Source: Terriglobia bacterium
Lineage (GTDB): Bacteria; Acidobacteriota; Terriglobia; 20CM-2-55-15
Direction of reading: 5' to 3'
Assembly: GCA_963664115.2 (NCBI GenBank)
Contig: CAXWPJ010000009.1
Coordinates: 1,229,898 to 1,293,897, forward strand
DNA: 64,000 nucleotides
Shown: positions 1-64,000 of the stretch, one piece after another
Position numbering within the stretch: the first letter of the stretch is position 1
Layout of the letters: the number at the start of each line of letters is the position of its first letter
Notes under the pieces: model-generated
What the model was told of the DNA's origin: nothing
Seen by the model: only the letters and a program-made list of their open reading frames with translations
Database searches by the model: none
Made by a program: the position numbers and the translations under genes

Positions 1-574
1 GAAAGAGCGTTCGGTAAACGTCGACGCTACGATAGATCGCATGGTACTCGCCCTCTCTGTGCTCGTAACCGTTCGCAACGGTAGTCTCCCGTAAAACGAC
101 TCGCCCCCGATCACCGAGGCGTTCGATAACTGCTTGAACGAGCGCGATCGTGTCAGCGTCGCTCAGGTACATGCAGATTCCTCCTAAAAAGACGAGATCA
201 AATGGCCCCGGCGGCAATGGCTCTCGAACGTCCTGGTTCAGAAGCTCCACGTTCGACCGGTCCGTGAGCTTCTTTTTTGCAGCGACCAGCATCGCAGGGC
301 TCTGTTCAATCCCAATGACGCTGCCGAAGCGCTGAGCGAAGAACTCGGTCCAGGTCCCCGACCCACAGCCCAAGTCAAGTACACGTGCTTGCGGCCCCCC
401 GACATCGAGCCAGTCGCGTATCGCTCGGCGTTCCTTCTGGAAGCGATAACGAACAGCGTTTTCGGGCAAGTCTTGTGCGTGGGCCATGTAGCTCGCACAA
501 GCCGCCGTGTCGGGGCCAGCTTGAGCAAAGTAGCGCCTAACCTCCCGGTAGTCGATCTGGTATTTGCCACTCAT
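1..574 (-). CDS. Class I SAM-dependent methyltransferase (3' end runs off the window; absent from the ORF track)
   Basis: Manual translation from ATG at 574: MSGKYQIDY...RVLDLGCGSGTW (motif I)...VIGIEQSPAML...PFDLVFLGG; no stop before base 1. Confidence 0.8.
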   Translation of the reverse strand, partial: MSGKYQIDYREVRRYFAQAGPDTAACASYMAHAQDLPENAVRYRFQKERRAIRDWLDVGGPQARVLDLGCGSGTWTEFFAQRFGSVIGIEQSPAMLVAAKKKLTDRSNVELLNQDVREPLPPGPFDLVFLGGICMYLSDADTIALVQAVIERLGDRGRVVLRETTVANGYEHREGEYHAIYRSVDVYRTLF

Positions 575-699
575 GTTCTGTCGCGCACCTTTTACGCGAT
601 AGGCACCACAAACTACGTTTCAGCAGTCCGGTCGGTGTCGCTGGGCCTCGCTCTCGGCCCCCGCTGGTCAACTCATGCGGACTTAAACCGCCGCATTCG

Positions 700-800
700 T
701 TGTCAAAGTAGATTTTCGCGGGCTTTCCACACCTCGTCCATGACTCCTTACTTATTGCGGAGAGGATCTCGTAGCAGCCGAGTCGGGTGCCAGGGGGCAT
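700..800 (-). pseudogene. Ser/Thr protein kinase 5' stub
   Basis: MPPGTRLGCYEILSAISK, then after a frameshift VMDEVWKAREN; matches the N-terminus of the kinase at 61352. Confidence 0.7.
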
Positions 801-875
801 GATTCAGCGTGGACTGTTCTGAGCGGCGCAAACTCACTAAATGATATGTAAATAAGGGGTTAGAAGCAAATAGAG

Positions 876-915
876 TCTCAAGTCCTGAGAAACGACCTTG
901 TCGGACACTGAGAAT
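876..915. repeat. Palindromic repeat copy R1
   Basis: TCTCA-a-GTCC-tGAGAAacgaccTTgTC-GGAC-ac-TGAGAat; homologous to 1022, 4326/5812, 49172 and 61241. Confidence 0.75.
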
Positions 916-1021
916 AGGCGAGCTTCGAGTGTCGCAGTAATTCATTGAAACAATGAGAGATATAGCTCGTTAGCGACCAATCGAGGAAGGGCAGGCGAGA
1001 GGAGGATTTCCGTTCGGTGAA

Positions 1022-1063
1022 ATTCTCAATGTCCGCGAAGATGATTTATCGGGACCTGAGAAT
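1022..1063. repeat. Palindromic repeat copy R2 (empty IS1111 target)
   Basis: ATTCTCA-at-GTCC-gcgaagatgatttatcg-GGAC-c-TGAGAAT. Confidence 0.8.
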
Positions 1064-1107
1064 CGTTTTTAAGGCAGGGCTCAAGAAAATTCGATGGCCG
1101 CCGGCTG

Positions 1108-1314
1108 GTGCAGCACTTGTTATGCCGTTTCTTCGCTGAAACAGAGAATGTATCCGTCGGGAACGGAGGCGAATCGGAGTGGTCGCCCGATGGCAGGACG
1201 CTCTACTTCCGAAACGGAAATCAGCTGCTGGCCGCCGACGTTCTTGATGCCGATAGTATGACTCTCGGTGTGCCGCGGCGGCTCCAGCTTTGCGACGGCT
1301 TATATCTCTCGTAA
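1108..1314 (+). pseudogene. C-terminal TolB/PD40 propeller fragment of a Ser/Thr kinase-type protein
   Basis: GGESEWSPDGRTLYFRNGNQLLAADV resembles GGSAPMWSRDGRELFYR in the kinase tail near 63720. Confidence 0.6.
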
Positions 1315-1431
1315 TTCACCATCCTGACGCCTGCTTCGCCCCCTGATAGCGGCCGTTCGAAGACAATGCCTCAGGTCTGAGATGAACTCAGGGTTTAACT
1401 TTGGGACTCGGCGGATTTCGGGCCCCTCGCG

Positions 1432-1842
1432 CTAGTCTTTGCTCGTGCCGCGAATGTTGGAACCCGTTCCTCGCGAGTAATACACGCCGTTCACTTCCAT
1501 ACCCATGAACTCCCCGGTGCGTCGGGACTTGTTCCGTGGAGGATGAGCGATGATCTTGACCCGATTCCCGACCTTGAGAATCTGCGGCGAGATTCCGGAT
1601 GCCACCATGGACGCGGCCCCGGAGCCCTCAAAACCCCAGCTCTCCGTCCCGCCCTCGGCAATCGGCACATCGAGGGTGACCCACATGTGCGGATTCCTCC
1701 ACTCGACGTTGGTGACCACGCCTTCGACGGAAATTAACACGTCCACGTCGAACATCGCACGCGAATGATGGGCCGACAGCGGCGCCGCCATTGACACGAA
1801 TCCGAGAAGCATCGCTAGGATGCCGAGTGCCTTCCAAAACAT
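1432..1842 (-). CDS. Exported DUF6152-like protein
   Basis: RBS AAGGAGG before ATG 1842; signal peptide ending LSA-HHS; VEWRNPH motif. Confidence 0.75.
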   Translation of the reverse strand: MFWKALGILAMLLGFVSMAAPLSAHHSRAMFDVDVLISVEGVVTNVEWRNPHMWVTLDVPIAEGGTESWGFEGSGAASMVASGISPQILKVGNRVKIIAHPPRNKSRRTGEFMGMEVNGVYYSRGTGSNIRGTSKD

Positions 1843-1895
1843 ACCTGCCTCCTTCAAAATCGCGACAGCGATTCGCCACCCAAGTGCTGAATTCG

Positions 1896-2754
1896 TTAAC
1901 CGAGGCGCGAAAGATAGGTCTCCGGTCCATCCTCCGGCCGGCACAAGACCTCTTCGATTTGATCGACCGTCTGACGCTTGAAGGTGACCGTCGGCGTCTC
2001 CCAGGGTATCGTCAGCGAGTTCTCATCTTCTGCCCTCGCCTGATACTCGAGCGTGTCGGCATCGATGCGACGCCACCGCTCGACGACGTGCATCGCGTCA
2101 GAGGTCAACCACACGCCCGTGCTGGCGTTCGTCGGCCTATCCTCGGGGCTCGCCAGCCATCCTTCACCGTTGAATGAAACCACGTCGACCACGAGCGTGT
2201 CCCCTTCCCACACTGCCGTTGAGTCGCCCATGTAAGTGGGATACAAATACTGCTCCGCGGTGTGCGGCCTTCCGGTCGTTGGAATGATCCGGTAGACCGG
2301 GTACGCCTCGGTGAGCACGAATGCGAATCCGGGGCTCTGAATAATCTGGATTGGGTGCCCCAGCATCGCGGCGCGCGGAAAAGCGGGAGGAGCGCAGCAG
2401 GGTTGGGCAGCGAGAGTTCCTCCATCCAGGGTTCCGGTCGTTGGAATGATCCGGTAGACCGGGCGGGTCATCCTCCGCCGAGAGTTCCTCCATCCGAGCG
2501 CGCGCGGCGGGCGTGTACAGTCCCTCGAGCGTCGCCAGATCAAACGTATCGCGTCCGGAACTAGCGCCAAGGGGCGGCGCCCTCCAGACACCAGCTAGAT
2601 CTGGCTCTCCCCACTCGGTCCGCGCCGAAAACGAACCGGTACCTGTCGAGGCGCTGTCGTTCGCGCCGTTCTCGTCCATCACTAGTCGCAGGCCGAGCAG
2701 CACGGCAGCTCCAACGACCAAGCCAATGCCAATAGTCATCGCACGTCCGCTCAT
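1896..2754 (-). pseudogene. Exported hypothetical protein (RTxWGxPDLxGxW...WEGDTLVV family), frameshifted by short internal duplications
   Basis: N-terminal half (MSGRAMTIG...ARTEWGEPDLAGVW) and C-terminal half (YMGDSTAVWEGDTLVVDV) lie in different frames; 2270-2301 is repeated at 2432-2463. Confidence 0.65.
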
Positions 2755-4028
2755 TGGACACCCCCGTCGAGGGTTCAACGGCGGGCGCACCCGACGCCTC
2801 CCTCTCTGCTTGCTGGACGGCGAACTCCCGGTGTCGCGCGTCCAACTCGGGATCCGGGAAGCAGAGTGACTCAAAGAGCGTGTCGTACGGCATGAGGCCC
2901 CGGCGAACGACCGATCCGGTCCATGGAGCCGTGAGCATTTTCGAGTCTTCAACGACCACGCTGTATTCAATGATCTGCGCGTCCGGCCGACTCCAGCGCT
3001 CGACGATGCGCAATGCGTCCGAGGAGGTTTGCGGCAGCTGATCCGGCGGCCGAGCTGGCCAAGCCAGGGCTTGCCGTTGAAGTTCAGGGTCACCTCCACG
3101 ACCAGCGTGTCGCCCTCCCAATGACCGACCGACGAGCCTTGAAAGGAAGGCTTGTGCGACGCACTCGGTTGGGGTTCGTTCTCGCCAACGATTGGGATGA
3201 TCCGGAAGTAGTCACCGCCCTCGTTGAGCATCAGGAGGTATCCCGGGGCTGACACCAGTTGGATGGTTCCGGCGCCGAGCCCGAGCGCGGCCAGCAGTGA
3301 TAGTTGGGGGTATCGATGCCTTGCCAATCGATCAGGCCGACCGCGGCACCTCCGCCCTCTCTGTATTCGCGCACCTCCGGACGGTACAGCGACTCCAGCG
3401 GAACCGGGGGCCGCAGCCAATAGACGCCCTGGGCCAAGCCAAAATCCACGACCAGCGTGTCGCCCTCCCAATGACCGACCGACGAGCCTTGAAAGGAAGG
3501 CTTGTGCGACGCACTCGGTTGGGGTTCGTTCTCGCCAACGATTGGGTGATCCGGAAGTGGCCCTCGTTGAGCATCAGGAGGTATCCCGGGGCTGACACCA
3601 GTTGGATGGTTCCGGCCGCCGATCAGTGAGTTGGGGGTATCGATGCCTTGCCAATCGATCAGGCCGACCGCGGCACCTCCGCCCTCTCTGTATTCGCGCA
3701 CCTCCGGACGGTACAGCGACTCCAGCGGAACCGGGGGCCGCGTGACTGTCGCGTCGGGCCAATAGACGCCCGAAAAATCCGGTTTCCCGTCCCACGACGT
3801 GCGTGGCACTGGATATTGCACAGGATCAGATTCGTACGCAACGAGACGCCCTCTCGCCTCGGAGCGAGTCTCCACGCCTTCAGGGAGGAGTTCTACAATC
3901 CGCTCTGTCCAGTCCGCGCCCGCCCCCGCCGCCTGTGGCGGGGTATAGGGCTCTATCTGAGCCGATGCGCGAAAAGCACCGAGGGCCACAAGCAGCGCCA
4001 TTACGGCGATTCCGGAACGAGTCAGCAT
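2751..4028 (-). pseudogene. Exported hypothetical protein of the same family, broken by a ~350-bp tandem duplication and frameshifts
   Basis: Signal peptide, PRTSWDGKPDFSGVYW, GHWEGDTLVV present twice; 3095-3447 is similar to 3445-3780. Confidence 0.65.
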
Positions 4029-4089
4029 CTCCGTCCCCCTAACTTTCTGATGCTCAAAGCATGCATTTCTGTGTGAAAAGAGAAGGTGG

Positions 4090-4225
4090 AAAATTCTTCA
4101 GGCAGCGTCTTGATCGCAACTTCACGCCCAAGTTTCGTGTCCTTGGCACGCCATACCTCACCCATACCACCCTTACCTAAGAGCGTTGAGATCTCGTAGT
4201 GGCCGAGTTTGGTACCGGATTCCAT
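4090..4225 (-). pseudogene. Ser/Thr protein kinase 5' stub (~45 codons)
   Basis: [45 protein letters not shown] is nearly identical to the 61352 kinase N-terminus, then homology is lost abruptly. Confidence 0.9.
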
Positions 4226-4468
4226 AAAATAGTGTGTGCCGAATCGAAAAGCGAAAATGTTGAATAAATCTAACTACAGGTGGGGGTTATAAGCAAGGAA
4301 GTTGTGAGCCCGTGGGCCTCGCCTAATTCTCAACGTCCGAGAAGATGATTTATTGATGGTATGGACTCCTCTTTGATGACTGAGTCGGCATCGAAGTGCC
4401 AAAGTCATTTTGAGCCTCGCAATAAAGCGGGCGAAACACGTGTACGTGTGAACAAAAAGGAGTCCGAG

Positions 4469-5503
4469 ATGAAGAATAGAACGATAGCAGTGGATCTGGC
4501 AAAGAATGTTTTTCAAATTGGTGTTTCAGATCGCCCCGGGCATGTAGAGAAAACCTATCGTTTAAGTCGGGCAAAGTTTCTGGGGTTCTTTGCGAACCAG
4601 GAGCTGGCGACCGTGGTGATGGAAGCCTGCGGATCCGCCCATTACTGGGGTCGGAAGATCCGGGAACTGGGACACACGGTCGTTCTGATCTCGCCGCAGT
4701 ATGTGACGCCCTACGTCAGGCGCAACAAGACCGACCGTACGGATGTGAAAGGATTGTTGGAAGCCTATCGTGACAGCGATATTCATCCAGTGCCGGTCAA
4801 AACCCTGGCCCAACAGCAACTGACCTCATTGCATCGAATCCGTTCGGCGTGGATGCGAACCCGAACCGCACGGATCAATACGGTGCGGGGGTTGTTACGG
4901 GAGTTTGGCTACGTGATCCCGACCGGAGCGGATCATCTGGTGCCGGGGGTAATGGAGCTGATCGAAGATGCAGATGTCGTCATCCCCAGTGTCGTTCGGG
5001 AGATGTTTCACCAGGTGTGTGGCGAGATCCGTGAATTGGAATCTCGCATGCGATCGGTGGAACAAGAGTTGAAGACGCTGGCTCGGCAGATGCCTGAGGT
5101 CGCGCGTCTGACGTCGATTCCCGGCATCGGCCTGTTAACGGCAACGGCAATGGTGGGGTTTGTTGGAAACATCAAACGATTCCGAACGTCCCGCCATTTT
5201 GCCAGTTATCTGGGACTCACACCCCGGGAACATTCCAGTGGCAACCAGCGACGCATGGGCCGGATCAGTAAGCAAGGCGATCGTTACCTCCGGATGCTGT
5301 TGGTTCATGGGGGCCGTTCCCTGTTGTGGAGTGCCCATCGAGAGGGCGCCACACCGACACCTCTCCAGCAATGGGGTCTCCAGAAACACGAGTTCCGCGG
5401 ACACAACAAGGCAATCGTTGCACTGGCCAACAAGTTGGCGCGTCGCGTGTGGGCGGTTTGGAACCGTGACTGTGACCATCAGGCCCGGTATCAGGCGGCC
5501 TGA
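4469..5503 (+). CDS. IS110-family DEDD transposase/recombinase
   Basis: RBS AAGGAG; VDLAK, MEAC, KTDRTD (DEDD), IPGIG, GLTPREHSSG, ALANKLAR. Confidence 0.95.
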   Translation: MKNRTIAVDLAKNVFQIGVSDRPGHVEKTYRLSRAKFLGFFANQELATVVMEACGSAHYWGRKIRELGHTVVLISPQYVTPYVRRNKTDRTDVKGLLEAYRDSDIHPVPVKTLAQQQLTSLHRIRSAWMRTRTARINTVRGLLREFGYVIPTGADHLVPGVMELIEDADVVIPSVVREMFHQVCGEIRELESRMRSVEQELKTLARQMPEVARLTSIPGIGLLTATAMVGFVGNIKRFRTSRHFASYLGLTPREHSSGNQRRMGRISKQGDRYLRMLLVHGGRSLLWSAHREGATPTPLQQWGLQKHEFRGHNKAIVALANKLARRVWAVWNRDCDHQARYQAA

Positions 5504-5796
5504 CCCGGAACAGTCGGAATATCTTTTCAGCGAGCTGCGATGAGGTTCGAGATGATGGCGTACCGGTCAGACCGGCGCGGGGCAACGCCGACAAGTCCTT
5601 TGGCCCTTAGAGGCCGTTATTTTATCGGTTGGCTCCCCGCGCGCAAATTTCCATCATGGCCTGGAACAATACAGTTCCACTTTTGAGGCCGAAGATACGG
5701 GTGCAGTCGACTAGCTACTCACCTCGTAACTTCTAGTCAGTCCTGCTGAATGCATTTTGCCGAAGAAAGCTGACGGGAGAGCTGCGCCTACTTGAC
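5504..5796 (+). ncRNA. Putative bridge/seek RNA of the IS1111 element
   Basis: Nested stems GCGCGGGG/CCCCGCGC, GCCGAC/GTTGGC and GGCC/GGCC; the internal-loop strands (CAAGTCC, TTTATCGG) match the two strands of the target; exact RNA ends unknown. Confidence 0.7.
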
Positions 5797-5834
5797 AGAG
5801 GAGTCCAGATACGGGACTTGACCTCATTCTTTGG

Positions 5835-6311
5835 TCACTGATCTTGCCGTTCTTGTTTGAGCTTATCTTGATAGATCTGCTCGTACTGCTGAATGCGTTC
5901 TAAATATCCGTCGGGATCGACGAAGCGCTCCGGATCGTAAGAGTCTCCAGGCTCGTATTTATCGTGAAGTCCGAAATGACCGGCATGTGATGAAACCCAG
6001 ACATCGAAAGTTCCTGCCAGCCTCTTTTGCCTGTCGAAGGTCTCAGCGTAAGCCTCACTGAAATTCGGGTAAGCCGGTGAATCGAGCAGCCGCACACGAT
6101 ACGCGATGCTGTAGGGATTCGCGAGGCCGCGCGCGACGACAACGACTCGGATATCCTGCCCTTCGGCGGTCTCGTAGGTCTTGGGCACGGGCGGCACCTT
6201 GAGCTCCGGTGCGACGGGGATGCCGTTCGCAAACGGCACGTTTTGCTGGGCGGCGGCCGGCGCCCAGACCAAGATCAACGATATAAGGAGTCCCCGTTTC
6301 ATATTTTCCAC
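5835..6311 (-). pseudogene. Chimeric ORF: PQQ-dependent sugar dehydrogenase-like N-terminus fused to a subclass B3 metallo-beta-lactamase-like C-terminus
   Basis: Signal peptide + YETAEGQDIRVVVVARGLANPYSIA, then YPNFSEAYAETF...DVWVSSHAGHFGLHDKY...FVDPDGY; no HxHxDH motif. Confidence 0.55.
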
Positions 6312-6455
6312 CGACCTCGAGTTTCCAGCGACGCACTGACCGCTTATTGCTATTGTGTATGAGCATAAAAAGCTCGGGGCGGGATGCGAAAGCTTGGCGT
6401 GACGCCGGTTAGGTGAACTGCCCCACAGTTCAAATAGGCAGCCAGGGGGAAGGTC

Positions 6456-7910
6456 ATGTTGAACAAGAGTTACCTTTGCGGCGCCGCGTTGCTCCTCATC
6501 GCGATCGGCACACAGATCGCTTGGGCAGATGACGCCGGATTATTGCGTACTACCTACGCGCTCGACGAAGCCCGTGGTTATTGCCTCGATATCCGGGGTT
6601 TCGGCGAAAACGCGAGAGTCGACGAACCGTTGCAGGTACATACGTGCAAATATGGCGCGGAGCTCGGGGATCAGATCTTTGCACGCACCGACGGGACGCG
6701 CGCGATATCGCTGCCCGAATACGATCGCTGCCTGGCCGCCACGGCGCTCGAGCCCGGCGCCACGCTACACGCGAGCGAGTGCACCGACAGCGCCAGGCAG
6801 CAGTGGCGCTTCGAGTGGGGGCGGCTGAGCCCCGAATCGCGACCGGATCTGTGCGTGTCGCTTGCCGGCGGCGCCGGAGCGGTCGCGGGAACGCCCGTAT
6901 TGATCACGCCCGTGTATCACAGCAGGTCGGTGAGCTTGGAGCGCTGCGATGACGCGCACAAGGCCCTCCAGACATTGCGCTTCTCGCCGCCCGATGAACG
7001 AGGCTTAAGCACGGCCGATGTCGCGCGTGAAGGCCTGCCGGCCGATGTCGCGGAGCGCCTCGCGGCTTTCGGGCGCGTGTTCGATGGACGGATCGCGGGC
7101 GAGACGGCTCAGATCGTAGCGCCCGTACCAACCCTCTACGAAGCGGCTGAGATCGAAGTCGTGGAAGGGCTCGCCTATGGCTCGCACGAGCGCCAGCAAC
7201 TCGACATTCACACGGCGACGGCGCGCAACTCGAACGATCCCGTGCCCGTCATTGTCGTCTTTCACGGCGGCGGCTTGATCGGCGGCAGCAAAGAATCGAC
7301 GGCGGCCGCTGCGAACTATTTCGCAAGCTTAGGACTAGTCGGCGTCAAGTCGAACTATCGTCTCGCCGGAACTCATCCTTGGCCTGCCGGCGCGCAAGAC
7401 ATCGGCGCGGCCGTGACTTGGCTCAGCGAGCATGCCGATGAATACGGCGGCGATCCCGAGCAGATATTCGTCATGGGCATCTCGACGGGCTCCTTCCATT
7501 CGGCGACTTACGTGTTCAGGCCCGAGCTCATGCCGCCCGGCACGATCCGCGCGGCCGGCGCGATCCTCATGTCGGGCCCGTATACGTTCGATTTCGACAA
7601 TCCGTCGCCCGGTGAGCGCGCGTATTTTGGCGAGAATGCGTCGGCGTATGCCGAGCGCGTCGTCCCAGGCAATGTCAGCAGCACCGATATTCCGGTGTTG
7701 TTTACGACGGCGGAGTGGGATGCGCCGCGCTACACGCGCTCATTGGCCATTCTGTTGCACGAGCTCGTCGTTGAGCATGGCGTTATGCCGCGCTATGCGC
7801 AGAGCCTAGGACACAATCATACGTCACAGTTGCTCTCGCTCGGCACGGCCGAAAAGAGCGTTTCGACGGAAATCGTCGACTTCATCGGGCAGGTGACAAA
7901 AGGGGACTGA
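6456..7910 (+). CDS. Secreted ricin-B-type lectin domain + alpha/beta-hydrolase (HSL-like esterase)
   Basis: Signal peptide; three CLD/CLA/CVS...Q(W) beta-trefoil repeats; HGGG, GISTG nucleophile elbow, EWD, HNH. Confidence 0.8.
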   Translation: MLNKSYLCGAALLLIAIGTQIAWADDAGLLRTTYALDEARGYCLDIRGFGENARVDEPLQVHTCKYGAELGDQIFARTDGTRAISLPEYDRCLAATALEPGATLHASECTDSARQQWRFEWGRLSPESRPDLCVSLAGGAGAVAGTPVLITPVYHSRSVSLERCDDAHKALQTLRFSPPDERGLSTADVAREGLPADVAERLAAFGRVFDGRIAGETAQIVAPVPTLYEAAEIEVVEGLAYGSHERQQLDIHTATARNSNDPVPVIVVFHGGGLIGGSKESTAAAANYFASLGLVGVKSNYRLAGTHPWPAGAQDIGAAVTWLSEHADEYGGDPEQIFVMGISTGSFHSATYVFRPELMPPGTIRAAGAILMSGPYTFDFDNPSPGERAYFGENASAYAERVVPGNVSSTDIPVLFTTAEWDAPRYTRSLAILLHELVVEHGVMPRYAQSLGHNHTSQLLSLGTAEKSVSTEIVDFIGQVTKGD

Positions 7911-8217
7911 CGAGTCCCTTTTGCCGTTGGCGCTATGCGTAGTAGTACTGGCCCATATCACATTCGATGCCCCCATGAAGAAGGAATACTTGGCGAAGCT
8001 GCGTTCCTTTATTGAGTCATTAGAGACATCCCTCTCTGAATGACATGGGTGAACTCATCAAGTAGCGCGCAGACCCTCCAACCTCAGGACCAATCTAGCG
8101 GACCATCACCCAGGATCGAGAACCTTAGGACTGGAGTGGTATAACTTGAAAACCGCCTCTTAGAAAAACGGCCCTTTTGTCCGAATTATTCTGACGACGT
8201 ACAGGCTCGAACCCAAC

Positions 8218-8268
8218 AAAGAAGCGGGTTCCGGCGTGCCCTCAAGCACTTCCGAAACCCGCTTTTTT
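8218..8268. terminator. Hairpin with T-tract (possibly bidirectional terminator)
   Basis: AAGCGGGTTCCGG...CCGAAACCCGCTTTTTT. Confidence 0.55.
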
Positions 8269-8270
8269 GC

Positions 8271-8310
8271 ATCCTAAATCCAGCGCGTCTGCCAGTTCCG
8301 CCACTTTCGC
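8271..8310 (-). tRNA. tRNA-Leu(TAG) 5' half only (truncated/pseudo)
   Basis: GCGAAAGTGGCGGAACTGGCAGACGCGCTGGATTTAGGAT covers the acceptor 5' strand, D arm and anticodon loop; no complementary 3' acceptor strand follows. Confidence 0.75.
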
Positions 8311-8397
8311 CCGAAATAATCGAAAGCTCAGTATACCTCAGGGCCTCCAGTCGATGGTTGGGTCGTGGAGGGCAGGTGCCGGGCTTCTTTCAGATGT

Positions 8398-10107
8398 TCA
8401 GTAGGGTGCCGTCGTGATAGACGTGCCGTGGCGATAGAATTCGGCATCGTAGACCGTAGGTCCTGTGTCGCCGTCCAGCATGACCTCGCGTAGCATCCGA
8501 ATCGGAATCCCTCCCTGGCTCAGAAAGGCATCGTGGAAGCGCTTCAAGTCCACAGTCCTGTTTGCCTTCATCCAGTCGTCTCTCAACTTGTATAGCTGAA
8601 GTTTTCCGAAAGTGTAGCTGAGATAGGTGGGATCGTAGGTTCCACGGCGGGCCTCTTCGTAAGCGTTGGCCGGCTCCTGAAATCCCTTTGCTTCGAAAAA
8701 CTGTGCGCCCTCCTCAAGAGTCATACCTTCGGTATGCAGCTTGATGCCGACAACCAAGCGGCAGTCACGCAAAAGCGCTTCCTGGAGCTGCGCCAAATGC
8801 AGAAAACGCGTGTCCCCACCGTAATGCGCCTCGATCATCATTTGCTCGGCGTAATGTGCCCAACCTTCCACATTCGTATTGCAGTCGAGAATCTTCCGGG
8901 TTCGGGTGGGGAACCGGGATGCGTTTAAGAACTGCACGTAGTGACCGGGATAGGCTTCGTGAATCGTGATGATTTCCATGACGGGGCGATTGAACAGCCG
9001 CAGGTGCTCCCCCTTGTGCGCCGCGTCCCAGTCCGGTTCCGGCGGCGTTACGTAGTAGTAAGCCTCGCAATGTCCCTGCTCGTACGGCCCCGGCGTGTCC
9101 ATTGCCGCAAACACGCCAGACCGGAGGTATGGGGGAGTCTCCTTGATTAACGGGTGTGTGTCTCGGGGGAGGGTCACGATCTGATGCGCCTTGATGAACC
9201 GAACGATATCGGCCAGGGTGTCGTTCGCGAAGCCGATGAGGTTCTGCTCGGCTGGGTAGTCGTCGGACATCGCCCGCATCACCTCCGATGGCGTCCGATT
9301 GGGGTTGATCGCCTCAGTGACTTGGACAAAATCCCTGTAGTCCCGTTCCAGGTTGGCTTCTCCAATTGCGAGCAAGTCGGCTAGAGGCAGGTCGACCATT
9401 TCTTCGTATCGCAACTTTCTGAGGAAGGCGTCCTCACCTATTGCATAATCCGTAGTGGAACGGGGCAGTAGTTCCTCAGCCAGCCACGTCGCCACGCTCT
9501 CGATGGCATCTGACGCCGGCCTGTGAGCCGCCTTGAAATCCTCCAGCAGGCCTTTGTTTCCGCCCGCGGCCTCTGTGGCCCACGCGTCGAGCGTCTGTCC
9601 GAAGAAATCGGTCGAGCCCCGTGCCATGCGGATCGCCAAATCAGTGAAGGCCCGTGGCGATTCGGCGATGTTCGTCTTCATGGCGGCCACAGCCCGAGGT
9701 ATTCCGTGCAGCCGTGATGTGAGGGACTGAAGCCGCTGGGGGGGCGCTATGAAGTCACGTTTGATCAGCCCATCGACGGTGCTGCCGAGGAGCCAGAGAT
9801 ATTCGATCGGACTCCGCCGCCAGTTTGCGATGGTTTCCAGGTCGAGTAATTCGGCCTGTATACGGCCAGCGATCACGTCTCCATCAATTCTGTCCGAAGT
9901 TGAAAGTGCGGTCCGTCCCAATCGTTCGATCCGTTCGCCCTGCTCCTTGAGTTGGTCGATACGCTTGAGGTGGGCCGGGGCCGATAGGTCGGGAAAATCA
10001 CCGTCGCGATCGTGCAGTCCTTTGGATGTCGCCAGGGAAGGGTCGCGCTCGAACAGCGCGTCAAAGTATTCGTTCACGAAGGCCGTAAATTTGGAATTAT
10101 CCGTCAT
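8398..10107 (-). CDS. DUF885 family protein (putative metallopeptidase)
   Basis: HEAYPGHYVQ, EGWAHYAE, RLVVGIKLH, YLSYTFGKL. Confidence 0.9.
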   Translation of the reverse strand: MTDNSKFTAFVNEYFDALFERDPSLATSKGLHDRDGDFPDLSAPAHLKRIDQLKEQGERIERLGRTALSTSDRIDGDVIAGRIQAELLDLETIANWRRSPIEYLWLLGSTVDGLIKRDFIAPPQRLQSLTSRLHGIPRAVAAMKTNIAESPRAFTDLAIRMARGSTDFFGQTLDAWATEAAGGNKGLLEDFKAAHRPASDAIESVATWLAEELLPRSTTDYAIGEDAFLRKLRYEEMVDLPLADLLAIGEANLERDYRDFVQVTEAINPNRTPSEVMRAMSDDYPAEQNLIGFANDTLADIVRFIKAHQIVTLPRDTHPLIKETPPYLRSGVFAAMDTPGPYEQGHCEAYYYVTPPEPDWDAAHKGEHLRLFNRPVMEIITIHEAYPGHYVQFLNASRFPTRTRKILDCNTNVEGWAHYAEQMMIEAHYGGDTRFLHLAQLQEALLRDCRLVVGIKLHTEGMTLEEGAQFFEAKGFQEPANAYEEARRGTYDPTYLSYTFGKLQLYKLRDDWMKANRTVDLKRFHDAFLSQGGIPIRMLREVMLDGDTGPTVYDAEFYRHGTSITTAPY

Positions 10108-10207
10108 ACGTTAGTCCCGACCGGCATTATGGCATGGTCCGACAATCGTGCTTTTTGGTTGCCCGTGGAGACCGTCTTGATACAATTCGCGCGAGGAGCC
10201 TTTCAGC

Positions 10208-10582
10208 ATGAATCCAGCACCACCGGAAGTGCGACGCACGCTCGCGCGACTTCGCGTGGAGATCCTGACTTACCTGGATCGCGCCGAAAGCGAGACGGAC
10301 TTCTGCGGCCGCTGCCAGCTGCCACTTCCCTCAGGAGACTTCGAAGAATACGAGTTCTGTCCTTGGTGTGACCAGTCGTTCAACGGTGACGCGCCGCGTC
10401 TGGACGAATCGTGCCGAATCATCGAGCACCACTGGATCGTTCAGGAAGAGATCCAGTGCGGAGAGTGTGGCGGGGAATATGAACAGCCGAGTCGTTATCC
10501 GTTCTGTTTCTGTCCTCATTGCGGTGCACAATTCGCCTTTGAACACGAAGCAATTTTGGAATTGCCATTTCTGGTTCGATGA
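10208..10582 (+). CDS. Small protein with two zinc-ribbon modules
   Basis: CGRC...FCPWC and CGEC...FCPHC. Confidence 0.6.
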   Translation: MNPAPPEVRRTLARLRVEILTYLDRAESETDFCGRCQLPLPSGDFEEYEFCPWCDQSFNGDAPRLDESCRIIEHHWIVQEEIQCGECGGEYEQPSRYPFCFCPHCGAQFAFEHEAILELPFLVR

Positions 10583-10633
10583 CACGGTTCTTCCTGGATT
10601 GACGACGTAAGACGCTATGCTAGATTTTCTGCA

Positions 10634-12298
10634 ATGAAGCTATGCTCATTCCATAAACCGATAAGCGTCGGCGTTCTCCTTGTCGGTCTCGTGTGCGGAC
10701 TGCTCCAGTCCTATCAACTACAAGCGAGTCAGGAAGTTCGCCCCCGACCCAAGTTGATCCTGGTGCTTGCGATCGATCAAATGCGCTTCGACTACTTGAC
10801 CCGTTTTGACGATCTCTACGAAGGTGGATTGCGGACACTGATTGACGACGGAGCGGTTTTCACGAATGCGCGCTACCGTCACGCAGCAACGGAAACGGGT
10901 CCAGGCCATTCTGTGATCCTTTCGGGTCGTCATCCCAGCAGTTCCGGCATCGTCGGAAATGTTTGGTACGATCTGCTCTTGGGACGTTCGGTCAATGTCA
11001 TCGCTGACCCATTCCAACGCCCGCTTGGAGGAGAAGGCTCACAGGCGTCTCCGGTCAACCTGGTGGGTTTTACTGTAGGCGATACCTTAAAGCAGTCCAG
11101 CCCCGAATCCAAGATCGTCGGTGTGTCTCTCAAAGATCGATCTGCGATCTTGATGGCTGGCCGCCTGGGTGACGCAGCCTACTGGTATGAGACCTTTGGC
11201 GGCAACTTCATTACAAGCACCTACTACATGGATGAGGCTCCGCCGTGGCTGGATGCGTGGAACGGGCGGCACGTGGCGGATGGGTACGCTGGACGGCAGT
11301 GGACCCGTTCGATCGACGACGCGTCGATCTATGAACGCTATGCCGGCCCTGATGCTGTCGAAGGCGAGTGGGATCGAACAGATATTGTCTTCCCCCACCA
11401 GATCCGCGGAAATCCGCCCGAGCGTGGGTTCTATGACGATCTGAGACGGACGCCGTTTGCCGACGAGATGACGTTAGAGGTGGCCTTGGAGGCTATAACG
11501 GCTCATGAGTTGGGAACCGACGAGATTACCGATATTCTGGCGATCGGTTTCTCCGGTACTGACATCGTGGGGCACACCTATGGGGCGCAAAGTCAGGAAG
11601 TGATGGACCAGATGCTTCGACTGGACCGCGTCCTTAAGGAACTGTTTGACGAGATTGATGAGAGCGTCGGGTTGGGAGAGACTTTGGTCGTGCTCACTGC
11701 CGATCATGGATCTCTTCCCCTGGTCGAGACCCTGCAGACCAGTGGAATAGACGCTCGCCGCGTCGATCCCAATGTCCTTCGAAATGCGGTGGAAAGAGGA
11801 CTTCAAGATCGATTTACGGACTCATCGAACTTTGTTGCCAGCGCTGGATCGCGCAGTATCTATCTGGATGTAGCCGCCATCGAGCGTCAGGGTGCACGGC
11901 GGTCCGATGTTGAACAGGTCATCATCGAAGCACTCACCTCGACAGGGATCGTTGGTGCCGTCTACACTCAGGATCAACTGATCAGTGATCAGCCGTCGGA
12001 AGACCCCTACATCGGACTGTACCGCAATTCGTTTTTTTCTTCGCGAAGTCCACACCTTACGGTTCGGATTAACCCTTACATCTACCTGAGCAGCGAGTTC
12101 GCCGGAGGTACGGGTCACGGCACTCCATACGATTACGATCGCCACATTCCCATCGTCCTGATGGGCCCAGGCATCCAAGCCGGTACCTTCCCGCTCGATA
12201 GCGGTCCAGAGGACATCGCGCCAACTCTTGCCGAGATACTGGGCCTGGACTACCCCAAAGAACCGGATGCCCGTATCTTGAGCGAAGCCTTTCAATAA
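10634..12298 (+). CDS. Alkaline phosphatase superfamily protein (PafA/type I phosphodiesterase-like)
   Basis: IDQMRFDYL, TETGPGH, SLKDRSAI, DIVGHTYG, TADHG, TGHGTPYDYD. Confidence 0.9.
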   Translation: MKLCSFHKPISVGVLLVGLVCGLLQSYQLQASQEVRPRPKLILVLAIDQMRFDYLTRFDDLYEGGLRTLIDDGAVFTNARYRHAATETGPGHSVILSGRHPSSSGIVGNVWYDLLLGRSVNVIADPFQRPLGGEGSQASPVNLVGFTVGDTLKQSSPESKIVGVSLKDRSAILMAGRLGDAAYWYETFGGNFITSTYYMDEAPPWLDAWNGRHVADGYAGRQWTRSIDDASIYERYAGPDAVEGEWDRTDIVFPHQIRGNPPERGFYDDLRRTPFADEMTLEVALEAITAHELGTDEITDILAIGFSGTDIVGHTYGAQSQEVMDQMLRLDRVLKELFDEIDESVGLGETLVVLTADHGSLPLVETLQTSGIDARRVDPNVLRNAVERGLQDRFTDSSNFVASAGSRSIYLDVAAIERQGARRSDVEQVIIEALTSTGIVGAVYTQDQLISDQPSEDPYIGLYRNSFFSSRSPHLTVRINPYIYLSSEFAGGTGHGTPYDYDRHIPIVLMGPGIQAGTFPLDSGPEDIAPTLAEILGLDYPKEPDARILSEAFQ

Positions 12299-12443
12299 GA
12301 GTTGGATTTCAGACACAAAGGCTCAGAGAAACACACACGGATTGATACGCCTGTACGCTTCTGAGGACCCGAAGACACCTGTCTCCCCCCCTGCACCTCG
12401 GTGCCTCTGCGCTCAATAACTCTCTGTGTGATAATTTCACGCA

Positions 12444-14381
12444 ATGCCCGACACCAAGCCCTACGGTTCCTGGACGTCTTCAATCACTGCCGAGCTGATC
12501 ACGGCCAATGAGATCGTTCTGGCCAGACCGCTGTTTTCAGGTGGTTTTCTGAATTGGCTTGAAGGCAGACCGTTGGAAGGTGGTCGTAACGTAGTCGTCC
12601 GGCGCGACCCAACGGGCGTCGTCACCGACGTGACTCCGGATCCGTTTAGCGCACGCTCGCGCGTTCACGAATACGGTGGTGGCACATGGATAGCCGATGG
12701 TGAGCGAGTCTTCTTTACCGAGGATTCAAGCCAGCGACTCTATCGTGTGACAGGAAAAGAGGTCCCGACCCCGATTACGCCGGAGCCTCCCTCTCCCGGT
12801 TCCATCCGTTATGCGGACCTCTCCATGACTCCCGACGGCGACTCCGTGGTTGTCGTTCGTGAGGTTCACGACAACGATCACGAAGTCGTCAACGACCTGG
12901 TCATTGTTGCTGCCGATGGTTCGCTTGGACCGAGAAGTTTAACCGCAGGCCGCGACTTCTATTCGTTCCCCCGTGTTAGCCCGAACGGGAAGCGATTCCT
13001 CTGGACGTCCTGGGATCACCCGCAGATGCCGTGGGACGGGACCGACCTCTGGGTTGCGGGCCTCACTCCCGACGGCCTGTCTGTCGCGCAGCATGTTGCC
13101 GGAGGTGTAAAAGAGTCGATCTTTCAGCCTGTCTGGGGTGACGACGATACGATCTACTTCATCTCTGACCGAAGCGGTTGGTGGAATCTGTATGCATTTC
13201 ACGGTGGCGAGACACGCGCCCTTGTTCCGATGGAAGCTGAGTTCGGTGAGCCGCAGTGGGTGTTCGGGCTGTCGCGCTACGCTTTGATTGAAGGGGGTCG
13301 GCTCGCATGTGTATATACCCAGGGCGGAACCGATCATCTGGCCGTTGTCGACACCAAACGGAATAGCCTGGAGGATTGGCCGCTACCGTATACCGCAATT
13401 ACAGGGGTGGCCAGCGACGGGATTAAACGCGTCGCGATCATCGGGTCATCACCTTCTGTGCCCTCCGAGTTGGTGCTGCTTGAAGTCGGGTCCTCAGATC
13501 GGACCGTCATTAGGAAGAGCCTCGATGTTGAACTCGACCCGAGAGACCTGTCTCATCCACAACACATCGAGTTCCCTTCATCCGGAGGGCGCAGGGCGTA
13601 CGCGTTCTATTATCCGCCGACCAACAAAACGACCTCCGGGATTTCCGGCGAGAAACCCCCGTTGATAGTGACGAGCCACGGCGGTCCGACAACTCACGCC
13701 ACGTCCGGCCTCAAGCTTAAGACTCAGTTCTGGACGAGTCGGGGATTCGCGGTCGTGGACGTCAACTACGGCGGCAGCACAGGATACGGACGGGAGTACA
13801 GAAACCTTCTTCTGGGTCGTTGGGGGATCGTGGATCTTGAAGACTGTGTGGCAGTCGCCCGTCATCTGGCAGGGAAGGGATATGTCGATGGCGAGAGGAT
13901 GGCTATCAGGGGCGGGAGCGCCAGTGGATTTACGACGCTGTCTGCTCTCGTGTTTCATGATCTGTTCCGAGCCGGCGCGTCGTACTACGGCGTCGCAGAT
14001 CTGGAGGCCCTGGCTCGGGATACGCACAAGTTTGAATCCCGCTACCTGGACAATTTGATCGGCCCATATCCGGAACGCGCTGATTTGTATCGGAAGCGAT
14101 CACCTCTTCGGAAGGCAGAAAGTTTGTCGGCTCCGATCATATTCTTTCAGGGACTTCTGGATGCCGTAGTGCCGCCATCTCAAGCCGAGGAAATGATAGC
14201 CGCTCTCAGGAGAAATGCGCTTCCGTTCGCGTATGTGACTTTTGCCGAGGAACGGCACGGTTTCAGGCAAGCGGCCTCGATCCGTCGTTCGCTGGAAGCC
14301 GAGCTCTACTTTTATTCACGTGTGTTCGGTTTCGAGGCGGCAGATACTGTGGATCCGGTTGAGATAGAGAACTTCAATTGA
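12444..14381 (+). CDS. S9 prolyl oligopeptidase family peptidase
   Basis: PYGSWTS N-terminus, HGGPT, VNYGGSTGYGR, GGSASG, DAVVP, ERHGF. Confidence 0.92.
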   Translation: MPDTKPYGSWTSSITAELITANEIVLARPLFSGGFLNWLEGRPLEGGRNVVVRRDPTGVVTDVTPDPFSARSRVHEYGGGTWIADGERVFFTEDSSQRLYRVTGKEVPTPITPEPPSPGSIRYADLSMTPDGDSVVVVREVHDNDHEVVNDLVIVAADGSLGPRSLTAGRDFYSFPRVSPNGKRFLWTSWDHPQMPWDGTDLWVAGLTPDGLSVAQHVAGGVKESIFQPVWGDDDTIYFISDRSGWWNLYAFHGGETRALVPMEAEFGEPQWVFGLSRYALIEGGRLACVYTQGGTDHLAVVDTKRNSLEDWPLPYTAITGVASDGIKRVAIIGSSPSVPSELVLLEVGSSDRTVIRKSLDVELDPRDLSHPQHIEFPSSGGRRAYAFYYPPTNKTTSGISGEKPPLIVTSHGGPTTHATSGLKLKTQFWTSRGFAVVDVNYGGSTGYGREYRNLLLGRWGIVDLEDCVAVARHLAGKGYVDGERMAIRGGSASGFTTLSALVFHDLFRAGASYYGVADLEALARDTHKFESRYLDNLIGPYPERADLYRKRSPLRKAESLSAPIIFFQGLLDAVVPPSQAEEMIAALRRNALPFAYVTFAEERHGFRQAASIRRSLEAELYFYSRVFGFEAADTVDPVEIENFN

Positions 14382-15301
14382 CAATGCGTTGGATTTCAAT
14401 CGTCTGCATTCTCTACGCGACGGCCTTAGAGGCCCAGAATGGTGTGGGTTTGTGTAGGGAATGGGGCGAGGCCCGTGAAGTCGGTCAGTTGGACTCCGCA
14501 ATCATCCCCGAGGCAAGTGGAATGGAGTTTTCCTCGGATTTTCGGGACCGGCTGTACCATGTGGACGATTCTTCGACGCGTATCCATGTGACTGACGCTC
14601 AAGGCAACCTCCTCCAATCGGTATCGATCGAGGGAACCGGCGGAACCGACGTCGAAGATCTGGCGCTGGGTCCCTGCGGGGAAGCAACATGTCTGTTCAT
14701 CGCGGACATCGGAGACAATTCCCGTCAGCGAGACAGCATTGAAGTGATTGTTGTCGAAGAAGTCGAGGAATTTTCTCAACAAGTATTGCCCCGACATAGG
14801 ATTCGCCTGCGATACCCTGACGGTCCAATAGATGCCGAGGCGCTGGCGGTGCGTCCCAACGGTGATATCTTTTTGATGGCACGTCGGCTTTTCCCCGATA
14901 CTTCAGAAACCCATGCCGAACTATTCCGACTGCCTGCCGCGGCTTGGGTCGGCGAAGCAAATTCCAGCCCGACCCTTGAGCCCGTATCTTCGATTGATTT
15001 CCGGGAACTCTCCCCGACACTACCCGGTCAACTTGTTACGGCAATGGATTTTTCTGAGGACGGGGAACGACTGCTCGTTCTGACCTACGTTGACGCGTTC
15101 GAGTTCCAAATCGGACCGGCTGAAATGTTCGAGTTGAATCCTCCGTTGAATGAAGGGCAAGACTTTCTTCGAATTCGGCTCACACCATTGCGGCAGCAGG
15201 AATCGGTAGCCTATGTAATCGGATCTCCGGCAGTAATTTATGGGAGCGAAGCGGGCGGCGGGCGATCGCCTATCATGCGCGTCGAATGCCGGACTCGGTA
15301 A
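14378..15301 (+). CDS. Exported hypothetical protein (beta-propeller, phytase-like/SdiA-regulated type)
   Basis: Signal peptide, EASG, DVEDLALG, LFIADIGDN, DAEALAV. Confidence 0.65.
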   Translation: MTMRWISIVCILYATALEAQNGVGLCREWGEAREVGQLDSAIIPEASGMEFSSDFRDRLYHVDDSSTRIHVTDAQGNLLQSVSIEGTGGTDVEDLALGPCGEATCLFIADIGDNSRQRDSIEVIVVEEVEEFSQQVLPRHRIRLRYPDGPIDAEALAVRPNGDIFLMARRLFPDTSETHAELFRLPAAAWVGEANSSPTLEPVSSIDFRELSPTLPGQLVTAMDFSEDGERLLVLTYVDAFEFQIGPAEMFELNPPLNEGQDFLRIRLTPLRQQESVAYVIGSPAVIYGSEAGGGRSPIMRVECRTR

Positions 15302-15419
15302 AAGTCCTAGGACAGGAAATCTGAGAGAACCTTTGATCGGGCGTTGCCGTGGTGATAGGTTTCTAGCGATCTTCGCGGGGAGGCCAGACAAAACTCATAT
15401 CCAAAAAATATGAGTCACG

Positions 15420-18098
15420 GTGCTCATTATGCATTTCGCAGAAAGACTTTTCTTCTGGAACACCTTCCTTCATCTCAGCCAGTTTCTGTTGAACACCGCT
15501 TTCGGGTATTACGATCATGTTTACGGGATTGCGGTGGGCTGGGTGCTCACGTCCGTCCTTTTGGCGTTCTTCTACTTCCTGGAAGATAGAATCAGTCACT
15601 ACGTCTCCTCTTTTGCGTTTATCTCTTATTCGATCGTTCTCGTATACAACCTTGTCAGCGATCTCCACTGGCATGTTTTTGGAACCCCCTTTTCATACGC
15701 CCGCCTAGTTGAAGGCGCCCCCTTTGTGTATGAATATCTGACGGTCTCTTCCGTTCTGACGGGTGTAGCCGACGGGTATTCTTACCTCGTGTTCGCGTTG
15801 AGTTTTCTGGCATTGCTGGGTCCATTCATCCGCCTTCCTCGGAAGTTTCCTCTCAGGTTTCATCGACTGTACTGGAGATACGCGGGGATAGTTGGAGTTG
15901 GCTGTGCCAGCGTGCTGTTTGTCTTGAGTCCTACGGGGAGACGCGACTCGCTCTGGGGTTTCATGAATCAGGCGTTTTTGGTGACGAACGCCGACTTTCA
16001 GCAGAGAGCGGTCCATCAGCCTCTGCGTCTCTTCCTTCCGGAGAATAACTTCGAACCGGCCCCGCTGTTAGAACTCCCCCCCGACAGGCCGCGACCGAAC
16101 ATCCTCGTCATTAATTTGGAATCCGTTGGCGCTTCCTACATTTCTTCTTACGACATGCGGCCGGACGTTCGGATGGAACATTTCGATCAGCTTGCAAGCA
16201 CCGGCATCCTCGGAATGCGGCATTACAGCGTATTGGGAGGCTCGTCGCACGGAAATGACTGGGCGCTGTTGACCGGACTGTATGCACCCAGCTTCGGCCC
16301 CACGCCCTTTAGCGGCGACCGGTCGATTCTGCAGAAAAACCTACTCTCTTACGGGAAACAGGCCGGTTATAGAACAGGCAGCTTCGTCACTGACTTCACG
16401 GCATATCGGGAGTACTACAAGTTATTCAAGCATCCGGACTGCGACGTTTTTTATGACGCTAAATCTTCAGAATTGAGCCTCTTTCCCGGAGAGTTGACCG
16501 TTGAAGAAAAAATGGCGCGGCTCCTGTTTCGTGAAATTGACTCACCGCTTGACGAGCCCTTTATGTATTTCTATAAGACCAATAACGGACATTGGCCATA
16601 TCTCTCCCGACAGGGAGACGAGAGTATGTCTCCCCTTGATCGCTATAAACTCGCTCTTGGGGAGAACGACATGGTTTTGGGCGAGATCGTCGCGGGCCTG
16701 AAAGAAAGGGGACTATTCGAGAACACCATCATCCTGGTCACCGGCGATCACGGTGAATCGTTTCAGGAACACGAAAACTTGAGCATGCATTCGGGGGGCG
16801 TGTATGAGGAATTGGTCCATGTTCCTTTTGTGATTTCATATCCGGAGTACATTGCGGAGCCGATCGTAATTGGCCAAATCACATCTCATCTCGACATCCT
16901 GCCCACGCTTCTCGATCTGGCCGGCCTCGGAACGGAGGAGTTCGATGAACTGGAAGGCTACAGTTTGATCCGGACACTGCCTCCGAACCGGATGATCTTT
17001 ACCGTAAACGGCGATGACGGAACGGTGAACGGCGTAATCCAGAACGAGTATAAATTTATCCGAAAGTACTCTACCGATACCGAAATGTTGTATGACCTGT
17101 CAAAGGACCCGTTGGAGGAAATCAACATTGTTCAATTCCAGCCTGCGATTGCGGACTCTCTTCGGGAGTATGAAAAAACCTGGGTGGCGCACCGGCAGCA
17201 GCCGTGGGGCAGATCCCGCTACATGAATCCGGAATCGCTTGTCGAGAGTGATGTAGCGATTGTGGGTAACGTTGACGTTGATGTGTTTCTCAACGGGGAC
17301 AGGCTTGCAACCCTATCGGACGCGAAAAACTTGAGTCTTCCGGTTCAATTCAAGGAAGGCCATAACTTTGTAGCCATTACAGGTTTCGTGAGGTCCCGGG
17401 GGACGAATACCAGCTTACGCGTGCTGGTACGATCGATGGGTACGCAAATCGACACGGGTCCCGGGTGGCAAATTTCAAGCTCGCCTGAATATGTTCTCAG
17501 CCGCGCATGGCTCGACCAGACGACCGAACCCGACGAATGGGCCAGCCCCGTGGTGATACATAAAAGAGTACCCGACTACATCGAGTTTAGAGACGAAAAC
17601 TGGATTGAACTGGATCGACGAAAACCGTTTGTTCTGCGCCTGGATTTCGAGGTGGCCGATGGAAGACTCGTAGCAAATGAGTTGCCCCGTTGGTTGAACA
17701 TCAACGCGAATAGCCGCTTTCAACTCTTCATAGACGGTATGCCTGCGGGTTCCGGAGCAGACGACACTTACAGGTTCGCTTTTCCCCGACTCGACGGCGA
17801 AAGGCCTGAAATTCTCGTAGCCGCCTATGATGATGGAGGAAGGTTTGGCTTGTTGACGGCTGGCCGTCTTGGGGGATACGACCTCAAGAGCACTCCCGAG
17901 AATTGGGAATCGCTGGGAAACATGACGTATGAGGAATGGACAGGCTTGTCGGACGACCAGAAGCGTTCCAGCAGATGGACACGGCCTCAGATCAACGAGA
18001 GTTACCAGGTAGACGGGGACTGGGGGCAGGATGCGAAGAGGCTGTGGGCGCCGAACCAGGAAAGTGGAAGTGTCCTGTTTCGCTACGTGTACGAATAG
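15420..18098 (+). CDS. Membrane-anchored sulfatase/LTA-synthase-like protein with C-terminal extension
   Basis: N-terminal TM helices; PNILVINLES, GHWPY, TGDHGE, HVPFVI, HLDILPTLL, LYDLSKDPLE. Confidence 0.8.
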   Translation: MLIMHFAERLFFWNTFLHLSQFLLNTAFGYYDHVYGIAVGWVLTSVLLAFFYFLEDRISHYVSSFAFISYSIVLVYNLVSDLHWHVFGTPFSYARLVEGAPFVYEYLTVSSVLTGVADGYSYLVFALSFLALLGPFIRLPRKFPLRFHRLYWRYAGIVGVGCASVLFVLSPTGRRDSLWGFMNQAFLVTNADFQQRAVHQPLRLFLPENNFEPAPLLELPPDRPRPNILVINLESVGASYISSYDMRPDVRMEHFDQLASTGILGMRHYSVLGGSSHGNDWALLTGLYAPSFGPTPFSGDRSILQKNLLSYGKQAGYRTGSFVTDFTAYREYYKLFKHPDCDVFYDAKSSELSLFPGELTVEEKMARLLFREIDSPLDEPFMYFYKTNNGHWPYLSRQGDESMSPLDRYKLALGENDMVLGEIVAGLKERGLFENTIILVTGDHGESFQEHENLSMHSGGVYEELVHVPFVISYPEYIAEPIVIGQITSHLDILPTLLDLAGLGTEEFDELEGYSLIRTLPPNRMIFTVNGDDGTVNGVIQNEYKFIRKYSTDTEMLYDLSKDPLEEINIVQFQPAIADSLREYEKTWVAHRQQPWGRSRYMNPESLVESDVAIVGNVDVDVFLNGDRLATLSDAKNLSLPVQFKEGHNFVAITGFVRSRGTNTSLRVLVRSMGTQIDTGPGWQISSSPEYVLSRAWLDQTTEPDEWASPVVIHKRVPDYIEFRDENWIELDRRKPFVLRLDFEVADGRLVANELPRWLNINANSRFQLFIDGMPAGSGADDTYRFAFPRLDGERPEILVAAYDDGGRFGLLTAGRLGGYDLKSTPENWESLGNMTYEEWTGLSDDQKRSSRWTRPQINESYQVDGDWGQDAKRLWAPNQESGSVLFRYVYE

Positions 18099-18179
18099 CC
18101 CCCTGTCGCCTGGCGGGTGAGAGTGGCGGAATTGAACCGCTCGTTGTCGCACCGGAGAAAATCGAGAGTCCAGATAGCT

Positions 18180-18977
18180 TCAACCTTCATTCCGTGCCTT
18201 TTCCATCCACCGGCGCTCCTCGAGTGCCGCCATCACGAAACACGTAACGGCGGCCAATTCCAAACCTTCGTCCCAGAAGTCGACGTAGGGGTTTGCTCGG
18301 GTTGTTGCGGGAAACAGGCCCACGTCAAAAAACTGAGAGCAGAGGAAGAGCCCGACACCGACCGCGGCAAGCCACCCTGAACTTCTCGCGAACAACTGCT
18401 GTAGCTGTCCGGACTGCATCAACGGTCGGATCAGAAACAGGAACAGGACCAGAACGACGCCTGCCAGCATCAGGCCGACACCGAGACTCAGCCATGGTTG
18501 GTCCGCGAGAAAGTCTTCCAGCGTGTTGTGGACGTTCATCATGTTGAGGCTGAACCTTCCCTGGCGTACCGAAGGGATCTGCCGGGTCAGGCGGCCCCAA
18601 TCCGATTCCTCGCCGGCGCCCAGGATGGCAAAAACGCCGACCACCCGCCAGCAGACGGGGAATGCGGGGCGAAGGTCGCGGTGCCCAGCCTGGAACGCAA
18701 ACACCGCCAGCAGGATGTAGCCGACAAACTGGGCCGTTTCGACCGGACCGTTTTCCTGCAGCGCGACGCGGACGAATGTTGAACGCGGTTCGACCAGCAT
18801 CAGCAGTTCGATGATGCCGACGAAGAGTATTACCAGACCGAGAGATAGCCGAGTCGAAGCACTCATCGCAGATCTTGCAGCGCTTGGGTTGGCTACAAAC
18901 ACGCGGCCAAAGAACGTTTCACTCTTCACTTTCGGATCCCCCCGCTTCAGAATACTCGACGGTCGCATCCAATCCAA
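18180..18977 (-). CDS. Hypothetical integral membrane protein
   Basis: ~6 hydrophobic segments; ENGPVE, GEESDWG, NVHN motifs; start uncertain. Confidence 0.6.
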   Translation of the reverse strand: MDWMRPSSILKRGDPKVKSETFFGRVFVANPSAARSAMSASTRLSLGLVILFVGIIELLMLVEPRSTFVRVALQENGPVETAQFVGYILLAVFAFQAGHRDLRPAFPVCWRVVGVFAILGAGEESDWGRLTRQIPSVRQGRFSLNMMNVHNTLEDFLADQPWLSLGVGLMLAGVVLVLFLFLIRPLMQSGQLQQLFARSSGWLAAVGVGLFLCSQFFDVGLFPATTRANPYVDFWDEGLELAAVTCFVMAALEERRWMEKARNEG

Positions 18978-19147
18978 GCGTCAGAACGTTTAAATCGCTG
19001 TCATTAAAATACTTAGGGAATCAGGCTAGGCATGTTGCTGATTTACTCCATGTGGGCCCGGCCATATAATTTCCCCCGTTCTAGAAACTATTACGCCGCG
19101 CAGATGGCAAGTGTCAGGCAACGCATCGAGAGGAAAGGATCCTCGCT

Positions 19148-19696
19148 ATGGTTGACGGATTGATTCGGAACAAAGCAGCCGGTGGAAACGGTTTTTCGCT
19201 GATCGAGGTTCTGGTCGTAGTTGGAATCATTCTCGTCCTGATTGGTGTGGCCTTGCCGAACCTGACCAGCATGAATGCCGCGATGTTGCTGGACGGGACC
19301 GCTCGCGGTATGGGTTCGCTGGTGCAAAGAGCCCATTACGACGCGATCAGCGACACGACCGGCTACCGTGTGGTGATCTACGGCGCGAACTCAAGTTCGA
19401 ACGCAAACTCTTACAAGCTGCAGCGAATGGTTCCGGCCGCCCCTTTCAGCCTGACGGCAGGGTCCAACTGGACTGACGTCGGGGATCCTATTCCAATTCC
19501 GAGAGGGATTGACATGGTGACGAACGCCCCGGAAGTGAGTACGGGTGTTGTGGCGGTGATTCTTGACAGTGCCGGAGACGTCATCGATGAAAACGGTGCC
19601 TACATTACTTCGGAGATCACCATCACGCTTACCAATGATCTTGGAGACAGCAATATTGTCTATATCGCATCCACAAGTCACGTCCGGATCGTGTAA
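19148..19696 (+). CDS. Type IV minor pilin, FimT/GspH-like
   Basis: Prepilin motif G|FSLIEVLVVVGII; RBS upstream. Confidence 0.85.
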   Translation: MVDGLIRNKAAGGNGFSLIEVLVVVGIILVLIGVALPNLTSMNAAMLLDGTARGMGSLVQRAHYDAISDTTGYRVVIYGANSSSNANSYKLQRMVPAAPFSLTAGSNWTDVGDPIPIPRGIDMVTNAPEVSTGVVAVILDSAGDVIDENGAYITSEITITLTNDLGDSNIVYIASTSHVRIV

Positions 19697-20096
19697 ATCA
19701 AGATCCGGCGAGGCCGGAATGACTTTAGTCGAAGTGATGGTATCGGCCCTCATTTTGATCGTTGGGGTTATGGCGGCTGCCGGAGCTCTGACGGCCAGCA
19801 TCATTGGTACGAGGACCAGCCAGGACATCACACGAATCACGGCAGGTATGCGCCAGAAAATGGAAGAACTGAGATCGACGGACTATGCCTCACTCGCTAC
19901 AGGCAGCGACTACCTGGATGTCAATGGCGCTTCCCAATCCAGTTCCACCGGAGCCGCTTACACTCGCACTTGGACCGTGACTGCAGATTCACCAACAGCC
20001 GGGCTTTCTAAAATCGACATTACAGTTACCGCCGCGCAGGTTTTCGTCCAAACAATACCGATTCAATTTTCAGTCAGCTCCTACAGGGCGCCGTAG
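19635..20096 (+). CDS. Type IV minor pilin, PilV-like (start uncertain)
   Basis: G|MTLVEVMVSALIL; KMEELR; YTRTWTV. Confidence 0.8.
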   Translation: MILETAILSISHPQVTSGSCKSRSGEAGMTLVEVMVSALILIVGVMAAAGALTASIIGTRTSQDITRITAGMRQKMEELRSTDYASLATGSDYLDVNGASQSSSTGAAYTRTWTVTADSPTAGLSKIDITVTAAQVFVQTIPIQFSVSSYRAP

Positions 20097-20131
20097 CCTT
20101 CCAGGGAGTTAGCATAATGAGGCTGTGACCT

Positions 20132-21043
20132 ATGAACACGAGCAGGAATCACGGATACTCACTCATCGAGATCATGGTTGCGCTCGCGGTATTGCTAGTC
20201 ATTCTGGGAGCAGTCTTTCTGCTGGTGACTCAGAATCAGCAAACCTACCAGATTCAGCAAGCGCGGCTTGAAGCCGGGCAGAACGCCCGTCTTGCGTCAG
20301 AAAGAATCGGGCGCGAACTTCTTTCCGCTGGATACAACACGCCCAGCGGTGTCACACCCATCAACGGTGCGACTGCGAACAGTATTACTTTTTCAGGGGA
20401 TGTGAACGACGACGGTACGGCTGAAAGGGTAACTTTCGCGTTGTCTGGAACGACGATCACGCGGACCAGTCAGCCTCTGGATGCAGACGGAAATCTGACC
20501 GGAACCGCAACGACACAAACTCTTGCCTCCAATATATCCGCATTGGACTTCACCTATTTTCTCAATAGCGGTGAAGCCGGCACGTTTGTGGGGATGCCGG
20601 GATCTCCGATCGCCTCCCTGAAGCCGAGGTTTGAAATCTTCGCATTTCTTCGCATTCTGGCCAGTCGAATGGGATTCGTCACTTACGCAGCACAGAATAC
20701 AAACTCAAACTCAAACTCAAACTCAAATTCGAACTCTAACGAAAGCAGTGCTGGCTCAGGCGGTCAAAATTCGGTGGCAACGGCCGATCTTGGACTGATT
20801 TCCCGGGTCAACTTGGGCGTGACCTCGGTTTCTACCACTGACGATCCGGTCTCAGGTGACCCGATAAGCGTGACGATAAATACCGATGTCACTCTGCGTG
20901 GTGAATCGATAACAGGCTTCATCACGTCGGGCGGTAGCGCCAACGCGAATTCAAACGCCAATTCAAACAGCAACACCAATAGCAACGCCAACGCGAACAC
21001 GAATACGAATACGAACAGTAATTCCAACAGTAACGGGAGCTGA
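20132..21043 (+). CDS. Type IV minor pilin, PilW-like, with Asn-rich repeats
   Basis: G|YSLIEIMVAL; RELLSAGY; (NS/NA/NT)n tracts. Confidence 0.85.
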   Translation: MNTSRNHGYSLIEIMVALAVLLVILGAVFLLVTQNQQTYQIQQARLEAGQNARLASERIGRELLSAGYNTPSGVTPINGATANSITFSGDVNDDGTAERVTFALSGTTITRTSQPLDADGNLTGTATTQTLASNISALDFTYFLNSGEAGTFVGMPGSPIASLKPRFEIFAFLRILASRMGFVTYAAQNTNSNSNSNSNSNSNESSAGSGGQNSVATADLGLISRVNLGVTSVSTTDDPVSGDPISVTINTDVTLRGESITGFITSGGSANANSNANSNSNTNSNANANTNTNTNSNSNSNGS

Positions 21044-21050
21044 GGCGGCG

Positions 21051-22304
21051 GTGAGAAGAATCTGTTCAGTAGTGGCGCGTGCGTTTGCGAAGAGATCCGG
21101 CCGTAGACATCAGGCTGGAGTTGCTCTGATTACCACGCTGATCCTGCTCTCGCTGATGAGTGCACTGACACTCGCCCTTCTCACCAATCTATCGGAAGAT
21201 CTGCGATCCAGCGCTGCTCTGGAGAGCGGCCTGGTCCTGTTTTACGGGGTGGATGCCGGGATTGAAGAGATGCGGGTGCGTTGGTTGTACGGTGCCAGTT
21301 CTCGGGTGACACCACCGGCGGCGCCGACACCGGATTGGGCGGGTTATATCCGCCAGTCGTCCTCTGTCGACATCCTGACCCTTGATCCCGCATACGACGA
21401 CTACGCCTCAACGACGGTTGTTGATGGACTCGGTACGCCTCCCTACACTTTGGTTAAAATCTTCTACAACACCGAGGCCAACAAGAATCGTGACGTGAAC
21501 GGCGACGCCTCCCTCGACAGCACGACCGTCATGTACCTGGGCGACGATGGGGCCGGAGGGCTTGCCCGGAATCTTACGGCAACAGGAGCTCCGGTTCTCA
21601 CGATTCAGGCGTACGTGGAGGACGACGATCGAAGAGAAATGGTCGAGGCGGAGATCATTTCGATTTTCGTAACGATCCCGACTGTCGACGCCGTCGTCAG
21701 AGCGAACGACGACGCCACCTTCAACGGCAATCTGTCTGTCAATAAGCTGGATTCTCAGGGAACGCTTCCGGGCGTCCAGGCCGGAGGTACCGCAGAGACG
21801 CCCGGGGCGAGCCAATTCTTTATTCCCTCCGGTGCTGACGACGTCGTTTCTGGAGTCACACCGGACTACGATACGGCCAGCTACGTAGCGGCCGCGGCAG
21901 AGGTCTTCACGTTGATCACCGAATACGCGACGCCAACCGTGACCCAGGCCGACCTTTACCGCTGGACCGGCTTCGCAGTGGGTTCTGACGCTAGCCCCGC
22001 CTTGATGTACAGCGACCGCTCCATCGACATCAACGGAAACAACGGAAGCACTTACGGAATCATGGTCGTTGATGGTGATGTGAGTTTGTCGAATCTTGCG
22101 TTCTACGGCCTCATAATCGCTTCCGGCGACATCACTATGGGAGGCGGAGGATCAAGCGGTGGAAACATTTACGGAGCAGCGATAGCGGGTGGAAGCTACA
22201 CAGGTGGAGGCAGCTTCAGCCTGCAACTGGACAGGGATCGCATCGACAACTATCTGAACGCGATCCGGACCAAAGTGATCACTTTCAGGGAAATACGGAA
22301 ATGA
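21051..22304 (+). CDS. PilX-like pilus assembly protein
   Basis: QAG|VALITTLILL lacking E5; DAGIEE; C-terminal GIMVVDGDV/YGAAIAGG repeats. Confidence 0.8.
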   Translation: MRRICSVVARAFAKRSGRRHQAGVALITTLILLSLMSALTLALLTNLSEDLRSSAALESGLVLFYGVDAGIEEMRVRWLYGASSRVTPPAAPTPDWAGYIRQSSSVDILTLDPAYDDYASTTVVDGLGTPPYTLVKIFYNTEANKNRDVNGDASLDSTTVMYLGDDGAGGLARNLTATGAPVLTIQAYVEDDDRREMVEAEIISIFVTIPTVDAVVRANDDATFNGNLSVNKLDSQGTLPGVQAGGTAETPGASQFFIPSGADDVVSGVTPDYDTASYVAAAAEVFTLITEYATPTVTQADLYRWTGFAVGSDASPALMYSDRSIDINGNNGSTYGIMVVDGDVSLSNLAFYGLIIASGDITMGGGGSSGGNIYGAAIAGGSYTGGGSFSLQLDRDRIDNYLNAIRTKVITFREIRK

Positions 22305-22475
22305 CACTCTGCGATCGGAGAAAATGTTCTCTGTTTGGTGTTCAGAAACATGAGTAACGAGTCCAACAAGCTGTCGGGTATCTCAGTTGTCCTGCCCTGT
22401 CACAACGAACGCGACAATCTTGCTGACGTCGTGTCGAAATCGATAGCGTCAGCGGCGTCCTGTGCTCACACTAGC

Positions 22476-24322
22476 CCCAAAACAAGCGCATAACCAGTCC
22501 GCCGAGGCCCAGTTCGCGCCGATAGAATTCGAGGCATAGAATCCCGTTCCCGGATGGCCTGTTCCAGGTATCGAGTTTCTGTTGAATCTGTTTCAGTTCA
22601 GCCTCGCTGGTGTTGGACGGTTGACAGAAACCGGGACCTCGATCGCCCGGGCTCAGAGTCATGATCGGGTCAACATCGCAGAGGCTGACGCAACACATCC
22701 ACCCCGCGGAACAAGACCGGCAACCACCGGTTCCAGGCCAGGATCCGGAACAGAATGCGCCGCCCGGTGCGCACGAGTTGGCACGGCACAAGCATGAAAG
22801 CGTTCAAGAAGGTTTTGAACTCCATGCGCAGCACGGTTTGCTTCTCAGCCTGATATTTTTGGCCCCAACGTCCGGTTTCGGGAAGCAGCAATGCAAACCA
22901 CGCTTTCAGTGTCCAGGCCAGTGACGCGATCACCATGTAGGCCCAGTTGCTGGTCTGATCTCCGACCGGCATCCGCAACGCCTGAACGCCGTTCTTCAAC
23001 TGCTCAATGAGATTCTCCTGATTGCACCGTTGATTGGCACGCATCACAATCTGGTCGGCCGGATCCGAACGGTTGGTAATGTAGAAGAAGTACCGGATGT
23101 CGTCAAACAACACCTGCTCTCCTTTGGCCACCGACAGATTCTTCCGCACCACGACGACACGGTAGTCCCGATCGCAGGCTCCGGGTCGATACCGAAACTC
23201 GGCCACATCCTCACCCTGCAAGCGGATATTGTCGAAACCGCGCTGCCGAACGATCTCTTCCTTCACGTTGTCGGGACGTTGGCGCGGTTCGGTCGCCACG
23301 TCGTATTTCGCGGGCCGTTCCAGGCGCTTCCACTGGCGCGGCTCCAGTTCATCGGCCCGGGCCTTCAGGTTCGCCATCGCGTCAATCCCGAATATGAAAC
23401 CCACCTGCTGGTCGTCCCATCCGTCCAGATGCCGGGTCTGGCTGAAGTCCGTGTCCCCGCGCAGCAGGATCTGGCGAAACCCCGCATGCCGGCACAATGC
23501 GATGGCTTGGTCGAACCGGACCGCGGCTCCTTCATGCGACGGCCGGTTGCCGCTACGATTGACCAGATACAGCGGTTCGGCGGTGTTGGCCAGCGAGATC
23601 ATCAGCGGGTGATATCCCCACGTCCCGTCGTAGGCCACGTCCATCCCTTGCTTGCATTCCCCCGTGGTTTCGGCCAGTGTCCCGTCCGCGTCCAACACCG
23701 CTTCTTCGAAAAACGCCGCCGGTTGCTGTCGCCAGACTCCGAGCCGGACTTGATTGGTTGCCTCCATCAGACACTCCACGTCGTCGGCCTCGAATCTCCG
23801 GCAGAAGTCTCCCGCCGTCGTCGGATCCGGAATCCGTTGCGCTCCCAGCGCATCCAGATACACCGCATCGTTGCGCCGCAGTTCGATGTCTTCCAGGCAC
23901 GTTCCTCCGCTCAAGGCGTTGTAGGCGATGTTCAGCACGTGATCCGACTCGTGATACGGCAGGTGCCGCTTCAACACATGCACGCCCTTGTCGATGGCTT
24001 CGATCAGCCCGGTCCGCCGCGCCACCAGTTGCATCGTCCCGATACCACCAACCGATGTGCCCCGCGTCCGCTCTCCCATCTCGTACTGAATGTTGCTCGC
24101 CGAAAACATCGGCTCTACCTGATCCGTCCAATGCCGGTCCCCAAGCCGACGTTCGATTCGCCGCTTGCGGTTCCTCATGTTCTTGCGCGTATAATCGTTC
24201 ATCTGAAATGCCTCCTTTTCCGAAGAATCTGTTCAAGGTTTTTTTCGCACGGAGAGGGGGCATTTCGGGTACTTCCGCTCTTATTGCACTATCATTTCCT
24301 CGTCAATCACGCTTGTTCAGGG
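22476..24322 (-). mobile_element. IS1380-family element copy 1 (1847 bp)
   Basis: IRs CCCTGAACAAGCG/CGCTTGTTTTGGG; TSD ACTAGC (22470-22475, 24323-24328). Confidence 0.95.
22670..24202 (-). CDS. IS1380-family DDE transposase
   Basis: LDADGT, GYHPL, LRGDTDF, RCNQENLIEQLK. Confidence 0.92.
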   Translation of the reverse strand: MNDYTRKNMRNRKRRIERRLGDRHWTDQVEPMFSASNIQYEMGERTRGTSVGGIGTMQLVARRTGLIEAIDKGVHVLKRHLPYHESDHVLNIAYNALSGGTCLEDIELRRNDAVYLDALGAQRIPDPTTAGDFCRRFEADDVECLMEATNQVRLGVWRQQPAAFFEEAVLDADGTLAETTGECKQGMDVAYDGTWGYHPLMISLANTAEPLYLVNRSGNRPSHEGAAVRFDQAIALCRHAGFRQILLRGDTDFSQTRHLDGWDDQQVGFIFGIDAMANLKARADELEPRQWKRLERPAKYDVATEPRQRPDNVKEEIVRQRGFDNIRLQGEDVAEFRYRPGACDRDYRVVVVRKNLSVAKGEQVLFDDIRYFFYITNRSDPADQIVMRANQRCNQENLIEQLKNGVQALRMPVGDQTSNWAYMVIASLAWTLKAWFALLLPETGRWGQKYQAEKQTVLRMEFKTFLNAFMLVPCQLVRTGRRILFRILAWNRWLPVLFRGVDVLRQPLRC

Positions 24323-25089
24323 ACTAGCGAGGTTATCGTTGTTTGTGACGGAACCACGGATGGTTCCGATCAAGAGGCCGCGCGGCTCCAGACGATCTAT
24401 CCGAACCTGAGGATCGTCACCCACGATCACAATCTTGGATACGGCGCCGCGGTCTGGAGCGGAATGAGCGCGGCCAATCTCGAATTCGTGTTCTTCACCG
24501 ACGCCGATGGACAATTCGACCCGCAGGAGATGAACCTCCTTGTCGCAGCTCTGGGCACGAATTCCGGTGTTCTTGGCTACCGGGCGCAGAGGAACGACCC
24601 CCCGGGTCGGCGTCTTTTAGGGTGGGTTTATACACAGCTCAGTTGTCTTGCTTTCGGCGTTCGCGCACGTGACATGAATTGCGCATTCAAACTCTTACGC
24701 AGGTCCACCATTGCCGACCTTCCCATGCGATCGAGGGGGGCATTGTTCAACGGGGAACTCCTCGCCCGGCTTTGCCAGAGGGGCGCCAGATTTGGGGAAG
24801 TTGGAGTCCATCACTACCCTCGAGTGCACGGGCAGCAATCGGGCGCCCGGGCTGGGGTGGTGTTCGGCGCGTTCTGCGAGTTTGTAGCGCTCTGGTGGGC
24901 GCTTCGATGGTCGGAACCGAGCTGCGATTCCGTGTACGCACACGAACCGAAGCGCCCGTCTCGCACTCCAGTCTAAGCGAAGTTCTTGGATCTAGATTCG
25001 GCAGACTTATCCCGTACGATTCCAGAGCAGGATTCACCGCCCCGGATTCCAAAACTTGGCTTCGATCAACCTCTGAGCCACAATCCCTT

Positions 25090-26634
25090 ATGAAATCGAA
25101 CCTGCCACCGCCCGGGGCAAACCGTCCGATCAAGTATCTGAGTGAGTTTTACCGGGTCTTGAGCCGGCCTTTTTGGCAATACATCCTGGCCGGCACGGCG
25201 ACTTTCACATACTTCGGTTGGATTCAGCTTTCCGTCGGACAACTCGCTGGAAACGACGGCTACTATCACCTTCGAATGGCCTCGCTGCTTCTTCGAAACG
25301 GATTTCTTCCTTTCTCGTTCCCATACATGCCCATGAGCATCCTTTCCGAGACTGAGTTTGCGGATCATCACTACCTTTTCCATGCCGCTATCGCGCCGTT
25401 CCTGATCCTGGGTGATGAATTGGTGATGGGCAAGATCGCCGCCGCAACCTTTGCCGCAACCGTGGGCGTTACGTTTTTCTTTCTGTTGCGCCAGTACGAG
25501 GTCCGTTGGCCGTGGTTGTGGCTGATTCTTCTTGGAGCCGCTTCCCAGCCCTTCCTTTACCGCATGTCAATGCTTCGCGCACAGAGTCTCGGCGCGGTCT
25601 TGTTAGTGCTGGCTATCTGGCTCACGCTGCGGCGGGCGCGGTGGGGGCTGTTTGTTCTGGGTTTCGTTTTTGCCTGGATGTATATGGCCTATCCCATAGT
25701 CGGAGCGGTCGTGGTTTTGGCCGTCATTGCCGAGTGGCTGGCGAATCGTCGTTGGCTCGTCGGGCCCGTCGTCTTCACGGCTGCGGGGACGCTTGCCGGT
25801 ACTCTGACCCATCCCTATGGATTTAACTATGTGATTTTTGTCACCCGTCACCTCGCAACCAAGCTGGTCAGCGACTATCCCGTCCGAGTGGGTAACGAAT
25901 GGTATCCATTCGATACAAACGACCTCTTGCAACACAGCTGGATCGCCCTCGCGTGCTTTCTGGCAGGACTGGTCGCGGTCGATCGTTCCAGTGAACGGAG
26001 TCGCGCGATGACGTATGCGATGGCCTTGGTGTCGATCGTGATGTTCGTTCTGTTGTTCAAGCATCGACGATTCGTCGAATACTGGCCGCTGTTTTCCGTA
26101 CTGCTGGCCGCCTTCAGTTTCGGGACGATGTCCAGAGTGCCCAGATTCCGGATCAGATTGCCAATACTCGTTTTGGTGACGGTGGCGGGTGCGTACTTTG
26201 CTCTCGAGCGAGGGAGGGAAACCATTGGTGAAATGACCTCAGAACGTGGCGCGGCCCCGATTGTCGAGGCGGGTGCGTGGTTGATGGAGAATACTCCTCC
26301 AGGTGAGCGAATCTTTCACGCCGACTGGGATGATTTTCCGATGCTCTTCTTTGGAGCACCGGGAAATACTTTCCTGTCCGGTCTCGATCCGATGTTCATG
26401 TATCTGAAGGACAGCGATCGGTCCGAAAGTTACGGAAAAGTGACCCAAACCGGGAATCGTGCGGTGGACGTGATACTGGAGGAATTCCAATCACGTTTTG
26501 TGTTCCTTACCAATGACCATGGAAACTTGCGAAACGCACTCGATCGAGACGCTCGCGCGAGCCCTATCTTCCTGTCCGGGTGTTGCTCGGTGTTTGAGCT
26601 GACTCAACCGGAGTCGGGAGAGTCACTGCCTTAA
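25090..26634 (+). CDS. Multi-TM GT-C-fold glycosyltransferase-like protein
   Basis: DGYYHLRMA, DHHYLFH, ~11 TM helices, GNEWYP, WDDFP...GLDP periplasmic tail. Confidence 0.7.
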   Translation: MKSNLPPPGANRPIKYLSEFYRVLSRPFWQYILAGTATFTYFGWIQLSVGQLAGNDGYYHLRMASLLLRNGFLPFSFPYMPMSILSETEFADHHYLFHAAIAPFLILGDELVMGKIAAATFAATVGVTFFFLLRQYEVRWPWLWLILLGAASQPFLYRMSMLRAQSLGAVLLVLAIWLTLRRARWGLFVLGFVFAWMYMAYPIVGAVVVLAVIAEWLANRRWLVGPVVFTAAGTLAGTLTHPYGFNYVIFVTRHLATKLVSDYPVRVGNEWYPFDTNDLLQHSWIALACFLAGLVAVDRSSERSRAMTYAMALVSIVMFVLLFKHRRFVEYWPLFSVLLAAFSFGTMSRVPRFRIRLPILVLVTVAGAYFALERGRETIGEMTSERGAAPIVEAGAWLMENTPPGERIFHADWDDFPMLFFGAPGNTFLSGLDPMFMYLKDSDRSESYGKVTQTGNRAVDVILEEFQSRFVFLTNDHGNLRNALDRDARASPIFLSGCCSVFELTQPESGESLP

Positions 26635-26644
26635 CGGTCGGATT

Positions 26645-26704
26645 GTCGGATTACAGGCCCGATCGCGAAGGGCCGTCGGACTACAGGCCTGATCGCGACG
26701 TGCC
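26645..26704. repeat. Imperfect 30-bp tandem duplication over the ABC exporter stop codon
   Basis: GTCGGATTACAGGCCCGATCGCGAAGGGCC / GTCGGACTACAGGCCTGATCGCGACGTGCC. Confidence 0.7.
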
Positions 26705-28588
26705 AAGGATATGCCGCAACCCCGCATCACCCTCAGCGGATTTCGGATTTGCTTCTTCGGCTTCAGCGTCAGTCTCTCCCGGGTTGATCAAGCGGTTCGC
26801 TTCCAGATCGGCCTGGCGGGTGTAGAGCTCGAAATAGCGGCCCTGGCGGGCTATCAGTTCCTGGTGATCGCCGCGTTCCACGATCTCTCCGTCTTCCAGG
26901 ATCAATATCTGATCAGCGCTACGGATCGTACTGAGCCGATGGGCGATCACGAATGTCGTTCGGCCCCGCATCAGGGCGGCCAGACCCTCCTGGATATAGG
27001 CTTCGCTTTCCGTGTCCAGGCTGGACGTCGCTTCATCGAGTATGAGTATGCGCGGATCGGCCAGGATTGCCCGGGCGATTGCTACCCGTTGCCGCTGGCC
27101 TCCCGATAGCTTCACACCCCGCTCGCCGATGATGGTTTCATAGCCTTTTTCCATCTTGAGAGCGAATTCGTCCACCCTTGCGATCCGGGCCGCGTCCTCT
27201 AAGGCTTCCGGCGTCGCATCCGGCCGGCCGAAGAGAATGTTTTCGCGAATGGTGCCATCAAAGAGAAAATTGTCCTGGAGAACCACTCCGAGTTGCGAGC
27301 GGTAGGACTCCAGTTTCACTGTGGACAGATCAACGCCGTCCACCCGGATGGTTCCGCCGACCGGCTTCGCAAACGCAGACACCAGACCAATCAAGGTGCT
27401 TTTACCCGACCCGGAAGAGCCGGCGAGGGCCGTTACGGTCCCCGGCGCGGATTGGAGACTCACGTTCCGCAATACCGGAGTGTCCTTTTCATACTCGAAG
27501 CTGACGCCGTCGAAGATCACTTCACCGCGCATTTCATCGAGAGACTGCGTTCGATTGGGGTCGACGTCTTCCGGGGTTTCTTCCATTACTTCCCGTACCC
27601 GGTCGAGACCCGCAACCGCTTCCGTGATCTGGCTTCCGATCGAAACGACCTGCACCACCGGGGCGACCATGAATCCCATGTAAAGCGTGTAGGCAAAAAA
27701 ATCGCCCACGGTCATGGCGTCCGACATGATCAGGCGTGCCCCGACCATCATCACGGTGACGCTGACGATACCCAGGAGGAGCGTCGCTGCCAGGCTGACA
27801 ACCGCCGTGGCGGTCAGTGTTTTCCTCACGTTCTCGAAAAGCCTCATTGCGCCTTCGGCGAAGGTTTCAGCTTCTCGTTTTTCCGCGTGGAATCCCTTGA
27901 CGATTCGTATACCCCCAAACGATTCGGTCAACCTTCCGGTCACTTCCTGCCGAATCTTTCCGCGTTCTCTGAAAACCGGCCGGATCGTCCGAAAGGCACG
28001 TTTGAGGATCAGCCCGAATACTGCCAGGAAGCCCATGCTGATCAGGGTGAGCGTGGCATTGATCGTCATCAATATGACAAAGGCGACGACGGCTGTGATC
28101 ACGCCCCCGACAAACTGTACGAGGCCCGTGCCTACGAGGTTGCGTACACCTTCGATATCCGACATCACGCGGCTGACGAGTCCGCCTGCCTTATTCGCGT
28201 CGAAATAGCGGACCGAAAGACGGCCGACGTGGGCCTGTATCTTGATGCGCATGTCTGCAATCAGACGTTGTGCGGAAACGCTCAAAAAGATCGCCAGTGA
28301 GTACGACGTCACGGCTTGTACGAGGACGGCCACGCCGACTACGGATACCAAAGGAATGAGCAAGCCCGCGTTCGCAGGGGCAATCACATCGTCGATGAGA
28401 AACTTCATGGACCCTGGGAGCACGAGGCCGGCGAGCCGATTGATGATGACCAGACCCAAACCCATCGCCAGGGCTCCCCGCCGGGGCCAGATCAGATCAC
28501 GGAATTCTTTGAGTGCCTGCCGGGGCGGCATTTTCCTTCGCTTTTTCTTGAGCTCCGGTTGACCGGAGGCAACAACATCAGGACTCAA
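26681..28588 (-). CDS. ABC exporter, fused permease/ATPase
   Basis: N-terminal TM domain; GSSGSGKS, LSGGQRQR, ILDEATS, IAHRLS. Confidence 0.93.
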   Translation of the reverse strand: MSPDVVASGQPELKKKRRKMPPRQALKEFRDLIWPRRGALAMGLGLVIINRLAGLVLPGSMKFLIDDVIAPANAGLLIPLVSVVGVAVLVQAVTSYSLAIFLSVSAQRLIADMRIKIQAHVGRLSVRYFDANKAGGLVSRVMSDIEGVRNLVGTGLVQFVGGVITAVVAFVILMTINATLTLISMGFLAVFGLILKRAFRTIRPVFRERGKIRQEVTGRLTESFGGIRIVKGFHAEKREAETFAEGAMRLFENVRKTLTATAVVSLAATLLLGIVSVTVMMVGARLIMSDAMTVGDFFAYTLYMGFMVAPVVQVVSIGSQITEAVAGLDRVREVMEETPEDVDPNRTQSLDEMRGEVIFDGVSFEYEKDTPVLRNVSLQSAPGTVTALAGSSGSGKSTLIGLVSAFAKPVGGTIRVDGVDLSTVKLESYRSQLGVVLQDNFLFDGTIRENILFGRPDATPEALEDAARIARVDEFALKMEKGYETIIGERGVKLSGGQRQRVAIARAILADPRILILDEATSSLDTESEAYIQEGLAALMRGRTTFVIAHRLSTIRSADQILILEDGEIVERGDHQELIARQGRYFELYTRQADLEANRLINPGETDAEAEEANPKSAEGDAGLRHILGTSRSGL

Positions 28589-28892
28589 TTTCTAAATCTC
28601 CTCACACCTCGGGACCGAGATTGCCCCCATCGTATCGCATTGCCTAATAAGTCAGGGTCAGGCGTCTGTCCCCAAACTTAGCCTCAGACGCTAACTCGTG
28701 ATGAACGGGCTTTTCTGAAGATGTATGGTCATGGTATAAATCGGAGGTTCGGATAGTCTGCTGAATTCGATTCAGATTCGTTGCAATTATCCCGGGGGAC
28801 GAAAGAAAATCATTGCCTGTTCAAGCTCTTGGACTTCCCCAGTTGAGCATGTTTTAATTAAAGATGAGTTTTCCTGACAAACAGATCTGGAG

Positions 28893-29846
28893 GTGTCTAT
28901 GATCGCGACTTTGATGCTGCTTCTGATCCTGCCATTCCCCGCGCTACAGACTGAAGCAGAGGAGGCCTACAGGCAGCAATATCAGGAGTATACCCGGATA
29001 TCTCGGCTGACAGATCCTGCAGAACAGGCTGGGCGCTACCTGGCTTTCCTGGGGATGGAAATTGACGAACGGCTTGTGGGCCCGGCCCTGACGGGATTGC
29101 AGGGAGATCTGCAGGCTTTGACACAGGCGCAGAATTTCGATGCAGTGTACGAGTTGGCCGACCAATGGTTTGAATTGAGGAATGAGATGCAGCCGATCGC
29201 TTTTGCGCTGCAGGCGGCAAACACTGCAGGGAATTCCGAACAGATCGTCAATTATGGCGAGAGATTTTATCAGAGTCAGCCTGATCCGCAGATTGCTTCG
29301 ATTCTGGCACAGAATTATTTGCAGCTTGGTAACGCAGCGAAGATTCGAGAATTCGGTGAAATCGCCATCGAGAACTTCCCGATCGAGCAAACCTGGAACA
29401 TTGCGTACACGTTGGTGAGACAGGATCAGGACGCCGAGCGCTGGGCTGCCGCCGCAACGATGGCCAAGCGTATACAGAGCTTGAACGCCGCGCCTGAGGG
29501 CCAAACAGCCGCTCAGTGGGGTGATATCCAGCTTTACCTTCAGACTACGGTTGCCGGCGCTGCCTATGAATCAGGTCAGTGGCAACAGGCTATCAACGAA
29601 TACAATAGCTTGTTGGGACTGGCCCCCCAGAGCGACGAAGCCTACTATTTCATCGGCCAGGGTGAACTCAAGCTTGAGAATATCGCGGAATCGATGAGCT
29701 CTTTTGCCAAGTCGTACATACTGGACGGCGGTTACTCCGACGCGGCCTATGACATGTTGCGGACGATCTACGGTGCCAACACCGGAGGTAACTTGCAGGG
29801 CATGGATAACGTCGTTAACGATGCCCGCCAGGAACTTAGAAATTAA
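28893..29846 (+). CDS. Exported TPR-repeat protein
   Basis: RBS GGAGG, signal peptide, AYYFIGQ-type TPR helices. Confidence 0.75.
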   Translation: MSMIATLMLLLILPFPALQTEAEEAYRQQYQEYTRISRLTDPAEQAGRYLAFLGMEIDERLVGPALTGLQGDLQALTQAQNFDAVYELADQWFELRNEMQPIAFALQAANTAGNSEQIVNYGERFYQSQPDPQIASILAQNYLQLGNAAKIREFGEIAIENFPIEQTWNIAYTLVRQDQDAERWAAAATMAKRIQSLNAAPEGQTAAQWGDIQLYLQTTVAGAAYESGQWQQAINEYNSLLGLAPQSDEAYYFIGQGELKLENIAESMSSFAKSYILDGGYSDAAYDMLRTIYGANTGGNLQGMDNVVNDARQELRN

Positions 29847-29855
29847 GCCATCCGA

Positions 29856-29892
29856 GTCGTAGGGCCCGGCGAGAGCGCTTGGGCCCCACGAC
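29856..29892 (+). terminator. GC-rich stem-loop after the TPR gene
   Basis: GTCGTAGGGCCC...GGGCCCCACGAC; no U-tract. Confidence 0.4.
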
Positions 29893-30007
29893 AGAAATTC
29901 CTCACTCTTCCTGAATCTTCATCTGTTCCTTCCGGGGCAGGTTCCCTTATCCTTAATCAGCGCACCTGTCGACTACTCATCCGACTGAACGAAGAGGGCA
30001 TACATTC

Positions 30008-31636
30008 ATGAGCGGCATCTTTAAGGTACCTGTTCCGATCAATGAGCCTGTGTTGGGTTACGGGAAGGGAAGTCCCGAGCGGAAGGCTGTGAAATCAAGG
30101 CTGGCCGAGATGGTATCGGAAGAAATCGAGATTCCGATTCTGATCGGCGGCAAGGAAGTGCGGACCGGCAATTTCGGGACGCAAGTCATTCCCCATGACC
30201 ACGGTCAGGTACTGGCCAAATGGCACATGGCTGGTCCCGCCGAGGTCGAAGATGCCATCCAGGCCGCGACACGAGCCCATAGCGATTGGGCTTCGGCCAG
30301 TGCGGCGGATCGAGCGGCGGTCTTCTTGCGCGCCGCGGACCTGCTGGCAGGGGCCTGGCGCCAGACGCTTAACGCGGCCACGATCCTTGCTCAAAGCAAG
30401 ACCGTTCACCAGGCTGAGATTGACGCTGCCTGTGAGTTGATCGATTTCTTCCGATTCAACGTCCACTACGCTGAGAACATCTATCAGGACCAACCGCTTT
30501 CACCGCCAGGGATGTGGAACCGACTGGAGTACAGGCCCCTGGAGGGATTTGTTTTTGCGGTGACCCCTTTTAACTTCACTTCCATCGCTGGAAATCTGCC
30601 GACATCACCGGCGATCATGGGCAACACTGTCGTCTGGAAGTGCGCGAGCACCGCCGTCTACAGTGGTTATTATCTGGCGCGACTGTTTGAAGCGGCGGGT
30701 CTGCCGCCCGGTGTGATTAATTTTGTCCCGGGAAGCGGTCCAACGGTAGGCGGGGGCGCTCTGGCCAACGCGAATCTTGCGGGCATCCACTTCACCGGTT
30801 CCACCGAGACTTTTCAGGGAATGTGGGAGTCCGTAGGTCAGAACATTCGAAACTACCGATCCTATCCTCGCATTGTAGGTGAGACAGGCGGTAAGGACTT
30901 CATCATCGCCCATCCCAGTGCCAATGCAGATGCCGTGAACACGGCGATCATTCGAGCCGGTTACGAGTATCAGGGTCAGAAGTGCAGTGCGGCGTCCCGG
31001 ATTTACGTTCCTGATTCTCTGTGGCGAAAAATGAAGGATTCTCTGATCGATCAAATTAACGATATCGCCATGGGCGACCCGGCGGATTTTTGTAACTTCA
31101 TGGGTGCCGTAATCGATCGGGCGTCATACGCAAAGCTGTGTGGCTATCTGGAGTTTGTCCGCGAATCGAGCGACGGAGAGATCCTGACCGGAGGTCAGGC
31201 GGACGATTCGGTCGGATATTTCATTCGCCCCACACTGGTTCAGGCGAAGCGACCGGATTACCGAACGATGTCGGAGGAGTTGTTCGGCCCGATCGTAACC
31301 CTCTACGTGTATCCCGATAAGGAGTGGCCGGAAGCCCTGAACCTGGTAAACACGACGTCGCCGTATGCGTTGACCGGCGCCGTCTTTGCCGAAGATCGCA
31401 GCGCCATTGACGACGCCCATCGCGAGCTACGCTACGCTGCCGGAAACTTCTACATCAACGACAAGCCAACTGCTGCCGTCGTGGGACAGCAACCCTTCGG
31501 CGGTTCCCGCGCCAGTGGCACAAACGACAAAGCCGGATCGATGCTCAACCTTCTGCGGTGGGTGTCGGCCCGTACCATCAAAGAAACCTTCGACCCCCCA
31601 ACCGACTACCGCTACCCGTTCATGACTGAAGACTAA
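30008..31636 (+). CDS. pruA: L-glutamate gamma-semialdehyde (P5C) dehydrogenase
   Basis: QAEIDAACELIDF, TPFNF, FTGST, GETGGKDF, YQGQKCSA, EELFGP, GQQPFGG. Confidence 0.93.
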   Translation: MSGIFKVPVPINEPVLGYGKGSPERKAVKSRLAEMVSEEIEIPILIGGKEVRTGNFGTQVIPHDHGQVLAKWHMAGPAEVEDAIQAATRAHSDWASASAADRAAVFLRAADLLAGAWRQTLNAATILAQSKTVHQAEIDAACELIDFFRFNVHYAENIYQDQPLSPPGMWNRLEYRPLEGFVFAVTPFNFTSIAGNLPTSPAIMGNTVVWKCASTAVYSGYYLARLFEAAGLPPGVINFVPGSGPTVGGGALANANLAGIHFTGSTETFQGMWESVGQNIRNYRSYPRIVGETGGKDFIIAHPSANADAVNTAIIRAGYEYQGQKCSAASRIYVPDSLWRKMKDSLIDQINDIAMGDPADFCNFMGAVIDRASYAKLCGYLEFVRESSDGEILTGGQADDSVGYFIRPTLVQAKRPDYRTMSEELFGPIVTLYVYPDKEWPEALNLVNTTSPYALTGAVFAEDRSAIDDAHRELRYAAGNFYINDKPTAAVVGQQPFGGSRASGTNDKAGSMLNLLRWVSARTIKETFDPPTDYRYPFMTED

Positions 31637-31649
31637 GAAGAAGGAATTA

Positions 31650-31801
31650 ACCGCAAAGACGCAAAGACGCAAAGGCATTAGGGTGTGCAGTGTTTCGGTT
31701 CGCCGGGACGCTATGGTTTCAAAACGGATCAGTTGCTAACTCAAAGACTTGAAGTAAGGTTAGACGTAAACAGTCGGGCTTTCCTTTTGCGTCTTTGCGG
31801 T
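31650..31801. repeat. REP/MITE-like unit bounded by 16-bp inverted repeats built from CGCAAAGA octamers
   Basis: ACCGCAAAGACGCAAA (31650-31665) / TTTGCGTCTTTGCGGT (31786-31801). Confidence 0.7.
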
Positions 31802-31807
31802 AAAAAC

Positions 31808-31838
31808 AAAAAGGGGCGATCTCAGGATCGCCCCTTTC
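31808..31838. terminator. Bidirectional intrinsic terminator between pruA and the TonB receptor
   Basis: AAAAAGGGGCGATC-tcag-GATCGCCCCTTT. Confidence 0.8.
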
Positions 31839-32316
31839 TCTTGCCCGGTTGTGTGAAGTTTGGTTAGAACTCGTAACGCAATCCGAACTGGATCTGCCGG
31901 CCCGAAGTTACGGTCGAGGAGATCACTCCGAAATTACCGCTGCCAAATTCCTGGTCGGGCAGTCCGAAGTTGGGGGTATTCGTGAGGTTGAAAATCTCAG
32001 TTCGGAATTGTAGCTCCCGGTCTTCGTTGATCGGGAATTTCTTAACGATCGAAAAATCCAAAACTCTCAGAGCCGGTCCCCGGGCCGTGTTGCGTCCGAG
32101 GTTGCCGAACGCTCCTGCAGGTGCGGTAAATGCGGCTGCATTGATCCAGTTATCCGGACCTTGGTTGCTTGCTACCGGATCAACACCTGCGACGACGTCC
32201 GGACGGACGGTTCTGTTGGGAAGATGTATGGTGAAGGGACGCCCGGCCTGCAGTGTCAGAATGCTGTTCATGTTCCATCCGTTCAGCAGATGTCCCGCCA
32301 TGCCTTCATAACTAGT

Positions 32317-34163
32317 CCCAAAACAAGCGCATAACCAGTCCGCCGAGGCCCAGTTCGCGCCGATAGAATTCGAGGCATAGAATCCCGTTCCCGGATGGCC
32401 TGTTCCAGGTATCGAGTTTCTGTTGAATCTGTTTCAGTTCAGCCTCGCTGGTGTTGGACGGTTGACAGAAACCGGGACCTCGATCGCCCGGGCTCAGAGT
32501 CATGATCGGGTCAACATCGCAGAGGCTGACGCAACACATCCACCCCGCGGAACAAGACCGGCAACCACCGGTTCCAGGCCAGGATCCGGAACAGAATGCG
32601 CCGCCCGGTGCGCACGAGTTGGCACGGCACAAGCATGAAAGCGTTCAAGAAGGTTTTGAACTCCATGCGCAGCACGGTTTGCTTCTCAGCCTGATATTTT
32701 TGGCCCCAACGTCCGGTTTCGGGAAGCAGCAATGCAAACCACGCTTTCAGTGTCCAGGCCAGTGACGCGATCACCATGTAGGCCCAGTTGCTGGTCTGAT
32801 CTCCGACCGGCATCCGCAACGCCTGAACGCCGTTCTTCAACTGCTCAATGAGATTCTCCTGATTGCACCGTTGATTGGCACGCATCACAATCTGGTCGGC
32901 CGGATCCGAACGGTTGGTAATGTAGAAGAAGTACCGGATGTCGTCAAACAACACCTGCTCTCCTTTGGCCACCGACAGATTCTTCCGCACCACGACGACA
33001 CGGTAGTCCCGATCGCAGGCTCCGGGTCGATACCGAAACTCGGCCACATCCTCACCCTGCAAGCGGATATTGTCGAAACCGCGCTGCCGAACGATCTCTT
33101 CCTTCACGTTGTCGGGACGTTGGCGCGGTTCGGTCGCCACGTCGTATTTCGCGGGCCGTTCCAGGCGCTTCCACTGGCGCGGCTCCAGTTCATCGGCCCG
33201 GGCCTTCAGGTTCGCCATCGCGTCAATCCCGAATATGAAACCCACCTGCTGGTCGTCCCATCCGTCCAGATGCCGGGTCTGGCTGAAGTCCGTGTCCCCG
33301 CGCAGCAGGATCTGGCGAAACCCCGCATGCCGGCACAATGCGATGGCTTGGTCGAACCGGACCGCGGCTCCTTCATGCGACGGCCGGTTGCCGCTACGAT
33401 TGACCAGATACAGCGGTTCGGCGGTGTTGGCCAGCGAGATCATCAGCGGGTGATATCCCCACGTCCCGTCGTAGGCCACGTCCATCCCTTGCTTGCATTC
33501 CCCCGTGGTTTCGGCCAGTGTCCCGTCCGCGTCCAACACCGCTTCTTCGAAAAACGCCGCCGGTTGCTGTCGCCAGACTCCGAGCCGGACTTGATTGGTT
33601 GCCTCCATCAGACACTCCACGTCGTCGGCCTCGAATCTCCGGCAGAAGTCTCCCGCCGTCGTCGGATCCGGAATCCGTTGCGCTCCCAGCGCATCCAGAT
33701 ACACCGCATCGTTGCGCCGCAGTTCGATGTCTTCCAGGCACGTTCCTCCGCTCAAGGCGTTGTAGGCGATGTTCAGCACGTGATCCGACTCGTGATACGG
33801 CAGGTGCCGCTTCAACACATGCACGCCCTTGTCGATGGCTTCGATCAGCCCGGTCCGCCGCGCCACCAGTTGCATCGTCCCGATACCACCAACCGATGTG
33901 CCCCGCGTCCGCTCTCCCATCTCGTACTGAATGTTGCTCGCCGAAAACATCGGCTCTACCTGATCCGTCCAATGCCGGTCCCCAAGCCGACGTTCGATTC
34001 GCCGCTTGCGGTTCCTCATGTTCTTGCGCGTATAATCGTTCATCTGAAATGCCTCCTTTTCCGAAGAATCTGTTCAAGGTTTTTTTCGCACGGAGAGGGG
34101 GCATTTCGGGTACTTCCGCTCTTATTGCACTATCATTTCCTCGTCAATCACGCTTGTTCAGGG
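32317..34163 (-). mobile_element. IS1380-family element copy 2
   Basis: Same IRs; TSD ACTAGT (32311-32316, 34164-34169). Confidence 0.95.
32511..34043 (-). CDS. IS1380-family transposase
   Basis: Same 510-aa protein as copy 1. Confidence 0.92.
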   Translation of the reverse strand: MNDYTRKNMRNRKRRIERRLGDRHWTDQVEPMFSASNIQYEMGERTRGTSVGGIGTMQLVARRTGLIEAIDKGVHVLKRHLPYHESDHVLNIAYNALSGGTCLEDIELRRNDAVYLDALGAQRIPDPTTAGDFCRRFEADDVECLMEATNQVRLGVWRQQPAAFFEEAVLDADGTLAETTGECKQGMDVAYDGTWGYHPLMISLANTAEPLYLVNRSGNRPSHEGAAVRFDQAIALCRHAGFRQILLRGDTDFSQTRHLDGWDDQQVGFIFGIDAMANLKARADELEPRQWKRLERPAKYDVATEPRQRPDNVKEEIVRQRGFDNIRLQGEDVAEFRYRPGACDRDYRVVVVRKNLSVAKGEQVLFDDIRYFFYITNRSDPADQIVMRANQRCNQENLIEQLKNGVQALRMPVGDQTSNWAYMVIASLAWTLKAWFALLLPETGRWGQKYQAEKQTVLRMEFKTFLNAFMLVPCQLVRTGRRILFRILAWNRWLPVLFRGVDVLRQPLRC

Positions 34164-36983
34164 ACTAGTATCGGGCAACTGGTAGACGAAACTCAGCGTG
34201 TAGCGGTGACGCACGTCGAAATCAGCGTCAGCCCTGTCGGCCCGTGCATTGGTATCGTCCTGGAATGGGTGGGCAGGATCCGCTTGCGACGCAAAACCTT
34301 CACCCGGCCTATCGTCGATCGCGTGACCCCAGGTGTAGGACGAGATCAGCGCCAGGCGGTTTGAAAATCGCCGTTCAGCCCGAACTTGCAGAGAGTGAAA
34401 AATTGAACTGCCCGCCTGTTCGAGCATCAATATCGGTCCGAATCCCGCAAAATCGCCGGCCGAATTGACATTGCGGAGCCGTTGCGCCTTGAGGACGTGG
34501 TTGCCGACATAAGCGACATCCAGGACAGTCTCCGGAAGAATCTCCTGTTGAATTCCAAAATTCCAGTGCTCGGCGTAGGTGTCACGATAATCTACGGGTA
34601 TTCCAAACGGTAAAACGTTAGGGAACGCAACTCCGAATGGGTCGTCAATGGTACCGATTCCGATTCGAATGTCGCCGTAGGGGGAATTCGTCATTTGGAA
34701 GAAGTTGTGGCGCTGTTGGTTGTCGTAGAAAATGCCCCCACCTGCGCGTATGACCGTCGTTTCACTGCCGAGGGGGCGGTATGCGAATCCAAAACGCGGA
34801 GCGAAGTTATTCCAATCGTCCTTAACCAGTTGCTCGCTCGTACCATCCTCTCCCGCAATGACGAAGCAGTTGCAGCCCGGCTCCCAGTTCGACTGTTCGT
34901 TGCCCTCTTCGATGATGCGCCCATACCATTCCCAACGGAGACCGTAATTAAGGGTGAGGTTCGGCGTAAGCTTCCAGTCGTCCTGAACATACCAGGCGAA
35001 TTCCGTCTTGTGGCTGTTGCCAGTCAGATCGCCACCAAAGGAAATCGATATGCTGCCTGTTCCGAGGAACATGTCCGCCAGTCCGTTAAGGGTCTGCGGC
35101 TGGCCAAACGCGGAGAAACCGTTAAACCGGAACTGGTTCGTGCCCGCTGACAGGCCACCGAAATAGTACCGACGGATATCGGCTCCGAATTTTAACTGGT
35201 GGTTGCCTTTAAACCAGGAGAACTGGTTGACAAGGTTGAAGGTGTCTGCAACGCGCAGGAATCGGCGATTGCTGCCGATTCTGTCCACCTCAGCGGGGCG
35301 AAAATCGAGGAAGGTCTCGTTGACTCCCGCAATCCCCGACTGGTTCGCTGGCATGGCCCGAAGCGGCGTCTGAGGCTGTTTGAACCTGTTATAGCCAAAA
35401 CGTAATTCGTGGACCATATTGCCGCCAATTGCCGTCGTGAGACTCAGCCCGGAATTGGTTCGTATCCGGTCATTTACCTGTGAGAAACCGCTCAGATTGG
35501 TTTCGCCGGGTGTATCGGTCCAGAACGGGTCCAGAACACGAGCGTTACTGAAACTGTAACGGCCCATCAAATCCGTGCCTTCGAACAAGCGGTGATCTAC
35601 CCGAATCGAGACGTCGTCCGCATCTTCTATGTGATTCGCCGTTTCGATTCGATTGCCTCGGATAACGCCAGGCACGTTCGGGAGGGGATAGGCCAGAATT
35701 ACGTCTCGAGTGATAGCGTTCATTCGATCCGCAGGGATAATGGCCCCTGGGAACGGGTCGCCCGTAGCCGGGTCGATAATAGGGTTGGCAACTTCGCTGA
35801 AATTTCCCTCTCTCATCAGAAGCGTGGGTACGGTTGCGCGTCGTACATCGCCCCGTTTTTCTCTCAAACCTTCATAAAAGGCGAAGAAAAAGGTCCGGTC
35901 TTCTACGATCGGACCGCCGACGGCTGCACCGAACTGGTTCCGGATCAGTGAGGACTCTGCGTCCGCGCTTGAAAAGAAGTTTCGAGCGTCCACGTTATCA
36001 TTTCGGAGGAACTCCCAGAACGATCCGTGAAAGGCATTCGATCCTGATCGGGTCGTTGCGTTGATGACCGCTCCGGCGTTGCGGCCAAACTCTGCCGCAT
36101 AGGAACTCTGTTCCACTTTGAATTCCTGAATCAAATCCACGGACGGCTGAAAGGAGAAATTCCTCAGGACAGGATCCACGTTGTCGAACCCGTCCAGGAA
36201 AAACGAGTTGAAGTTCTCATCCATACCGACCACGTTGAAACCACCGCGATTGTCCAACTCCGATCCCTGGGCGTTCGTCACAGCGCCTGGAACGAGTTGG
36301 ATCAATGCGTCGAATTTGCGCCCATTGATCGGAAGTTCGATGATTTTTTGAGAGTCGATGACGCTGCCGATCGACGATTCGTCGGTCTGGAGCAGGGGTG
36401 TGTCCGCAACGACCTCGATGACTTGATTGATTGCGCCCACCTGCAGGGTAATGTCGAAACGCGCGCTTTGATCAATCTGCAGGGTGATCCCCGTGCGACG
36501 TTCCGTATTGAATCCTGCGACCGACGCCTCGAGTTCGTAGGAGCCTACGGGAAGGCCGGGCGCAGAGTAGTTTCCGGAAGCGTTCGTCGTAACCGTCCGA
36601 CTCTGGTTTGTTCCTGTATTAACTATAGTTATTGCGACACCCGTGACGACCGCGCCGTCGGTATCGGTCACCGTTCCCTGTATTGTACCCGTCAGGGTTT
36701 GTCCCCACCCCGAAGATGCAAATAAGACCAGCATCAAAAACAGGCCACTTCGTTCCATCAAACAATCTCTGTAATAGCGCATTTGAAATCCTTTCCGATA
36801 CGCCGCGCCGGCGAAATGCCGAGCGTTCCCACCTAACCCCCGATGCTAACCTGGGGCCATCTCTTGTCAACGAGATATTATACGATTCTTTCCATATTTT
36901 CAGATAGTTAAGTCCTCTCGGACGGACGCATCAGGAGTTCTCGGCATACTTCGGGAGGGTCATCGGTGGCAGAAGATCGTGGC

Positions 36984-37472
36984 TTAGCGGAGCACGGCAA
37001 GTGTTCGGGCCAGGAGGTCATGCAGCGCCTGCTTCCGTTCAGTGAACGCAGCCATGATGAATCCAATGCCGAACAGAAGGCTGGACACGTACTTGGCGAA
37101 GTGCCGGCCCGTCGCTCTTCCGAAAGTCAGGCGTTCCCCGGCTGTGTCGGTGACGATAATGCCCAGCGCAATTTTCCCAAGCGTCGCTTGCTTCTCGCTA
37201 CTGAGCATCAGTGCCTCGTAAATCCAGGGTATGGCCAGTCCGAAGACGACGCCGACACTCGAGACCATCGCCAGCACTCCCAGAACTACGACGAGAAAAA
37301 ACCAGTCGATGACGAAGGCGCCGGCCCTCACCCAGAAACCTGCGGATGTTGGCGTACCGGTCCGGGTTTGTAGGGATGAGCCCGTCTCTCCTATTGGAAT
37401 TGGGATTCCGCAGGACTGGCAGTATCGGGCGTGATCGGAATTTGTCTGGCCGCAGGAGGCGCAAACGATCAT
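36984..37472 (-). CDS. RDD family protein with N-terminal zinc ribbon
   Basis: CASC...YCQSCG; AGFWVRAGAFVID; QATLGK; QALHD. Confidence 0.88.
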   Translation of the reverse strand: MIVCASCGQTNSDHARYCQSCGIPIPIGETGSSLQTRTGTPTSAGFWVRAGAFVIDWFFLVVVLGVLAMVSSVGVVFGLAIPWIYEALMLSSEKQATLGKIALGIIVTDTAGERLTFGRATGRHFAKYVSSLLFGIGFIMAAFTERKQALHDLLARTLAVLR

Positions 37473-37610
37473 TACTTGGGTTCTCCTTGAACGCTGATTC
37501 TATCCTATAGAAGGCAATGGCAAGGGGGTGTGGAAGTCTCGTGTGCTTCTGTGCCCTCATAATGCGCAACGAGAAAAACAAACGACACCACCGCTTATAC
37601 TTCTCCCGAG

Positions 37611-38825
37611 ATGGGAATTCTTTGGAACCTGCTGGTTGCTGTTTCCTGGGCACTCGCTGCATGGTCGCTCCTGACTTTTCTGCGCGTACCTTCGTATCTG
37701 TTTTGGAAACCCGCAATAGCTGCCACGGAGTGGGGTCACTGGTTGCTATGGCTTGCTCTGGGCACCGTGGTCGCGGGTCTTGCGATGGGCCGGACTCTTT
37801 GGACTGTCGTGCCGGCGGCGCTCGCCGTGATTTGTTTTGCCTCGCCCAGTTTGCGGGCGATGTTTGTTGCCGGGGACATCCAAAAGGATCTTGACGGAGT
37901 GTTTCCTCGTCGAGAGTTTCGCTCCGCAGGGAAGTTGTCACGCCGGTATCCGTTCGTCGTTTCCGACCTGCCACACATTCGGATTCCCGCCGTGGAGAAA
38001 AGCCATGTCGTTTATAGAGAAATCGACGAAACGCGACTGACGCTGGATTTGTATTGCGCAAAAGACATCAGTGGAAGACCGCCTGTGGTCATCGTTGTCC
38101 ACGGTGGGTCATGGCGTAGCGGTGACAATTCGCAACTGGAGGGAATGAATCGTTATTTGGCGGCGGCCGGTTACGCTGTCGCGGCTATAAACTACCGGCT
38201 TGCACCCGCATTCCGCTTTCCCGCAGCGCTGGAGGACATCCGGGGATCGATATCTTTCCTTGAGGAGCACGGGGACGATTTCGGAATCGATTCTTCACGT
38301 GTGGTCTTGTTGGGCCGTTCTGCCGGTGGCCATCTGGCCTTGCTTGCCGCCTATACCTTGGACCATGAAGCCATTCGTGGGGTTGTCGGGCTGTACCCGC
38401 CAACCGATATGAAGTGGAGTTGGCAACGCCCTTCACCCAAGCGGATCATGGATAGCAATGCAGCTATAGCCGAATTGATCGGGGGGAGCCTCGAGAAAGC
38501 GGCGGGCGCCTTCGACCAGGCATCTCCGATACGCTTCGTGCGGCCGGATTCGCCGCCCACTCTTCTGATCCACGGCGGGAAGGACATGCTGGTGTCTCCG
38601 TTGCAGAGCCGTCGGCTGGCACGGGAGTTGGCGCGTGCCGCTGTACCTCACTTCCATTTGGAGTTGGGGTGGGGTAATCATGGAATGGATGCCAATCTTG
38701 CCGGCCCTTCCGGTCAGATGACTCTCTACGCGGTCGAGCGTTTCCTGGAATTCGCGATGAGAACTAATAGTAATCGGCGACACTCGTTGGAGCCGCAAAT
38801 TTCGAGCGAAAGTTTCAACTCTTAA
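37611..38825 (+). CDS. Membrane-anchored alpha/beta hydrolase (esterase/lipase)
   Basis: N-terminal TM helices; HGGSW, NYRLAP, GRSAGGH, HGGKD, NHG. Confidence 0.88.
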   Translation: MGILWNLLVAVSWALAAWSLLTFLRVPSYLFWKPAIAATEWGHWLLWLALGTVVAGLAMGRTLWTVVPAALAVICFASPSLRAMFVAGDIQKDLDGVFPRREFRSAGKLSRRYPFVVSDLPHIRIPAVEKSHVVYREIDETRLTLDLYCAKDISGRPPVVIVVHGGSWRSGDNSQLEGMNRYLAAAGYAVAAINYRLAPAFRFPAALEDIRGSISFLEEHGDDFGIDSSRVVLLGRSAGGHLALLAAYTLDHEAIRGVVGLYPPTDMKWSWQRPSPKRIMDSNAAIAELIGGSLEKAAGAFDQASPIRFVRPDSPPTLLIHGGKDMLVSPLQSRRLARELARAAVPHFHLELGWGNHGMDANLAGPSGQMTLYAVERFLEFAMRTNSNRRHSLEPQISSESFNS

Positions 38826-38832
38826 CTGAAAC

Positions 38833-40131
38833 CTAGCACGATGACACACGATTCCGCCCGCCTTCTTTGGCCAGATACAGCGCCGCGTCGGCGCGGGAAA
38901 GCAGGCTGTCGGGCCCATCTTCGGGCTTGAACTGTGTGACCCCGAAACTCGCCGTGACGTTGGCGCCGGTGGGTACGCGTAATGACTCCGTTCGTGCCCG
39001 GACGCGTTCAGATATCTCCAGGGCTGATTCCAGGTCCGTATTGGGCAGGAGCAACACGAATTCTTCACCGCCGTACCGGGCGGGAGTGTCTTCCTTCCGG
39101 CACGAGGCGCCTAATAATCCTCCGAAAGCCGAAAGCACCTGGTCTCCGGCGGCATGGCCGAAGTTGTCGTTGATATCCTTGAAGTGATCCAGATCACACA
39201 GAACGAGGCTCAGCGGCTGTTTGGTCCTCTTCGAAAACGAAATCGATTTTTCGAGCGTGTTCTTCAGAGACCGTCTGTTCGGGAGCTTCGTGAGTGAATC
39301 CTGATTCATGAGTGAGCGGATTGTCGCGTTTGCTTTCTCCAGGTCTTTGTTCCGCTGCTTTAGTTGATCGGCCAGTTTCTTTCGAATCCGAATGTCGCGT
39401 GCGATACCCTGAACACCCACCGGCTTTCCGTTCGCATACATGAGACGTGTGTTCAACTCCATCGGTATCCGGCGTCCATCCTTGGTGAGTAGTTCGATTT
39501 CATAGACGGTCGATTCCCGGCCTGACAGTTTGAGAGCCGTCATCTGTTTGAGCAAGGTCCGATATTCGGGCGCTACGAAGTGGGAGAAAGGAACGCCCAG
39601 GATCTCGGCAGACGAATATCCGCTAATGCGCTCGGCAGCCTTGTTCATGCTGATGAATTTGCCTTCCAGATCGCCCGTACAGATCACGTCATCCGCGTTT
39701 TCCACCAGATCAGAATATTTCTGTTCCATCATGTCCAGCGTGCTCTCAAGTTCTCTCCTGGCCGTTACGTCATAAGCGACCGTGTAAATTTCGCCTCGTT
39801 CTTCGGATGCATGAATGGACCACTCTAACCAGACATAGCTGCCGTCTTTTCGACTATGACGGAGTTCAACGGTTCCCGGATCTTTGCCGTCACGGCTGGG
39901 GACTGCCTTAGACCTGTCGTCGGGATGGATGAGAGCCGTGTAGGGGATCGTGGATACGTCTTCAATGGCGTATCCCAGTTTGTCGGCCCATGCCAGGTTG
40001 ATCCATCGATAGCGACCTTCGCCATCGGTCACACCCATCAGAGCCGGAGACAATTCAGAAAGAATCCGCAACTCTTCGCTGAGGTCGTCTGCTCCGGTTT
40101 TCTGCTTCATAAGCTGTGAGGCCGTGCCCAC
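38833..40131 (-). CDS. PAS-PAS-GGDEF diguanylate cyclase
   Basis: Two PAS domains; DSLTKLPNRR, DLDHFKDIND, RKED I-site, RYGGEEF. Confidence 0.92.
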   Translation of the reverse strand: MGTASQLMKQKTGADDLSEELRILSELSPALMGVTDGEGRYRWINLAWADKLGYAIEDVSTIPYTALIHPDDRSKAVPSRDGKDPGTVELRHSRKDGSYVWLEWSIHASEERGEIYTVAYDVTARRELESTLDMMEQKYSDLVENADDVICTGDLEGKFISMNKAAERISGYSSAEILGVPFSHFVAPEYRTLLKQMTALKLSGRESTVYEIELLTKDGRRIPMELNTRLMYANGKPVGVQGIARDIRIRKKLADQLKQRNKDLEKANATIRSLMNQDSLTKLPNRRSLKNTLEKSISFSKRTKQPLSLVLCDLDHFKDINDNFGHAAGDQVLSAFGGLLGASCRKEDTPARYGGEEFVLLLPNTDLESALEISERVRARTESLRVPTGANVTASFGVTQFKPEDGPDSLLSRADAALYLAKEGGRNRVSSC

Positions 40132-40454
40132 ACCGAAACTGAGTGGATCGAATATTCACGAATCCATCGGCTACGCGGGACGACATCCCGAGAATTATCC
40201 GCTATTTTCGTAAGGGATGCTACATGCGCGCAACGGGTGCATTCCTAGGCTGCGCTCTTAAATCATTTCGAAGAAGGGCTATAGAACTTGGGGAGCGTCG
40301 GGCATCGTCGGTGATGGCTTTCCCAACGACCCCACTACGCGACTCATGGCATCTGAGTTCGGACTCTGGAATATTTCCGCCGCCGGGAATCAATAGTCCC
40401 ATTCCAGTCCCAGAAAGTCCATGAACGGGGCCCTCGACACTTCTGCCACGGCTG

Positions 40455-42134
40455 CTAGCGGGTCTGATCCTTTAGTCTAGACAGAATCCGCTCTTCCTTC
40501 CGTTCCATGTTCTCTTCAGTCCCGCGACGCGCGATGCTGTAATCGTTCATATCGACGAGCATATGTTCGGCGAGGAGAGGAAACTTGCTCCGGACCAGCT
40601 TGTACTTTTCCTGTTCGATCCTACGGTATGTCGGGTGCCCTTGAGAGATCGTGCGCAATTCCGTTTCCCAGAACAGCTGCCTGAAGTTCTGCCACTGGTA
40701 AAACCTGACGCGGTACGCAAGCGGGACAACGTACTGAGCCAATTCGGGTTCTCGCGTTTCGAGGGTGTGAAATAGTCCGCTGGCGCGGTCCAGTGCCTTT
40801 CTGTACCGGTCTTCGAAACCCGCTTCCGTGATTTCCGTCGGAACATCGTATCCATGATGCGTCGAGAACATCTGGCGTTCCTGGGTCATCATCCTGTGCC
40901 GGTGGAGATCGCGATACGAGCCGACGTCCACCAGTATTTCGAAACGAAGATAAGAGTTCTCCAGCGAGCGGCCGACCTTATACCAACGTGCCGGGCGTTC
41001 GGCCAGATACCGTTCGAGCAGGTCCCTCTTCTCTTGATCTGAAAGCCCACAGACGGTTTGAAAAGCCTCGTCCCAGCCTACACGCGTGTGGGCGAACAAT
41101 ATGCCGGTCAGGACCTTTTTCTCGGCGTCTGAATCCCATTCAACGAGTCTGACTCCCGCCTGGGAATCTTCGGGGGCGGAGCGTGGCGGATGCTGGGCGG
41201 CGAATTCGCGAACGCGTTCGTGCTTTCGAGTCAGATACTCCTGATAGCCTCTCGATTTTTCATCTTGCAGCCTCAAAAGTAACGATGGAATTTCCTTGTC
41301 CAGTTCCTGCTTGAGCGCGGTCGCAAGCCAGCGTAATTCACCCAAAGGATGCTGTGTCGTCCGGTTGAGGAGGTATTCAAAGGACTGGGCATTGCCTCGG
41401 AGTGCCACCTGTCCCAACGTGGCCATCGGAAGCAAGCCGCGCAAAGTATCAAAAGCCTTTTTCTCGAGAATCGAGTCGCTCTCGTCGAAATTGGTTTTGA
41501 GCCATTCCTGGAGCGGTTCGAGCAGTGCGACATAGGTATCGAAGAGGCAGTCCATGGTCGATACATAGTCATCGAGGCAGTCCAGTCGTTCCAGATCGGG
41601 CCGTGGCACGTAGTACAGGTAACGGCCGCCGACCTTGTTCCCGAAATTGACATAGCGCGTGGATTTTTCGATTGGCTCGAGACCGATCCGTTGATCCTCT
41701 ACGAATTTCATCGCGACTTGTGAGATGCCCCAGAAGATGACGTGTGTGCCGGTCATCTGCGCAATGGAGTCGTCCCCGTACTGGGAAAGCCATTTTGCGT
41801 AAAACTTCTGGGCGCGATGGTTGTCGAGTATGTTTCGAAAACCGTGTTCCCTGAAGAACTGGACTGTCGATTCCAGTTCCCGGGCCAGCGCCTGATCGTC
41901 TCCGTCGACGATGGGATAGATGTACTCCTTCAGCAGGACTTCCAATAAAGAACCCCGAGCCCGGCTGGCCCTGGAACAGAGTGCACCGACGATTTCGGGG
42001 GGGAGGTTTCTCAGTACCGACACGAGCCCCCCCGCATTCGTCGCGAAGGGGTCGAGGAAATGGAGATCTCGTTCCGACCAACTGTGGGGTGTGAAATCGG
42101 GCGCGTACTGTTCGGGACCTCGATCAGAGTTCAT
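40455..42134 (-). CDS. thyX: FAD-dependent thymidylate synthase, long two-domain type
   Basis: YGDDSIA, EKSTRY, FDTLRGLLP, RDLHRHRMMTQ, ELRTISQGHPTYR. Confidence 0.8.
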   Translation of the reverse strand: MNSDRGPEQYAPDFTPHSWSERDLHFLDPFATNAGGLVSVLRNLPPEIVGALCSRASRARGSLLEVLLKEYIYPIVDGDDQALARELESTVQFFREHGFRNILDNHRAQKFYAKWLSQYGDDSIAQMTGTHVIFWGISQVAMKFVEDQRIGLEPIEKSTRYVNFGNKVGGRYLYYVPRPDLERLDCLDDYVSTMDCLFDTYVALLEPLQEWLKTNFDESDSILEKKAFDTLRGLLPMATLGQVALRGNAQSFEYLLNRTTQHPLGELRWLATALKQELDKEIPSLLLRLQDEKSRGYQEYLTRKHERVREFAAQHPPRSAPEDSQAGVRLVEWDSDAEKKVLTGILFAHTRVGWDEAFQTVCGLSDQEKRDLLERYLAERPARWYKVGRSLENSYLRFEILVDVGSYRDLHRHRMMTQERQMFSTHHGYDVPTEITEAGFEDRYRKALDRASGLFHTLETREPELAQYVVPLAYRVRFYQWQNFRQLFWETELRTISQGHPTYRRIEQEKYKLVRSKFPLLAEHMLVDMNDYSIARRGTEENMERKEERILSRLKDQTR

Positions 42135-42317
42135 GGTATCGGAGCGAACTATAGCAGAGAGAGTGTCAATACAGGACCGGCGTGGGTCGGTTCGAGCGTT
42201 CTTTCAAGGTGTGGACAGGCAAGAGGCCTGGCAATCAGGATGATAGCGCCAGACGCCCCTCGCTCGGCCCAGCGCGGTTGACGCGACATGGATGTCCGCC
42301 GGGAGAACCAGGGCTCG

Positions 42318-43082
42318 CTACTTGATCCTGAACACGATGTCGTCGCCCCGGCTCTCAAACTCCGAGCCGGGTTGGTCGGCCGCTGTCTCCAGTATCCGAT
42401 TCGGACCGGCGGACAGAACCAAAACAGCGATCGTGGGCAACACGGCTGCACTGCCGAGCTCTCTGAAGTGCCTGACGTGTAACTTCCGGACATTGATCAT
42501 GTATTTGCCGCCCCATGGGTCGGCCTTCGACATCGTGGCGACATAAGGTCCAGACCAGCCCTGTTGTGGATTCGGGAAGGAGCCCTGTTCCCTGTACGCT
42601 TCGTTGCCCTCAAAGGTGATGCCGCTATCGAGACTGCGGAGGTCAATTCGATTCCGCAGGAGATGGCCTTCGATCGTATCGTCCGATACGGCTACTTCGT
42701 GGCCGAAGACTTCGGCCAGCGAGGCGTAGGTGACCGGTTGGGGCGGTATGTCCCAGGTTTGGGTCAGATCCTCCGGGTAGACCCCGCTTTCAGAAACCAG
42801 ATTGTTGAAGAATTCATCGTTGGGGCCCACCTGGGTACCAACCTTGAAGACAGGGAAGAACGTGTTGTCCTTGTAGAAGGTGACCACACCCTGAGCGATG
42901 GTATTGACTTCGCTCACCGCAGCTTGAATCTTGGAATCGTTGATGGCATCCACGCTACCAGCGATGGCCACCGTTGCCAGCATGGCGCCGAGCGCTATCG
43001 TGGCCGACGCTTCAACCAGAGAGGTCGCAACGCCGTCATTATCCTCGAACATTCTGCGAACTACGGATAGAACGTTCATCAT
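42318..43082 (-). CDS. Pilin/GspG-like protein with atypical prepilin leader
   Basis: DNDG-VATSLVE + hydrophobic helix; GWSGPY, DPWGGKY, VLSAGPN, GDDI. Confidence 0.75.
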   Translation of the reverse strand: MMNVLSVVRRMFEDNDGVATSLVEASATIALGAMLATVAIAGSVDAINDSKIQAAVSEVNTIAQGVVTFYKDNTFFPVFKVGTQVGPNDEFFNNLVSESGVYPEDLTQTWDIPPQPVTYASLAEVFGHEVAVSDDTIEGHLLRNRIDLRSLDSGITFEGNEAYREQGSFPNPQQGWSGPYVATMSKADPWGGKYMINVRKLHVRHFRELGSAAVLPTIAVLVLSAGPNRILETAADQPGSEFESRGDDIVFRIK

Positions 43083-43223
43083 CTCACTCCTTTTTTAACA
43101 GGTTTTTTTCGCAATTCGGGGTCAACGTCCCTGGAGGGAGTCGAAACGAAATTCTCGATAGTAATGTCGGATGGGGGGAATACCGGCCGGCAGATCACGG
43201 TCGGCGAATCTCACGGATTCGAT

Positions 43224-43313
43224 CGATGTGTCGCCTGTCTTTTGCTACACGGACCGGACCGATGTGTCGCTTGTCTTTTGCTATACGGACCGGACCGATG
43301 TGTCGCTTGTCTT
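43224..43313. repeat. 36-bp tandem repeat, 2.5 copies
   Basis: CGATGTGTCGCYTGTCTTTTGCTAYACGGACCGGAC head-to-tail without spacers. Confidence 0.9.
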
Positions 43314-43466
43314 CAAATAAAGGACACGATGCCATGGTTGCCTTACTCCTGTAGCGGAAACAAACAACCTAGAGAACTAGGCGAATCTTATAGAAGGAAG
43401 GTCGTCCGGTCAATTCAAACTGGCAAACAACAGCCGTTTACGGAAACAGGCGTCTGCTGCATCTTC

Positions 43467-43952
43467 CTACCAGTACCCGATCAGCCGGCCCGCACTGATA
43501 GCCGTCAGCCAGCACGCGAGCGATATGCCACCCACGACTGATAGTTGGAACTGTTCGCGCGACGAGAGCTCCCGCGCGTTTCTTTCTTTCCAGGCCGGCA
43601 AGAGATTCAGGGCGGCGACATTGATAAGGCCCAGCATGATGGCCGGAAACTTGATGTAGAGAAACGGGTTGCCGATGTACTCCGTCGCGTTGGTCGCGAT
43701 CAGGCAGAGGCCACTGGCTGCGGCAAGGGTGAAACCAGCTGTCGCGATGGGTACGCTAGGTCTGGCGACATCGGGAAGGGCAACCTGACGCCATGCCCCC
43801 AACAATCGGAGGTCGAGAACGAGAAGAGCACCGAACAGTGAAGCCACACCCAGGATGTGGGCGAGGTTAACGATGCCGTAGGTCCATACGCCGGATTCTC
43901 TCATGGCGTGGCCCAGAAGGGAGCCTTCAAGCCACGCCATGAATGCGTACAA
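43467..43952 (-). CDS. DUF6644/DUF2214-like membrane protein
   Basis: AHILG...LDLRLLG; NPFLYIKF; AGRLIGY; RBS GGAGGAG. Confidence 0.75.
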   Translation of the reverse strand: MYAFMAWLEGSLLGHAMRESGVWTYGIVNLAHILGVASLFGALLVLDLRLLGAWRQVALPDVARPSVPIATAGFTLAAASGLCLIATNATEYIGNPFLYIKFPAIMLGLINVAALNLLPAWKERNARELSSREQFQLSVVGGISLACWLTAISAGRLIGYW

Positions 43953-43976
43953 ACTCTCCTCCGGTGCGGTACTAGC

Positions 43977-45823
43977 CCCAAAACAAGCGCATAACCAGTC
44001 CGCCGAGGCCCAGTTCGCGCCGATAGAATTCGAGGCATAGAATCCCGTTCCCGGATGGCCTGTTCCAGGTATCGAGTTTCTGTTGAATCTGTTTCAGTTC
44101 AGCCTCGCTGGTGTTGGACGGTTGACAGAAACCGGGACCTCGATCGCCCGGGCTCAGAGTCATGATCGGGTCAACATCGCAGAGGCTGACGCAACACATC
44201 CACCCCGCGGAACAAGACCGGCAACCACCGGTTCCAGGCCAGGATCCGGAACAGAATGCGCCGCCCGGTGCGCACGAGTTGGCACGGCACAAGCATGAAA
44301 GCGTTCAAGAAGGTTTTGAACTTCATGCGCAGCACGGTTTGCTTCTCAGCCTGATATTTTTGGCCCCAACGTCCGGTTTCGGGAAGCAGCAATGCAAACC
44401 ACGCTTTCAGTGTCCAGGCCAGTGACGCGATCACCATGTAGGCCCAGTTGCTGGTCTGATCTCCGACCGGCATCCGCAACGCCTGAACGCCGTTCTTCAA
44501 CTGCTCAATGAGATTCTCCTGATTGCACCGTTGATTGGCACGCATCACAATCTGGTCGGCCGGATCCGAACGGTTGGTAATGTAGAAGAAGTACCGGATG
44601 TCGTCAAACAACACCTGCTCTCCTTTGGCCACCGACAGATTCTTCCGCACCACGACGACACGGTAGTCCCGATCGCAGGCTCCGGGTCGATACCGAAACT
44701 CGGCCACATCCTCACCCTGCAAGCGGATATTGTCGAAACCGCGCTGCCGAACGATCTCTTCCTTCACGTTGTCGGGACGTTGGCGCGGTTCGGTCGCCAC
44801 GTCGTATTTCGCGGGCCGTTCCAGGCGCTTCCACTGGCGCGGCTCCAGTTCATCGGCCCGGGCCTTCAGGTTCGCCATCGCGTCAATCCCGAATATGAAA
44901 CCCACCTGCTGGTCGTCCCATCCGTCCAGATGCCGGGTCTGGCTGAAGTCCGTGTCCCCGCGCAGCAGGATCTGGCGAAACCCCGCATGCCGGCACAATG
45001 CGATGGCTTGGTCGAACCGGACCGCGGCTCCTTCATGCGACGGCCGGTTGCCGCTACGATTGACCAGATACAGCGGTTCGGCGGTGTTGGCCAGCGAGAT
45101 CATCAGCGGGTGATATCCCCACGTCCCGTCGTAGGCCACGTCCATCCCTTGCTTGCATTCCCCCGTGGTTTCGGCCAGTGTCCCGTCCGCGTCCAACACC
45201 GCTTCTTCGAAAAACGCCGCCGGTTGCTGTCGCCAGACTCCGAGCCGGACTTGATTGGTTGCCTCCATCAGACACTCCACGTCGTCGGCCTCGAATCTCC
45301 GGCAGAAGTCTCCCGCCGTCGTCGGATCCGGAATCCGTTGCGCTCCCAGCGCATCCAGATACACCGCATCGTTGCGCCGCAGTTCGATGTCTTCCAGGCA
45401 CGTTCCTCCGCTCAAGGCGTTGTAGGCGATGTTCAGCACGTGATCCGACTCGTGATACGGCAGGTGCCGCTTCAACACATGCACGCCCTTGTCGATGGCT
45501 TCGATCAGCCCGGTCCGCCGCGCCACCAGTTGCATCGTCCCGATACCACCAACCGATGTGCCCCGCGTCCGCTCTCCCATCTCGTACTGAATGTTGCTCG
45601 CCGAAAACATCGGCTCTACCTGATCCGTCCAATGCCGGTCCCCAAGCCGACGTTCGATTCGCCGCTTGCGGTTCCTCATGTTCTTGCGCGTATAATCGTT
45701 CATCTGAAATGCCTCCTTTTCCGAAGAATCTGTTCAAGGTTTTTTTCGCACGGAGAGGGGGCATTTCGGGTACTTCCGCTCTTATTGCACTATCATTTCC
45801 TCGTCAATCACGCTTGTTCAGGG
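43977..45823 (-). mobile_element. IS1380-family element copy 3
   Basis: TSD ACTAGC (43971-43976, 45824-45829); inserted at the TAG stop of the upstream gene. Confidence 0.95.
44171..45703 (-). CDS. IS1380-family transposase (one E->K change, RMKFK)
   Basis: 510 aa, otherwise the same as the other copies. Confidence 0.92.
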   Translation of the reverse strand: MNDYTRKNMRNRKRRIERRLGDRHWTDQVEPMFSASNIQYEMGERTRGTSVGGIGTMQLVARRTGLIEAIDKGVHVLKRHLPYHESDHVLNIAYNALSGGTCLEDIELRRNDAVYLDALGAQRIPDPTTAGDFCRRFEADDVECLMEATNQVRLGVWRQQPAAFFEEAVLDADGTLAETTGECKQGMDVAYDGTWGYHPLMISLANTAEPLYLVNRSGNRPSHEGAAVRFDQAIALCRHAGFRQILLRGDTDFSQTRHLDGWDDQQVGFIFGIDAMANLKARADELEPRQWKRLERPAKYDVATEPRQRPDNVKEEIVRQRGFDNIRLQGEDVAEFRYRPGACDRDYRVVVVRKNLSVAKGEQVLFDDIRYFFYITNRSDPADQIVMRANQRCNQENLIEQLKNGVQALRMPVGDQTSNWAYMVIASLAWTLKAWFALLLPETGRWGQKYQAEKQTVLRMKFKTFLNAFMLVPCQLVRTGRRILFRILAWNRWLPVLFRGVDVLRQPLRC

Positions 45824-45824
45824 A

Positions 45825-46196
45825 CTAGCTGCGGTTGGGATAGACGTTGAACGTCTGTCCGTTCCACATCACCCGTTCCGTCTTGACCTCAAACCGGCTC
45901 TGGTTGCGGTGGCCGTGCAGCGTGACTTCGGCTCCGACTGGAATGACGTCTTCAGTCAGACCCGCACGGCTGGTGCGGGCTGGAGGCGCCAGAGTGACGT
46001 CCCAAACCTGACCGTCAACCATCAGCTGCATTGTTGCGTGGGGTCCCGCAAGGCTTACAGCCCTGTGAACGATGCCCGTGATTTCAAATTCTTCGGTTTC
46101 GTTTCCGCCCCAACCGTGATGGGCCCAAGCGGGAGCGGCCAAAAGCGACAGCGCAAGAACGCCGATTCCGATCGTAAAAGAGAATCTTGAACGCAT
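45825..46196 (-). CDS. Exported DUF6152-like protein
   Basis: RBS AAGGAG; signal peptide AWA-HHGW; GPH; WDVTLAPP. Confidence 0.75.
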   Translation of the reverse strand: MRSRFSFTIGIGVLALSLLAAPAWAHHGWGGNETEEFEITGIVHRAVSLAGPHATMQLMVDGQVWDVTLAPPARTSRAGLTEDVIPVGAEVTLHGHRNQSRFEVKTERVMWNGQTFNVYPNRS

Positions 46197-46491
46197 AGTC
46201 GAACTCCTTTGATTCGTGACACGAGATTTTGTGGTTGCTCTCCGCGCATACCGCAGTGCCACCCTTGAGGTTACCGGAGTGACGCCGCCAGACCAAAGAC
46301 TTTCGCACGGGCGGTCTGGGAATTGGTGTTGTCGTTGAGACAAGGTAGTGGAAGAGCTCAGAGTGAAGGGAAACGCGTCCCCGCCAAGGCGGTAAACCTA
46401 GGAGACGACAGGGACGCCCCCTTCTACCCCCTGAAATCGGCTAGCCCAGCCTTCAACTTTAGGAATGTTGTCATCGGGGGAATTCCGAATC

Positions 46492-46623
46492 ATGGAAACC
46501 GGCACCAGATATGGCCATTACGAGATCCTCGCACTCAAAGGCAAGGGTGGCATGGGTGAAGTGTGGCGTACGCGAGACACCGGGTTCGGGTGTGCAGCGG
46601 CGACCAAAGGCTCCATTACATGA
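46492..46623 (+). pseudogene. Ser/Thr protein kinase 5' stub (below the ORF-track cutoff)
   Basis: [33 protein letters not shown]...stop at 46621. Confidence 0.85.
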
Positions 46624-46629
46624 CGTTCT

Positions 46630-48900
46630 TCAGTAACGGAACGTGTACTGAAACTTTGCCGATACCTTGCTCTCTTGAGCAATAAATTGATAATCGGCGT
46701 CCGGATTCTGAATCCACCCCTGGCTGAAAACAAAGAAAAAGTCATTCCCAGGTCGCAAGGTCCATCGGGCACGGCTCTGCCAGCCGAGATTCAGAGACTT
46801 GTTGTCGAATTGAATCAGATTGGAAAACGACAGAGAGGGCGAAGCCGCATAGTTTACCCGCCAGGTTAGGATTCGGGCGACGAAATCGCCTTGAGGCAGC
46901 CGGGCAAACGTCTGCCTGGCGTCGAACCTGATCGTGAACCATGGCGGTATTCTGTAGGTTACATCCGTATTAAATTGATCGGCGTGCCCAGACCAATAGG
47001 TGCCCGATAGCCATTCCACTCCCAGTTGGAGTCTGCGCTTCGACGCAGTCGTAAAACGATTTCTCCAGCGTGTGAACCGGTATTCGCCGGGCGGGAGGGT
47101 GACGCCGGGGTAAATCTCAAATGGTGCAAACAATCGTTCGTACCTAAGTGAGGGCCAAAAAACGGCATGGAGTGCATCACCAGACTTGAAGTGCCAATCG
47201 ATAGGCCCCTGAACATGAAGGTTCGAGCTTTCTAGCTGTCCCGTATCGAGTCGTGTGAAACGGTTATAGACCACGCCCATGAACATCTGCTGAATACCCA
47301 GGAAATCCTCCGGGCGAGGACTGTAGAAACTGCCAATTCTGAGGAGCCGCAAATTGTTACGCCCAACGAAACCTAGCGCGGGCTTGAAATTCTCCTCGAC
47401 CGTGCGCAAGGTAAACTCCATTTCCACGAGATCGTTCGGATAATCCACCGAGACGCCATAGGACATATCTCGATCGGAAACGCCTTCATTCCGGCTCTTG
47501 AGACCGTACGCATTTAAGATCAGATTCTTCGAGTTGTCCAGAAACTGGGAGGTCGCAAGACGCAGGTCTGCACCGAAGGTCTGGCTCGATGCCGGGAGTG
47601 CCGGGTTACCGTTCGTAAAAATTCCACCGATGTAGGACTGCTCCAACAAATTCACTTTCATCCGTCCTACAAAAAAGTTTTTTGAGGGAATGCCCGCCAA
47701 ATCCCGTGTGCGCACGTCGAGCACGCCTATGTCGGTTCGACCGACTTTGCCGGTTAACTTCGTTCCAAAATCGATGGGAACCTCTGTTCCGGAAAGCAGT
47801 CCGATCTGGCGGCTGAAAAACGGTATCACTTCAAACTGCGTCGGGGCGCGAAACCCCGGCCTCCTCACGGCAGTATCGGAAAACGCAAAGACACCGGCAT
47901 CCTCCAGAAAGAATGTTCTCTTTTCTGGAAAGAACAGAGAGAAGCGCGAAAGATTGATTTGGCGCGCGTCCACTTCCGTTTCGCCGAAGTCCGTATTCAC
48001 GGTCGCCGATAGTTTCAGGTTGGAGGTGAAGTTGTAGAACATGTCGAGTCCCGGCCTGCCGGTGGTCGTATCGTTCCCACTCGCGCTGGTATGGAGCCAT
48101 CGGCCGGCGGAGAAAGGACGAATATCCAAACCGATGCCTTGTGTGATGCCGTCGAGGTTGGTGATTTCACCGGCTTCCGACACCTGGCGGAACTGCGTTT
48201 GCAGGCGCGCTCCGGACCAGCGATCTTCCTCCAGCTTTCGCTGGATTCGCCGAGCGATATTGAATCCCCATACCGTCTCCCCGGGGGGAAAACCCAAGCT
48301 CTTGAACGGAATCGCGATTTCGGCAGACCATCCCTGATCCGTGCGTATCGTCCGCACCTCCCAAATAGCGTCCCAGTTCATGTTCGATTGACCGTTTGCG
48401 AAGAGTAGACCGTCTACCAGAGCACCAGCCGGATTCGTGGCGAAGTAAAAGGCGTTGCGCTGATCGCGATAGGTATCGAGCACAATCTCGATCCGGTCGT
48501 CGGAGCCCAAGTTGGCGTCGCGTGCCATCTGCGTGCCAAGGATCTGATCCGGCTCGGAGTCGTAGCACATGACGCCGATGTATAGATAGTTCGCATCGTG
48601 GAGCAGCGTGACTTCCGTCTTCTCCGTCGGTGTTTCGCCGGTTGCCGGTTCCCTCTGGGTCAACTCGCCAATCTTTGGCGCTGTCTCCCATTCACGTTCG
48701 TCGAGCAAACCGTCAATCTGAATTTCCGACGCGATCGCCGTGACAATTGCAGACCTGGGCGCTCCTGGCAAACTGCTTTCCTGCCAAGGTGCGGCAGCCA
48801 ACATTTGTGCCCCGGCAAAGAGCCATATAAGGACAACTCCAGCGGTCCGTATGTTGACAGGGTCGTTGGTGTGGCCGAGTCGAGTGTGGGGCTTCATCAT
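46630..48900 (-). CDS. CBM9-like/DUF5916 outer-membrane protein
   Basis: IDGLLDEREW, NWDAIW, WSAEIAIPFKSL, NTDFGETEVD, FFPEKRTFFLE, C-terminal KFQYTFRY. Confidence 0.85.
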   Translation of the reverse strand: MMKPHTRLGHTNDPVNIRTAGVVLIWLFAGAQMLAAAPWQESSLPGAPRSAIVTAIASEIQIDGLLDEREWETAPKIGELTQREPATGETPTEKTEVTLLHDANYLYIGVMCYDSEPDQILGTQMARDANLGSDDRIEIVLDTYRDQRNAFYFATNPAGALVDGLLFANGQSNMNWDAIWEVRTIRTDQGWSAEIAIPFKSLGFPPGETVWGFNIARRIQRKLEEDRWSGARLQTQFRQVSEAGEITNLDGITQGIGLDIRPFSAGRWLHTSASGNDTTTGRPGLDMFYNFTSNLKLSATVNTDFGETEVDARQINLSRFSLFFPEKRTFFLEDAGVFAFSDTAVRRPGFRAPTQFEVIPFFSRQIGLLSGTEVPIDFGTKLTGKVGRTDIGVLDVRTRDLAGIPSKNFFVGRMKVNLLEQSYIGGIFTNGNPALPASSQTFGADLRLATSQFLDNSKNLILNAYGLKSRNEGVSDRDMSYGVSVDYPNDLVEMEFTLRTVEENFKPALGFVGRNNLRLLRIGSFYSPRPEDFLGIQQMFMGVVYNRFTRLDTGQLESSNLHVQGPIDWHFKSGDALHAVFWPSLRYERLFAPFEIYPGVTLPPGEYRFTRWRNRFTTASKRRLQLGVEWLSGTYWSGHADQFNTDVTYRIPPWFTIRFDARQTFARLPQGDFVARILTWRVNYAASPSLSFSNLIQFDNKSLNLGWQSRARWTLRPGNDFFFVFSQGWIQNPDADYQFIAQESKVSAKFQYTFRY

Positions 48901-48944
48901 TTAATGTGTGTCGAAACCAACTGAAATCGTAGGGGTAAATCTAA

Positions 48945-49205
48945 CTACAGATGGGCTTTAGAAACAATCAAAGTCTCGACATTAGGTTGGGGCTTCCCTT
49001 TTTCTCCCCCCGCGTGCGACACCACGCCGAGCAACTCCCCCGACTCATTTATGATGGGGCCGCCGCTGGTTCCTCCTTCGATGTCTCGTCGGCCTCCAAC
49101 TTGAAACTCGGCCAGTCGCCTCTTGGCGACAATGAGGATGTGATGTCTCGGTGAGCCAGCGGGACAAACAGAAGTCCCGTTTTTGGACACTGAGAATCGC
49201 TTCAA
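48945..49205 (-). pseudogene. Trypsin-like serine protease fragment
   Basis: IEGGTSGGPIINESGELLGVVS. Confidence 0.5.
49172..49197. repeat. Palindromic repeat copy R4 (internally shortened)
   Basis: AAGTCC-cgttttt-GGACACTGAGAAT; right arm identical to R1. Confidence 0.55.
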
Positions 49206-49353
49206 TTAGATTTGTTTTTCACTGCGTTGACAGGGTAGAACTCCCAGCTTACAATTTGCACCTCTACAAAAAAGGCCAGCATAGACTTAAGATACTGTGC
49301 CCACGGGCGCTGTTCGAGTCGAACACGGACAGTTCGTTTACCGGAGGTCTTAG

Positions 49354-50424
49354 ATGTCTTATCGAGTTCTTATTGCAGGGGCCGTTCTGTCTGTTCTGAT
49401 CGCATCCGCGTCACCGGCCGTGGTATCTGTCGCCGGCCAGACCCCAGAGGACGCCTTAACAGCGACGTGGCCTCCGCCCCCCACTACCTACACGCCGCCC
49501 CGTACGCCATGGGGCGATCCGGACCTGCAGGGCACATGGGACTTTCAGAGCAGGATCCCGATGGAACGACCCGAGCTTTATGAAGGGAAACCGGTTCTGA
49601 CGGACGAAGAATGGGCTGAATGGGAAGGGGTTAACAGGATTTCGAATTGGAACCAGCAGAACTTCGTAAGAGACCGGAGGACGTCGCTCGTTGTGGATCC
49701 TCCGGATGGGAGGATTCCACCGCTGTCGCCCGAAGGGGATGCGAGGGTGGAGGCGTATGAAGCTGTTCGGAATGCGCCTGGACGCGGTCCATACGATTCA
49801 TGGGAAGACTTCCGCACGATTGGGCGTTGCATCGCGGCACACACGCCACAGGGTCCGATGGGTTACAACAGTGCGGTGCTGTTTATGCAGTCGCCAGGCT
49901 GGGTGGTGCTGGTCCGCGAGCGATTAGACACTCGCGTCATCCCGCTTGACGGGCGCCCTCATCTGGATCCAGACGTCCGCCTGTGGAACGGGGACTCTCG
50001 TGGCTACTGGGAGGGGAGTACCCTTGTGGTGGAGACGAGGAATTTCACGGACAAGCAGATGGGGACCGGAATAATGAACCCAGCCAGTCGCCAGCCTGTG
50101 ACCGGATTCTTCCGGGACTTGCCGGCCACCGAGCCCGCGGCTTCAGCCGGACCATCCTTCATTCAAAGGGGAATCACCTTCGGGAATTTTGTTCTGACCG
50201 AACGTTTCGTACCCGTTAGCCCGACCCGGATGCACTATTACGCCACGCTCGAGGATCCGACCACGTGGACCCGACCCTGGACCTTCATGCTCCCCTGGGT
50301 GAAAGACGACAATTATCAGATACTCGAGTATGCGTGTGTCGAAGGAGAACTCAGCGTTGGCTCGGGCCTGGCCGCCGAGCGTATGAAAGAGGCGAGAGAG
50401 AGAGGCCGAAGAAGCCGCGAATGA
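49354..50424 (+). CDS. Exported hypothetical protein (PRTPWGDPDLQGTW family)
   Basis: Signal peptide; RTSLVVDPPDGRIP; GDSRGYWEGSTLVVET; EYACVEG. Confidence 0.8.
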   Translation: MSYRVLIAGAVLSVLIASASPAVVSVAGQTPEDALTATWPPPPTTYTPPRTPWGDPDLQGTWDFQSRIPMERPELYEGKPVLTDEEWAEWEGVNRISNWNQQNFVRDRRTSLVVDPPDGRIPPLSPEGDARVEAYEAVRNAPGRGPYDSWEDFRTIGRCIAAHTPQGPMGYNSAVLFMQSPGWVVLVRERLDTRVIPLDGRPHLDPDVRLWNGDSRGYWEGSTLVVETRNFTDKQMGTGIMNPASRQPVTGFFRDLPATEPAASAGPSFIQRGITFGNFVLTERFVPVSPTRMHYYATLEDPTTWTRPWTFMLPWVKDDNYQILEYACVEGELSVGSGLAAERMKEARERGRRSRE

Positions 50425-51187
50425 GGGACGGCAGTGATCGGAGCGGCCTGAAATGCAGTGAGGTCCCCCCAATATCCCCCACAGTAAAAAAGCCCGGCGG
50501 AAGTAGCAGAGCTGGCTGATTAAAACTATCCAGAGGAACCACTTAACGCTGCGCTGGCAAAGAATTTCCAGGGTGAGGTCGTAATCCACCGTGCGGAAGA
50601 ACCTTCCCAGATGGTGATCCACACCGCGGACAAAAATAGATCCAACCAGAAGGCCTATGGCCGCCAGACTCCAAGGCAGGTAGCGTTGGGAAATGTAGGT
50701 CTGGGCCTGGATGATCATTTCTTCAATCATGATAGATCCATTCTAAGTTGACGTTCCCCAGTCGACCCTCGCCTCGCTCAATCAGCGGGCCATTCTCGTG
50801 CCATCGTACTCCCTTTTCGCCGGTTGTGTTGTCGTGGGCCAACGTTCCGTTGAGTCGCGTTTCCTCTTCGATCTTGGTTTCGATCCTGAAGTGTCCCTGG
50901 CTCGCTATTTCCGACCCCTACGACAACGCAGCCTGTTGCACTGTCAAACGATACGTTGTCGAACCGCATGCCCTCCGGATTCGATATTTTTCCGGTGACC
51001 AAATCGGCATCGTCATCGACGGCGAATCGAAAAGTGACAGCCTCTCGCACACCGCCGTCGGTTACTCTAATGTCCGGACCGGGTGCCTCTCAGGTTGTTG
51101 GTCTGGGCGAATGCGGGGCGTACGGTCAGAAACAGGGATATGGAGATAACGTGTAAGAATCGGACAATCGGGGTTGGATACGTCCTT

Positions 51188-52558
51188 CTACGATTCTTCC
51201 GGTCTGACCAGATCGGAACGGGTCAACCGGATTCGATCAAAGCTGTCCGACGAGATGACGTAGTACCATTCGGCAAAGCGGGCGTTCAATTCCTCGGACC
51301 GCTGGCGGCTGGCTTCCTGTCGAGTCTCCCACTCTTCATGGGTGTCCTGTAGTTCCTTGTTGCTGCGATCCGGGTCGGACCATTCGGCTTCGTCCATCCC
51401 GAGGTAATCAGTGTTCGCCGGTCGAGGGGGCTCGGGAATCATCGCCGAGTCGAACGACGCAGTCATGAATAAGTAACGATTTTCTCCCGGACCGCTTTCA
51501 GCATCGTTGCTCAAATCGTTACCGGCACTAATGGCCTCGCCTTCACCATAAACGACTTCTCCAAATCGCAATGTGTAGACGACTCCGACGCGGTCTCGGA
51601 CTTCGAGTTCTCCTTCGTTCGAAACCAGTTGCCCGTCGACGGAGAAGTAATAACCTCGGCTCTGAAGCGAGAGCAGGTCGGCCTGCGTGATCTGCAATCC
51701 ATCGGCAAGCTGGCTTAGGCTATCCGACAACCCGTCCGGTTTGGGTCGGACACCGACAATAGATAAAGTGTCGATCGCGCCCAATAGATCGTTCATTTTG
51801 GATGAATCCACTTCTTCGTTGGCAGCCATCTGGTTAGCGATCCAGCTGCTGTCATCCTCGTCCCGATCCAGAATCAACGTGTCCCGGCTGTTCAGGATCC
51901 CGGACCTTTCATTGATGGAATAGTCTTTGAGTATGATCTGTCCGATTTCGTTGCGCACCAGCCCCAGCAGATCCTGTTCAATCCAGTCCGAAAATTGTGT
52001 CGAGAGATTGAGATCCATCCTGGATACATACACACGCTTTTGATCCGGAAGGCGGACGAATCGGAGGTTGTCCCTGCCTTCCACCGGGTTGCCGACGATC
52101 AGATCCGCCAGGACGTTGTTTTGTGCGTCCCGGAGCGTGATGCGCTGGCCACGTCCAGATAGGCTGGTGGACGTCTCATCCAGTGGCCCGATGACACCCA
52201 GTGCCTCGTGGTCGGCGACATTGTTAGAGCGGTAATCGTCTTTGACGATCCCGATCAAACCCGCAGCAGTTTCTGCGAGCCTGTCCGCGCCATCGGCCGC
52301 GTAGCCGTGGTGGGATGGAATCGTCCAGCGTCCGTTCCTGAAGGTGACCTGAAACGGCCGCGCGGTTGCGGTTTCTCCATCGAATTCGATGACTTCCAAT
52401 GTCGTTGCGACATTTGGATCCGTGAATTCCGGGAAAAACGTTTCGCCTTGATCCAGGAAATCATCCGGCGTTGTCCGCTGGGGTGCTGTGAGAAGGGCGA
52501 TCAGCAACAAAACGACGGCAACGCCTCCAAAAGCAGTAGTTTTTTGTGTTTCACTCAT
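51188..52558 (-). CDS. DUF4340 domain protein (Gld-like ABC accessory)
   Basis: N-terminal TM helix; WTIPSHHGYAAD; LADLIVG...FVRLPDQKRVY; overlaps the upstream gene. Confidence 0.8.
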   Translation of the reverse strand: MSETQKTTAFGGVAVVLLLIALLTAPQRTTPDDFLDQGETFFPEFTDPNVATTLEVIEFDGETATARPFQVTFRNGRWTIPSHHGYAADGADRLAETAAGLIGIVKDDYRSNNVADHEALGVIGPLDETSTSLSGRGQRITLRDAQNNVLADLIVGNPVEGRDNLRFVRLPDQKRVYVSRMDLNLSTQFSDWIEQDLLGLVRNEIGQIILKDYSINERSGILNSRDTLILDRDEDDSSWIANQMAANEEVDSSKMNDLLGAIDTLSIVGVRPKPDGLSDSLSQLADGLQITQADLLSLQSRGYYFSVDGQLVSNEGELEVRDRVGVVYTLRFGEVVYGEGEAISAGNDLSNDAESGPGENRYLFMTASFDSAMIPEPPRPANTDYLGMDEAEWSDPDRSNKELQDTHEEWETRQEASRQRSEELNARFAEWYYVISSDSFDRIRLTRSDLVRPEES

Positions 52559-55272
52559 GTTTCATTCCTAGATCTCCGAGCCGCAGCAGCTCCTTCGCGT
52601 TCCTTTTTCCGCCGCCGCAGAAAGATCAGTACACCAGCAGCGAACACCGGCAGTGGAGGTAATAACACGGCAAAGGTTTTGATATTGTTCTGAATCTGGC
52701 GGATCTGGGCTTCCATGTCTTCTTCGCTGGCGTTGATCTTAGATTCTTTCTCGGCTTCGATGTTGGTCTGCAGCACTGCGAAGCGTCGGTTTTCGACTTC
52801 CTGGAGGTTGCGGGCCATGATCTGCTTTGTCTGGGCATCCAGATCCGTCCGTTGTGCGACCGCCCCAACCCGATCGCTGAGTGTTTGCTGGGCTTCTTCA
52901 AGTGCAAGCTGTGCGTCCGATTCGGCCTGCTCTTCACCGGCCACCCTGTCGTCAAGGAAGCCACGAACCTGCGCCTCAACCCGTTCCAGCGTCCGGTGGC
53001 GGGCCCGTTTGCTCCGCAATGAAATGAACGCCGTATCGTCGGTCAGAAGATCCATCGCGTTCAGGAAGAACGTGACATTGTCAAAGCTCAGGTCTGCCGG
53101 TGCTTGCTGGCGTATCTGAAAGAACTGTTCGGAGACAAAGTCGATGTCGGCGACAACGATCACGTTGATTTCCCGGGTGTCGGTCGAAGGCTCTGTGGTG
53201 TCGCTGGCTGCGTTTTGCTCCCTAACTTCTGCCTCGTCTTCGGGTATGGCTTCGGTGCCGCGAATGTGGGCGGCGAGAACGAAATCGCGCCCGTCAGGCC
53301 GGTGTGGCGCGTTCGGGTTAATCTGCATTCCGAATAGAGTCCTCTGGACAATCTGGACGTAGGGAAGCAAACCGGATTGAAAGCCGGTTCGCACGAGCGG
53401 ATGGAAGTCGAATCCCGAATTCGAAGCTTCGCTGATATGGCCCGGGTAGAGCAGAACCAACTCCTGCAGTTGTGAGCTGCTCAGATTTTCGCGGTCGAAC
53501 GTTAGTTCGTTCTCGTTACCCGGACCGACAAACACGATCTCCGGGGCCAGATGGGCCAGATCGGGATGCGGGTTGTAGGAGTCCCAAACTATTTCCCCCG
53601 AATTCCAGTTGACTCCAAGGGCAGTCAGGAAACCCTGGATGTTTCCCTTTTCTTGCGGCGGCGGGCCCGTATTGCCTGAGAATGGATTCGTATTGCCTCC
53701 CTGCTCGGAGGGCGCCAGCCCCACATTGACTATAGGCAGGGGATCCACCAACAGGAGCGCGGGTTTCCCGGTTTCGATATAGGCGCGGACCTGGTCCATT
53801 TCCTCCTGTGGCAGCGACGATGGCAGGATCACCAGAATCGCATCGAGATCGTCGTTGATGGGCCCGTCGGGCATGACCGTGACGATCTCGTACTGCTTCC
53901 TCAACTCGGCCACGACCGACCACTCCGTCGAGTTCTGCATCGTCTGGAAATCGATTCCACCCATGATTCGCAAACCAGTATCAACGATCCCGACTTTCTT
54001 GCGTTCGGTTTGTGCGACCACACGAATGCTGCGGGTCAGTTCGTATTCGGGCGAAAGACCACGATCGAGGAACGGAATGACCTGTTCCCTCGCGCCGGAG
54101 GTGAAAGCCACACCGAGAAATACATCAGCAAGGCTCGATCGGGCGCTGGTCAGTGTGGGCACCTGTCGTGGAGTGATTCCGAACTTCTCTCTCGCATCCC
54201 TCGCTTCCTGTGTAAACGGTTCCGTTTCTTCGATCAGAACCTGGACGCGGGAACCTGCAATCGAGTCGACTTCACGAAGCAGCCCGATCAAGTTTTCGCG
54301 AGCCTGAACATACTGTTCAGGAACTTCCGGGCTCACATAAGCCTGGATAAAGACCGGCCTGTCCTCAGGAATTTCGGCGATGAGACTCCGTGTCTCGTCA
54401 CTCAGGGAATGGAGTCGTTCGGCGGTGACATCCAGACGGATCGCGCCACGACCGATGACGGTGTTGACAGCCACCACGGCAACGATGAGGGCCGTCGCCC
54501 GGAGCGCATGGTGACCCCACATCGGCAGTCCATCGACACGGTGGGGCCAATGACGGCTGTCGAGCAGGAGGACATTGAAGTAGAGAGCCAGTGCACCAAG
54601 CGAAAAGAAATACAGAAGTCCAGAAAGGCTTACGATTCCCCGTGCAAAATCCTCAAAATGTCCTCCAACGCTGAGCGGAACGATCCATCGGCTCAGAGAC
54701 TCGCTGAACGAGATCGCAAGTGGGCCAAATGCCAACACGGCCGAAAACGCTGCTCCTGCAACGAACGCCACGGTCGCGTTCGTTGTAAGAAGCGATGCCA
54801 ACATGCCGACACCGATCATCGCCGCACCAACCAGCCAGTACCCCATGTAATTGCCGAACATCAATCCCAAGTCCGGGGAGCCCAGCCAGAAGAGAACGAG
54901 GACGTTGCTCAGCGAGAGAATCAGCGAGACGCTATATATGGCGAGCACGGCCAGGTACTTTCCGGCCACCACATCCAGACTCGTTGCCGGCAGCGTGAGC
55001 AGGAGTTCATCGGTGGACTGCTTCTTTTCCTCCGACCAGACAGCCATCGTCAACGCCGGGATGAAGAACACCAGAAGGTACGGGAATACCATGTTCAGTT
55101 GATCGAGATTGGCGAGATTGGCCTGGAAAAACCGGTCTTGCCAGAACGCGCCAGCCGCGCTCAGGAAAATGAACAGCGTAATGACAACGTAGCCGGTGGG
55201 ATTGGTAAAGTACTTCCACAGGTCCCGCCTGACCAGGGCGAGGATAAAACCTCCGTGAAGCTTGCTGGACAT
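52555..55272 (-). CDS. GldF-GldG-like fused ABC permease/auxiliary component
   Basis: PALTMAVWSEEKKQSTDELLLTLP; RLDVTAERLHSLS; EYELT; VIVVADIDF. Confidence 0.88.
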   Translation of the reverse strand: MSSKLHGGFILALVRRDLWKYFTNPTGYVVITLFIFLSAAGAFWQDRFFQANLANLDQLNMVFPYLLVFFIPALTMAVWSEEKKQSTDELLLTLPATSLDVVAGKYLAVLAIYSVSLILSLSNVLVLFWLGSPDLGLMFGNYMGYWLVGAAMIGVGMLASLLTTNATVAFVAGAAFSAVLAFGPLAISFSESLSRWIVPLSVGGHFEDFARGIVSLSGLLYFFSLGALALYFNVLLLDSRHWPHRVDGLPMWGHHALRATALIVAVVAVNTVIGRGAIRLDVTAERLHSLSDETRSLIAEIPEDRPVFIQAYVSPEVPEQYVQARENLIGLLREVDSIAGSRVQVLIEETEPFTQEARDAREKFGITPRQVPTLTSARSSLADVFLGVAFTSGAREQVIPFLDRGLSPEYELTRSIRVVAQTERKKVGIVDTGLRIMGGIDFQTMQNSTEWSVVAELRKQYEIVTVMPDGPINDDLDAILVILPSSLPQEEMDQVRAYIETGKPALLLVDPLPIVNVGLAPSEQGGNTNPFSGNTGPPPQEKGNIQGFLTALGVNWNSGEIVWDSYNPHPDLAHLAPEIVFVGPGNENELTFDRENLSSSQLQELVLLYPGHISEASNSGFDFHPLVRTGFQSGLLPYVQIVQRTLFGMQINPNAPHRPDGRDFVLAAHIRGTEAIPEDEAEVREQNAASDTTEPSTDTREINVIVVADIDFVSEQFFQIRQQAPADLSFDNVTFFLNAMDLLTDDTAFISLRSKRARHRTLERVEAQVRGFLDDRVAGEEQAESDAQLALEEAQQTLSDRVGAVAQRTDLDAQTKQIMARNLQEVENRRFAVLQTNIEAEKESKINASEEDMEAQIRQIQNNIKTFAVLLPPLPVFAAGVLIFLRRRKKEREGAAAARRSRNET

Positions 55273-55294
55273 GTTCTGCCTCTCCTTGGTTTAC

Positions 55295-56134
55295 CTAAGC
55301 GTTTTTACCCGCCTGATTCGACGGCGCGTCGTTCGGCGGAAGAGTCGTCATCCGGTAGAAAGGTTCTTCGAGTGAACCGTCTTTCTTGAGCTCCTCCAGA
55401 CCGCCGTCGAAAATCAACCTCCCGTCGTTGATGAACAGCACACGGTCAGCAACGGCGTCGACTTCCTGCAGGATGTGCGTGGATATGAGAATCGTTGTCG
55501 TTCGTCCGAGTTCAATGATGTTTTCCCGGAAGATACGCAGTTGGTTGGGGTCCAACCCGACCGTGGGTTCGTCCAGAATCAGGACATCAGGGTCGTGAAT
55601 CAAGGCCTGTGCCAAGCCGACACGCTGGCGATACCCCTTCGATAGCTTGCCGATCGGTTTGTCGAGCACTGTATCGAGCGAATAGCGTAACGCAACGACG
55701 TTGATCCGACGTTCAAGGTCCGGAGAGATCAGCCCCCGCGCTTGCCCGAAAAATCGGAGCAGTTCCAGGGGTGTCATGTCGAGATATAGAGGGCCGTTTT
55801 CTGGCAGGTATCCAAGCCGTTGTAAGGCCTCAATCCGACTCGTATGAACATCGTGGCCGGCAATCAATGCGCGTCCTCGGCTAGGAGCCATGTAACCGGT
55901 CAGAATCTTCATGGCCGTAGACTTGCCGGCTCCATTAGGACCCAGGAACGCAACAATTTGTCCCCGCGGGATCGTGAACGAAATGTTTTCGATCGCGACG
56001 AACGGACCAAAGTATTTCGTCAGCTCCTTGGCCTCGATCATCGGCTGTGTGTCGCTATTTTTTGAACTCGCTGCCATGCGTATGAAGCCTCCCGATATGC
56101 CGGAACGAAAGCTACTGCCCGTTCCCTCAATCAC
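55295..56134 (-). CDS. GldA-like ABC transporter ATP-binding protein (start may be downstream)
   Basis: GPNGAGKS, LSKGYRQR, ILDEPT, STH. Confidence 0.92.
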   Translation of the reverse strand: MIEGTGSSFRSGISGGFIRMAASSKNSDTQPMIEAKELTKYFGPFVAIENISFTIPRGQIVAFLGPNGAGKSTAMKILTGYMAPSRGRALIAGHDVHTSRIEALQRLGYLPENGPLYLDMTPLELLRFFGQARGLISPDLERRINVVALRYSLDTVLDKPIGKLSKGYRQRVGLAQALIHDPDVLILDEPTVGLDPNQLRIFRENIIELGRTTTILISTHILQEVDAVADRVLFINDGRLIFDGGLEELKKDGSLEEPFYRMTTLPPNDAPSNQAGKNA

Positions 56135-56597
56135 TGGTGGCCGATTCCGCCAAGATTTTCATTGCTGACGCCTGAAGGGCCTCGTCCAACAGGTCTTCTT
56201 CCTGACACGTGACCGCAGCCAAGTTCGACAGCCGTCGCCAGCTTGCAATCGAACTATCGAAATGGCCTATAGATTCCCCTCTGCACGGATGGGGCAATCA
56301 TGGATCTTCCGATGCTGCCAGCCTTGGAAACGGATTCGCGCCGAATCCGATCTAGTGCAGCCAGTTGGTTGCGGAGTTGATGAACCTACTGGCATGGCCG
56401 AACCCTAAACAGCTCGGAGACGCCGTAATCGTCGAGACCATTGGGCCGCTCTTTAATCACGTCGATAACCTTCTCCTATTTGGTGCAAACCGACTCCTGA
56501 GTGTCACCATACTGCCTCCGGGCGCTTCCGCCCATCTTTTCCCTTGGATCCAAGCCTACAATATCTTCCGGTCAGAATTCCATAGAGACAGCGGCGC

Positions 56598-57046
56598 ATG
56601 ACCTCAAGTGAGGAAGACTCCGAACCCGAATTGCTGTTGCGGAGTGAATTCACCGAGACCAATGTCCAATTATCACCCGACCGAAGTTGGGTGGCGCATC
56701 AGTACAATGAATCGGGTCAACCCAAGATCCATGTCCAACGGTTTCGGAAAGTGGACGATGGGCGGTTGAAGGTTTCAAACGCCGGTGGAGTTTTTCCTCT
56801 ATGGTTAGGTGATGGACAGAAGCTGTTTTACCTGGCAGCCGGACCTGCCCTCCTTATATATATAGCCGTACCTGTTGAGATGGACCCTGCGTTTGACGCC
56901 CAAAATCCTCTAGAGCTGTTTAAGTGGCTGTACTTCAAGGCAGATGAGGGTCGGACCTACGACGTGTCTCCAAACGGCCAGCGCTTTCTCGCCATCAATC
57001 CGGTTCCTCTTGAAACCGACGCAGATGCCTCGCTTCCGGATCTAGT
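56598..57046 (+). pseudogene. C-terminal propeller remnant of a Ser/Thr kinase, abutting IS1380 copy 4
   Basis: LSPDRSWVAHQYNESG...KVSNAGGVFPLW...YDVSPNGQRFL; degenerate relative to the 61352 kinase tail. Confidence 0.75.
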
Positions 57047-58893
57047 CCCTGAACAAGCGTGATTGACGAGGAAATGATAGTGCAATAAGAGCGGAAGTAC
57101 CCGAAATGCCCCCTCTCCGTGCGAAAAAAACCTTGAACAGATTCTTCGGAAAAGGAGGCATTTCAGATGAACGATTATACGCGCAAGAACATGAGGAACC
57201 GCAAGCGGCGAATCGAACGTCGGCTTGGGGACCGGCATTGGACGGATCAGGTAGAGCCGATGTTTTCGGCGAGCAACATTCAGTACGAGATGGGAGAGCG
57301 GACGCGGGGCACATCGGTTGGTGGTATCGGGACGATGCAACTGGTGGCGCGGCGGACCGGGCTGATCGAAGCCATCGACAAGGGCGTGCATGTGTTGAAG
57401 CGGCACCTGCCGTATCACGAGTCGGATCACGTGCTGAACATCGCCTACAACGCCTTGAGCGGAGGAACGTGCCTGGAAGACATCGAACTGCGGCGCAACG
57501 ATGCGGTGTATCTGGATGCGCTGGGAGCGCAACGGATTCCGGATCCGACGACGGCGGGAGACTTCTGCCGGAGATTCGAGGCCGACGACGTGGAGTGTCT
57601 GATGGAGGCAACCAATCAAGTCCGGCTCGGAGTCTGGCGACAGCAACCGGCGGCGTTTTTCGAAGAAGCGGTGTTGGACGCGGACGGGACACTGGCCGAA
57701 ACCACGGGGGAATGCAAGCAAGGGATGGACGTGGCCTACGACGGGACGTGGGGATATCACCCGCTGATGATCTCGCTGGCCAACACCGCCGAACCGCTGT
57801 ATCTGGTCAATCGTAGCGGCAACCGGCCGTCGCATGAAGGAGCCGCGGTCCGGTTCGACCAAGCCATCGCATTGTGCCGGCATGCGGGGTTTCGCCAGAT
57901 CCTGCTGCGCGGGGACACGGACTTCAGCCAGACCCGGCATCTGGACGGATGGGACGACCAGCAGGTGGGTTTCATATTCGGGATTGACGCGATGGCGAAC
58001 CTGAAGGCCCGGGCCGATGAACTGGAGCCGCGCCAGTGGAAGCGCCTGGAACGGCCCGCGAAATACGACGTGGCGACCGAACCGCGCCAACGTCCCGACA
58101 ACGTGAAGGAAGAGATCGTTCGGCAGCGCGGTTTCGACAATATCCGCTTGCAGGGTGAGGATGTGGCCGAGTTTCGGTATCGACCCGGAGCCTGCGATCG
58201 GGACTACCGTGTCGTCGTGGTGCGGAAGAATCTGTCGGTGGCCAAAGGAGAGCAGGTGTTGTTTGACGACATCCGGTACTTCTTCTACATTACCAACCGT
58301 TCGGATCCGGCCGACCAGATTGTGATGCGTGCCAATCAACGGTGCAATCAGGAGAATCTCATTGAGCAGTTGAAGAACGGCGTTCAGGCGTTGCGGATGC
58401 CGGTCGGAGATCAGACCAGCAACTGGGCCTACATGGTGATCGCGTCACTGGCCTGGACACTGAAAGCGTGGTTTGCATTGCTGCTTCCCGAAACCGGACG
58501 TTGGGGCCAAAAATATCAGGCTGAGAAGCAAACCGTGCTGCGCATGGAGTTCAAAACCTTCTTGAACGCTTTCATGCTTGTGCCGTGCCAACTCGTGCGC
58601 ACCGGGCGGCGCATTCTGTTCCGGATCCTGGCCTGGAACCGGTGGTTGCCGGTCTTGTTCCGCGGGGTGGATGTGTTGCGTCAGCCTCTGCGATGTTGAC
58701 CCGATCATGACTCTGAGCCCGGGCGATCGAGGTCCCGGTTTCTGTCAACCGTCCAACACCAGCGAGGCTGAACTGAAACAGATTCAACAGAAACTCGATA
58801 CCTGGAACAGGCCATCCGGGAACGGGATTCTATGCCTCGAATTCTATCGGCGCGAACTGGGCCTCGGCGGACTGGTTATGCGCTTGTTTTGGG
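57047..58893 (+). mobile_element. IS1380-family element copy 4
   Basis: TSD TCTAGT (57041-57046, 58894-58899). Confidence 0.95.
57167..58699 (+). CDS. IS1380-family transposase
   Basis: RBS AAGGAGG; 510 aa. Confidence 0.92.
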   Translation: MNDYTRKNMRNRKRRIERRLGDRHWTDQVEPMFSASNIQYEMGERTRGTSVGGIGTMQLVARRTGLIEAIDKGVHVLKRHLPYHESDHVLNIAYNALSGGTCLEDIELRRNDAVYLDALGAQRIPDPTTAGDFCRRFEADDVECLMEATNQVRLGVWRQQPAAFFEEAVLDADGTLAETTGECKQGMDVAYDGTWGYHPLMISLANTAEPLYLVNRSGNRPSHEGAAVRFDQAIALCRHAGFRQILLRGDTDFSQTRHLDGWDDQQVGFIFGIDAMANLKARADELEPRQWKRLERPAKYDVATEPRQRPDNVKEEIVRQRGFDNIRLQGEDVAEFRYRPGACDRDYRVVVVRKNLSVAKGEQVLFDDIRYFFYITNRSDPADQIVMRANQRCNQENLIEQLKNGVQALRMPVGDQTSNWAYMVIASLAWTLKAWFALLLPETGRWGQKYQAEKQTVLRMEFKTFLNAFMLVPCQLVRTGRRILFRILAWNRWLPVLFRGVDVLRQPLRC

Positions 58894-58996
58894 TCTAGTG
58901 GGGTGCGACAAAAGTTCCATCGACCAGCCTAGGAGGTTTAAGCCCCGCGCACTGGGACTCTGCCGGGTGATTCCATCACTGCACTCACAAGCGTGC

Positions 58997-59026
58997 TTGA
59001 CGTCACCCGCTGTGGGACTCTATTCT
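58997..59026 (+). promoter_or_regulatory. Possible sigma70 promoter
   Basis: TTGACG-N18-TATTCT upstream of a ~220-nt structured leader. Confidence 0.4.
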
Positions 59027-59252
59027 GACGTGGCGTCTGTCGTCGCAAAGCAATACCAACGCGGCGAACCTACCTAGGAGCGTCCCGGAGAAATAGTCCG
59101 GGGACCTCGGCAGTCACCGACAGCAAAGGGGACAAGTGTCCCATACCGCAATCAGGGCGGACCGCAGTGAGATCCGTCCCGCCGGTTTCGGCGTTCTTCC
59201 GATTATCGTCACGTCGCAATACGTGGTTCTTAATTTGGTACGAGGGGTGAAC

Positions 59253-60575
59253 ATGAAGTGTTTAATCATCGCGGCCGGGAAAGGCAGTCGGCTACAGCCG
59301 AACGGTGATACCAAACCCCTCATTCCAATTTTGGGGGTTCCCCTGATCGAACGTGTCATTCGCTCTTCTCGGAGGGCCGGGGCAGATGAGTTTTTGGTGG
59401 TTACCGGATATCACGGCGACCGGATTTGTAGTTTCTTAGATGATCTGAGCGGCCGCTCGGGCATTCCCATCACCTGCATAGTCAACGAGGCTTGGGAGAA
59501 GGAGAACGGCCTTTCGGTGCTCAGAGCCCGGGAATGTTTGCATGAACCCTTCCTAATGACGATGGCAGACCATCTGTTTGACCCGTCCATTGCCCGGAAA
59601 CTGCTGGATCTTTCTGTAGCCGATGGCGAAATCGCGCTCGGTGTGGACCGGAACACTCATAATTCCCTCATCGATCTGGACGATGTCACCCGGGTGAAGA
59701 CCGTAGGTAGTCAGATCGAAAATATCGGAAAGAGTCTGACGGATTTCAATGGCTTCGACACCGGCATCTTCTTATCCACTCCCGCGATTTTTGGAGCCCT
59801 GGAGCGTTGCGCGGAGGAATCCGGCGATACGAGCCTGTCTGGGGCAGTGCAGATTCTCGCTACGGAAGGCCGGGCCAAAGCGGTCGATGTTAGTGGTCGA
59901 TTTTGGATCGATGTCGATGATCCTAAATCCTTCACCAAAGGTGAACACGCTCTGCTGGCCAACTTACGGGACAAACCCAGCGACGGTCCCGTCTCGCGGT
60001 ACTTGAACCGACCGCTGTCCGCAAGGCTTTCTCGGCGATTGGTCAACTACAGTGTCACCCCCAATCAAATTTCGCTCTTTTCTTTCCTCTTTTCTGTGCT
60101 GGCGGCCAGCTTGTTCGCACTGGGCGGATATCCCGCCCTGGTGATTGGTGGGTTTCTGGCGCAGTTCGCCTCGGTCATCGACGGTTGCGATGGCGAAATT
60201 GCGCGGCTCAAGTTCCAGGAGAGCTCTTACGGCGGGTGGTTCGATGCCGTGCTGGACCGCTATGCGGACGCCTTGCTGCTTTTGGGTCTCACCTGGCACG
60301 CCTATGCAGCCAGTACAAATAGCCTCGTCCTGCTGATCGGATTTATGGCGATTATCGGTTCCTTCATGGTGAGCTATACGGCGGACAAATACGACGGCCT
60401 CATGCAGGACCGCATCCGCCAGGGTAAAGGATTCCGTTTGGGTCGCGATGTCCGGGTCTTGCTAATTCTTCTCGGTGCACTGTTGAACCAGGTTACTTTG
60501 ACGTTGGTGGTCATTGCTACGGTGATGAACATGGAAACAATACGCCGCCTCGTTATTTGTCGGGACCATGAATAG
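59253..60575 (+). CDS. Bifunctional NTP transferase / CDP-alcohol phosphotransferase (IPCT/DIPPS-like)
   Basis: IIAAGKGSRL, KPL, MADH, FDTGIF, WIDVD; DGPVSRYLNR, TPNQI, DGCDGEIAR...GGWFDAVLD. Confidence 0.88.
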   Translation: MKCLIIAAGKGSRLQPNGDTKPLIPILGVPLIERVIRSSRRAGADEFLVVTGYHGDRICSFLDDLSGRSGIPITCIVNEAWEKENGLSVLRARECLHEPFLMTMADHLFDPSIARKLLDLSVADGEIALGVDRNTHNSLIDLDDVTRVKTVGSQIENIGKSLTDFNGFDTGIFLSTPAIFGALERCAEESGDTSLSGAVQILATEGRAKAVDVSGRFWIDVDDPKSFTKGEHALLANLRDKPSDGPVSRYLNRPLSARLSRRLVNYSVTPNQISLFSFLFSVLAASLFALGGYPALVIGGFLAQFASVIDGCDGEIARLKFQESSYGGWFDAVLDRYADALLLLGLTWHAYAASTNSLVLLIGFMAIIGSFMVSYTADKYDGLMQDRIRQGKGFRLGRDVRVLLILLGALLNQVTLTLVVIATVMNMETIRRLVICRDHE

Positions 60576-61179
60576 CATAGAATGTGCTAAGCGAAGAGTC
60601 CGTGCGACGATCGCCGGCTCCAAGATCCCGGAAGATCCCCGCCATGCAGAAAACACGCTGGAGTGGCTGTTAAGGCTTGATCCCAAGGCCGGGCAGGCGT
60701 TGCAGATCGCCGCTCTCAGTCATGATATTGATCGGGCTATAGAGGACCGAAAAGTGCGGCGCGGCGATTTCGGTGACTATGACGCATTCAAGGCCGCTCA
60801 TGCACGCAACGGGGCAAGGATTCTGCGAACCATCCTGGACGAATGCGGTGTCGATCAGCCCACCAAGGACGAGGCATGTCGGTTGGTAATACGTCATGAA
60901 GTCGGAGGTGATCTGAGTTCGGATCTCCTTAAAGACGCAGATAGTATTTCTTTTTTCGACATCAATGTGCCTTTCTACTACCAACGCGAAGGGTGGGAGG
61001 AAACCAAACGACGCTGCATTTGGGGATATCGCCGTCTCTCAGTCCGGGTGAAAGAACTCGCAAATGGCATCACGTTTGAAGATGACACGCTGACACGGTT
61101 GTTAGCGGAGGCAATGCGAGAATTTGATCTGAAGGCAAAACCCGGCAGACTGCCCGTTCAAGATCGGAGACCGGGTTGA
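60568..61179 (+). CDS. HD-superfamily/DUF4202-like protein
   Basis: HA...SHDIDRA...H...HE...LKDADS; overlaps the upstream stop by 8 nt. Confidence 0.7.
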   Translation: MNSIECAKRRVRATIAGSKIPEDPRHAENTLEWLLRLDPKAGQALQIAALSHDIDRAIEDRKVRRGDFGDYDAFKAAHARNGARILRTILDECGVDQPTKDEACRLVIRHEVGGDLSSDLLKDADSISFFDINVPFYYQREGWEETKRRCIWGYRRLSVRVKELANGITFEDDTLTRLLAEAMREFDLKAKPGRLPVQDRRPG

Positions 61180-61240
61180 GGCAGTTCAAGACTAGTTTGA
61201 AGAACTGAATGAGCGCGTGCCGGTTCCCTGATTTTGAAGG

Positions 61241-61279
61241 TCGAGTCCTGAGAAATCATCTTCTCGGACCTTGAGAATT
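61241..61279. repeat. Palindromic repeat copy R5
   Basis: TCGAGTCCTGAGAAATCATCTTCTCGGACCTTGAGAATT, ~70 bp upstream of the kinase ATG. Confidence 0.8.
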
Positions 61280-61351
61280 CATTGCCTGCTGTCCCACTCC
61301 TTCTATAGACTGCCCCCAGCCTTCTAAACACTGTTCTAGCAGCCCGTAATT

Positions 61352-64000
61352 ATGGAATCAGGCACGAAACTTGCGCACTACGAAATTCTGTCCCCGCTTG
61401 GTAAAGGCGGCATGGGAGAAGTGTGGCGTGCGAAGGATACAAAGCTCGGTCGTGAAGTCGCCATCAAGACGTTGCCTGAAGAGTTCGCACAGGATGCGGA
61501 TCGTCTAGCACGGTTCGAGCGTGAAGCTAAACTCTTAGCGTCGCTGAATCACCCAAACATTGCAGCCATTCACGGTTTTGAAGAAGACAACGGAACACAC
61601 TTCCTTGTCATGGAGCTTGTTGAAGGCGACACGCTTGCTGATCGGTTGAAACGTGGTGCGATACCTGTAGAGGACTCCCTCAAACTAGCCCTCCAGATTA
61701 CTGAAGCGTTGGAAGCTGCGCACGAAAAAGGCGTCATCCATAGAGACCTGAAACCAGCCAACATCAAAGTCACGCCCGACGGGAAAGTGAAGGTGTTGGA
61801 CTTTGGTCTCGCTAAGGCGTTTGCGGGAGATGAATCCGATGTCAGCGTGTCGAATTCACCCACGCTGAGCATGGCTGCGACCCAGCAAGGAATCATATTG
61901 GGTACAGCGGCATATATGTCGCCCGAACAGGCACGGGGCGAGACGACGGACAATCGTGCCGACATCTGGGCGTTTGGTTGCGTGTTGTTTGAGACGCTCA
62001 CTGGGGAAAAGACGTGGACCGGGCGGACTGTCACGGACGTGATTGCGGCGTTGGTCGCCCGTGAGCCTGAATGGAAACGTCTGCCTCCAAACCTGCATCC
62101 ACGCATTCGGTTTCTTCTGGAACGCTGCTTAGAGAAAGAGTCCAAAGACCGACACCACGGCATTGACGAAGCGCGTTTGGAGATTCAGAAGGCCGTGGCT
62201 GAACCGGGTGTCGCATTGACGCAGCCCGTCGCGGGGCTTGCTCAACCGAGACCGCAGTCGAAACTACCGTCGGTTGCTGTATTCGCTGTGGGATTGGTAA
62301 TCGCTGGTGTTGCCGTCTGGAACTTGAAGCCATCCGACCCACGTCCTGTCAGCCGATCAGAATATGTACTTCCAGAAGTCCGCAACTTTAGACAAACGGC
62401 GCGACCAGTCCTTACATTTTCTTCTGATGGCAGCAGATTCGTCTACAACGCAACGGGGGGGCTGTATTTGCGCTCTATTGACGAACTAGAGTCCAGGGTC
62501 ATTTCCGGAACGGAGGCCACGCTCGACAATCCGACTTTCTCGCCTGACGGTGAATGGTTAGCTTACTGGTCTGTAACGGACACTCAACTGAAGAAGATTG
62601 CCACTGTTGGCGGTGCCCCAGTGTCGTTAGCCGAGATTGCGGTCAGACCCTCTGGCATTAGTTGGGATGTGGATGATGCGATCTTGTACGGCGGGTCAGA
62701 AGGGATCATGCGTGTGTCTGCGAACGGGGGAGAGCCAGAACTGCTCATTCCGAATTTGGATGAAGGGCCCATTGTTGTGTATCCACACCTTCTACCCGAT
62801 GAAAATGCCGTCCTTTTCGGGATCGCCGCTGGGCAGGTTGGGGTGCAATCACTCGATTCAGAAGAACCGCAGTTATTGTTCCCAGGAGAGCACCCTCGAT
62901 ATGTTTCCACAGGGCATATCATCTATTTCCAAGGGGGTGCGCTTTTCGCCCTTCCGTTTGACCTAGGGGCGCTGGAGGTAACGGGTGGGCCAGTTCCCCT
63001 AGTCGAAGGGGTTCGGGGGGGACCGCCGCAATATGCAGTGTCCGAATCGGGATCGCTTATCTACGTCCCAGGGGCAGGATCAGACGCTGTTGCCAATGCG
63101 GTTCTTGCATGGGTGGATCGAAACGGAGCGCGGGAACCACTCCCCGTCCCGCCACGGCCTTATCGCCAACCGCAAATATCGCCCGACGGGACGCGCCTGG
63201 CGGTTGAAGCCGTCGACGCCAGTGGCGACAGCGACATCTGGGTTTACGATCTCGACGGTAGCACGCAGATGAGACAAATGACGGGAGAAGGGGAACAACA
63301 GTCATCCCATCTGGACTCCTGATGGTGAACGATTGACGTTTGCCTCGGATCGGGACGGCCAGGTAAGAATCTACTGGCAACTGGCCGACCTCAGTGGCGT
63401 CGCGGAGCCGCTGACCGAGCCCGAAGAAGGGCTGGAGCCAAGGCCGGACTCATGGGCCACCGATGGTCAGACTCTTGCGTTCACAAGGGGATCATCAATT
63501 GCCAGCGAGGGCGTATGGATATTTTCCCTCGATGATGGTGCCGTCACGGAAGTTTTCGCGGGGGGGAGCGTTCATCCTGGTTATTCTAATGCTGGTAGTC
63601 CTGCTTTTTCGCCGGACGGGCGATGGCTGGTGTATCGCAGGAACGTGGACGGCGAAGGCGGACAACTCTTTATGGAGCCGTTTCCAACCACGGGGACCGA
63701 ATTCAGACTGACCCAGGACGGCGGGTCCGCTCCCATGTGGTCCCGTGACGGGCGGGAACTCTTCTACCGGCGGAATGCTCAGACGATTGCTGGGCTTGCA
63801 GCAGGAGCGCGGTCCCCGAACTTAATGGCTGTGGACATCTCACTCGAAGGCACACCGGAGTGGGGCAACCAGCGCGTCCTGCCGATTGAGAGTTTCCTGG
63901 TCTTCCAGGGTTCTGTGGACTACGACATCACTCCTAACGGCGAGCGATTCATCATGGTCTTCCCCTCAGACCAGACCGAATCCGGCGAACCTGCCCGCCC
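61352..64000 (+). CDS. Ser/Thr protein kinase with TM helix and TolB/PD40 propeller; +1 frameshift near 63290; runs off the window
   Basis: GKGGMG, VAIK, HRDLKPAN, DFG, YMSPE; after removing one G the frame continues GNNSHPIWTPDG...FSPDGRWLVY...DYDITPNGERF. Confidence 0.9.

Follow-up and report, generated by a model that had tools for sequence, protein, structure and literature searches.

An IS1111-group element with a predicted guide RNA, inserted in a dif-like intergenic repeat of a bacterial genome

Results

Structure of the element and its insertion site

Analysis of the whole 64-kb stretch of DNA (the window) revealed a complete, intact IS1111-group element of 1458 bp at positions 4354-5811, inserted in a copy of a short, roughly inverted repeat (Table 1). 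Removal of 4354-5811 restored the repeat copy, as the preliminary description of this DNA had proposed, and the strings on which that description was built (CAAGTCC at 5592-5598, TTTATCGG at 5621-5628, CCATCAT at 5651-5657, AGATA at 5693-5697, and ATGATGG at 5552-5558) were all confirmed. The transposase combined a DEDD RuvC domain (PF01548) with a PF02371 domain carrying the GL-P----SG motif, had a length within the 330-350 residues of the group, and scored 317 bits on NF033542 (cut-off 140). The nearest named transposases were ISKpn4 (46.5% identity) and ISPa62 (48%). The sub-terminal inverted repeats of 12 bases, 11 of which matched, were located 7 nt from the left end and 3 nt from the right end, and target duplication was absent. 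A 3-nt right extension is a feature of the IS1111 group and was also seen in the homologs here. The 7-nt left spacing was shared by the 64 homologs with definable ends (from the best 80 of 483 confirmed stretches), consistent with the 7-bp left-extension rule given for IS1111 elements in the available part of PMC11187229. A long non-coding region followed the transposase gene on its 3' side, in which the top-strand match preceded the bottom-strand match, the order that the same part of that paper ascribes to IS1111 elements (PMC11187229). Judged from its sequence, the element has the domains, ends, and non-coding region of the IS1111 group and is a new member of it.

The genome (4.89 Mb, 12 contigs) contained six full copies of the element and several partial or interrupted ones. 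For copies with an identity of 96% or more, seven of the eight left junctions and all nine right junctions lay in one repeat, at the same base and in the same orientation, after the fourth base of the right arm. Independent copies thus shared site and orientation, as in the IS1111 group, and the expectation in the preliminary description that other copies would have the same repeat in their flanks was borne out. All seven left junctions in the repeat read TTTAT, compared with 34 of the 176 empty sites (p about 3e-5 if the copies are independent). The exception, copy C3, was bounded on the left by a gene ending in TCTAT, which we take to be IS256-like, and on the right by the repeat; because of these two different neighbours the copy was considered off-target or rearranged. 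The full 14-bp target was matched at 32 places genome-wide, 22 of them in listed repeats. As for the empty copies described previously in the window, both existed and a third was found at 873-916 on the minus strand, but the phrase "several empty targets" was too generous, because TTTAT occurred only in the copy at 1021-1064, together with a mismatch to the right guide, and the copies ending at 916 and 61279 read TTTCT. Two further repeat copies were irregular. The copy at about 108700 of G000 C1 (L156) read GATGATACGGGACTTGA, a short form resembling the right junction without the element and a possible excision scar, and the copy at C10:410668 was one base short.

Table 1. Positions of the element, its predicted RNA and the repeat copies in the window, with the IS91-like copies of the genome
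Feature	Position	Strand	Evidence
Target repeat, left part, with outer bases, left arm of 11 bp (ACGTCCGAGAA), GATGAT spacer of 6 bp, and first 4 right-arm bases	4325-4353	+	
Left end, with the 7-nt extension TGATGGT ahead of the sub-terminal inverted repeat (4361-4372)	4354-4372	+	sequence; same ends in other copies
IS110-family transposase/recombinase, 344 aa; D9, E52, D89, D92; GL-P----SG motif at residues 249-258	4469-5503	+	
Predicted bridge/seek RNA scaffold	5549-5712	+	covariance model from 34 homologs
Domain for target binding, with an outer helix (5575-5582/5635-5642), an inner stem (5587-5592/5628-5633), and a GGCC hairpin (5602-5615)	5575-5642	+	
Right target guide CAAGTCCT, complement of top-strand (A/G)GGACTTG	5592-5599	+	
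Left target guide TTTATCG, identical to top strand TTTAT^C(A/G)	5621-5627	+	
Candidate right donor guide CCATCAT; may pair instead or also with TGATGG 5553-5558	5651-5657	+	
Left donor guide AGATAC, matches right end AGATA and core C	5693-5698	+	
Predicted -35 box TTGACA, facing outward; joining of the ends would place it 17 bp from TGGTAT, which follows a TG-n	5792-5797	+	
Right sub-terminal inverted repeat (5797-5808) and 3-nt extension ATA	5797-5811	+	
Right part of the target repeat CGGGACTTGA	5812-5821	+	
Empty copy with the TTTAT variant and spacer GATGAT; one base mismatched with the right guide	1021-1064	+	
Empty copy with the TTTCT variant and spacer GGTCGT; back-to-back with the copy at 1021	873-916	-	
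Empty copy with the TTTCT variant; one kinase-like frame ends on one side of it and a second starts on the other	61236-61279	-	
Six IS91-like copies (G000)	C1:92926, C1:108595, C2:196451, C12:36270, C12:159118, C12:486987		

Guide RNA scaffold

A covariance model built from 34 homologs, with the window excluded, matched 5549-5712 with 96 bits (E 7e-25), and the same model also matched the non-coding region of ISKpn4 (65.5 bits). The consensus structure, including the TGATGG helix, contained 26 pairs with 91.7% of cells paired, and 22 of the pairs had two-sided changes; in slid controls only 27-41% of cells were paired. The main conserved helix was formed by GCGCGGGG (5575-5582) and CCCCGCGC (5635-5642) and was absent from the preliminary description, while C5592 and G5628 were also part of the GCCGAC/GTTGGC stem given there. 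Folding of the non-coding region, proposed as a check, gave an energy no better than that of shuffled sequences (z -0.69; second run z -1.03), so the RNA structure rests on covariation and not on energy. A scan of the 64-kb window at the Rfam gathering thresholds gave no match. Related RNA regions also survived as remnants that lack a transposase and have altered target loops, at C12:18693-18906, C7:45107-45295, and C9:77531-77622 of G000.

Covariation of guides and targets

Eighty homolog loci with 37-49% identity, the best 80 of 483 confirmed stretches, were collected; 64 had definable ends, and 16 were dropped because the ends or the flank could not be defined. Thinning at 80% identity left 38 loci, in which each RNA window was scored against the flanks of each element and the cognate and non-cognate means were compared in 5000 permutations. 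The right target guide, the complement of AGGACTTG, which is the usual right flank, scored 7.1 with cognate and 3.8 with non-cognate flanks; the corresponding means were 6.5 and 3.5 for the left target guide and 5.8 and 3.8 for the left donor guide, with 0 of 5000 permutations in each case (n=38). Swapped-window controls were null. In this kind of test, which relatedness inflates, no other target outscored the cognate one in 28, 30, and 33 of the 38 loci for the right target, left target, and left donor guides, respectively. By sequence comparison, both target guides and the left donor guide thus tracked their own flanks in 38 distant relatives. For the candidate right donor guide CCATCAT, the comparison did not reach significance (633 of 5000 permutations, n=38), since the guide and the left end both hardly vary, and its competing helix with TGATGG (5553-5558) was paired in 83.6% of cells, so the earlier doubt that CCATCAT may pair internally stands. 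The loops described previously were retained as target guides, but their limits were better supported as CAAGTCCT at 5592-5599 and TTTATCG at 5621-5627; in the donor loop, the left guide AGATA was upheld by covariation and the right one was not.

Two positions at the ends were followed across the 64 homologs with definable ends (from the best 80 of 483). The base at column 5694 corresponded to the end base in 63 of 64 (T or C), and in the window element this pair was G:G. The first left-end base was the same as the first right-flank base in 56 of 64 of these distant homologs.

Natural reprogramming in close relatives

Close relatives with transposases 75-93% identical were found in five related genomes. 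The elements L096 and L105 carried the guide TTTCTC at the target TTTCT, and L092 carried TTTAAC at TTTAA; close relatives thus showed single-base swaps of guide and target. A sister element in G002, with the guides CAACGTCCG and TTTCTC, occupied the mirror position in the left arm, from the opposite strand, at all 11 of its right junctions and at 8 of its 11 left ones. The element copies of G007, with the guides ACATGTCC and CCATCC, were inserted outside the repeat at sites like ACCACC^CGGACATGT, and a third target was in use in L107 and L111 of G001. Imperfect pairs were also present: L101 had the guide TTTGTC on the target TTTAT, with wobble pairing only, and L091 had a mismatched right flank. 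The covariation among homologs (0 of 5000 permutations) and the single-base swaps together supported the RNA-guided reading in the preliminary description, and this part of the explanation is very probably correct.

In the clade of the element, the first left-end base was T in every left end examined, both left guides carried C, and most right flanks began with C (G in L095, L098, L103, and L099). Since the left guides and the right junction have C, the first left-end T appears to travel with the element and not to belong to a shared core.

Expression and the circle junction

The stretch was contained in 20 public runs, and the named ones were sponge metagenomes. Two metatranscriptome contigs spanned the RNA region with 0-1 differences at a depth of 2.5-4.3; they were unstranded, covered the transposase too, and carried no information on strand, level, or ends. 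In one of four RNA runs the share was small. The circle junction was not seen in four other runs, which were kept as contigs, a form that drops rare sequences. The perfect TTGACA box and TGGTAT would be brought together at this junction and may function as a promoter, by analogy with the ISEc11 junction promoter in the available part of PMC11187229.

Shape and distribution of the repeat

A profile search identified 181 sites in the genome (176 empty and 5 occupied left halves) and none in the reversed genome. The core of the repeat consisted of two roughly inverted 11-bp arms and a 6-bp spacer (11-6-11). The spacer was GATGAT in 134 of the 176 empty sites, TGTCGT in 12, and GGTCGT in 8; in other lineages the arms were kept and the spacers differed. 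According to a crude in-house gene caller, 179 of the 181 repeats were intergenic. Neighbouring repeats 0.2-8 kb apart were on the same strand in 86 of 112 pairs, and the genes between repeats were mixed in orientation (115 opposite, 73 same). With a stricter pattern, the source genome had 127 sites and four members of the genus had 86, 42, 8, and 0; two further genomes had one each, and the remaining 34 had none. The pattern was found in no viral contig.

The geometry of the repeat was that of a Xer site, with two 11-bp arms around a poorly conserved 6-8-bp centre. The left arm matched the XerC arms of two published acidobacterial dif sites, taken from the available part of the supplement of PMC3025954, at means of 8.7/11 and 8.1/11, and that of the genome's own dif at 6.9/11; the chance of a match of at least 9/11 to a dif arm was 1.2e-4 per position. 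In line with this likeness, the host is probably an acidobacterium. The right arm matched XerD arms at 5.0-5.9/11 (5.0/11 for the genome's own XerD arm) and was not XerD-like. One separate canonical dif was present in the genome at about C2:108110-108145 (minus), close to the GC-skew switch near 100 kb, and each of five relatives likewise had one canonical dif. Because of the weak XerD arm and the separate canonical dif, the repeat was classed as dif-like and not, by the tests used, as a member of the dif family. The single repeat copy of G007 was considered as the chromosomal dif and rejected, with the canonical dif of G007 138 kb away; skew sampling of 20 stretches was too noisy.

The attC sites of integrons have R'' and R' boxes with conserved AAC/GTT around two L boxes, and the integrase gene lies beside the array. 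In the repeat, position 10 varied among C, T, and G and 26 bp separated the outer boxes, so the candidate that the repeat is an attC served by the integron integrase was rejected; the organization of an attC or integron array was not found, and the integrase was 196 kb from the nearest repeat. The host genes for XerC and XerD (G000 C9:863207 and C2:150455) and for the integron integrase were all present above the cut-off. The integrase gene (G000 C9:714590-715873) had no array of the repeat and no simple attC match from about 15 kb upstream to 20 kb downstream.

The repeat as a boundary of shuffled blocks

Among low-copy duplicated blocks, 43 of 444 ends fell in a repeat, compared with 2-5 after shifting; for 38 of the 43, both partners did so. 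Of the repeat pairs sharing at least 150 nt, 24 of 37 shared one side only. Variant positions placed the crossovers within repeat positions 10-35 and no finer, which did not pinpoint the spacer, and one 1284-bp block broke the spacer rule at both ends. Two different spacer classes were combined in all 12 back-to-back repeat pairs. These comparisons suggest that the repeat acts as a recombination boundary.

A second type of element was joined to the same repeat. IS91-like elements that encode both a tyrosine recombinase (PF00589, PF13495) and a Y2 transposase (PF04986) started exactly at the spacer edge in 5 cases from three genomes (C12, C3, L192, L193, and L194). IS91-linked recombinase genes of G000 include those at C12:569262 and C1:92926. 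In L192 and L193, from G002, an intact right arm followed the element, with CGTTTG shared; in the C12 case the right arm was short of about 5 bp, and in C3 and L194 a right arm was looked for and not found. In seven further families of multi-copy elements, with between 72 and 4 copies, 0-2 copies per family ended near a repeat. Tyrosine recombinases linked to IS91 have been placed in an integron-like subgroup, according to the available part of 10.1101/542381. We consider it probable that the repeat is the site of a separate tyrosine recombinase.

Six identical IS91-like copies started at degenerate arm-plus-six-base sites about 27-34 bp from the repeat (5 clear, 1 degenerate). Distance, orientation, and flanks varied, and the reading in which these copies carry the repeat as a constant internal segment was therefore rejected. 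In genomes without arrays, IS91-like elements also began at degenerate sites. An attC-like hairpin (CTTCAAAC box ... GTT) closed the IS91-like elements at G000 C12:568084-570200 and C3:2939-5400, the six copies, L192, and L193. The missing partner box of this hairpin was the left end of the IS91-like element itself, and the circle of such an element would therefore resemble a self-mobile integron cassette.

Discussion

The findings are likely explained by an intact IS1111 element that is guided by the predicted RNA at 5549-5712 to the repeat, itself likely a tyrosine-recombinase site. By extension from ISEc11, ISKpn4, and IS621, the element would excise as a circle, with a promoter created at the AGATA^TGATGG junction, and the RNA would be transcribed and bound by the transposase. 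To the right of the cut, CAAGUCCU would pair with the top strand, and to the left, UUUAUCG would pair with the bottom strand; the DEDD and serine domains would exchange strands with target duplication absent. Intergenic recombination sites would offer the element many harmless landing places, and each entered site would probably be inactivated by it.

Alternative explanations

The preliminary description had compared the repeat with REP sequences, and a related explanation accepts the RNA-guided element but takes the repeat to be a REP-like hairpin spread by an HUH enzyme (RAYT or Y2), with blocks swapped by homologous recombination of the 34-44-bp copies. In REP/RAYT systems the hairpin is held by compensatory change, and the RAYT gene is flanked by several copies. 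The repeat consensus can form a hairpin with bulges, and the intergenic position (179/181), the abundance in one genus only, and crossovers spread over positions 10-35 would all suit such a hairpin; two Y1 transposase frames are present, one about 300 bp from a repeat, and REPs are the targets of IS621 and ISPa11 in the available parts of PMC11187229 and PMC11208160. However, the variable stem pair 17/28 showed no compensatory change (G-C 57, C-C 34, G-A 32, G-G 24), and only one repeat was near the Y1 genes. The resemblance of the left arm to published dif arms, the Y-recombinase elements joined at the spacer edge, and the mixed spacer classes in 12 of 12 back-to-back pairs also argue against a hairpin of this kind, which we consider unlikely. 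The comparison with REPs was thus not sustained, as the repeat looks and acts like a recombinase site.

Protein contact was also weighed, in which the repeat would be a double operator bound by a host protein near kinase and secreted-protein genes, and the element would be drawn by that protein, as proposed for the IS1202 family at Xer sites. Kinase-like motifs near repeats (69/181 C-terminal, 15 N-terminal) and the targeting of xrs by ISAba32-type elements beyond sequence alone (10.1101/2022.12.17.520857, available part) are compatible with an operator. Nevertheless, single-base guide changes follow target changes, relatives with other guides leave the repeat, and the block ends in the repeat would be left unexplained; a protein-drawn element is very improbable. 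That the shuffling signal is an assembly artefact, with only the element and the repeat real, is more improbable still: short internal duplications do occur in the window and in element tails, but the shared blocks are mutually 93-100% identical while their repeats carry differing variants, similar arrays are present in G002 and G003, and G002 has the same spacer-edge integrations.

Comparison with known systems

An RNA-guided element at a likely tyrosine-recombinase site has a close parallel in ISKpn4, an IS1111-attC element with a characterised seekRNA and the same guide order (PMC11187229, available part), whose target attC is also a tyrosine-recombinase site. Compared with ISKpn4 and ISPa62, the target here is a 28-34-bp 11-6-11 palindrome instead of attC, the guides are unrelated, and the first left-end base differs from the guide core base. 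In the available parts of PMC11187229 and PMC11208160, ISEc11, ISPa11 (seekRNA), and IS621 (bridge RNA) share the DEDD and serine transposase without target duplication, and ISPa11 and IS621 share a repeated palindromic target. In IS621, however, the RNA is upstream and the guide order reversed, and similarity to the window transposase is weak (E 3e-11). The known IS1111 targets listed in the available part of PMC11187229 are attC, REP, and transposon ends. The element is thus of a known kind, and the target is the new part.

The ISAba32 group of the IS1202 family also seeks dif-like 11-6-11 Xer sites, but with a DDE transposase that inserts 5 bp beside the site with duplication, and sequence alone was insufficient to explain its targeting of xrs (10.1101/2022.12.17.520857, available part); the insertion point of the window element lies within an arm, at the base that its guide specifies. 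Dif-like extra sites in arrays likewise bound mobile gene blocks in Acinetobacter pdif modules and chromosomal dif-module islands (available part of PMC12907356). The host of the window element has about 180 sites, mostly direct, whereas pdif cassettes are flanked by inverted sites (available part of 10.1101/2022.12.17.520857), and the right arm of the repeat departs from the XerD consensus. Integron arrays resemble the present one in having same-strand repeats between small gene blocks and in the integron-like subgroup of the IS91-linked recombinases, but the repeat is too short for attC and has no fixed GTT, gene orientation is mixed, and the integrase is distant. A literature search, with subscription journals and ISfinder mostly outside its scope, turned up neither an IS110/IS1111 element on a dif-like site nor an array of this kind.

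We tentatively suggest, at somewhat less than an even chance, that the genus carries an undescribed chromosomal cassette system in which about 50-180 dif-like sites, mostly direct, are recombined by a tyrosine recombinase (XerC-type or IS91-type integron-like) that shuffles kinase-derived and secreted-protein blocks. An IS1111 clade would have been reprogrammed base by base onto both arms and their variants, and its members would be the first RNA-guided elements on dif-like sites. If the target is a tyrosine-recombinase site, an uncultured lineage would possess a platform for gene shuffling that resembles an integron but lacks attC, and a role would be suggested for the recombinases of certain IS91-type elements, which are so far unexplained. 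The close relatives also constitute a natural reprogramming series, with 75-93% identical transposases, single-base guide differences, and targets known from many copies. The cut position is described differently in the available parts of the seekRNA and bridge RNA papers (PMC11187229, PMC11208160). This series, and a lineage whose left-end base disagrees with the core base of its guides, can be used to test the IS1111 cut position and the tolerance of mismatches.

Genes near the repeats

A kinase C-terminal-like motif was located just past the right arm, within 120 nt, in 69 of 181 repeats, and a kinase N-terminal-like motif within 330 nt in 15 of 181. Kinase N-terminal stubs were fused to unrelated frames, and many cassettes looked like kinase cassettes that had been emptied or refilled. 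In the window, kinase stretches near repeats were found at 537-800 (minus), at 61160-61240, and from 61353 onward. A cluster of 58 probably secreted proteins, G000 C2:333461-335044 and 57 relatives, was also found near repeats, and its longest member had no Pfam match. The reading frames at 1896-4028 (minus) of the window contained internal repeats of 30-40 residues and frameshifts, which may be due to assembly error or local recombination, and the frame at 1432-1944 corresponded to DUF6152.
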